From NCBI GenBank assembly GCA_964441575.1, contig CAYTXW010000002.1:1-34890 (forward strand): a stretch of 34,890 bases of DNA. Reading direction: 5' to 3'. The notes under the pieces are model-generated. The model saw only the letters and a list, made by a program, of their open reading frames with translations, was not told the DNA's origin and made no database searches. Source of the DNA: an uncultured Oscillospiraceae bacterium. Lineage in GTDB: Bacteria; Bacillota; Clostridia; Oscillospirales; Oscillospiraceae. A program made the position numbers and the translations under genes. Shown here piece after piece: positions 1 to 34,890 of this stretch. The stretch's first letter is position 1, and each line of letters begins with the position of its first letter.

Positions 1-26
1 TCTATCTTAAAAAATCCGATCCGTTC

Positions 27-55
27 TTGTAAATTCTGCTCGTCTGTGGTATAAC
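27..55 (+). promoter_or_regulatory. Putative sigma-A type promoter for murT-gatD (TTGTAA-17-TATAAC)
   Basis: TTGTAA at 27-32, 17-nt spacer, TATAAC at 50-55. The -10 ends 6 nt before the murT ATG at 62, with no Shine-Dalgarno in between. Confidence 0.35.
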
Positions 56-61
56 ATACCT

Positions 62-1432
62 ATGAATATTCGAGTTTCAATTTCTGTTTTTGCCTGCAAA
101 TTCTGCCGGTTTGCCATTCGCTTACTGGGCAGAGGCGGGACCGACTTCCCGGGCCGCGTGGCCTTGAAGCTGTGTCCTGACGCGCTGGGCTACTTGGCAA
201 AGAACGTGACCACCATTTTGGTCACGGGCACCAACGGCAAGACCACCACCTCCCGCATGATCGAACAGGCCCTTGCCGATTCTGGAATTTCTTACTTTGC
301 CAACAAATCCGGCGCGAATCTGCTCAGCGGTGTCACCGCCGAGTTTGCCATGCATGCGACCCTTGGAGGCCGGTGCAAATATGAGTACGCCCTGATTGAG
401 GCCGACGAAGCCGCTTTTAAGACCATTAGCAAGTATGTGGACGCCAAGGCCGTGGTTGTCACCAACGTCTTCCGGGATCAGCTGGACCGATATGGAGAAG
501 TAACGCACACCTTGGAAAATATCAAAATCGGCATTGGCAACAGCAAGCACGCGGTGCTGTGCCTCAACGCCGATGATTCTCTGTCCGGTTCCATCGGGGC
601 TGAGGTGGATCATCCGGTGATCTACTACGGCGTGGATACTCCCATCTATAAAACACGCGTGGCGGAGCTGTCCGATGCGCCGTATTGTCTCCATTGCAAG
701 CATGCGTATGTCTATGACTATGTGACCTATGGACATCTGGGCGGCTACCGCTGCCCCCATTGCGGCAGTGCGCGGCCCACGCCCCAGGTTTCTGTGACCC
801 AGGTGACGGACTCCGATGCGGAACGATCCCAGGTAACGATGGCTGCGGACGGAGTGGAATATCCCACGACCGTTAATCTGCCCGGCGGATACAATATTTA
901 TAACGCCTGCGCCGCCATGGCGGCAGGGAAGGCTATAGGTCTGGATCTGCATGTGGTATCCAAATCTCTTTCAGCCTTTGCATGCGGTTTTGGCCGGATG
1001 GAGAAGTTTGAGATTGAAGGCGCGACACTGCGAATGATTCTCATTAAGAACCCCGCCGGCTGCAATCAGGTTCTGAACTTTCTGACAGATCGGACCGAGC
1101 CGTTCGTCTTTGCGGCCTGCCTCAATGACCGGGCACAGGACGGCAAGGATGTCAGTTGGATATGGGATGTGGATTTTGAGCGTCTGGTGAAGATGGGTGA
1201 CACCCTGGCTGGTGTCCTGGTGTCCGGCGTCCGGGCGGATGACATGGCGCTTCGCTTCAAATATGCGGGTCTGCCCGTGGAGAAGCTTCGGATTGTCCGG
1301 GATTACGGTGAACTGACAAAGGTGTGCATCGCCCAGGACAAGCCGGTGTATATTATGCCCACCTATACGGCTATGCTGGATCTCCGCACAACCATCAGCA
1401 AAAACTATGGCTTTAAAGCCTTCTGGGAATAG
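62..1432 (+). CDS. murT: Lipid II isoglutaminyl synthase, Mur-ligase-like subunit MurT
   Basis: 456-aa ORF. P-loop VTGTNGKTTT. Cys4 ribbon CLHC...CPHC typical of MurT. C-terminal DUF1727-like region. Followed immediately by gatD. Confidence 0.9.
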   Translation: MNIRVSISVFACKFCRFAIRLLGRGGTDFPGRVALKLCPDALGYLAKNVTTILVTGTNGKTTTSRMIEQALADSGISYFANKSGANLLSGVTAEFAMHATLGGRCKYEYALIEADEAAFKTISKYVDAKAVVVTNVFRDQLDRYGEVTHTLENIKIGIGNSKHAVLCLNADDSLSGSIGAEVDHPVIYYGVDTPIYKTRVAELSDAPYCLHCKHAYVYDYVTYGHLGGYRCPHCGSARPTPQVSVTQVTDSDAERSQVTMAADGVEYPTTVNLPGGYNIYNACAAMAAGKAIGLDLHVVSKSLSAFACGFGRMEKFEIEGATLRMILIKNPAGCNQVLNFLTDRTEPFVFAACLNDRAQDGKDVSWIWDVDFERLVKMGDTLAGVLVSGVRADDMALRFKYAGLPVEKLRIVRDYGELTKVCIAQDKPVYIMPTYTAMLDLRTTISKNYGFKAFWE

Positions 1433-1441
1433 GAGGGGCGC

Positions 1442-2170
1442 ATGAAACTGAAAATCTGCCATCTCTATCCCGACATTTTGAACCTTTATGGGGACCGAGG
1501 CAACGTAATCTGCATGGAAAAGCGCCTGCAATGGCGCGGCGTGGAGGTGGAAACCAGCGGCGTAACCATCGGCCAGCCGCTGAAGGCCTCGGACTACGAC
1601 CTGTTTTTTGTCGGCGGCGGTCAGGATTTTGAACAGGAGGTTCTGCTGTCCGACCTGAATGCTGGCAAGACCCGGGAGATCAAGGCCGCCATTGAGGACG
1701 GGCTGCCTTTCCTTGCAATCTGCGGCGGCTATCAGATGCTGGGCAGCTACTATAAGACCTGGGACGGGGAGCAGTGCGACTTTACCGGCGCACTGGACCT
1801 GTACACGGAGGGCAGCAAGGACCGCATGATCGGAAACTATAGCTTCACCTGCGATGAGCTGGACGTCACGGTGGTGGGCTTCGAGAATCACTCCGGCAAA
1901 ACGTATCTCGGCTCAGCTGTAAAACCCATGGGCCGGGTCCTGTCCGGCTTTGGAAATAACGGCGAGGATGGCGGCGAGGGCGCACGATATAAAAACGTGT
2001 TTGCCACCTATTCTCACGGCTGCCTTCTTCCCAAAAATCCGGTCCTGTGCGACCATATTCTGAAAACGGCGCTGGAACGGAAATATGGCCAGACGGGACT
2101 GGCTCCACTGGACGACTCCCTGGAGCGGAATGCCCATGATTATATGGAACGGCGGCTGTCAAAAAAATAA
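1442..2170 (+). CDS. gatD: Lipid II isoglutaminyl synthase, glutaminase subunit GatD (CobQ/CobB-type amidotransferase)
   Basis: 242 aa. N-terminus MKLKICHLYPDILNLYGDRGN. Nucleophile motif AICGGYQMLG and GFENHSG histidine motif. GGAGG RBS 5-10 nt upstream. Adjacent to murT. Confidence 0.9.
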   Translation: MKLKICHLYPDILNLYGDRGNVICMEKRLQWRGVEVETSGVTIGQPLKASDYDLFFVGGGQDFEQEVLLSDLNAGKTREIKAAIEDGLPFLAICGGYQMLGSYYKTWDGEQCDFTGALDLYTEGSKDRMIGNYSFTCDELDVTVVGFENHSGKTYLGSAVKPMGRVLSGFGNNGEDGGEGARYKNVFATYSHGCLLPKNPVLCDHILKTALERKYGQTGLAPLDDSLERNAHDYMERRLSKK

Positions 2171-2180
2171 CCGGCCGTTT

Positions 2181-2228
2181 ACGCAAGGTCGCCTGTGCGT
2201 TTGATTGGGCGGCCTTGCGTTTGATTTT
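2181..2228 (+). terminator. Rho-independent terminator after gatD
   Basis: 13-bp stem, 2181-2193 ACGCAAGGTCGCC pairing with 2208-2220 GGCGGCCTTGCGT (one G-U), 14-nt loop, followed by TTGATTTT. Confidence 0.7.
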
Positions 2229-2260
2229 CATGATATTTTGAAATATTTTTTCGGCAGTGC

Positions 2261-2289
2261 TTGACAAACATGGTTAGCGGTGCTAAACT
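2261..2289 (+). promoter_or_regulatory. Putative promoter of the feo operon (TTGACA-17-TGcTAAACT)
   Basis: TTGACA at 2261-2266, 17-nt spacer ending in TGc (extended -10), TAAACT at 2284-2289. About 85 nt upstream of feoA. Confidence 0.55.
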
Positions 2290-2374
2290 ACAGATGATCT
2301 GGGGGTTTGTAGAATCTAACCCCCAATGTGCAAGACTGATTGTTAGAAAAAGCTAACCACAAGGAGGAATCAAA

Positions 2375-2587
2375 ATGATGCCTCTCTCCATGGCAAAAAC
2401 TGGGGATGTCGTGACAATTCGAAAGATCACAGGCAAAGATGAGGTACGCCAGCATTTGGCGGAGCTTGGCTTTGTGGTGGATGAAACAATTACAGTCGTG
2501 AGCGAGATCGCAGGAAATCTGATCCTGCAAGTCAAAAGCAGCCGGGTCGCACTGGATCGAGCCATGGCAAACCGAATCATGATTTAA
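2375..2587 (+). CDS. feoA: FeoA family ferrous iron transport protein (copy 1)
   Basis: 70-aa SH3-like FeoA pattern (GDVVTIRKITG...LAELGF...G...). AAGGAGG RBS 7 nt upstream. Confidence 0.85.
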   Translation: MMPLSMAKTGDVVTIRKITGKDEVRQHLAELGFVVDETITVVSEIAGNLILQVKSSRVALDRAMANRIMI

Positions 2588-2608
2588 GAATGAGAGGAGA
2601 GAAACCCT

Positions 2609-2830
2609 ATGAAAACGTTGAAGGACGTCAAGGTCGGCGAGACCGCTAAGGTGGTAAAGATCCACGGCGAGGGCGCCGTCAAGCGCCGCATCATGGACAT
2701 GGGCCTGACGAAGGGTGTCGAGCTTTATGTCCGTAAGGTAGCCCCCCTGGGAGATCCCATGGAGCTGAATATCCGCGGCTATGAGCTGAGTGTGCGGAAA
2801 GCGGACGCGGAAATGGTCGAGGTGGAGTAA
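2609..2830 (+). CDS. feoA: FeoA family ferrous iron transport protein (copy 2)
   Basis: 73 aa. GETAKVVKIHGEG..KRRIMDMGLTKG...V pattern. GAGGAG RBS. Directly upstream of feoB. Confidence 0.85.
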   Translation: MKTLKDVKVGETAKVVKIHGEGAVKRRIMDMGLTKGVELYVRKVAPLGDPMELNIRGYELSVRKADAEMVEVE

Positions 2831-2890
2831 CGTCCTGCCTCGATATGCCCATGGGTTAGCGAAAAATAACTTTGAGAAGGGAGAATTCCA

Positions 2891-5281
2891 ATGGAAGTAA
2901 AAATTGCCCTTGCGGGCAATCCGAACAGCGGCAAAACTACGCTGTTCAACGCCCTGACCGGCAGTAACCAGTATGTTGGCAACTGGCCCGGCGTCACGGT
3001 GGAAAAGAAAGAGGGACATCTGAAGGGCCATAAGGACGTGGTCATTCAGGATCTGCCCGGTATTTATTCTCTGTCCCCCTATACGCTGGAGGAAGTGGTT
3101 GCCAGAAACTACCTGGTTAGGGAGAAGCCAGATGCCATCCTGAACATTGTGGACGGCACCAATATCGAGCGGAACCTGTATTTGACTACCCAGCTCATTG
3201 AGCTTGGCCTCCCCGTTGTAGTGGCGGTCAACATGATGGACCTGGTTCGTAAGAACGGCGACAAGATTGACGTGGATAAGCTGTCCTCCGCTCTGGGCTG
3301 TGAAGTTGTGGAAATGAGCGCTCTGAAAAACGAGGGCGGCATGACCGCAGCGGAAAAGGCTGTGGCGCTGGCGCAGAATAAGAAGAACACGGAGCTGCCT
3401 CATGTGTTCACCGGCAGCGTGGAACACGCCCTTGCCCACATTGAAGAGTCCATTTCCGGCAAGGTGGATGACCGCTATCTCCGCTGGTACGCCATTAAGA
3501 TATTCGAGCGGGATGAAAAAGTCCTGGCGGATCTGAAACTGGATGCAGCGTTGAAGGCCCATCTGGAGGAACATATCACGGACTGCGAAAAGGAGCTGGA
3601 CGATGACGCTGAGAGCATCATCACCAACCAGCGCTATTCCTACATCAACTCCATTGTGACCCGTTCCGTCAAGAAAAAGGCTGCCAAACACAGCCTGTCT
3701 ACTTCTGATAAGATTGACAAGATTGTCACCAACCGGATTTTGGCTCTGCCTATTTTCGTGGTTGTCATGTTCCTGGTCTATGCCATCGCCATGGGCGGCT
3801 GGAAAGTTTCCGTTGGTACTGCGCTGACCGACTGGGCCAACGACGGTCTGTTTGGAGATGGCTGGTTTGTCCCCTTCACCGCAGACAAGGATTCCTGGGA
3901 GGAGGATAGCGGCGCATTTGAGGATGCCAGTACCATCATCGAAGCCTATGAAGCCGGCGATTCAGAAGCCTACTTCTATGATGAGGAAAGCGGCGATACC
4001 GAGGTTCTTCCTCTGGATGAGGCTACCTACCAAGAGGCGTTGACAGTGGAAGAACCCGACCCCGCCGACTATGGCGTGTGGGTTCCCGGTATTCCGGTTC
4101 TGATTGAAAATCTGCTGGATGCCATCAAGGTTGAGAATGAAGTGATCCGGAGCCTGATTCTGGACGGCATTGTGGCCGGTGTCGGCGCGGTACTGGGCTT
4201 TGTACCGCAGATGCTTGTTCTGTTCCTGCTGCTGGCCATTCTGGAGGATATCGGCTACATGGCCCGTATCGCTTTCATCATGGACCGAATCTTCCGGCGT
4301 TTTGGCTTGTCCGGTAAATCCTTTATTCCGTTGCTGGTTGCCACCGGCTGCGGTGTACCCGGCGTCATGGCTTCCCGAACCATTGAGCAGGACCGCGACC
4401 GGAAGCTGACCGTTATGACCACTTGCTTTATCCCCTGCGGCGCCAAGACCCCCATCATTGCTCTGTTCGCCGGCGCTCTGTTCGGCCACTCTGCCTGGGT
4501 TGCAACCTCTGCCTACTTTATTGGTATTGCGGCGGTCATTATCTCCGGCATTATGCTCAAGAAGTTTAAGGCCTTCGCCGGAGAACCCGCTCCCTTTGTC
4601 ATGGAACTTCCCGCCTATCATGTTCCCTCTGTCAGCAATGTCCTGCGGGCTATGTGGGAACGCGGCTGGTCCTTCATCAAGCGCGCAGGCACTATCATCC
4701 TGCTGTCCTCCATCATTCTGTGGTTCCTCCAGGGCTTCGGTCCGCTGGAAGGCGGCGGCTTCGGCATGGTAGATGACAATAATTCCTCCTTGCTGGCCAT
4801 CGTCGGCAGCGCAATTTGCTGGATTTTTGCGCCTCTCGGCTTCGGCAACTGGCAGGCCACTGTGGCTACTATCACCGGCCTGATCGCTAAGGAAGAGGTT
4901 CCTGCCACCATGGCTGTTTTGTATCCGGGCAACCTGACACAAGAAATCGGCATGGTGTTCAACGGCATCTCGGCTTATAGCTTCATGATCTTCAACCTGC
5001 TGTGCGCTCCCTGCTTTGCCGCTATGGGCGCTATCAAGCGCGAGATGAACAACGCCAAGTGGACTTGGGCCTCCATCGGTTACATGTGCGTCTTTGCCTA
5101 TGTAATTGCTTTGATTGTTTATCAGTTCGGCGCTCTGTTCACCGGCCTGATTTCGTTCAATGTGTTTACTGTTGTTGCACTGCTTCTTACGATCGGCCTG
5201 CTGTACTTGCTGTTCCGTAAGAACAAATACGATGAGCGTACCCCGAGCATCAGCTCCGTGGAAGCCGCGTCCAGAAAATAA
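2891..5281 (+). CDS. feoB: Ferrous iron transporter FeoB (GTPase plus permease)
   Basis: 796 aa. N-terminal G domain with GNPNSGKTTLFN and DLPGIYSL. Long polytopic C-terminal region with the FeoB gate motifs. Confidence 0.95.
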   Translation: MEVKIALAGNPNSGKTTLFNALTGSNQYVGNWPGVTVEKKEGHLKGHKDVVIQDLPGIYSLSPYTLEEVVARNYLVREKPDAILNIVDGTNIERNLYLTTQLIELGLPVVVAVNMMDLVRKNGDKIDVDKLSSALGCEVVEMSALKNEGGMTAAEKAVALAQNKKNTELPHVFTGSVEHALAHIEESISGKVDDRYLRWYAIKIFERDEKVLADLKLDAALKAHLEEHITDCEKELDDDAESIITNQRYSYINSIVTRSVKKKAAKHSLSTSDKIDKIVTNRILALPIFVVVMFLVYAIAMGGWKVSVGTALTDWANDGLFGDGWFVPFTADKDSWEEDSGAFEDASTIIEAYEAGDSEAYFYDEESGDTEVLPLDEATYQEALTVEEPDPADYGVWVPGIPVLIENLLDAIKVENEVIRSLILDGIVAGVGAVLGFVPQMLVLFLLLAILEDIGYMARIAFIMDRIFRRFGLSGKSFIPLLVATGCGVPGVMASRTIEQDRDRKLTVMTTCFIPCGAKTPIIALFAGALFGHSAWVATSAYFIGIAAVIISGIMLKKFKAFAGEPAPFVMELPAYHVPSVSNVLRAMWERGWSFIKRAGTIILLSSIILWFLQGFGPLEGGGFGMVDDNNSSLLAIVGSAICWIFAPLGFGNWQATVATITGLIAKEEVPATMAVLYPGNLTQEIGMVFNGISAYSFMIFNLLCAPCFAAMGAIKREMNNAKWTWASIGYMCVFAYVIALIVYQFGALFTGLISFNVFTVVALLLTIGLLYLLFRKNKYDERTPSISSVEAASRK

Positions 5282-5292
5282 GGAGTTTCGCC

Positions 5293-5463
5293 ATGAATGC
5301 TGGTACGTTTCTTGTTTGCTTGGTGATCGTGGTCATAGTAGCAGCGATTATTGGCAAGAGCATCTATAACCACAAGCACCATAAAGGCGGCTGCGGCTGT
5401 GGATGTGAAGGCTGTGCCAACAGCAGCATGTGCCACTCTCGGACGGACGCAGATCAAAAATGA
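5293..5463 (+). CDS. FeoB-associated Cys-rich small membrane protein (56 aa, below the track cutoff)
   Basis: Hand translation: MNAGTFLVCLVIVVIVAAIIGKSIYNHKHHKGGCGCGCEGCANSSMCHSRTDADQK. One TM helix plus a GCGCGC/CxxC tail. AGGAG RBS at 5281-5285. Starts 12 nt after the feoB stop. Confidence 0.7.
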   Translation: MNAGTFLVCLVIVVIVAAIIGKSIYNHKHHKGGCGCGCEGCANSSMCHSRTDADQK

Positions 5464-5474
5464 CTTAAAAAATG

Positions 5475-5515
5475 CCGCCTCCGGTGATTTTTATCACCGG
5501 AGGCGGTGCTTTTAT
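5475..5515. terminator. Bidirectional rho-independent terminator (feo operon and the convergent udg unit)
   Basis: Perfect 14-bp stem CCGCCTCCGGTGAT / ATCACCGGAGGCGG (5475-5488 / 5493-5506), 4-nt loop. TGCTTTTAT follows on + and an A-run (T-run on -) lies on the other side. Confidence 0.8.
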
Positions 5516-5749
5516 GGTTTCATCCGATCTCGAAGTTCCTTGCAGAGAGGTTGGTCATGTACCAAAGGCCCTCATAGAGGAAAAAGGCCAGTGCATGCCG
5601 TCCAACAGGATTTGCAGGGCAGGCGGAAATTTCTCATCGCCGTCCCAGAATTGCAGACACACCGGAAAAAAGGGAAAAACAGAAAAACAGCGCTGACATT
5701 GCCAGAAGGTCCAGATCATAACAATTCCGTTGTCCCATGGAATAGCTTT

Positions 5750-6328
5750 TTAATGAATTTCATACCGCGCCGGGTCTGCGGCTAGCTCCAGGACCTTGGC
5801 CTGGAGCTTTTTCAGATCCCGGAAGGTGTCGGGGCGTTTGCTGATGTCTCGCAGCAGGGCGGAGGGATGGTACATGGCAAAGAACAAAATACCGCCTTTT
5901 TCAAACCACTGGCCATGCTCCTGCGTGATTTTGAAATCTTCCTTGATGAGTTTCATGGCGGCGATCCGGCCCAGGCAGACGATGATTTTGGGCCGCAGCA
6001 GCTTGGTCTGCATTCGAAGCCAGGGCAGACAGGCATCCTGCTCCGTTTGCAGCGGATCCCGGTTCTGAGGTGGGCGGCATTTGACAATATTAGCAATATA
6101 GCAGTTGTGCCGACCCAATCCGATGATGGAGAGCATATCGTCCAGCAGCTGTCCGGCGGGACCCACAAATGGCTCCCCCTGCAGATCCTCCTGCTGGCCG
6201 GGACCTTCACCGACGAACAGCACCTCCGCGTCTTTTGGCCCGACGCCGAAGACCACATTGTGCCTCGTGAAGGCCAGTTCACAGCGGTTGCATTGCAGGC
6301 AAGCGCCTGCGACGGATTCCCAGTCCAT
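5750..6328 (-). CDS. Uracil-DNA glycosylase, family 4 (Fe-S type)
   Basis: 192 aa. CxxCxxC... N-terminus, GEGPG, FVGPAGQLLD and HPS (MYHPSALLR) family-4 motifs. Confidence 0.9.
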   Translation of the reverse strand: MDWESVAGACLQCNRCELAFTRHNVVFGVGPKDAEVLFVGEGPGQQEDLQGEPFVGPAGQLLDDMLSIIGLGRHNCYIANIVKCRPPQNRDPLQTEQDACLPWLRMQTKLLRPKIIVCLGRIAAMKLIKEDFKITQEHGQWFEKGGILFFAMYHPSALLRDISKRPDTFRDLKKLQAKVLELAADPARYEIH

Positions 6329-6332
6329 CTGC

Positions 6333-7751
6333 TCACTCCTTCCAGATGTTTTCGCGTTCCTGCTGACGGCGGCGCATTTCCAGCGCCCGGCGGCGGGCGG
6401 CCACCTTTCGCTTGCGCTCCTGGCGGCGGTAGACTTGAAGCAAAATCAGGCAAAGAACAATGATAACGAGAATGGCAATGAGAATTCCGACAAGCCATTT
6501 CCACCAATTATCTGCCACATAGACCTTGGTTTCCTCCATCTGATGGGTAATCTCAGAGCGCGCAACCGAAGTGATGGCGGCCAGATCGCTCTTGCCCAGA
6601 TTTTCACCTCGGAAACGGACTGTAACGGTCCCCAATACATCGCCGGCTTTTACAGGCGCGTCCACGCTGTCGGAGACCAGCTGCACATCCAGCTCCAGCT
6701 CGTCCGGATCGTAATCCATCTCCACCAGCGTCCGGATTTCCTCGGTGGGGGCCAGCGCCACGGTCTGCGTCCCGGCGGACTGGTTTACCTGGATCTCGGC
6801 CACCGGATAGAGGGTTGTCAGGAGCGTAGCCATCTGAAAATGTTCGAAGCCATATTCAAACAGATTGATGCACTCCGGAAAGCTGTGGAGGTACCAGGTC
6901 TGATCGCCCACGTCCTCGGTATCCGCCCCCATGACAATGGCCAGCAGATGGAGATTGCCGTTGTCGGCCGTGGAGATCAGGCATCGGCCGGCGGGGGTGG
7001 TAAAGCCGGTTTTGACGCCCGTAGCCTTGGAATAATAGAAATTGCTGTAGACTAGAAGCAGTTCATTGGTAGTGGTGATGGTCCGGGCGTCCTGCAGGTT
7101 GGTGGCAGGCAGCGTATAACTGGCGGTGTTGCATATGGTGCAGAAATCCTCATTTTTCAATGCCTCCCGCACGATCAGGGAGAGATCGTAGGCGGTGGTG
7201 TAGTGATCTTCCTCATGAAGGCCGTGGGGATTGGCAAAGTGGGTGCCGGTACAGCCCAGCTCTTGGGCGCGCTGATTCATCATGTCCACAAAAGCATCGA
7301 TGGAGCCTGCGATATACTCCGCCACGGCGTTGCAGGCCTCGTTGACGGATTTGACCATGATGCAGTAGAGCATATCCAAAAGGCTCATCTGTTCGCCCTC
7401 CATCAGAAAGGCGTCATTCCCCATTTCCTCCATGCCCTCCAGGGCGGTGGCATTGACGGTGACAGTGTCGCTCAGATTGCCGTTTTCCAGCGCTAGCAGG
7501 CAGGTCATTACCTTTGTCAGGCTGGCAGGATACCGCTGCTCCGTGGCGTTGAGGGAGTAGAGCGTCACTCCGGTGTTCAGCTCAATTAACAGCGCCGATT
7601 TGGCTGTCAGAGAAAAGCCAAGACTTCCACCGGCATAAATTGTGCTGCTGCTGGAGGCCTCGCTTTCCACATCGTCTTCGGCGGCGGCTGGGAGGGCCAG
7701 CGTAAAGATGATTCCAATCAAAAGAAGGACTGCAATCCATTTCTGTTTCAT
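6333..7751 (-). CDS. D-alanyl-D-alanine carboxypeptidase (PBP5-type serine peptidase) with C-terminal TM anchor
   Basis: 472 aa. Signal peptide. SxxK (ASLTKVMT), SxN (KSVNEA) and KTG (GVKTGFT) motifs. C-terminal hydrophobic helix followed by a basic tail. Confidence 0.9.
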   Translation of the reverse strand: MKQKWIAVLLLIGIIFTLALPAAAEDDVESEASSSSTIYAGGSLGFSLTAKSALLIELNTGVTLYSLNATEQRYPASLTKVMTCLLALENGNLSDTVTVNATALEGMEEMGNDAFLMEGEQMSLLDMLYCIMVKSVNEACNAVAEYIAGSIDAFVDMMNQRAQELGCTGTHFANPHGLHEEDHYTTAYDLSLIVREALKNEDFCTICNTASYTLPATNLQDARTITTTNELLLVYSNFYYSKATGVKTGFTTPAGRCLISTADNGNLHLLAIVMGADTEDVGDQTWYLHSFPECINLFEYGFEHFQMATLLTTLYPVAEIQVNQSAGTQTVALAPTEEIRTLVEMDYDPDELELDVQLVSDSVDAPVKAGDVLGTVTVRFRGENLGKSDLAAITSVARSEITHQMEETKVYVADNWWKWLVGILIAILVIIVLCLILLQVYRRQERKRKVAARRRALEMRRRQQERENIWKE

Positions 7752-7778
7752 TTGTATGCTCCTATATCAGTTTCGGCA

Positions 7779-7808
7779 TTGCCGAAAGGCGGGTTCCTGT
7801 GATATAAT
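7779..7808 (+). promoter_or_regulatory. Putative promoter of comEA with extended -10 (TTGCCG-18-TGaTATAAT)
   Basis: TGaTATAAT at 7800-7808. Weak -35 TTGCCG at 7779-7784, which lies inside the 17-nt palindrome 7771-7787. Confidence 0.45.
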
Positions 7809-7821
7809 ATCCTATAAAACA

Positions 7822-7849
7822 AGTATATCAAATTTTTTCCCAAAGTCAA
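7822..7849 (-). promoter_or_regulatory. Putative promoter of the carboxypeptidase-udg unit (TTGACT-16-TATACT)
   Basis: Minus strand: TTGACT (7849-7844), 16-nt spacer, TATACT (7827-7822). AGGAG RBS precedes the ATG at 7751. Confidence 0.45.
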
Positions 7850-7866
7850 TGAAACGGGGTGGTTCT

Positions 7867-8289
7867 GTGAGTCGCAAGCGGCTGGAAATTTTCGCGGTCG
7901 GCCTTGTGGCGTTACTGGCCTGCTTTACGCTGGGGTTTTATCTTGGCGGCGAGCATATATCCGGCGTCAGCCGCGCCGCAGTTGCGGTGGAGGAAATAGA
8001 GCCGAGAGCGGCTTCCGATCCGGAGCCAGTTTCGGAGGCTGCGCCTGAAGAACCCACGTCCGGTGCGCCGCTGGATTTAAATCAGGCTACCCAGGAGGAG
8101 CTGGAGGCCCTGCCTGGAATCGGCCCGGAGTTGGCCCGGCGTATTTTGGACTATCGGGAGACCTACGGCCCCTTTTTGACAACGGATCAGATCATGGAAG
8201 TGAGCGGAATCGGGGAAAAGCGCTATGACGCCCTGAAAGAGTTGATTATAGTGGAGGAACAAGATGAAGATATTAGTAGTAGACGATGA
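7867..8289 (+). CDS. comEA: ComEA-family helix-hairpin-helix DNA-binding protein (membrane anchored)
   Basis: N-terminal TM helix (LEIFAVGLVALLACFTLGFYLGG). C-terminal tandem HhH (LNQATQEELEALPGIGPELARRILDYRETYGPF...VSGIGEKRYDAL). The track ORF from 7642 is an over-extension. I chose GTG 7867 (GGGGTGG 5 nt upstream); ATG 7849 is an alternative. Confidence 0.75.
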   Translation: MSRKRLEIFAVGLVALLACFTLGFYLGGEHISGVSRAAVAVEEIEPRAASDPEPVSEAAPEEPTSGAPLDLNQATQEELEALPGIGPELARRILDYRETYGPFLTTDQIMEVSGIGEKRYDALKELIIVEEQDEDISSRR

Positions 8290-8950
8290 AAAGCTTCTGG
8301 TGAAGGGGATTAAATTCAACCTGGAGATCGATGGTTATGAGGTTGTGACAGGCAGTGATGGCGTGGAGGCGGTGGAAATCGCGGCCTCCCAGAAAATCGA
8401 TCTGATCGTGCTGGACCTGATGATGCCGCGATTGGACGGCCTGGGGGCCTGCCAGCGTATTCGGGAATTCTCCGATGTACCTATCATCATGCTGACGGCA
8501 AAGGCCGACGATATGGATAAGCTGATGGGATTTGAGCATGGCGCGGACGACTATTTGACCAAACCCTTCAATATCCTGGAGCTAAAGGCCCGCATCCGCG
8601 CTCTGCTCCGGCGCAGCGGCGGACAGAAGAACCAGGAGGCGAGAGAGCGCCTCTTGACATGCGGCCACATTACCCTGGATACCGACGCCCGCAATGCCTA
8701 CAATGACGGGCGCCTGACGGATCTGACAGCGAAGGAATTTGATCTGGTGGAACTGCTGATGCGCAACCCAAACCGGGTCTATTCCCGGGAAAACCTACTG
8801 GATACCATCTGGGGCTATGACGAATACCGAAGCGACATCCGTACGGTCGATGTACACATTCGCCGCCTGCGGGAGAAGCTGGAGCGCAGTCCGGCGGAGC
8901 CGGAACACATAATGACAAAGTGGGGAGTTGGGTACTATTTCAAAGTCTGA
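8264..8950 (+). CDS. OmpR/PhoB-family response regulator
   Basis: 228 aa. Receiver domain (MKILVVDDE, DLIVLDLMMP, K in LTAKAD...) plus winged-helix output (TVDVHIRRLREKL). GGAGGA RBS. Confidence 0.9.
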   Translation: MKILVVDDEKLLVKGIKFNLEIDGYEVVTGSDGVEAVEIAASQKIDLIVLDLMMPRLDGLGACQRIREFSDVPIIMLTAKADDMDKLMGFEHGADDYLTKPFNILELKARIRALLRRSGGQKNQEARERLLTCGHITLDTDARNAYNDGRLTDLTAKEFDLVELLMRNPNRVYSRENLLDTIWGYDEYRSDIRTVDVHIRRLREKLERSPAEPEHIMTKWGVGYYFKV

Positions 8951-10367
8951 AACGCGCCGTTCCTTATTTCCGTTCAGTTCCCATATCCGCAATGCGGCGG
9001 CCTATGTGGTGCTGACATCTTGCATGCTGGTTTTTCTGAATATTTACTCTGCCACCACCACCCGAACCCTGATCTATTGGGCCAAGGCTGCGTCTACCCA
9101 GGACAAGGTGCAACTGGTTGCTTCCTCCCTGTCCGGTATGGATTCGCTGACGGAGGACAATGTGGATCAGGTCATTGCGGTCCTGGGCGATCTGAATGTG
9201 GGCCGCGTCATTGTCACCAATGGGGAGGGGCGGGCGCTCTATGATTCGCTGCGCAGTCGCAGCGCTGTAGGACAGTATATCCTTTTGCAGGAGACTGCAC
9301 TGGCACTGTCCGGGCAGGATGTGATCGTCTGCCGTTATGAGGATGGCCTGTTGGTTAGCCGTGCGGCTATGCCTGTCATGGTCCGGGGCAGTTCCATCGG
9401 CTGCGTCTATATTGCCGACGAGGACCCGGACCTTGGCGCGATAATTGCCGCGTTGGAGCGGACGCTTCTGCGGGTAACAGTGGGCGTGGAGGGCATTCTG
9501 GTGCTGTTCTCGCTGCTCTTTGCCATGACCACCTCCGGCAAAATGCGCCGCATTCTGGCCTCCATGCGAAAGGTGCGAGAGGGCGAATACAGCGCAAAGA
9601 TTCAAATGCACGGCACGGATGAATTCGGCACACTGGCCAGCGAGTTCAACAAGCTGACCGACCGGCTTCAGGCTTCGGAGCAGGCCCAGCGCCAATTTGT
9701 CTCTGATGCCTCCCATGAGCTGAAAACGCCCCTGGCGGCGATTAAGCTTCTGGCGGATTCCATTCTGCAAAATGACATGGACGCCGGAACCATGCGGGAG
9801 TTTGTGAAGGATATCGGCAGCGAAGCGGACCGTCTGACCCGCATGACCCAGAAGCTTTTGGCCCTGACCCGTGCCGAAAGCGTCAAGCAGGAGCATGAGG
9901 TGGTGGATCTGTCCCAGACCATTGCCAAGGTATTTAAAATGCTGGTACCCATGGCGGATGACAAGGGCGTTCGTCTGACCTGCTCCATGGAGAAGGACTG
10001 CACCGTTTTATCCGTGGAGGATGATATGTATCAGATCATTTTCAATCTGGTGGAGAATGCCATTAAGTATAATAATGAAGAAGGTCTGGTCCATGTGTCC
10101 CTGCGGCGGGAGGCGGATGACGTGTGCGTTATGGTGGAGGATACCGGCATTGGCATTCCGGAGGACGCCATGCCCCATGTATTTGAGAGGTTCTACCGGG
10201 TGGATAAGGCCCGTTCCCGTCAGGCAGGCGGCTCGGGTCTGGGACTGAGCATTGTCCATGAACTGACTGTTCGAAATTTTGGCGAGATTCAGGTCTGCGC
10301 CCGGCCAGAGGGCGGTTCTCGCTTCACGGTGACATTCCCTCATTTTGAAGTGGAGGTGGAGCCATGA
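8928..10367 (+). CDS. Sensor histidine kinase (two TM segments, extracytoplasmic loop, HAMP, HisKA, HATPase_c)
   Basis: H-box SHELKTPL, N-box NAIKYN, G1 DTGIGI, G2 GGSGLGLS. The track start at 8928 is a TTG overlapping the regulator by 23 nt, so the exact start is uncertain. Confidence 0.85.
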   Translation: MGTISKSETRRSLFPFSSHIRNAAAYVVLTSCMLVFLNIYSATTTRTLIYWAKAASTQDKVQLVASSLSGMDSLTEDNVDQVIAVLGDLNVGRVIVTNGEGRALYDSLRSRSAVGQYILLQETALALSGQDVIVCRYEDGLLVSRAAMPVMVRGSSIGCVYIADEDPDLGAIIAALERTLLRVTVGVEGILVLFSLLFAMTTSGKMRRILASMRKVREGEYSAKIQMHGTDEFGTLASEFNKLTDRLQASEQAQRQFVSDASHELKTPLAAIKLLADSILQNDMDAGTMREFVKDIGSEADRLTRMTQKLLALTRAESVKQEHEVVDLSQTIAKVFKMLVPMADDKGVRLTCSMEKDCTVLSVEDDMYQIIFNLVENAIKYNNEEGLVHVSLRREADDVCVMVEDTGIGIPEDAMPHVFERFYRVDKARSRQAGGSGLGLSIVHELTVRNFGEIQVCARPEGGSRFTVTFPHFEVEVEP

Positions 10368-11704
10368 AGCGAGGAGTTGTCGCGCTGCTGGGAGCCGCGC
10401 TGCTGCTGGGCCTTTTGGGCTGCAGGCCGGCCCTTGAGGCGGAAAACAGCGATATGCTCCGGCCCGCGGAGTTTTATTATGAGACAGTGCCGGATGAGTC
10501 AGACGGCCTGGCCGGCAGCGCCATTGCATCGGAGACGCGGGATTTGGGAGCGGAGACGCTGTCAGTGGAGGAGATTGTGGACCTTTATCTGAACGGTCCT
10601 GAGGGAGAGAGCCTGCAATCGCCGTTCCCGCAGGATCTGGCGCTCGAATCGGCGGAACTGAGAGACGGCGTCCTGACCTTGACCTTCAACGAGGCGTATG
10701 CGTCCCTATCGGGGGTCCAGCTGACGCTGGCCAACGCCTGCCTGGTCTACACCATGACCCAGTTTCCCGGTGTGGAAAGCGTCTTTCTGCAAACCACCGG
10801 GGCCATGCTGACAGATCAGCTGTCCGCACCCCTGCGGCCGGAGAGCTTTTTACTGGAAGACGATTCTGCTGCCAATGACCAGGTGACGGTGAAGCTGTAT
10901 TTTTCCGACGAAAACGGACGCTATCTGGCGGAGGAAGCCCGGAATGGCTTCTCTGAGCCGGAGGATGACCTTCCGTCCTATATTCTCCAGCAGCTTTTGA
11001 ATGGCCCGGTGGAAACGGACCATTTGTCGGTGCTGCCGGAGGGGACCTCGCTTCTGGGAGTTCAGCTGAATAACGGCCAATGCGTTGTAAATTTTTCCGA
11101 GGAATTCCTGCTGAACCGGCCGCAGAACTATGCGCAGGCCCGCATGGCCGTGCTTTCCGTGGTCAACTCTCTGACTGAGTTGTCTGAAATTGAGTCGGTG
11201 CGCATTCTCTGCGCTGGGGAGAGCATAGGCACAGGGTATTTCATGGATCTCTCTGGGCCGCTGTACCGGGATGAAACAGCTTTTTCCAAGACAGGTGGTA
11301 ATCTCTATGATGTTAATCTGTATCTGACGCTCACCGGCTGGGATGTGCTGGCCCCGGTGCCGACACAGATTCGCCACACAGCCAGCCGGGAGCTGGCGCT
11401 GGACGTACTCAATGCGCTGATTGCCTATGATGGAATCAACGGCTATGAAAATCCCATTCCGGACGGCGCCCTGGTGCTGGATCTGACTGTCAAGGGAGAT
11501 CTTTGCCAGGTGACGTTCAACAGCGCGTTTGCCCTGTGCGACGCCGATGAAACCCATGCGTCCCAGGCGGTCCATGCTGTCATTGCTACCATCTGTGACC
11601 TAGACGGCATCAACCGGGTTCAGATTGAAATCTATAACACCACGCTGACCAGCATTGATCTGTCGGCCCCTTTGACCGCAGAATCGGCCTGGATATTGGA
11701 ATAA
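10364..11704 (+). CDS. GerMN-domain lipoprotein (two GerMN-like repeats)
   Basis: 446 aa. Lipobox LLGLLGC. Two repeats of the GerMN-like pattern (...LLNGP..., ...V.L.F...). ATGA overlap with the kinase stop. Confidence 0.75.
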   Translation: MKRGVVALLGAALLLGLLGCRPALEAENSDMLRPAEFYYETVPDESDGLAGSAIASETRDLGAETLSVEEIVDLYLNGPEGESLQSPFPQDLALESAELRDGVLTLTFNEAYASLSGVQLTLANACLVYTMTQFPGVESVFLQTTGAMLTDQLSAPLRPESFLLEDDSAANDQVTVKLYFSDENGRYLAEEARNGFSEPEDDLPSYILQQLLNGPVETDHLSVLPEGTSLLGVQLNNGQCVVNFSEEFLLNRPQNYAQARMAVLSVVNSLTELSEIESVRILCAGESIGTGYFMDLSGPLYRDETAFSKTGGNLYDVNLYLTLTGWDVLAPVPTQIRHTASRELALDVLNALIAYDGINGYENPIPDGALVLDLTVKGDLCQVTFNSAFALCDADETHASQAVHAVIATICDLDGINRVQIEIYNTTLTSIDLSAPLTAESAWILE

Positions 11705-11713
11705 TGACGGATG

Positions 11714-11748
11714 AACCCCTCGCGCCCCTGAGGAGCCGCGAGGGGTTT
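11714..11748. terminator. Hairpin between convergent GerMN and aminotransferase genes
   Basis: 11-bp perfect stem AACCCCTCGCG / CGCGAGGGGTT (11714-11724 / 11737-11747), 12-nt loop. Only short T tracts on either side. Confidence 0.5.
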
Positions 11749-11847
11749 GTCAGGTCATCGGGGTTTATTTTGCCTGGGCGCGCCACGCCTCCGCCAGGCT
11801 ACGCAGCAGTGCGGCCTACGCCGGTTCAGCGTCGCAGATGGTTAATT

Positions 11848-13041
11848 TTATTTTTCTCGGTTATAGGCCTCAATGCCCAGTGCCAGCAGATCCATAGCGC
11901 GTACCAAATCCTTTTCGTTCAGAACATAGGCAATGCGGATCTCGTTGATGCCCTTGCCGGGGGTAGCATAGAAGGAGTGACCAGGGGAGAACATGACCGT
12001 CTCGCCGTGATTCTCAAAATCCGTTAGCAGCCACTTCTGAAACTTGTCGGTGTTGTCTACCGGCAGGGCCGCCATCAGGTAAAACGCACCCTTTGGTTCC
12101 TCGCAGACCACATTGGGAATTTGCCGCAGCTTTGCCATCACCGTATCCCGGCGGCGCATGTATTCCTTCCGCACGGGGTCAAAATAGGATTTATCCACCG
12201 AGTAAAGAGCGGCAGCAGCAATCTGGTCCATGGTGGCCACGGCCAGACGGGCCTGGCAGAATTTCAGAGCCTCGGCCATCAGTGCTTCATTTCTGGAGAT
12301 CAGGCAGCCGATCCGTGCGCCGCAGGCAGAATACCGCTTGGAGATGGAATCAATCAGGACTACATTTTCCGCACCGTCCTCATAGGCGGCCATAGTCGCA
12401 AGTTCCGTGCTTTCGTAGTTGAATTCCCGATAGACCTCATCGCTGATCAGGTACAGATCATGGGCCTTTGCCACATCCAACAGCATCCGCCGTTCCTCGG
12501 CGGACAGGACAACGCCGGTGGGGTTGGAGGGATTTGTCACCAGAATAGCCCGGGTATGCTCGTTGATTTCCGCTTCAATTTTTGCCCGGTCGGCGTAGCG
12601 GTAGCCTTCATCGGGACAGGTGTGAATCGGATGAATGGTGCCTCCGGCGGCGCGGACATAAGTATTGTAATTGGGATAGAACGGTTCCGGAATCAAAACC
12701 TCGCTGCCTGGGTCCAGAATGCACATCATCAGAATATTCAGCGCCTCGGAGCCGCCGGCGGTGATCAGGATATCCTTTTCCTCCAGCTGTGCGCCGATTT
12801 CCGCATAGTAGCCCTGAATGGCGCGAATCAAATCAGGACGGCCGGGGGACTGGGCATAGGCCAGTACCGGATCAGAGAATTTCCGCAGCGTTTCAAAATA
12901 GACAGGAGGTGTTTCAATATCCGGCTGTCCAATATTCAGATGGTAGACTGTTCGCCCTTTGACTTCGGCCGCCACGGAATAGGGATGGAATTTCCTCATG
13001 GGTGAAAGCTCACACTGCTGCGCTCGTACGGATAGTTTCAT
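11848..13041 (-). CDS. Pyridoxal-phosphate-dependent aminotransferase, class I/II (aspartate/aromatic type)
   Basis: Trimmed to MKLSVRAQQCELSPMRKF... (ATG 13041, GGAGGAAC RBS). PLP-lysine motif DSISKRYSACGARIG. The track start at 13242 runs through the rnfB terminator. Confidence 0.9.
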   Translation of the reverse strand: MKLSVRAQQCELSPMRKFHPYSVAAEVKGRTVYHLNIGQPDIETPPVYFETLRKFSDPVLAYAQSPGRPDLIRAIQGYYAEIGAQLEEKDILITAGGSEALNILMMCILDPGSEVLIPEPFYPNYNTYVRAAGGTIHPIHTCPDEGYRYADRAKIEAEINEHTRAILVTNPSNPTGVVLSAEERRMLLDVAKAHDLYLISDEVYREFNYESTELATMAAYEDGAENVVLIDSISKRYSACGARIGCLISRNEALMAEALKFCQARLAVATMDQIAAAALYSVDKSYFDPVRKEYMRRRDTVMAKLRQIPNVVCEEPKGAFYLMAALPVDNTDKFQKWLLTDFENHGETVMFSPGHSFYATPGKGINEIRIAYVLNEKDLVRAMDLLALGIEAYNREK

Positions 13042-13080
13042 AGAGGTTCCTCCTAGGATAACAGAATTAAAGACAATTTC

Positions 13081-13109
13081 ATTATACACAATACCAAGGT
13101 TATTTGCAA
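13081..13109 (-). promoter_or_regulatory. Putative promoter of the aminotransferase gene (TTGCAA-17-TATAAT)
   Basis: Minus strand: TTGCAA (13109-13104), 17-nt spacer, TATAAT (13086-13081). About 40 nt upstream of the ATG at 13041. Confidence 0.55.
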
Positions 13110-13110
13110 T

Positions 13111-13150
13111 AAAATTCGCAGGACAGGCCATTACCGGCCCGTCCTGCGAA
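13111..13150 (-). terminator. Rho-independent terminator after rnfB
   Basis: Minus strand: TTCGCAGGAC...GTCCTGCGAA, a 10-bp stem (13150-13141 / 13124-13115) followed by TTTTATT. Confidence 0.75.
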
Positions 13151-13163
13151 CAGAAGGGAAGGA

Positions 13164-13937
13164 TTAAAAAATGCAGCCTGTTGTGCAGATTTCTGCACAG
13201 TGTCCGCAGCTTGTGCATTTGCTGTAGTCGATGGCGGCGCAATTATTGGAAACAGTAATGGCTCCGGCGGGGCATTCCCGCTCGCACTTTTTGCAGCCGA
13301 TGCAGCCGTGGGAGCAGACCTTGCGGGTAGATGCGCCCTTGTCGGTGTTGCTGCAATGGACCAGCGGCTTTACGGTGGCGGGAACGATGCGGATCAAGTG
13401 GTTGGGGCAGGCCTTGGCGCACAGACCGCAGCCCACGCAAAGCGCAGGATTGATGCGGGCCATGCCGCTGTCCACGCAGATCGCTTCCTTGGGGCATACC
13501 TTGGCGCAGTCGCCATAGCCCAGGCAGCCGAAGGAACAGGCTCCATCTCCGCCATACAGCAAATTGGCACCCGCGCAGTTGGCAATGCCCTGATATTCAT
13601 GCTTGCGGCTTTCGCAGCCGCCGCAGCCCACATACGCCACCTGTTCCACCACATCCTCGGCTTGCACGCCCAGCACTTCGGCAATCTGCGCGGCAACGGC
13701 ATCGGCGCCGGGAACGCACAGGTTGGTTTTCACGCTGCTGTTTCCAGCCAGAGCGTGGGCATAGCCGTCGCAGCCGGCATAGCCGCAGGCGCCGCAGTTG
13801 GCGCCGGGCAGGCATTCGCGGATCTTGACGAAGGTCTCGTCCTCGTGGACAGCCATGAATTTGGACGCGGTTCCCAGCATGACGGCGCAGAGCAGTCCAA
13901 TGACAGTCACAGCCACAATCGGAATGAGAATACTCAT
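13164..13937 (-). CDS. rnfB: Rnf electron transport complex subunit B (polyferredoxin)
   Basis: 257 aa. N-terminal TM helix, CGACGYAGC cluster motif, then several CxxCxxCxxxCP motifs (CVGCGLCAKACP, CIGCKKCERECP). Confidence 0.9.
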   Translation of the reverse strand: MSILIPIVAVTVIGLLCAVMLGTASKFMAVHEDETFVKIRECLPGANCGACGYAGCDGYAHALAGNSSVKTNLCVPGADAVAAQIAEVLGVQAEDVVEQVAYVGCGGCESRKHEYQGIANCAGANLLYGGDGACSFGCLGYGDCAKVCPKEAICVDSGMARINPALCVGCGLCAKACPNHLIRIVPATVKPLVHCSNTDKGASTRKVCSHGCIGCKKCERECPAGAITVSNNCAAIDYSKCTSCGHCAEICTTGCIF

Positions 13938-13949
13938 AGAACTCCCTCC

Positions 13950-14543
13950 TTAACCGAACAGGTTGTCGATGATTCCCGCAAAGCCAAAGAAGCACAGGGA
14001 AACAATGGCCGCTGAAATCAGCGTAATGGGCAGACCTTCAAAGGCCTTGGTGGGCTTGGCGGATTCCACCCTGGAGCGGACGCCGGAGAACAGCACCATA
14101 GCCAGGAAGAAGCCCAGGCCGCAGCCAAGAGACGTCAGCATGGAAGAGCCGAAGCTCAGTCCGTCGCTGATGTTGTTCATGGTTACGCCAAGCACGGCGC
14201 AGTTGGTGGTAATCAGAGGCAGATAGACGCCCAGGGATGCATGGAGGGCGGGAAGATAGCGCTTCAGCACAATTTCCACCAGCTGGACCAAGGCGGCAAT
14301 AACCAGAATGAAGACCACCGTCTCCATGTAGGTAAAGTCGATACCACCGGCCAGCAGGAAATGGTAAATGGGCCAGGTGACAGCGGTGGCCAGCAGCTGC
14401 ACAAAGATGACAGCGATCGACATGCCAGTGGCCTGATCCAGTTTTTTGGAGACACCCAGGAACGGGCAGATACCCAGGAATTTGACCAATACATAGTTGT
14501 TGGTGATGGCGGCGGTCAAAATTGTCACAATCATAGCTTTCAT
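13950..14543 (-). CDS. rnfA: Rnf complex subunit A
   Basis: 197-aa polytopic RnfA/NqrE-type protein (NNYVLVKFLGICPFLG). In rnf gene order. Confidence 0.9.
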   Translation of the reverse strand: MKAMIVTILTAAITNNYVLVKFLGICPFLGVSKKLDQATGMSIAVIFVQLLATAVTWPIYHFLLAGGIDFTYMETVVFILVIAALVQLVEIVLKRYLPALHASLGVYLPLITTNCAVLGVTMNNISDGLSFGSSMLTSLGCGLGFFLAMVLFSGVRSRVESAKPTKAFEGLPITLISAAIVSLCFFGFAGIIDNLFG

Positions 14544-15226
14544 GCCTTGGTCTCCTCCTTTTCACAGCTTATCCGGCCGCAGGCAGCGGCGGAGGGGCAG
14601 CCCTCGCAGCCGAAGTCCTTTTTCTTGATGGCCTTGCCCTTGGAAATCTTGTTGACCAGAGCGATCATGCAGCCGAAGATGCAGAAGCCGCCGGGAGCCA
14701 TTGTCAAAATGGAGATGGGATTGTCATTGAGCCAAGGGATTGGCAGGCCGCAGAAGGTGCCGCTGCCGAAGACCTCACGGATGATTGCCATGGCGCAGAG
14801 GGCCAGGGTGAAGCCCAGACCCATGCCGATGGCGTCCAGGGCGGAGTCCAGAACCGTATTCTTGTTGGCGAACATTTCCGCCCGGCCCAGAATGATACAG
14901 TTGACCACGATCAGGGACAAATAGACGCCCAGGGACTGGAACAGGCTATAGGTATAAGCTTCCATAATCATGGACACCACGGACACAAAGCCCGCAATCA
15001 AAACGATGTAGCAGGGAATGCGGACCTGGTCGGGGATGACCTTCCGCAGTGCGGAAATTGCCATGTTGGAGCAGAGCAGCACTGCCGTGGCGGCCAAGCC
15101 CATGCCGATGGCGGCTGTCACCGAGGTGGAGATGGCCAGAGTGGGGCAGGTGCCCAGCACCAGAACTAAAACCGGATTTTCCTTAATCAGGCCCTTTAAT
15201 AGAATGGATAACTTGTTTTTCTTCAT
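14540..15226 (-). CDS. rnfE: Rnf complex subunit E
   Basis: 228-aa RnfE/NqrD-type membrane protein (NPVLVLVLGTCPTLA). 4-nt overlap with rnfA. Confidence 0.9.
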   Translation of the reverse strand: MKKNKLSILLKGLIKENPVLVLVLGTCPTLAISTSVTAAIGMGLAATAVLLCSNMAISALRKVIPDQVRIPCYIVLIAGFVSVVSMIMEAYTYSLFQSLGVYLSLIVVNCIILGRAEMFANKNTVLDSALDAIGMGLGFTLALCAMAIIREVFGSGTFCGLPIPWLNDNPISILTMAPGGFCIFGCMIALVNKISKGKAIKKKDFGCEGCPSAAACGRISCEKEETKA

Positions 15227-15228
15227 GC

Positions 15229-15756
15229 TCAGCCCTCCTTGACGGCATCGAACGCGGCAAAGCAGTCGCGGACGCAGGCTTCATAGGCGGTGGAGGTGAT
15301 GGTTGCGCCGGAAATGGCGTCCACGCCCTCCAAAGCGGCGTCCGTTCCGATGTACTGGCTGGTGTAGCTCTCATTTGCAGTTTGACCGCCCAGAGTTTTG
15401 GTTTCGCTGGTCACATCGATGGTGGCCACGTTGACGATGACACCCTGAGGATCGATGGCGCACATGACGGTGATGATGCCGTCAAAGCCCCGGCCCTGAG
15501 CGGTGAACACATAGCCCACCGTGTTTCCGGCGGCGTCCACGCCCCGATATGCGCCGGAAATGGATTCAGGCATACTGCCGCTCAGCGCTTCAAATTCGGT
15601 GGCTTCCGGCAGTACCGCCTGACGGCTGGCGTTTTCCCGTTCCACAGCGGCGGTGGCGATGACCGGTGCAGTAAAGCTGTTGACAATCGCCAAGGCGGCG
15701 GAGATGACCAGACAGATCACTGCCAGAACCACAATGCTTTTTACAATCTGCTTCAT
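15229..15756 (-). CDS. rnfG: Rnf complex subunit G (FMN-binding)
   Basis: Trimmed to MKQIVKSIVVLAV... (ATG 15756, 4-nt overlap with the rnfD stop). Flavinylation motif DAISGATITS. Confidence 0.9.
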   Translation of the reverse strand: MKQIVKSIVVLAVICLVISAALAIVNSFTAPVIATAAVERENASRQAVLPEATEFEALSGSMPESISGAYRGVDAAGNTVGYVFTAQGRGFDGIITVMCAIDPQGVIVNVATIDVTSETKTLGGQTANESYTSQYIGTDAALEGVDAISGATITSTAYEACVRDCFAAFDAVKEG

Positions 15757-16676
15757 GCTGTAACACCTCCGAAGGGTTTCCTGCGGGTCCACTTGGAAAT
15801 GTAGGGCGTCAGGATATTCATAAAGAGGATGGCGAAGGATACGCCTTCGGCGTAGTTGCCCCACTGACGGATCAACACGGTCAAAAGTCCCGCACCGAAG
15901 CCAAAGATGACCCGGCCCCACATGGTAGAGGGAGTGGTGACATAATCTGTTGCCATGAAGATGGCGCCCAGCAGCAGGCCGCCGGAGAGAATCTGGCAAA
16001 GGGCATAATCAAGGGAGCCGCCCAGAGGCCAGGACAGGAGGAACACGGTTCCTACAAATACAACAGGCGTGTGCCAGGTGATAACGCCGCGAACCAGCAG
16101 ATAGACGAAGCCCAGCAGCAGGGCCAGGCCGCAGACCTCACCGATACAGCCGCCCTTCCACCCCAGAAATAGGGCCAGCTTAGAGGGCAGTGCATCCATC
16201 TGTCCGTTTGCCATCAGCGCCAGAGGCGTTGCCGTGGATACGGCGTCGGGGAACTGCCAGGCTGTCATGGTCTTGGAGAAGGACAGGAACAGCACAATTC
16301 TGCCCACAATGGCGGGGTTGGCGAAGTTCCGGCCCAGACCGCCGAAGAGCTGCTTGACCACCAGAATGGCGATGATGCTGCCAAGGGCTGCCTGCCACAG
16401 GGGAATTGTCACCGGCAGATTATAGGCCAGCAGCACGCCGGTTACAACAGCGGACCAGTCGCCGATGGTAACAGGCTTTTTACAGCCTTTTTCAAAGAGA
16501 TATTCGGTGAGAACCGCTGCTGCCACAGACACAAAGGTCACAAGCAGCGCCCGGACGCCGAAGATCACCACGGAGGCGATTAGGGCGGGGACCAGGGCAA
16601 TGACCACATCCCGCATCAACGTAGCGGTGTCGGTTTTGCTGTGGATGTGGGGCGAGGTGGATACAATCAGGCTCAT
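15753..16676 (-). CDS. rnfD: Rnf complex subunit D
   Basis: 307-aa polytopic protein. SPHIH N-terminal motif. FMN-attachment-like DAVSTATPLA. Confidence 0.9.
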   Translation of the reverse strand: MSLIVSTSPHIHSKTDTATLMRDVVIALVPALIASVVIFGVRALLVTFVSVAAAVLTEYLFEKGCKKPVTIGDWSAVVTGVLLAYNLPVTIPLWQAALGSIIAILVVKQLFGGLGRNFANPAIVGRIVLFLSFSKTMTAWQFPDAVSTATPLALMANGQMDALPSKLALFLGWKGGCIGEVCGLALLLGFVYLLVRGVITWHTPVVFVGTVFLLSWPLGGSLDYALCQILSGGLLLGAIFMATDYVTTPSTMWGRVIFGFGAGLLTVLIRQWGNYAEGVSFAILFMNILTPYISKWTRRKPFGGVTA

Positions 16677-18004
16677 AGCTTTGCCGCCTCCTGTTCCTTC
16701 TTAGCTTTGAGATAGGCCGCAACCTGGGCCTTTGCAAGCTTGTTGGTCTGAACCAGAGGCCGATGGGCCGGACAGATATAGCTGCAGCAGCCGCATTCCA
16801 TGCACAGATTGACCTTCAATGCCGCCAGTGTGGAGACGTCGCCTTTTTCAAAAGCGGTCTCAATCTCTGTGGGCATAAGCTTCAGGGGGCAGTGGGCAAT
16901 GCAGCGGCCGCACTTGATGCAGGCCGTCGGCTTGGGCAGTCCGGCATCTGCTTCGGCAAAGGCCAGAACGGCGTTGGTGTTCTTCAGCACCGGCACATCC
17001 AGGTTGGGGACGGCAATGCCCATCATGGGGCCGCCGTAGAGGACCTTTTTCGGCTCACTGGAGAAGCCGCCGCAGAATTCAAACACATCCCGCAGCGAGG
17101 TCCCGATGGGCGCCACCACATTCATTGGGTTTTTCACAGCGCTGCCGTCCACCGTGATGCACTTGCGCACCAGGGGCAGGCCGGATTTGATGTACCGGGC
17201 GATGGAGGCCAGGGTGGTGCAGTTAATGACGATGGCACCGGCGTCCAGGGGCAGCTTACCCTCGGGAACCACACGGCCAATTGTATGATAAATCAGCACC
17301 TTTTCACCGCCTTGGGGGTACATGGCGGGTAGAGAGGCCACTTCCATGCCTGTCTCGGCCTTGACCAGCTCCTGAAATTTCTGAATGCATTGGGGTTTAT
17401 TGTCCTCGATGGCAAAGATGATGCGCCTTGCGCCGATGTATTTTTGCAGCAACCGCGCCCCCTCCAGCATCAGCTTGGACTGATCCAGCATGGTGCGGGT
17501 ATCGGAAGTGATGTATGGTTCGCACTCCGCGCCGTTGACGATGACGGCTTCGACCTGACTTAAGTTCTTTACCGTCAGCTTGACGGCGGTGGGGAAGCCC
17601 GCGCCGCCCAGACCGACAATGCCGCTGTCAGTCAGTGCCTGCAAAAATTCCGTTTGGTTGTTGATTACGGGCGGTTCCAGTCCCTCATACCGCTCCAGCA
17701 GACCATCGGATTCAATGACGATGGCCGGTACATGCCTGCCGTTGGAGAGCATGACATCGTCAATCTTTTTCACCTTGCCTGAGATTGACGCATGTACGGG
17801 GGAGGATACGAATCCGCCCGCCTCCGCAATTCTCTGTCCCAGCTTGACATGGTCGCCGACTTTTACCAAAGGCTTGGCCGGCGCGCCAATGTGCATGGAC
17901 ATGGGAATCGAGACCACGGAAGGACAGTCCATCTTGACCGATGGCATATCCGCCGTGTTCTTTCGGTGTGGCACATGAACGCCTTGGAGTTTTCTCAGTG
18001 CCAT
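16673..18004 (-). CDS. rnfC: Rnf complex subunit C
   Basis: Trimmed to MALRKLQGVHVPHRKNT... (ATG 18004, AGGAGA RBS). GLGGAGFPT nucleotide motif. Two 4Fe-4S motifs CIKCGRCIAHCP and CMECGCCSYICP. Confidence 0.9.
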   Translation of the reverse strand: MALRKLQGVHVPHRKNTADMPSVKMDCPSVVSIPMSMHIGAPAKPLVKVGDHVKLGQRIAEAGGFVSSPVHASISGKVKKIDDVMLSNGRHVPAIVIESDGLLERYEGLEPPVINNQTEFLQALTDSGIVGLGGAGFPTAVKLTVKNLSQVEAVIVNGAECEPYITSDTRTMLDQSKLMLEGARLLQKYIGARRIIFAIEDNKPQCIQKFQELVKAETGMEVASLPAMYPQGGEKVLIYHTIGRVVPEGKLPLDAGAIVINCTTLASIARYIKSGLPLVRKCITVDGSAVKNPMNVVAPIGTSLRDVFEFCGGFSSEPKKVLYGGPMMGIAVPNLDVPVLKNTNAVLAFAEADAGLPKPTACIKCGRCIAHCPLKLMPTEIETAFEKGDVSTLAALKVNLCMECGCCSYICPAHRPLVQTNKLAKAQVAAYLKAKKEQEAAKL

Positions 18005-18033
18005 GACTTCATCTCCTGTTCTCTTATAATTCA

Positions 18034-18537
18034 TTACTTGGGGAAAATCTGATTTATCTGACGCAGCGTTAGCTGAGCGGCCAGACCAGTGAACGCACCG
18101 GTTACAATGGCCGACAAAATTAGCGCTGGGGCATACCAAAAAATGGCCATGCTGTTCATGACCACGCTGGCCACCAGCAGCTGACCCAAATTGTGGGCGG
18201 CGGCGGACAATACGCTCAGCACCCAGAGCTGCCTCGCCGGGATGCGGCGATGGAGTGCCAGCAGAACCAAAAAAGACAGCAACCCGCCGCTGAGAGAATA
18301 ACCCATGGCGGAGATCTGCCCGGTGACAAAGCTGCCCAGCACCACGCGGACCAACAGCACAGCCAACGCGGCCTTGGCATCCAGCGCATACAGAGCAAAC
18401 AGGGTAAAAATATTAGCAAGCCCCAGCTTGATACCGGGAACCGGCGTCAGTGGCGGAAGCTGCGCCTCCAGGACAAAGACGCACAGGGCAGCGGCAGTCA
18501 GCGCAGCCAAAAGGGTCAGTCGTTTTGTTTTACTCAT
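18034..18537 (-). CDS. Gx transporter family membrane protein (heptaprenyl-diphosphate-synthase-component-I-like fold)
   Basis: Trimmed to MSKTKRLTLLAALTAAALCV... (ATG 18537). About 5 TM helices. FVLEAQLPPL..PGIKLGLANIFTL signature. 4-nt overlap with the upstream gene. Confidence 0.7.
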   Translation of the reverse strand: MSKTKRLTLLAALTAAALCVFVLEAQLPPLTPVPGIKLGLANIFTLFALYALDAKAALAVLLVRVVLGSFVTGQISAMGYSLSGGLLSFLVLLALHRRIPARQLWVLSVLSAAAHNLGQLLVASVVMNSMAIFWYAPALILSAIVTGAFTGLAAQLTLRQINQIFPK

Positions 18538-18884
18538 GGCGTGTCCCACCGAATTACAAGACGGTGCGGAAGACAGGTGATCGGGGTGCCATTTTGCGTC
18601 AAAGGCCCATGGTGAACGCAGATCTGGTTGCCGCAGTCCGCCTCCCGAACCCATACAGTCTCCGGTGTGACTTCCAAAATGTTATAGCCCTCCGGGCCTT
18701 CTACTGTCAGCTGATACGGCTCATGGACCTTGGAGAGATCGATGGTATAGATGACCGCGCCGTCCTGCGAGACCGTCACCACCGGCCCCTTGGGCGTCAG
18801 CCGCTGCCAAAGCAGCAGCCCCGCGCAGAGCAACGCCACGGCGCCGAAAATCAGCAGCCAACGTTTGGTTGTCAGGAAGACCAC
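18534..18884 (-). CDS. NusG domain II-containing (DUF1312-like) membrane-anchored protein
   Basis: 116 aa. N-terminal TM helix, then a beta-rich domain with CGNQICV...G..I.CLPH pattern. GTG start with a poor RBS, so the start is uncertain. Confidence 0.65.
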   Translation of the reverse strand: MVFLTTKRWLLIFGAVALLCAGLLLWQRLTPKGPVVTVSQDGAVIYTIDLSKVHEPYQLTVEGPEGYNILEVTPETVWVREADCGNQICVHHGPLTQNGTPITCLPHRLVIRWDTP

Positions 18885-18975
18885 CCCGGATCAATGGATA
18901 AATTCAAAATTGACAATGCAGATCAAGCGGCCGAATTACCCGGGAAACGGCCGATTATGCGCAAAACGATTTCCG

Positions 18976-19965
18976 CTACCGCGTCACAATCTGATATGCG
19001 CTGTCACAGGTAAGCTTGTCTTGCAGCCCCTCTGTCACAAAGATATGCCCATCATCCGCAATCAGAACCGCTTCAAAATCATAGACAGCGTCCCGCCAAA
19101 ATTGGCAGGCGTCCTCCAGACCCATGACAAACAGAGCGGTGGAGAGACCGTCGGCCAGAGTGTCATCCTTCGAAACAATGGTGACGGAAGAAAGACCGCT
19201 TTCCGCACTATAGCCGGTGCGGGGGTCCAGAATGTGATGCCAGCGATGTCCATTCTCTTCAAAGTACCGGTTGTAGCCGCCGGAAGTCACCACTGCGCAG
19301 TCTGTCACAGAGAGGGTAGCCAAATAATCGGCGGGAGAGGCTGGATCTGCAACGCCGATGTTCCAGACGCTGCCGTCTGGCTTTGCGCCGATTACGCGCA
19401 CATTGCCGCCCAGGGAGAGGCAGGCAGAGGTGACACCCGCGTCCCGCAGGACCTGTGCGGCGCATCCTGCCGCATAGCCCTTGCCAATGCCGCCTAGGTC
19501 GATGCCCATGCCCTCCAGCGCAAAGACGACAACGTCACCGTCCAGCGTGACGGCGCGATAATCCACCAGGGACATGGCCGCGTCCAGCGCCTCCTGCGGC
19601 GGCACGGCGGGCGCGTCCCCATACCAGCCCCACAGAGCAGCCACCGGCTGGATGGTGCAGTCATAGGCACCGCCGGTGGCGCGGGAAATATCCAGAGCTT
19701 GCTGAAGCAGTGCGGCAGTTTCCGCTGAGAGCGTGTAACTGCCGGTCTGGTTCAGCTGGGCAATCTCGCTGTCCGCGCCCTCAATGGAAAGCTGCCGATC
19801 CAGCCGCAGAATTTCTGCCTTTGCCTGCTCCAGCGCTTCCTGAGGCCCGTAGGCTTGCAGCCAAATCACAGTATCCATGGCGAAAAACTCTGCCTCCTGT
19901 GCCTGAGACCCGGCGCATCCGCCCAGGCAGAACAGTAGTATCAGCAGGATTCCCAGCTTTTTCAC
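18976..19965 (-). CDS. apbE: FAD:protein FMN transferase ApbE (lipoprotein)
   Basis: Lipobox LFCLGGC. ApbE motifs FAMDT, DLGGIGKGYAAG and HHILDPRTG. I chose GTG 19965 (GAAAGG 9 nt upstream); the track start is TTG 19983. Confidence 0.85.
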   Translation of the reverse strand: MKKLGILLILLFCLGGCAGSQAQEAEFFAMDTVIWLQAYGPQEALEQAKAEILRLDRQLSIEGADSEIAQLNQTGSYTLSAETAALLQQALDISRATGGAYDCTIQPVAALWGWYGDAPAVPPQEALDAAMSLVDYRAVTLDGDVVVFALEGMGIDLGGIGKGYAAGCAAQVLRDAGVTSACLSLGGNVRVIGAKPDGSVWNIGVADPASPADYLATLSVTDCAVVTSGGYNRYFEENGHRWHHILDPRTGYSAESGLSSVTIVSKDDTLADGLSTALFVMGLEDACQFWRDAVYDFEAVLIADDGHIFVTEGLQDKLTCDSAYQIVTR

Positions 19966-20016
19966 ATGACCCGGCCTTTCCAATCGGATTTTTAAAAAAT
20001 TTGAAAAACTACTTTT

Positions 20017-20044
20017 AATATACCGTTTTTTTCGAAAATGTCAA
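20017..20044 (-). promoter_or_regulatory. Putative promoter of the apbE...rnfCDGEAB unit (TTGACA-16-TATATT)
   Basis: Minus strand: TTGACA (20044-20039), 16-nt spacer, TATATT (20022-20017), within an AT-rich spacer. Confidence 0.55.
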
Positions 20045-20096
20045 TTAAAATATTTCACTATCGATACATTATGACGGATAAAGGAACGACTCGCCG

Positions 20097-21686
20097 TCAG
20101 CAGCTCTGAATGACCGCCTCAGCGCAGAGCATTCCATCCACAGCGGCAGACATGATTCCACCGGCATAGCCCGCGCCCTCGCCACAGGGGTATAGACCTT
20201 GTACGGACGATTGCTTCGTCTCATCCCGCAGAATGCGGACCGGGGAGGAGCTCCTGGTTTCCGGCGCGGTCATGACCGCATCCGGGTCCGCAAAGCCGTG
20301 CAGCCGCTTGTCCAGTTCCGGCAGGGCCTGCTCCAGAACCGCCGTCAGCTTGGCGGGGAGAACCTGATGGAGGTCGCAGAGGGCAACACCCGGGCGGTAG
20401 GTGGGCTGTACGCGGCCCAAAGCCGTGCTGGGCCTCCGTGCGAGGAAATCGCCCACCAGCTGCGCGGGTGCGTGATAGTTTCCGCCGCCCGCCTCAAATG
20501 CCCGCGCTTCGATCTCCTGCTGCCACAGCATTCCACCCAGAACAGATGAGTCGGGGAAATCCTCCGGCAGCAGTGTGACAAGCAGGGCCGCGTTGGCGTT
20601 TTTTCCGTCCCGGGCCGCGTTGCTCATGCCGTTGGTGACAACGCGGCCCTCCTCGGAGGCTGCGGCCACCACATGGCCACCGGGACACATACAGAAGGTG
20701 TAGGCGGACCCGGCGGGGACCCGCACATTCAGCTTGTAGTCCGCCGGCGGCAATGCAGGATGTCCCGCAAAGGGGCCGTACTGGGCTTGATCCACCAGCG
20801 CCTGCGGATGCTCGATTCGCACGCCCATGGAGAAGGGTTTCGGTTCCATGGGTATGCCCTGGTCCAGCAGCTGCCGGAAGGTATCTCTGGCACTGTGGCC
20901 GATGGCAAGGACGGCCTGACGGCAGGAGAGCAGCGTCTCGTGTCCATTTTGAATATAGCGTACCCCAGTCAGAGCCCCGCTGTCCAAGACCAGTTGCGTC
21001 AGCTTTGCCCCGAAGCGTACCTCGCCGCCCAAGTCCAAAATGCGTTCCCGGATGTGCTGGACCACCCGGATCAGCACATCCGTGCCGATGTGTGGCTTCG
21101 CGTCAAACAGAATTTCGCCGCCCGCCCCGGCATCGGCAAACTGCTCCAGAACCCAGCGGCAGCGCTCATTTTTGGTGCCGGTGTTCAGCTTGCCGTCGGA
21201 GAAGGTTCCCGCGCCGCCCTCGCCAAACTGGACGTTGCACTGGGGGTCCAGCTTTCCGGTTTGCCAGAACTCCGCAACTTTAGCCTGTCGAGCGGCGGCG
21301 TCCAGACCCCGCTCCAGCACGATGGGCCGCATCCCCGCCAGGGCCAGCACCAGCGCCGTGAACATGCCCGCAGGCCCAAAGCCCACCACCACAGGCCGCT
21401 GCTCCGGCTTCGCCGCCGGAAGCGGAACCTGATAGACATAGTCCTCCGCCAAAGAAACCTTTGGGTCCCGCAGCCGCCTGAGAAGCGCTTCCTCTTTTCC
21501 TTTTATTTCCACATCCACTGTGTAGATGATCCGAATATCCTGCTTTTTCCGTGCGTCAATGGATTTCTTGCGGATGTGCAGCTGCAGAATCTCATGTTCC
21601 CGCAAGCGCAGATGTTTAGCCGCCAGCTGCACCAGGCGGTTTAAGGAGTCCCCCGGCGCGAGGGACAGATCACGAATACGAAGCAT
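20097..21686 (-). CDS. FAD-dependent oxidoreductase (COG2509-type)
   Basis: Trimmed to MLRIRDLSLAPGDS... (ATG 21686, AAGGAG RBS). Ferredoxin-like N-terminal domain, then Rossmann motif VVVGFGPAGMFTAL. Confidence 0.8.
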   Translation of the reverse strand: MLRIRDLSLAPGDSLNRLVQLAAKHLRLREHEILQLHIRKKSIDARKKQDIRIIYTVDVEIKGKEEALLRRLRDPKVSLAEDYVYQVPLPAAKPEQRPVVVGFGPAGMFTALVLALAGMRPIVLERGLDAAARQAKVAEFWQTGKLDPQCNVQFGEGGAGTFSDGKLNTGTKNERCRWVLEQFADAGAGGEILFDAKPHIGTDVLIRVVQHIRERILDLGGEVRFGAKLTQLVLDSGALTGVRYIQNGHETLLSCRQAVLAIGHSARDTFRQLLDQGIPMEPKPFSMGVRIEHPQALVDQAQYGPFAGHPALPPADYKLNVRVPAGSAYTFCMCPGGHVVAAASEEGRVVTNGMSNAARDGKNANAALLVTLLPEDFPDSSVLGGMLWQQEIEARAFEAGGGNYHAPAQLVGDFLARRPSTALGRVQPTYRPGVALCDLHQVLPAKLTAVLEQALPELDKRLHGFADPDAVMTAPETRSSSPVRILRDETKQSSVQGLYPCGEGAGYAGGIMSAAVDGMLCAEAVIQSC

Positions 21687-21756
21687 AGTCAAACTCCTTA
21701 TAAACGGAACATTCAACATGATGGTGTCCGCATGCGCAGACAGATAAAAAACCGGC

Positions 21757-22962
21757 TCATAGCTTCCCGAGCATTCCGGCGGTCCGGCCTGAGCTCCAGG
21801 CCCATTGTAGGTTGTAGCCGCCGCAGTCGCCGTCGATATCCAAAACCTCCCCGGTCGCGAACAGACCGGGGCAGAGACGGCTTTCCAAAGTGTCCGGCCG
21901 GAATTCGCTCGTCAGTATACCGCCAGCAGTCACCTGGGCCTGGTCAAATCCCAGTACACCGGTGACGGAAAGGGGGAAGTGCTTGAGGTGCCGGCTCAGG
22001 CTTGCCAGCTCCCGGTCTGAGAGGGTCCCGGCCTGTCTGGCCAGATCCAAACCGGCGGTGGTTACTCCCACCCGCCCCAGTCGGTTGTGGAGCATACCGG
22101 TCAAAAAGTCCTCCAAGGGCTGCGCGGGAGCGGCTTGCCGCTTCTGTGCCAGCAGAGCTTGCACTTCCGCCTCCGTCCAGGGCCGCAGCAAATCCAGCAG
22201 CAGCATCAGGTCGCCGCCCCGTGCCGCCTCCCGGGAGATTTCAAATACCGCAGGACCGCTGACGCCGAAATCGGTAAACTGGATTTCTCCGGCTGCCTGT
22301 GCCGCCGTGCGGCCATCCCGCTTGAGGGTCAGTCCCGCATCGGTGCGGATGCCTTTCAAGGCACGGGTGGATGCGCCGGTTTTCAACTGCACCAGGGAGG
22401 GTCGGAGGTCCGTCATATGGTGGCCCATGGATGTTAAAAGCCGGTATCCCAGCTCTGTGCCGCCCAGCTTGCCGCCCGCAGCGCCGCCGCAAGCGATTAT
22501 GACCTTATCCCCGTAAAAGGATTCATCCGCCGTCTTCACGCTGTAGCCTCTGGCCTTTTGGCCCAGGGACAGCACCTCACATCCGCACCGGACCGTCACG
22601 TTTCGCCGCTCCAGTGCAAACCGCAGCACGTCTACCACGCTGTTGGCCTGGTCGGAGAAGGGATAAACCCGGCCGGAGTCCTCCGAAACCGTTAAAAGCC
22701 CCAGAGAGTGAAAGAATTCCAAGGTGTCCGCCACAGAGAATCGAGCCAGCGCCTGCCGCGCAAAGGCGGGATTTTGACCGTGATAGCGGTCCGGCCCTGC
22801 ATTTAGGTTTGTCAGGTTGCACCGCCCGTTGCCTGTGGCCAGCAGCTTCCGCCCTACGCGGCTCTGCCGCTCCAGCAGCGTAACCTGATTGCCGGAATCC
22901 TCCGCCGCCGTCAGCGCAGCCATCATCCCGCTGGCACCGCCGCCAATGACCAAAACCTTCAT
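21757..22962 (-). CDS. HI0933/BaiN-like NAD(P)/FAD-dependent oxidoreductase (aminoacetone-oxidase family)
   Basis: MKVLVIGGGASGMMAALTAAE dinucleotide motif. Family-typical GRCNLTN and C-terminal GEVLDIDGDCGGYNLQWAWSSG. The track start at 22968 is a TTG two codons upstream. Confidence 0.85.
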   Translation of the reverse strand: MKVLVIGGGASGMMAALTAAEDSGNQVTLLERQSRVGRKLLATGNGRCNLTNLNAGPDRYHGQNPAFARQALARFSVADTLEFFHSLGLLTVSEDSGRVYPFSDQANSVVDVLRFALERRNVTVRCGCEVLSLGQKARGYSVKTADESFYGDKVIIACGGAAGGKLGGTELGYRLLTSMGHHMTDLRPSLVQLKTGASTRALKGIRTDAGLTLKRDGRTAAQAAGEIQFTDFGVSGPAVFEISREAARGGDLMLLLDLLRPWTEAEVQALLAQKRQAAPAQPLEDFLTGMLHNRLGRVGVTTAGLDLARQAGTLSDRELASLSRHLKHFPLSVTGVLGFDQAQVTAGGILTSEFRPDTLESRLCPGLFATGEVLDIDGDCGGYNLQWAWSSGRTAGMLGKL

Positions 22963-23028
22963 ATGCAAGCCTGCCTTTCCTCATTTGCTCTAGTATAATA
23001 CAAAATTCCGATTGTCACAAGTTTCTGA

Positions 23029-23057
23029 TTGACATTTGAGAATGGAAAATAGATAAT
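23029..23057 (+). promoter_or_regulatory. Putative promoter of ylmH (TTGACA-17-GATAAT)
   Basis: TTGACA at 23029-23034, 17-nt spacer, GATAAT at 23052-23057. AAGGAGG RBS before the ATG at 23088. Confidence 0.5.
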
Positions 23058-23087
23058 GGAAAAGACTCGAATCCCAAGGAGGCCCCC

Positions 23088-23873
23088 ATGGACAAGCAGA
23101 CCCAGATTTCGAAAGTGGCGGAGAATGAGGAAGACCGGCTCTTGTTCGCCAAGCTCTATGACCGGCTGACCGGAGCGGAGCGCAAGAACATCCCCGGCGT
23201 TACCGGATTTCTATCCCCCAGGGAGCAGTTCTTGACGCGCCGCCTGCTGCCGGACCTGACCCTGTATTTTTATGGCGGCGGTCCGGAGGCAGAGCGGGCC
23301 GTGTGCTGCTGGCTGCCGGACTATCTGGAGCCGGACTGGCTGACGGGAGAGGACGGCCCCATTGCTGCCGCACGGGCCACTTATTTTGAAAAGGACGTGC
23401 TGACCCACCGGGACTTTTTGGGAGCGCTGATGGCCTGTGGAATCAAGCGGGAGACCGTCGGAGATATCTATGTGGGAACCGGAATCTGCGATTTCTTGGT
23501 GACAAGGGAGATTCTTTCCTTTGTGCTGCAAAATTTTTGCAGCGCAGGCCACACCAAGCTCCATGTGGAGCAGATTCCGCTGGAGGTGCTGCAAATCCCA
23601 CAGAAAACCGTGAAGATAATCCGCGATACTGTCTCCTCGCTCCGTCTTGACAGCGTTGTCGGCTCCGGCTTCGGCATGGCCCGCGGCAAGGCTTCGGCGC
23701 TGATCGAGACCGGCAGGGTTTCCCTCAACGATCTGCCCTGCGTGAAGCCGGATAAGCTGCTGGCAGAGGGGGACAAGGTGTCTGCCCGTGGCTTTGGGAA
23801 GCTGATTTTGTCTCAGGTCGGCGGACGCACCAAGAAGGACCGAATTTCGATTACGATTCAACGATATCTGTAG
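23088..23873 (+). CDS. ylmH: YlmH-family RNA-binding protein (S4 domain)
   Basis: 261 aa. YlmH-like N-terminal region (FLSPREQ) and C-terminal S4 domain (RLDSVVGSGFGMARGKASALIETGRVSLN). Confidence 0.8.
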   Translation: MDKQTQISKVAENEEDRLLFAKLYDRLTGAERKNIPGVTGFLSPREQFLTRRLLPDLTLYFYGGGPEAERAVCCWLPDYLEPDWLTGEDGPIAAARATYFEKDVLTHRDFLGALMACGIKRETVGDIYVGTGICDFLVTREILSFVLQNFCSAGHTKLHVEQIPLEVLQIPQKTVKIIRDTVSSLRLDSVVGSGFGMARGKASALIETGRVSLNDLPCVKPDKLLAEGDKVSARGFGKLILSQVGGRTKKDRISITIQRYL

Positions 23874-23882
23874 GTGATCAGC

Positions 23883-24080
23883 ATGGAACAAGCGAAAATT
23901 GACCGCATCAATGCCCTGGCCCGGAAGTCCAAATCCAAGGGACTGACGGAAGAAGAAAAAGCCGAGCAGGACGCGCTGCGGCGGGAATACATCGCCACTG
24001 TAAAAGCAAGCCTGACTGCGCAGCTGGACAATACCTATGTGGTGGATGCAAAGGGGAACAAGCGAAAGCTGAGGCGCTAA
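23883..24080 (+). CDS. DUF896 (YnzC/UPF0291) family small protein
   Basis: MEQAKIDRINALARKSKSKGLTEEEKAEQDALRREYI... is the typical DUF896 helical hairpin. The track start at 23874 is a GTG three codons upstream. Confidence 0.8.
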   Translation: MEQAKIDRINALARKSKSKGLTEEEKAEQDALRREYIATVKASLTAQLDNTYVVDAKGNKRKLRR

Positions 24081-24305
24081 ATGCCTTGTTTTTCCCTTAG
24101 ACCGGGGGATGCCGGGGTGTTCTGATATGACGGATGCGGTATGTGTCAAGCTACCATTGGCAAGAGTTATTTTGACTTGTCTGCATATTTGACTGGAATT
24201 TAGTTTCCTTGGATAAGCTTTGCAAATCGCTTTCAATATACGCCACATCAGATCCGGATGGGTTATAATTGCTTCATGATGATTCATGAACAGAAAGAAA
24301 GGCCA

Positions 24306-25184
24306 ATGGAAACAATGAAAATTGCAATTGCGACGGATACCAACAGCAGCATGCTCCAAGAAACAACGCAGCAGCCGGACGTCTTTGTCCTGCCGATGCC
24401 CGTGATTGTGGAAGGCCGAATGTATCTGGAGGGTATCGATATCCACAATGCGCAGCTTTATGAGGCCATGCGGCAGCATAAAGACGTTTCCTCTTCTCAG
24501 CCGTCACCGGGACAGCTTCTGGAATTTTGGGAGGGCATTCTGCGGGCGGGATATGACGAGATCGTTTATATCCCCATGTCCAGCGGGCTGAGCGGCTCGT
24601 GTCATACTGCGGTGCAGCTTTCCGCCGATTATCCGGGGAAAGTGCATGTGGTGGACAACCATCGAATCTCCGTCACGCAGATGGAATCGGTCTACTGCGC
24701 ACGGCGGCTTGCAGAGCAAGGAAAGAATGGAATGGAAATCAAGGCTTTTTTGGAGGCCCATGCCTATGACGCAAGCATTTATATCACGGTGGATTCACTG
24801 GAGTATCTGAAAAGAGGCGGACGAATTACGCCTGCTGCGGCGGCATTTGCCACGATCCTCAATTTGAAGCCGGTCCTGACCATTCAGGGCGATAAGCTGG
24901 ATGCCTTCGCTAAAGTCCGAGGAATGAAGCATGCCGCCGAAAAGATGATCGAGGCGATGAGACAGGATCGAGCCACGCGGTTTGGAGCGGCCCCGGACGA
25001 GCAGCTGCAGATTGAAACAGCGGGGACCTTTGAAAGCGCGGCGCAGGCGGAGGACTGGCGGCAGATGATTCAGGCGGAATTTCCCGGGTTTCCGGTTTCC
25101 TATGTGGAGCTGCCTTGCAGCATTGCCTGCCATGTAGCCATGAACGCCGCCGGTGCGGGGATCATTCAAAAGAGTGTGCTGTGA
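24306..25184 (+). CDS. DegV family fatty-acid-binding protein
   Basis: Trimmed to METMKIAIATDTNSS... DegV pattern (SSQPSPG, IYIPMSSGLSGS, LEYLKRGGRI). Confidence 0.85.
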   Translation: METMKIAIATDTNSSMLQETTQQPDVFVLPMPVIVEGRMYLEGIDIHNAQLYEAMRQHKDVSSSQPSPGQLLEFWEGILRAGYDEIVYIPMSSGLSGSCHTAVQLSADYPGKVHVVDNHRISVTQMESVYCARRLAEQGKNGMEIKAFLEAHAYDASIYITVDSLEYLKRGGRITPAAAAFATILNLKPVLTIQGDKLDAFAKVRGMKHAAEKMIEAMRQDRATRFGAAPDEQLQIETAGTFESAAQAEDWRQMIQAEFPGFPVSYVELPCSIACHVAMNAAGAGIIQKSVL

Positions 25185-25215
25185 CGCAAAATCCGTCGAT
25201 TGGAAGCTTTTTGGC

Positions 25216-25243
25216 TTTACACCGACAGAAAATCTGCTATAAT
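25216..25243 (+). promoter_or_regulatory. Putative promoter (TTTACA-16-TGcTATAAT) for the acyltransferase-like gene
   Basis: TTTACA at 25216-25221, 16-nt spacer, extended -10 TGcTATAAT at 25235-25243. Abuts the degV terminator hairpin. Confidence 0.45.
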
Positions 25244-25290
25244 AACCGTATATGCCGTGCCTGCGTGAGGCACTGCATATACGGTTTTTA
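25244..25290 (+). terminator. Rho-independent terminator after degV
   Basis: AACCGTATATGC...GCATATACGGTT, a 12-bp outer stem with an inner GTGCCT/AGGCAC stem, followed by TTTTAT. Confidence 0.75.
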
Positions 25291-25321
25291 TAAAAAGAGG
25301 GAAACTTTGGAGGAAGAATCA

Positions 25322-26191
25322 ATGGCAAGAAGAGAACGACGCGATGCTTTTCGGATTATGGAAGTGGATCCTTTTCATTCCATTATCCCTTACATGATGC
25401 CCAAGCGCACGGAAGCCGAGGTCTCCATGAACGAATCCTTTGATGTGACGGAGCTTTGCAGCTACATCAAGCGCCGCAATGGAGAGGAGGGACTGCACCT
25501 AAAGCTGTTCCACGCTATCTGCACGGCGGTGGCGCGTACCATTTATTTGCGGCCCAAGCTGAATATTTTCATTGCGGGCCGCAGGTATTGGCAGCGGAAG
25601 GACATCACTCTGTCCTTTGTGGTCAAGCGGGAGTTTAAGGACACAGCGGAGGAATCCCTGATGTTCATGAAGGTCAAGCCGGATATGACCTTGGACACGG
25701 TTTCCAAGCTGATTCTCGGTGATGTGGAACGGGTGCGGAAGGACGGCTCCAACGACCTGGATAAGACCATGGATTTGGTCGGCAAACTGCCCCGTTGCAT
25801 CTTAAATCTATTGTTTGCGGTGATCCGGCGGCTGGAGTATCACGGCGTCATGCCCGCAGCCCTGACGGCAGGGGACCCCAACTATTCCACGGTGCTTCTG
25901 GCCAATCTGGGCAGCATAGGCTGCGGCGCACCCTATCACCATCTGAGCAACTACGGCACCTGTTCCATCATGGTGACGATTGGAACCGCCCACAAGGAGA
26001 CCCGCAAAATGCCCGATGGCAGCGAGGCCGAACGCGATATTCTGGATATGACAGTGACGCTGGATGAACGCATCGCCGACGGCTTCTATTTTGCACGGTC
26101 TTTGAACCTGATCCGCTATATGCTGGAGCGTCCCCACCTTCTGGAGGAGCATATTTCCGAGCCGCTGTCACTGGCGGCGGGAGTTTCATAA
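25322..26191 (+). CDS. 2-oxoacid dehydrogenase E2 / CAT-fold acyltransferase-like protein (stand-alone catalytic domain)
   Basis: Trimmed to MARRERRDAFRIMEVDPFH... (GGAGGAAG RBS). C-terminal TLDERIADGFYFARSL aligns with the DHRxxDG active-site motif, but Glu replaces His. Confidence 0.6.
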   Translation: MARRERRDAFRIMEVDPFHSIIPYMMPKRTEAEVSMNESFDVTELCSYIKRRNGEEGLHLKLFHAICTAVARTIYLRPKLNIFIAGRRYWQRKDITLSFVVKREFKDTAEESLMFMKVKPDMTLDTVSKLILGDVERVRKDGSNDLDKTMDLVGKLPRCILNLLFAVIRRLEYHGVMPAALTAGDPNYSTVLLANLGSIGCGAPYHHLSNYGTCSIMVTIGTAHKETRKMPDGSEAERDILDMTVTLDERIADGFYFARSLNLIRYMLERPHLLEEHISEPLSLAAGVS

Positions 26192-26198
26192 TCAGCGC

Positions 26199-26235
26199 AA
26201 AGCCAACGCATCCAGAAAGGAAATGCGTTGGCTTT
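26199..26235. terminator. Bidirectional terminator between convergent genes
   Basis: Perfect 13-bp stem AAAGCCAACGCAT / ATGCGTTGGCTTT (26199-26211 / 26223-26235), 11-nt loop. A/T runs are built into both arms. Confidence 0.8.
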
Positions 26236-26280
26236 ATTGCTTCAGATAACCACCGCACGGGCGGCGAACAGCCGCAGCTG

Positions 26281-27387
26281 TTAGCCTGCCCGGATGATCT
26301 CCAAGGCGGGGAGGGCACGGCCATCGTAGTCAAACAGGGCCTGGTTGGCCCACTCATTTCCGCCAAGGCGGGGTTCGTTCAGATAAGCACGGCCCTTTTC
26401 GTTGGCCCATTCGCTGCCGGGGACGGGAATCCAAGCCGGTTCCCAGTAGACAAAGCCCTTGCCGTGTCCCTCCGGGACCTGGCGGATGGTCTCAATCAGC
26501 TCAGTCATGAACTGGCACTGGCCCGCCGGAGTCATGGGGTAAAGTACAGTTTCCACGGTGCTGCTGTTGGCGGCCATGCCCACGCGGCGGTTATCGGGCA
26601 GCTGCTCATAGGGCTGGTAGTCCTCCAGAGTGAATCCGGCGGCAGTTTCGGTGACAACCATGTCCTTGTGATAGCGCAGGGCCAGATCGTTCATGTTCTC
26701 CCGCAGGGCTTCCATGGTCCCGTGCCAGAAAGGATAGTAGCTCATGCCGATGTAATCAAAGTTGCTGCCGCCGGCGGCAAAGTAGCGGTCCAGCCAGTCG
26801 CGGAACAGACCGTTGCGGCAGCCGTTGTCCAGATGAATCATGACGGGAATGGCGGGGGAAATCTCCCGGACAGCCCGGATACCCGCGCTTAAAAACAGGG
26901 CGATGGCGTCAAAATTAGGGTGCTTTCCATAAGGCCACAGGAGGCCGGAGGACAGTTCGTTGCCAACGGAGACAATGGCGGGTAGCAAATTGGATTCCCG
27001 CAGGACCGTCAGAACGGAACGGCTGTAGTCGTAGACCGCCTGCGCTACCTCGCTCTCGCTTTTGCCGCGCCAGGCCTTGGGGAGAAGCTGCTTGCCAGGG
27101 TCGGTCCAGAAGTCGCTGTACTGGAAGTCCAGCATCCAGCCAACGCCAAGCTGTTTAGCACGGCGGGCCAGGATCATGGTCCGGGGCAGATCGTTGGTCC
27201 CCGCACCGTAGGTTTCGCCGTCCTCGGTGTAGGGGTCGTTCCAGAGCCGCAGGCGCACCAGGTTCATACCGTAGTTCTTCAGAATTTGCAGTGCGCTGCC
27301 AGGAGTCCCGTGATCGGAAAAGGTTCCGCCGCATTCCTCCACCTCCAGAAGGGAGGAGACGTCCATGCCTTTGATGAATGAGTTCAT
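26281..27387 (-). CDS. Arabinogalactan endo-beta-1,4-galactanase (GH53), no signal peptide
   Basis: 368 aa. MNSFIKGMDVSSL N-terminus. GH53 catalytic motifs VSVGNE (acid/base) and VVTETA (nucleophile). Confidence 0.85.
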   Translation of the reverse strand: MNSFIKGMDVSSLLEVEECGGTFSDHGTPGSALQILKNYGMNLVRLRLWNDPYTEDGETYGAGTNDLPRTMILARRAKQLGVGWMLDFQYSDFWTDPGKQLLPKAWRGKSESEVAQAVYDYSRSVLTVLRESNLLPAIVSVGNELSSGLLWPYGKHPNFDAIALFLSAGIRAVREISPAIPVMIHLDNGCRNGLFRDWLDRYFAAGGSNFDYIGMSYYPFWHGTMEALRENMNDLALRYHKDMVVTETAAGFTLEDYQPYEQLPDNRRVGMAANSSTVETVLYPMTPAGQCQFMTELIETIRQVPEGHGKGFVYWEPAWIPVPGSEWANEKGRAYLNEPRLGGNEWANQALFDYDGRALPALEIIRAG

Positions 27388-27903
27388 GTTTCCACCTCAA
27401 TTGCCGATAAATTTCTCTCTGCAACAATTACTGCGTAGCCGTCCGTGTCATAGGACACGCCGGTTTTCAGAAAGTGATTTTTGCGCCAGGAGCCAGCGCT
27501 CTGCGGGTTTCCCTTAACTCAGCAGAGCCGGACCGCCGCGTATTGCTGCTTTTGCAGATGGCCGCAAAGCTCGCGGATGATTTCGGTTCCGATGCCCCGG
27601 CGCTGAACGGAGAGATCGGTCATAAAAAACCGATGAAGGCCGTCCCGGCGTTGGGATAACCGTCAATTAAATCCATCACTGCGATCAGGCACCCATTTTC
27701 AAAATAGCCGATGTAATACTTGTCATCCATGCTTTTGCAAAGCGGCAGGGCACACATATCGCGGCGAATTCCGCCGACTGTGACGAACGGCGGACAGTAT
27801 GCATAAAAAGCGGGTTTTGCCTGTAAAGTGCCGAAACGATGTCCGCGGCTTCCTCGGCGAGCCGCCGGACGCGGTATTGATTTGAAAAGCATTGCAGTTC
27901 CAA
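27384..27903 (-). pseudogene. Disrupted GNAT-family N-acetyltransferase
   Basis: GNAT-like sequence is split over frames: YRVRRLAEEAADIVSALYRQNPLF / YAYCPPFVTVGGIRRDM...MDLIDGYPNAGTAFIGF / FMTDLSVQRRGIGTEIIRELCGHLQKQQYAAVRLC*VKGNPQSAGSWRKNHF. Frame changes fall at A-runs 27805-27809 and 27624-27629 (plus strand). In-frame TGA at 27519-27521. Confidence 0.6.
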
Positions 27904-27904
27904 T

Positions 27905-28402
27905 TTACAAAATCGGCGCGGAGCCGTCATCGGCATCCTTGGTGATAGACCGGACCTGCACAAAATAGCTGTAGTGTTCGTTGGCGGCCACCTGGAAGCG
28001 GTCGCCCAGCTTTTTACCCAGAAGGGCCTTGCCCATGGGAGATTCCTTGCTGATGCGCCCGTTCAACGGGTCGCAGCGGACCGTGGTGACAACCTGGATG
28101 GTCTGGACCTCGTCGTCATCCTCGAAGTACAGCTCCACCCTGTCGAACAGGCCGACCTCGTCTGCCTTGGAACTGTCCTCAATGACCGTGGCGGATTTTA
28201 TCATTCGGTCTAAGTAGCGGATGCGGCTCTTGTTGCGGTTTTGGGCCTGCTTGGCGGCCTTGTATTCAAAATTTTCGCTCAGATCGCCAAAGGCGCGGGT
28301 GCGCTTGACCTCCTCCAGCAGCTCGGGCATCAGCTCGATGCGCCGGTAGTCCAGCTCCTGCTGCATTTTCTGGATATCCTGAGTAGTCAGTTCGTTATTC
28401 AT
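27905..28402 (-). CDS. greA: Transcription elongation factor GreA
   Basis: Trimmed to MNNELTTQDIQKMQQELDYRR... (ATG 28402). FGDLSENFEYKAAKQ motif. C-terminal FKBP-like domain. The track start at 28648 is an over-extension. Confidence 0.9.
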   Translation of the reverse strand: MNNELTTQDIQKMQQELDYRRIELMPELLEEVKRTRAFGDLSENFEYKAAKQAQNRNKSRIRYLDRMIKSATVIEDSSKADEVGLFDRVELYFEDDDEVQTIQVVTTVRCDPLNGRISKESPMGKALLGKKLGDRFQVAANEHYSYFVQVRSITKDADDGSAPIL

Positions 28403-28427
28403 TTTCAAAGACCTCTTTTCGAATCCG

Positions 28428-28456
28428 ATTATATTCCTTTTAACGGTCTTTTTCAA
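28428..28456 (-). promoter_or_regulatory. Putative greA promoter (TTGAAA-17-TATAAT)
   Basis: Minus strand: TTGAAA (28456-28451), 17-nt spacer, TATAAT (28433-28428). About 25 nt upstream of the greA ATG. Confidence 0.6.
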
Positions 28457-28614
28457 TCGGAATTCTGAATGGGGCCTATGGCCCGGAAGGAGAAACGGAA
28501 GATGCAGATATCCGTAGGAAGCAGATACGCCGGCGCATCCGGAAAAGGTGTCCGGCAGGGTGAAGTATTTCACATAGCAGCCCACGGGATTGCGGGCCGG
28601 AACCCGGCCGGGCT

Positions 28615-29616
28615 TCAAGTCCTCCGTACTGTCTCGGGGATACCGCACGTTGACGTATTGGAGCCTTCATGACTGTGAAGCCGGAGTTGTGCGGGAATGG
28701 GAATCGTGCTCCAAAGCTGCTCCGGATACAGCCCCTGGGCTTTCATGCCCGCGATGGCGGCTGCGACGCCGGGCAGATCTTCTTTGTAGGTAATGCCGTA
28801 CCACCGGGCGTTGGTGCGCAGAACCTGCACCGTGTCGGTTCCGTCCTGGAGCATCCGTCCGGAGACCGAAGGCAGGAAAAATTCCGCCTTTTGGGGATTG
28901 CGGGGGAGGGCCTCCGTGAGAAATTCCCGAAACATCCCATCCAGACGGTCCAGCACCCCGTGCTGGAAGCCCCACAAGTTCATGGAAACTACGGTCCCCT
29001 TGGGCAGATCGGTAAAGGTCTCACCGTCTTCGGTGTAGGCCGCGCCATAGGGGCGCTGTTCGATGTGGGTCCGCTCCGCAATGCCGCGGAGATAGCCCCG
29101 TGCGTCCACCTGGCAGATGCCGCGGGAAACAGAGCCGTTTTCTGTCAGGGTGTTTTCCAACGCATAGCCCACCATGGCCTGCTCGGAGGGGGCGCGGTCC
29201 GCCCGCAGGAATGCGGCAATGGCCTGAAAAGCCGCGTGACCGTAGAAATCGTCGGCGTTGATGACAGCGAAGGGACCGTCCACCTCCGGCGCAGCGCAGA
29301 GTACCGCGTGAGCTGTACCCCAGGGCTTCACACGGCCCTCGGGAATGGCAAAGCCCGCCGGGAGTTTGTCCAGACGCTGATAGGCGTATTGCAGTTCCAC
29401 ATGGGGCCGGAGCCTCCGCCCGATCTTTTCCTCAAAGCCCTCATGCATCTCTTCCTTGATGACGCAGACGATCTTGCCGAATCCGGCGCGAACGGCGTCA
29501 AAAATGGAAAAATCCATAATAAAGTGTCCCTGAGGGTCTACGGGGGTCATCTGCTTCAACCCGCCAAACCGGCTGCCCATCCCGGCAGCCATAATCACCA
29601 ATGTCGGTGCCTGCAT
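28615..29616 (-). CDS. Sugar-phosphate nucleotidyltransferase family protein
   Basis: Trimmed to MQAPTLVIMAAGMGSRFGGLKQ... (ATG 29616, AGGAGGAA RBS). GxGxRF NTP-transferase signature. Substrate is not assignable. Confidence 0.75.
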   Translation of the reverse strand: MQAPTLVIMAAGMGSRFGGLKQMTPVDPQGHFIMDFSIFDAVRAGFGKIVCVIKEEMHEGFEEKIGRRLRPHVELQYAYQRLDKLPAGFAIPEGRVKPWGTAHAVLCAAPEVDGPFAVINADDFYGHAAFQAIAAFLRADRAPSEQAMVGYALENTLTENGSVSRGICQVDARGYLRGIAERTHIEQRPYGAAYTEDGETFTDLPKGTVVSMNLWGFQHGVLDRLDGMFREFLTEALPRNPQKAEFFLPSVSGRMLQDGTDTVQVLRTNARWYGITYKEDLPGVAAAIAGMKAQGLYPEQLWSTIPIPAQLRLHSHEGSNTSTCGIPETVRRT

Positions 29617-29713
29617 GACATGTTCCTCCTGCCTGTTTTGCTTGATAAAGCGAATCAAGGATGAAAAAGACACTTTTCCGCACGATGGGCGTTTGATTCG
29701 CTTTTGTTATTTT

Positions 29714-29742
29714 ATAGTACCCTCCGTGAGTGGGATTTGCAA
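29714..29742 (-). promoter_or_regulatory. Putative promoter of the nucleotidyltransferase gene (TTGCAA-17-TACTAT)
   Basis: Minus strand: TTGCAA (29742-29737), 17-nt spacer, TACTAT (29719-29714). Confidence 0.4.
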
Positions 29743-29940
29743 GTGAAAAGAATGAAAAAAGCGGTTCGCCACATGAAAACAAGACCGGCAGCCGCGAATG
29801 GAATTGAGGATGAATGTCAGGATGCCAATCGATTCGCCGGGGGGACGGCCATTTGCGGCTTATGAGACAGGCGGACGTGAGGACGGGATGGGCATAGCCT
29901 GTGCCTTCGTATGTATTTACTGGTAAGTTTCCCCAAGTAG

Positions 29941-29969
29941 ATGACAAGTGGGGAAAAAACGAGTATAAT
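29941..29969 (+). promoter_or_regulatory. Putative promoter of the His-rich/cooT/cooC/acs unit (ATGACA-17-TATAAT)
   Basis: ATGACA at 29941-29946, 17-nt spacer, TATAAT at 29964-29969. About 50 nt upstream of the first gene. Confidence 0.5.
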
Positions 29970-30018
29970 AGCATCAAAATAAGACCGTTTTCCGGCGAGA
30001 TAAGAAAGGATGATTTTT

Positions 30019-30366
30019 ATGCATTTGGATCATGAAGGGACTCATGAGCATCCCCATATCCAGGATGACGCGACCCATACCCACGATCATGATCATGACC
30101 ACGCCCATTCCAATGACTGCGCGGCGGACAGCTGTGCCGCCTGCGGCGGCTGCGGGGACCATACGCCGAGGGAAGAGCTGACGGCGCTCATGAAGTATAT
30201 GGTCAACCACAACACCGCCCACGCCAACGAACTGGCGGAGCTGGCCAAGAAGCTGGGCGATTTGGGCGACAAGACCGCCTATGAGCAGGTCATGCTGGCT
30301 GTCAGCGACTTTGAAAAGGGCAATCTGCGGCTTCGCACCATTCTGGCGGCGATGCAGGATCATTGA
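30019..30366 (+). CDS. His/Asp/Cys-rich metal-binding protein with helical C-terminal domain (possible Ni chaperone/storage, CooJ-like role)
   Basis: MHLDHEGTHEHPHIQDDATHTHDHDHDHAHSNDCAADSCAACGGCGDH... followed by the predicted helical region ELTALMKYMVNHNTAHANELAELAKKLGDLGDK. I chose ATG 30019 (AAAGGA 8 nt upstream); the track start is 30010. Confidence 0.55.
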   Translation: MHLDHEGTHEHPHIQDDATHTHDHDHDHAHSNDCAADSCAACGGCGDHTPREELTALMKYMVNHNTAHANELAELAKKLGDLGDKTAYEQVMLAVSDFEKGNLRLRTILAAMQDH

Positions 30367-30478
30367 CAACGAAAACCGTGCGTTGATCGATAGATGAGGC
30401 AGCCGGAACGGATTGCCGGCCGGCGGCGGACCGATCAACACTAAATTTGTATTCTGATTATAAAAGGAGCGAATTACC

Positions 30479-30673
30479 ATGTGCCTTTCAACTGTTTATA
30501 ATGGCTCCAAGGAGCCGGAGAATATTGTGATGTCCAATGTCCAGCGCATTGATGTGCAGGAGGGACAGGTGCTTTTGACCGACCTGATGGAGCGGGAGAT
30601 GGTGGTTGTGGGCCAGCTGGTCATGGTGGACCTGGTGGGCGGCATGGCCATCGTCCGGGAGACTAAGGCGTGA
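30479..30673 (+). CDS. cooT: CooT-family nickel-binding protein
   Basis: 64 aa starting Met-Cys (MCLSTVY...), with the small beta-barrel pattern ...V.RIDV.EG.VLLTDL......G.LV.VDL..G.I of the CooT/PF10133 family. AAGGAG RBS. cooC lies nearby. Confidence 0.7.
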   Translation: MCLSTVYNGSKEPENIVMSNVQRIDVQEGQVLLTDLMEREMVVVGQLVMVDLVGGMAIVRETKA

Positions 30674-30897
30674 AACAGTACGAAATGGTCCGGGAGATCG
30701 AGAACCAGTGCGCGAACAACCAGATGCGCGATGTGTTCTTTGAGGAAGTGGAGACCGACGATCCGGCGGCCTATGTTCGCAGCATTCTAAAGGGGAAGTC
30801 CGTGGAGCTGACTGTGGATGTCCCCGGCCCCGGACGGTTCAACATATATGCCAACACTGCCGGTATCACGCAGAAGTTTCTCTTCACGGAAATTTGA
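30670..30897 (+). CDS. Hypothetical 75-aa protein, translationally coupled to cooT
   Basis: GTG start overlaps the cooT stop (GTGA). MKQYEMVREIENQCANNQMRDVFFEEVETDDPAAYVRSILKGKS... No family recognised. Confidence 0.5.
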   Translation: MKQYEMVREIENQCANNQMRDVFFEEVETDDPAAYVRSILKGKSVELTVDVPGPGRFNIYANTAGITQKFLFTEI

Positions 30898-31039
30898 ATT
30901 TTTTTCTCGGAAATGCTGCAAAACAGGACAGATTGGTCTTGTATTTCCTGAGGAAGTGTGATACGATATTTCTATATCGAAAGGGAAGTCGTGCGCCCGT
31001 TTCGAGATTGTCAATTTGCACCAAAGGAGCGCATTTTGA

Positions 31040-31807
31040 ATGCCGACACATACCATCGCAGTGGCCGGAAAGGGCGGCGTGGGCAAGACCACGACCTGCG
31101 GCATGATAATCGATTATCTGTGCAAGCAGAAAAAAGGTCCGGTTTTGGTTGTGGACGCCGACGCCAATTCCAATCTGAATGAGGTTCTTGGCGTCGAGGT
31201 CGAGATTACCTTGGGTGATATCCGCGAGGAAATGGCCCAGGCGGAGCTGAAGGGTACTATGCCCAAGAATATGACCAAGGCCGAATATGCCGATATGAAG
31301 TTCTCCTCCGCGCTGGTGGAGGAGGACGACTTTGACATGCTGGTCATGGGCCGGACCCAGGGCAAGGGCTGCTACTGCTTTGTCAACGGTGTCCTGAAGG
31401 CCCAGGTGGACAAGTACGCGGGGAATTACCGCTACATGGTCATCGACAACGAGGCGGGCCTGGAGCATATCAGCCGGGGAACGCTGCCGCATGTGGACAC
31501 CATGCTGCTGATCTCCGACTGCTCCCGCCGCGGGATTCAGGCCGTGGCCCGCATTGCAGAGATGATTAAGGATCTGGATCTGAAGCCCACCAATTTACAA
31601 CTCATTGTCAACCGTGCGCCGGGGGGGGAATTGAATCCCGGCGTTATGGAAGAAATTCAAAAGCATGACCTCCCGCTGTTGGGCGTCCTGCCCCAGGATG
31701 AGCTTGTGTTCCAGTATGACTGCGACGGCAAGCCCAGCTCCAAGGTGCCGGACAACACACCAGTCAAGGCAGCCCTGCATGAGATCATGCGCAAGCTCAA
31801 TTTGTAA
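31040..31807 (+). CDS. cooC: CooC/AcsF-type Ni-insertion ATPase (CODH/ACS maturation factor)
   Basis: 255 aa. Deviant Walker A AGKGGVGKTT. CxC metal motif GKGCYCF. MinD/ParA-like fold. Confidence 0.9.
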   Translation: MPTHTIAVAGKGGVGKTTTCGMIIDYLCKQKKGPVLVVDADANSNLNEVLGVEVEITLGDIREEMAQAELKGTMPKNMTKAEYADMKFSSALVEEDDFDMLVMGRTQGKGCYCFVNGVLKAQVDKYAGNYRYMVIDNEAGLEHISRGTLPHVDTMLLISDCSRRGIQAVARIAEMIKDLDLKPTNLQLIVNRAPGGELNPGVMEEIQKHDLPLLGVLPQDELVFQYDCDGKPSSKVPDNTPVKAALHEIMRKLNL

Positions 31808-31834
31808 GTAATTTTAACAAGGGGGATTACAAAC

Positions 31835-32779
31835 ATGTCTTTCGTACCCAAAAAGCAGGCGTTCAATGCCAAGATCAACGCCGTCACCCTCGGCACCGGT
31901 GACAAGGCGACGGTCCTTGGCGGACAGAATGTCCTGCCGTTCTACACCTTCGATGCGCCCATCGAAAACAAGCCCAAGATCGGCGTGGAGATTTCCGATG
32001 AGGGGATGGAAATCTGCACCACTGAGGGCATGAAGGCTTTCTATGCGGGCTGTGTCACGGTGGCTGATATGGCCAAACGGGCCGAGTCCATGCCCGGCGC
32101 ATCCTTCATCTGCCTCCACCTGGAAGGCGCCGATCCAAACGGACGGAATAAGTCTGTGGAGGAGTGCGTCGAGCTGGCAAAGGTCGTTTCCGAAACTACG
32201 GATATGCCCCTGGTCATCATGGGCTGCAAGAACGTAGACAAGGACGCGGAGCTATTCAGCAAGGTGGCAGAAGCCCTGGCAGGCAAGAACATTCTGGTTC
32301 TGTCCGCCCGTGAAGAAAACTACAAGACTGTCGGCGCTTCCGCCGGCCTGGCCTACAATCAGAAGGTCGGCGCGGAATCCGCTGTGGACATCAACCTGGC
32401 CAAGCAGCTGAACACCGTTATGACCCAGCTGGGCGTACCCGCCGGCTCCATCGTCATGAACGCCGGTTCCGCCGCCGCCGGTTACGGCTATGAGTATGTT
32501 GCCTCCACCCTGGACCGCATCAAGGCGGCCGCGCTGCAGCAGGGAGACGCCCAGCTGCAAATGCCCATTATGACCCCCGTGTCCCCCGACACCTGGGGCG
32601 TGAAGGAAGCGGTAATGTCAGAAGCGGATATGCCCGAATGGGGAAGCCAGGAAGAGCGCGGCGTGGAAATGGAAATCACCACCGCGGCGGCCTGCCTGGC
32701 CGGCGGCTCCGATGCTGTTATTATGCGGCATCCCGCAGCCATCGCGGCGATCTCCACCATGATCGACGCGCTGATTTAA
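31835..32779 (+). CDS. acsD: Corrinoid iron-sulfur protein small subunit (CFeSP delta, AcsD)
   Basis: 314 aa, colinear with Moorella AcsD (VLGG..LPF, HLEGADPNG...SVEECV, PLVIMGC, ENYK, DINLAKQLN, GYGYEY, IMRHP). Confidence 0.9.
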   Translation: MSFVPKKQAFNAKINAVTLGTGDKATVLGGQNVLPFYTFDAPIENKPKIGVEISDEGMEICTTEGMKAFYAGCVTVADMAKRAESMPGASFICLHLEGADPNGRNKSVEECVELAKVVSETTDMPLVIMGCKNVDKDAELFSKVAEALAGKNILVLSAREENYKTVGASAGLAYNQKVGAESAVDINLAKQLNTVMTQLGVPAGSIVMNAGSAAAGYGYEYVASTLDRIKAAALQQGDAQLQMPIMTPVSPDTWGVKEAVMSEADMPEWGSQEERGVEMEITTAAACLAGGSDAVIMRHPAAIAAISTMIDALI

Positions 32780-32798
32780 GAAGGAGGGAGTACATACT

Positions 32799-34890
32799 AT
32801 GGCAGTCAAAGGTCTGGATATTTTCAAGCTTTCCCCCAAAACCAACTGTAAGCAGTGCGGCAGCCCCACCTGTATGGCTTTCTGTATGAAGGTTGCCCAG
32901 GGCGCCGTGCCTATCGATAAGTGTCCCCACATGTCCGAGGAGGCCAAGGCCCTGCTGAGCGAGGCCACCGCGCCCCCTATGAAGACCATTGCTGTGGGCA
33001 ACGACATCAAGCTCGGAGGCGAGACCGTCCTGTTCCGCCACGAGAAGACGCTGGTTTCCCGCAACCGTTTCGCCGTACCTGTCTGTACCTGCATGGAACC
33101 GGAAGCTGTCAACGCTAAGCTGGCCGATGTGGCCAAGGTGGACTATGAGCGCATTGGCGAGCGCGAGTATGTGGAGTTTGTTCTGGTCCACGACGGGAAG
33201 GGTGATGCAGCCCGCGCCGTGGAGCTGTGCAAGCAGGCTGTGGATGCCGGCCGCGCCGTCATCATCGACACCGAAAATTTAGAGGTTGCCAAGGCCGCTG
33301 TGGATGCCGTCAAGGACTCCAAGCCCATTCTGAACGGCGCGAACAAGGACAACTTCGCGGAAATGAGCGCCATCGCAACCGCCGCCGGCGCCGCACTGGG
33401 CGTCAAGGGTGCCTCCATTGAGGAACTGCATGACACTGTCACCGCTCTGGAGAAGGCCGGCAACAAGAACTTGGTTCTGGATGTTACCGCGCCCACTGCC
33501 AAGGAGACCTTGGCCAACGCCGTCATGGTCCGCCGCGCCGCCTTGAAGGACGGAGACCGCACCTTCGGCTATCCCTCCATCGTCAACGTGGCCAAGCTGG
33601 CCAAGGGTGATCTGCATCTGCAAACAGCCTACGCCGCCCTGTTTACTCTGAAATATGGCTCCATCATTGTCATGGAGAATATGACCTACGCCGAGGCTCT
33701 GCCGCTGTACGGCTTGCGCCAGAATATTTATACGGACCCCCAGAAGCCCATGAAGGTCGCCCCCGGCATTTACCCCATGAACGGCGCTACCCCCGACGAT
33801 CCCTGCATGATGACCGTGGACTTTGCCCTGACCTACTTCCTGGTTTCCGGCGAAATCGAACGCTCCAAAATCCCTGTCAACCTGCTGATTACCGATGCCT
33901 CCGGTATGTCCGTTTTGACCGCTTGGGCTGCGGGTAAATTCTCCTCATCCACGGTCAAGAAGTTCTTTGACGAGTATGAGATCTCCAGCAAGATCAACAG
34001 CCGCACACTGGTTATTCCCGGCAAGGTTGCTGTCATGAAGGGAGAGATCCAGGACAAGCTGCCGGAGTGGAACGTGGTCGTTGGTACCCGAGAGGCCGTT
34101 GAGATCGTCAAGTTCCTGAAGGACGGCGAGCATGAGAAGGCTGCTGCCGCTGTGGCTGCCGCCAAGGCCCCCGTCACCGAGAAGAAGGAAGAGGTTAAGG
34201 CTGACGCGCCGCTGGACTTTGCCAAGATTGCCGCGTCCATCCCTGCCATCGAGGTCAAGGATGTCTTTGTCAACGACAAGAAGGTCACATACAAGTCCCG
34301 CAACGTGGAGAGCAACAAGTTCGTCACCATCGGCGAACGTATCCACTGCATCAGCCCTGTCATCCGCGAGGCCATGAACACCATGAACCCCGAGCCGATT
34401 CTGAAGCGAGCCGCCGAGCAGATCGCCGCTGGCGCTACCTATCTGGACGTCAACATCGGCCCCGCCGAGTCCAACGGCCCTGAGCTGATGACTTGGGCGG
34501 TCAAGCTGCTGCAGGAGAACTTCAATAATGTGCCGCTGGCGCTGGATACGGCCAACAAAAAGGCCATTGAAGCCGGTATCGCTGTGTATAACCGCGCCAA
34601 CGGCAAACCCATTATCAATTCCGCCGATGCCGGTTCTCGTATCAGCAACATTGATCTGGCCGCTGCCAACGACGCCATTGTTATCGCTCTCTGCTCTGCC
34701 GACGGCATTGCCAAAGACAATGAGGAGCGCATGAACCATTGCCACCATATGCTGGACCGCGGCATGGCCCTGGGCATGGAAGCTACGGACCTGTGGTTTG
34801 ACCCCCTGTTCCTGGTGGTCAAGGGTATGCAGGACAAGCAGATGGACGTGCTGAACGCCATCAAGATGTTCGCCGACGAGGGCCTGAAGT
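32799..34890 (+). CDS. acsC: CFeSP large subunit (AcsC-like) fused in-frame to a methyl-H4folate:corrinoid methyltransferase (AcsE-like) domain; 3'-truncated by the window edge
   Basis: Not in the supplied track. Hand translation from ATG 32799 (AAGGAGGG at 32781-32788) gives 697 sense codons to the window edge. Cys17/20/25/42 cluster motif. Ala/Lys/Glu linker at 34128-34211. AcsE-like motifs from 34320 (IGERI, LDVNIGPA, LALDTANKKAIEAG, LWFDPLFL). Confidence 0.85.
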   Translation, partial: MAVKGLDIFKLSPKTNCKQCGSPTCMAFCMKVAQGAVPIDKCPHMSEEAKALLSEATAPPMKTIAVGNDIKLGGETVLFRHEKTLVSRNRFAVPVCTCMEPEAVNAKLADVAKVDYERIGEREYVEFVLVHDGKGDAARAVELCKQAVDAGRAVIIDTENLEVAKAAVDAVKDSKPILNGANKDNFAEMSAIATAAGAALGVKGASIEELHDTVTALEKAGNKNLVLDVTAPTAKETLANAVMVRRAALKDGDRTFGYPSIVNVAKLAKGDLHLQTAYAALFTLKYGSIIVMENMTYAEALPLYGLRQNIYTDPQKPMKVAPGIYPMNGATPDDPCMMTVDFALTYFLVSGEIERSKIPVNLLITDASGMSVLTAWAAGKFSSSTVKKFFDEYEISSKINSRTLVIPGKVAVMKGEIQDKLPEWNVVVGTREAVEIVKFLKDGEHEKAAAAVAAAKAPVTEKKEEVKADAPLDFAKIAASIPAIEVKDVFVNDKKVTYKSRNVESNKFVTIGERIHCISPVIREAMNTMNPEPILKRAAEQIAAGATYLDVNIGPAESNGPELMTWAVKLLQENFNNVPLALDTANKKAIEAGIAVYNRANGKPIINSADAGSRISNIDLAAANDAIVIALCSADGIAKDNEERMNHCHHMLDRGMALGMEATDLWFDPLFLVVKGMQDKQMDVLNAIKMFADEGLK

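Follow-up and report, generated by a model that had tools for sequence, protein, structure and literature searches.

The window, the 34,890-nucleotide stretch of DNA from a gut Oscillospiraceae bacterium analyzed here, ends within a fused acsC::acsE gene (32799..34890, forward strand) that very probably encodes one AcsC-AcsE polypeptide of ~765 residues, born of adjacent genes and working with AcsD in a permanently assembled CFeSP/MeTr module. From the gene and its relatives we infer translation as one chain, its assembly with AcsD, and whatever kinetic benefit there may be, and tethered CFeSP/MeTr function is likewise put forward as a putative role. The original prediction of an uninterrupted frame running from the ATG at 32799 to the window edge agrees with our translation, which gives 697 codons with zero stops and a 3′ end past the edge. 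Judging from 765-aa orthologues, ~68 codons of the gene lie beyond it, with ...LYSDSYLEA as the expected C-terminal end. All listed ORFs at 32.9 to 34.9 kb proved on an overlap check to be short or antisense, as had been claimed, and every motif and coordinate quoted in that prediction was exact on re-checking. A ribosome-binding site, GAAGGAGGG, lies 7 to 15 nt 5′ of the fusion ATG, and the TAA of the upstream gene, acsD, is at 32777 to 32779.

Residues 1 to ~443 had been described as AcsC-like, which is confirmed by Pfam and NCBIfam models, by a sequence match in the PDB, and by fold. The [4Fe-4S] domain (32835..32930, forward strand; residues 13 to 44; Pfam FeS, 45 bits) contains Cys17-x2-Cys20-x4-Cys25 plus Cys42, and all four align with cysteines of solved AcsC chains; the original prediction had recognized the AcsC-type spacing. 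They are at least 90% conserved and nearly invariant in our alignment (A1). The AcsC TIM barrel and C-terminal corrinoid (B12)-binding domain follow (33000..34127, forward strand; residues 68 to 443), with a Pfam CdhD match over residues 68 to 439 (255 bits) and a SVLTAWAAGK motif at residues 371 to 380 in the corrinoid-binding region; the corrinoid-domain motif is conserved among relatives. Across the whole half, the NCBIfam model PRK04165 (AcsC/gamma) aligned residues 1 to 443 with profile positions 1 to 446 of 450 at 505 bits (cut-off, 306 bits). The same half matches residues 1 to 446 of PDB 9fzy_F by sequence, and a Foldseek comparison of that chain with the predicted fold returned a TM score of 0.85. 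Three features of AcsC are found here, namely, a four-cysteine [4Fe-4S] domain, a TIM barrel with a corrinoid domain, and an adjacent AcsD. The AcsC half should bind corrinoid, cycling between Co(I) and CH3-Co(III).

The pterin-binding TIM barrel of AcsE (MeTr) occupies 34314..34890 on the forward strand (residues 506 to 697), its 3′ part lying beyond the window edge. A pterin-binding MeTr domain had been proposed to start at residue 508; the domain is confirmed, but its homology begins at residue 505/506. NCBIfam NF040758 (CODH/ACS methyltransferase) aligned residues 506 to 697 with profile positions 2 to 193 of 261 at 338 bits, a score below the cut-off of 370 bits only because the window edge truncates the AcsE domain, and Pfam Pterin_bind matched residues 526 to 691 at 56 bits. 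The HMM search of the translated ORF that had been suggested therefore found both the AcsC and the pterin-binding domains, and the original prediction, which hinged on a pterin-binding match past residue 508, is borne out by two models. FVTIGERIHC (from nt 34320), YLDVNIGPAE, LALDTAN, IINSAD, and LWFDPLF are all present in this half, and LDTAN, INSAD, and FDPL of the window align with LDSTN, INSTS, and IDPL of PDB 2yci. A GLSN motif falls past the window edge but can be read in P0001, an orthologue of full length. We take the residues of these conserved pterin-site motifs to be those numbered Asp75, Asn96, Asp160, and Asn199 in Moorella. Residues 505 to 764 of P0001 align with the PDB MeTr chains 2yci, 1f6y, and 2e7f, and Foldseek gave a TM score of 0.70 for 2yci against the predicted fold. 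Rather than a stand-alone polypeptide of ~262 aa, AcsE is here the C-terminal domain of a ~765-aa chain.

Between AcsC (to residue 443) and AcsE (from residue 506), the window protein has a linker of 62 residues. Its first part (34128..34211, forward strand; residues 444 to 471) is rich in Ala, Lys, Glu, and Pro, is predicted to form a helix at residues 444 to 455 followed by a low-confidence stretch, and is without a match among PDB chains. The second part (34212..34313, forward strand; residues 472 to 505), predicted to form a small helix and a beta-hairpin at pLDDT 72 to 83, shows a semi-conserved pattern in the alignment (P-L-D/S-F...P-x-I-x-V...V-x-Y-K), with a 5-residue insertion that marks the window lineage, and is absent from unfused AcsE proteins, which start M-x-KF[VM][TI]IGERIHC. 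The 36-residue segment at 472 to 507 (nt 34212 to 34319) had no family match in Pfam or NCBIfam and no PDB match. In the structure model, an Ala-rich helix is succeeded by ~18 low-confidence residues, by the small helix and hairpin at moderate confidence, and then by the MeTr barrel; the pTM of this model is only 0.55, and no inter-domain geometry is taken from it. The linker had been likened to the swinging arm of E2 proteins. It is indeed a low-complexity segment rich in Ala, Lys, Glu, and Pro, but it is not a uniform arm, since the model shows helix and hairpin elements. Judged at the codon level, the linker evolves as coding sequence: its pN/pS is 0.64 compared to 0.16 to 0.35 in the domains, its GC3 equals that of the domains, and its length among orthologues is 51 to 62 residues, with all indels in frame.

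The operon in the window runs in the order cooT, a small ORF, cooC, acsD, and acsC::acsE, all on the forward strand. At the head of the cluster is an ORF for a small His/Asp-rich protein (HEHPHIQDDATHTHDHDHDHAHS...; 30010..30366) that has no Pfam or NCBIfam match. In L001 and L086, the gene in the corresponding place carries PF26551 (DUF8180), and the window ORF is possibly a metal-binding accessory protein, although we regard this assignment as weak. Next are cooT, encoding a nickel chaperone for CO dehydrogenase (30479..30673; Pfam CooT, 62.6 bits, E value of 4.5e-17), whose position is shared with relatives, and a conserved 75-aa ORF (30670..30897) that overlaps the cooT stop and has no family match; L001, L082, L083, and L086 have a 70- to 75-aa gene at the matching place. 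A P-loop ATPase gene (31040..31807; Pfam CbiA, AAA_31, and ParA) is identified as cooC-type, a nickel-insertion accessory, from context and family, with no equivalog match, and a cooC-type gene precedes acsD in all relatives examined. The gene for the CFeSP small subunit, acsD (31835..32779), is matched by NCBIfam WLP_AcsD over residues 6 to 313 at 484.7 bits (cut-off, 430 bits) and by Pfam CdhD. The closest relatives match the window at 88% DNA identity, and in these the fusion is followed by acsB, acsV/RACo, DUF3786, and fhs; in L001 and L086, which have this level of identity, acsB lies ~280 bp past the fusion stop; it should stand ~280 bp beyond the window edge in the source genome as well. 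AcsB (993 bits) is encoded downstream of the fusion in 55 of 83 loci and AcsV (914 bits) in 49 of 83, and L082 and L083 (84% protein identity) have an ABC transporter in place of acsB. The original prediction left the context open. Neither acsA nor acsB is in the window, but given the operon partners cooT, cooC, and acsD and the acsB, acsV, and fhs genes downstream in the closest relatives, we conclude that the fusion belongs to a Wood-Ljungdahl module.

The fusion is uncharacterized rather than rare. A search for proteins of at least 700 aa with both domains, as the original prediction advised, found many in public data: more than 120 protein clusters of 754 to 765 aa, at 81 to 93% identity, carry all three Pfam domains. 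Among the 80 best species-level Oscillospirales genome loci, 78 have an intact fused ORF of 751 to 768 aa, and in the remaining 2 the ORF is cut by contig ends. Two cultured isolates, Faecousia intestinalis CLA-AA-H192 and Pseudoflavonifractor sp. MSJ-30, are among the carriers of the intact fused ORF. Within 10 kb of the fusion, no second acsE or acsC was found at any of 88 loci.

At L085, the nearest locus without the fusion, acsC (64% identity) is followed by a TAA, a 214-bp spacer, and acsE (80% identity) starting MAKFVTIGERIHC. This spacer is AT-rich and thus very different in composition from the GC-rich fusion linker. The fusion very probably formed from an adjacent acsC and acsE when acsC lost its stop codon and a linker of ~57 to 62 codons took the place of the intergenic spacer. 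AcsC::AcsE fusions of 776 to 823 aa also occur in Thermodesulfobacterium (P0279 to P0304), where they share the three-domain architecture and lie inside a complete WLP cluster. However, the Thermodesulfobacterium fusion shares only 35% identity with the Oscillospiraceae protein, its gene order (acsD-acsB-acsC::acsE) is unlike that in Oscillospiraceae, its linkers are K/E-rich or S/T/P-rich and ~45 to 95 residues long, and its nearest relatives are unfused AcsC proteins of Caldimicrobium (71% identity). Given these differences and the unfused kin, we conclude that it stems from an independent fusion event and that, by this comparison, the AcsC::AcsE fusion arose at least twice. One source gives a Thermodesulfobacterium fusion the name "Methionine synthase I."

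Three other explanations of the fused frame deserve consideration. Fused ORFs at window edges are commonly spurious, and the near-identical locus L086 is annotated with a 263-aa AcsE only, as might be expected if acsC and acsE were separate genes whose intervening stop or frameshift had been lost in sequencing or assembly. We consider such an artefact exceedingly unlikely. An unbroken frame is found in 78 independent species-level assemblies and recurs in the more than 120 protein clusters, which come from many samples. Indels in the linker never break the frame, and its pN/pS stays under 1. A missed stop, indel, or frameshift is ruled out by the 78 intact orthologous frames together with the codon-level evidence of coding-type linker evolution, and on these comparisons the acsC::acsE fusion is genuine, not an assembly error. 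Although only a 263-aa AcsE was called in the deposited annotation of L086, the DNA of this locus encodes an intact 765-aa frame, and its short call is therefore due to annotation, not sequence.

A genuine gene fusion might still yield separate proteins, through internal initiation of AcsE or through cleavage in a disordered linker. The chain may be cleaved there, as the low-confidence stretch is presumably disordered and, according to the model, could be reached by proteases; internal GTG or ATG starts were also chosen by gene callers in P0121 and P0122. However, neither an internal start codon nor a Shine-Dalgarno sequence is conserved at the AcsE boundary among relatives. Window residues 444 to 525 contain no ATG, the only nearby GTG (residue 503) is without a Shine-Dalgarno sequence, and the boundary Met of most relatives, including that of P0121, is missing from the window lineage in the alignment. 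An internal AcsE start was rejected on these grounds. Furthermore, linker length is kept, residues 472 to 505 are patterned and moderately structured in a way not expected of a discarded spacer, and the same fusion evolved in a second lineage, so that we find separate proteins improbable. We think it very unlikely, too, that the fusion serves some other corrinoid-dependent methyl transfer (e.g., a demethylase-type or methylation system using methyl-H4folate) instead of acetyl-CoA synthesis. The absence of acsA and acsB from the window, the lack of acsB beside the fusion in L082 and L083, and weak HgcA-type matches over the corrinoid domain would be consistent with such a role, but the best scores of both halves are to CODH/ACS-specific equivalog models, cooT, cooC, and acsD share the operon, and acsB, acsV, and fhs come next in most relatives. 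In the gut, moreover, WLP genes are transcribed by Faecousia and CAG-170, and inhibition of methanogenesis leads to upregulation of the WLP in "Ca. Faecousia."

In the bacterial CFeSP and MeTr of Moorella thermoacetica, Carboxydothermus hydrogenoformans, and Clostridium autoethanogenum (PDB 4DJD, 2YCL, 2YCI, and 9FZY), the same domains are found in the same order as separate proteins. The fusion keeps their [4Fe-4S] cysteines, TIM barrel, B12 domain, and pterin-site motifs, retains AcsD as a separate subunit, and has the operon partners cooC, acsB, and acsV in common with them. It differs in holding AcsC and AcsE on one chain via the 51- to 62-residue linker, which has no counterpart in solved chains. 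MeTr in all characterized systems forms a homodimer of its own and docks transiently; papers from 2024 to 2026 still count it as an additional enzyme. In none of the solved structures do AcsC and AcsE share a chain, and the literature searched, consisting of openly licensed papers, does not mention an AcsC::AcsE fusion (passing mention elsewhere is possible). This matches the earlier statement that no characterized example was known, and the fusion is apparently undescribed so far.

Methionine synthase, MetH, offers a partial likeness: flexible linkers join, on one chain, a B12-binding domain and a pterin-binding TIM barrel for the demethylation of CH3-H4folate. The AcsE half matches the folate domain of MetH (TIGR02082, 59 bits; cut-off, 1011 bits; there are also PDB MetH matches). 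However, the folate domain precedes the B12 domain in MetH and follows it in the fusion, which is also without homocysteine or AdoMet domains. The B12 domains differ in type, that of MetH being a capped, His-on Rossmann domain and that of CFeSP being base-off, His-off. Global superposition on MetH is poor (Foldseek TM scores of 0.18 to 0.35). Membership in MetH, defined by homocysteine, folate, cap/B12 (DxHxxG), and AdoMet domains in that order, was rejected, with only the folate domain matching. The archaeal ACDS gamma/delta CoFeSP (CdhE/CdhD) resembles the fusion in that methyl passes from pterin to corrinoid without a separately encoded free enzyme. Yet archaeal CoFeSP itself catalyzes the transfer, with H4MPT or H4SPT and without an AcsE domain, whereas the fusion carries a bona fide bacterial AcsE domain.

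We propose that AcsC::AcsE, together with AcsD, would make up a CFeSP/MeTr module of the Wood-Ljungdahl pathway that stays assembled permanently. The tethered MeTr would bind CH3-H4folate, and the mobile B12 domain, with which the AcsC part ends, would swing onto the MeTr barrel and take the methyl as CH3-Co(III), then swing to the A-cluster of acetyl-CoA synthase (AcsB) and deliver it. RACo/AcsV, encoded after acsB, would reactivate oxidized cobalt. Such a tether would impose 1:1 stoichiometry and a high local MeTr concentration at the corrinoid, comparable to methionine synthase, whose folate and B12 domains share one chain. It is possible, if doubtful, that the tether is adaptive, with a constitutive (AcsC::AcsE)2(AcsD)2 assembly, intramolecular shuttling of the B12 domain between MeTr and ACS in a convergent, MetH-like manner that evolved twice, and residues 472 to 505 as a new docking or hinge piece to place MeTr relative to the B12 domain. 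A neutral fusion without kinetic advantage would fit the relaxed constraint on the linker just as well. Two independent origins suggest that the tethered arrangement is workable and perhaps advantageous. If the tether is adaptive, it may help to determine the kinetics of the methyl branch in Faecousia and CAG-170, the dominant uncultured acetogens of gut and rumen, and the covalently tethered CFeSP/MeTr would be a naturally stabilized version of the transient complex, suited to structural work. To our knowledge, the transient complex has so far been captured by co-crystallization only.

The fusion probably explains why acsE has been reported missing in Oscillospirales. In a 2024 survey of the human gut, no acsE KO was detected in 78% of the Oscillospirales genomes that otherwise carried the WLP (PMC11338639), and another study required all five Acs proteins in order to call the pathway present (PMC12827605). 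Genome surveys score the WLP one gene at a time, and annotation pipelines drop one half or the other of the fused gene. The human-gut pool of Oscillospirales CODH transcripts is dominated by the carriers Faecousia and CAG-170 (PMC11338639), and "Ca. Faecousia" is the chief acetogen to be stimulated by inhibition of methanogenesis in the rumen. Other copies of the fusion have been deposited under the names "dihydropteroate synthase," "Methionine synthase I," and "subunit gamma."

The fused gene acsC::acsE (32799-34890, + strand) translates into 697 codons with no stop and remains open to the window edge, as the original prediction had read it, and the motifs and coordinates quoted there were all exact on re-check. 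GAAGGAGGG lies 5′ of its ATG, the preceding gene ends in a TAA stop at 32777-32779, and the remaining ORFs across 32.9 to 34.9 kb are, as first described, all short or antisense. HMM searches of the translated ORF found both the CdhD/AcsC-type and pterin-binding domains. Pfam models placed FeS at residues 13-44, CdhD at 68-439 (255 bits), and Pterin_bind at 526-691 (56 bits); in NCBIfam, the AcsC/gamma equivalog matched residues 1-443 (505 bits, cut-off 306) and the CODH/ACS-specific methyltransferase model matched residues 506-697 over profile positions 2-193 of 261. The latter score (338 bits) falls below its cut-off of 370 solely because the window truncates the protein. Against solved structures, a full-length orthologue (P0001) matched complete AcsC chains (9fzy_F, 2h9a_A, and 4djd_C) in its residues 1-442 and complete MeTr chains (2yci, 1f6y, and 2e7f) in its residues 505-764; residues 443-505 had no match among PDB chains, and no PDB chain spanning both halves was found. 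An AlphaFold2 model (mean pLDDT of 79) gave TM scores of 0.85 to 9fzy_F and 0.70 to 2yci. The four Fe-S cysteines, the corrinoid-domain motif SVLTAWAAGK, and the pterin-site motifs LDTAN, INSAD, and FDPL are conserved in the fusion, and GLSN, whose position falls beyond the window edge, is conserved in orthologues.

The fusion is real and conserved. A word-indexed search returned more than 120 protein clusters (754 to 765 aa, 81 to 93% identity), all with FeS, CdhD, and Pterin_bind. When each GTDB species was scanned through a single genome, 78 of the best 80 loci held an intact ORF of 751 to 768 aa, the other two being cut by contig ends. Carriers include Faecousia, Avoscillospira, CAG-110, CAG-170, and Acutalibacteraceae, among others, and two of them are isolates in culture: Faecousia intestinalis CLA-AA-H192 and Pseudoflavonifractor sp. 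MSJ-30. The linker varies from 51 to 62 residues (mode of 57) with all indels in frame, GC3 is the same in linker and domains, and pN/pS is 0.64 in the linker versus 0.16 to 0.35 in the domains. The linker is therefore translated, and the constraint on it is relaxed but real. An assembly or sequencing artifact, in which a stop or frameshift between the genes was missed, is ruled out by the 78 intact loci, the number of clusters, the in-frame linker indels, and the linker pN/pS. Together with the profile and structure matches, the conserved ORFs thus support the predicted in-frame fusion. AcsE might instead be started separately within the linker, where most relatives carry a Met. However, this Met is missing in the window lineage, having been lost in the window and two relatives' loci (L001 and L086) because of a shared 5-residue insertion (34260-34274, residues ~488 to 492) in a semiconserved linker element (DVFVNDKKV versus D[ML]--GV in other species). 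Since the window linker also contains no ATG, and its sole GTG near the AcsE boundary has no Shine-Dalgarno sequence, internal initiation is not conserved.

Directly upstream of acsC::acsE in the window is acsD (485 bits), and cooT (62.6 bits), a conserved 75-aa ORF, and a cooC-type ATPase also lie upstream. L001 and L086 are collinear with the window from cooT to its edge at 88% DNA identity, and both carry acsB ~280 bp past the fusion stop, followed in L086 by acsV/RACo, DUF3786, and fhs. Across 83 loci, AcsB (993 bits) lies downstream of the fusion in 55 and AcsV (914 bits) in 49. The original prediction saw no acsA or acsB and left the context of the module open; acsB, acsV, and fhs in the relatives resolve it as a Wood-Ljungdahl module. 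An exception is a sublineage at 84% protein identity to the window, in which the fusion is followed by a gap of 700 to 860 bp (L082:12292-13008 and L083:7648-8512) and then by a branched-chain-type ABC transporter in place of acsB and acsV; either acsB is elsewhere (e.g., beside cooS) or this cluster underwent rearrangement. Just 5′ of cooT, a His/Asp-rich ORF of 118 aa (HEHPHIQDDATHTHDHDHDHAHS; 30010-30366, + strand), whose positional counterparts in relatives carry DUF8180, could encode an accessory protein that binds nickel and belongs to the CODH/ACS maturation set. Elsewhere in the window (16673-19983, − strand), genes for an RnfC-type subunit (16673-18139, − strand) and an ApbE flavin transferase (18976-19983, − strand) indicate an Rnf complex, lying ~13 kb upstream of acs, in keeping with the way Rnf-type acetogens typically conserve energy by means of ferredoxin. 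Two further conserved genes are linked to the pathway: DUF3786, 3′ of acsV in the Oscillospiraceae cluster (L086:11706-12335), and DUF5981, 5′ of metF in a Thermodesulfobacterium cluster (L087:2889-3566).

When 1.84 billion representatives (50% identity) were searched exhaustively with HMMER, only two proved to be full-length fusions: P0129, the representative of the Oscillospirales family, and P0141, with just 35% identity. The nearest unfused AcsC (P0132, 64% identity to the window) is encoded at a relative's locus, L085, in the order acsC, TAA, a 214-bp spacer, and acsE (80% identical), and this acsE starts with MAKFVTIGERIHC, the exact point where AcsE homology begins in the fusion. From this arrangement it follows that the fusion arose from neighboring acsC and acsE genes through loss of the acsC stop codon. 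The P0141 family (~27 clusters, 776 to 823 aa) belongs to Thermodesulfobacterium, where the fusion is part of a complete gene cluster (folD, CODH, DUF5981, metF, acsD, acsB, acsC::acsE) and has K/E-rich or S/T/P-rich linkers of ~45 to 95 residues. Since the closest relatives of this second, divergent family are unfused Caldimicrobium AcsC proteins, the fusion has arisen at least twice. The P0141 copy itself (L084:5100-5252) ends early, at 719 aa, with 17 bp of contig left beyond its stop, and this is probably an assembly-end artifact rather than a real truncation. The same search returned a 589-aa AcsC homologue, P0262, with two matched stretches and a repeated ...DGLSV...GKL...KHRK..IP... module; it appears to have a duplicated C-terminal corrinoid-binding domain.

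The Ala/Lys/Glu/Pro-rich part of the linker had been likened to the swinging arms of E2 lipoyl domains. In the predicted model, where P0001 and the window share their numbering across this stretch, residues 444-455 form an Ala-rich helix extending the last AcsC helix, residues ~456 to 473 have low confidence (<50 at 460-467), residues 474-480 and ~489 to 496 form a small helix and hairpin (pLDDT of 72 to 83) matching the semiconserved alignment pattern, residues 501-504 again have low confidence, and the MeTr barrel runs from residue 508 onward. The linker is therefore not a uniform E2-type arm: it is predicted to combine about 30 flexible residues with one small element, possibly with a docking role. 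With AcsD, the fusion would form a permanently assembled CFeSP/MeTr unit. Its B12 domain, tethered at both ends, would shuttle between two sites, accepting a methyl group from CH3-H4folate at the MeTr barrel and delivering it at the ACS A-cluster, and RACo would repair oxidized cobalt. If the MeTr dimer is kept, the expected assembly is (AcsC::AcsE)2(AcsD)2, which matches the 4DJD co-crystal in composition. In published structures the rotation of the B12 domain toward ACS recalls the movement seen with MeTr, which those papers handle as a separate enzyme. Methionine synthase (MetH), a single chain that likewise carries both a folate domain and a B12 domain, offers a functional analogy, although domain order and B12-domain type differ; profile and structure comparisons do not place the fusion in MetH. 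The chemistry is expected to be canonical, and the tether may be neutral or may bring a functional advantage.

The fusion joins two known consecutive components and is not a new kind of system. It is apparently undescribed: the original prediction knew of no characterized example, and we likewise found no description in the searchable full-text literature. It provides a natural tethered CFeSP/MeTr usable for mechanistic work and corrects the pathway calls made for important acetogens of the gut and rumen. A gut survey based on KO calls by eggNOG-mapper, whose Oscillospirales group is dominated by the fusion-carrying genera Faecousia and CAG-170, did not detect acsE in 78% of Oscillospirales genomes (PMC11338639); this is likely explained by acsE being hidden within a gene scored as acsC. 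At L086:4498-6792 (GCA_051887055.1, JBJEYU010000199.1), the deposited calls include only a 263-aa AcsE with an internal GTG start, leaving the ~1.5-kb AcsC half without a gene call, yet the 765-aa fused frame is intact. Copies elsewhere are named "dihydropteroate synthase" (as is MBQ9968597.1, related to the L086 entry), "Methionine synthase I," or "subunit gamma."
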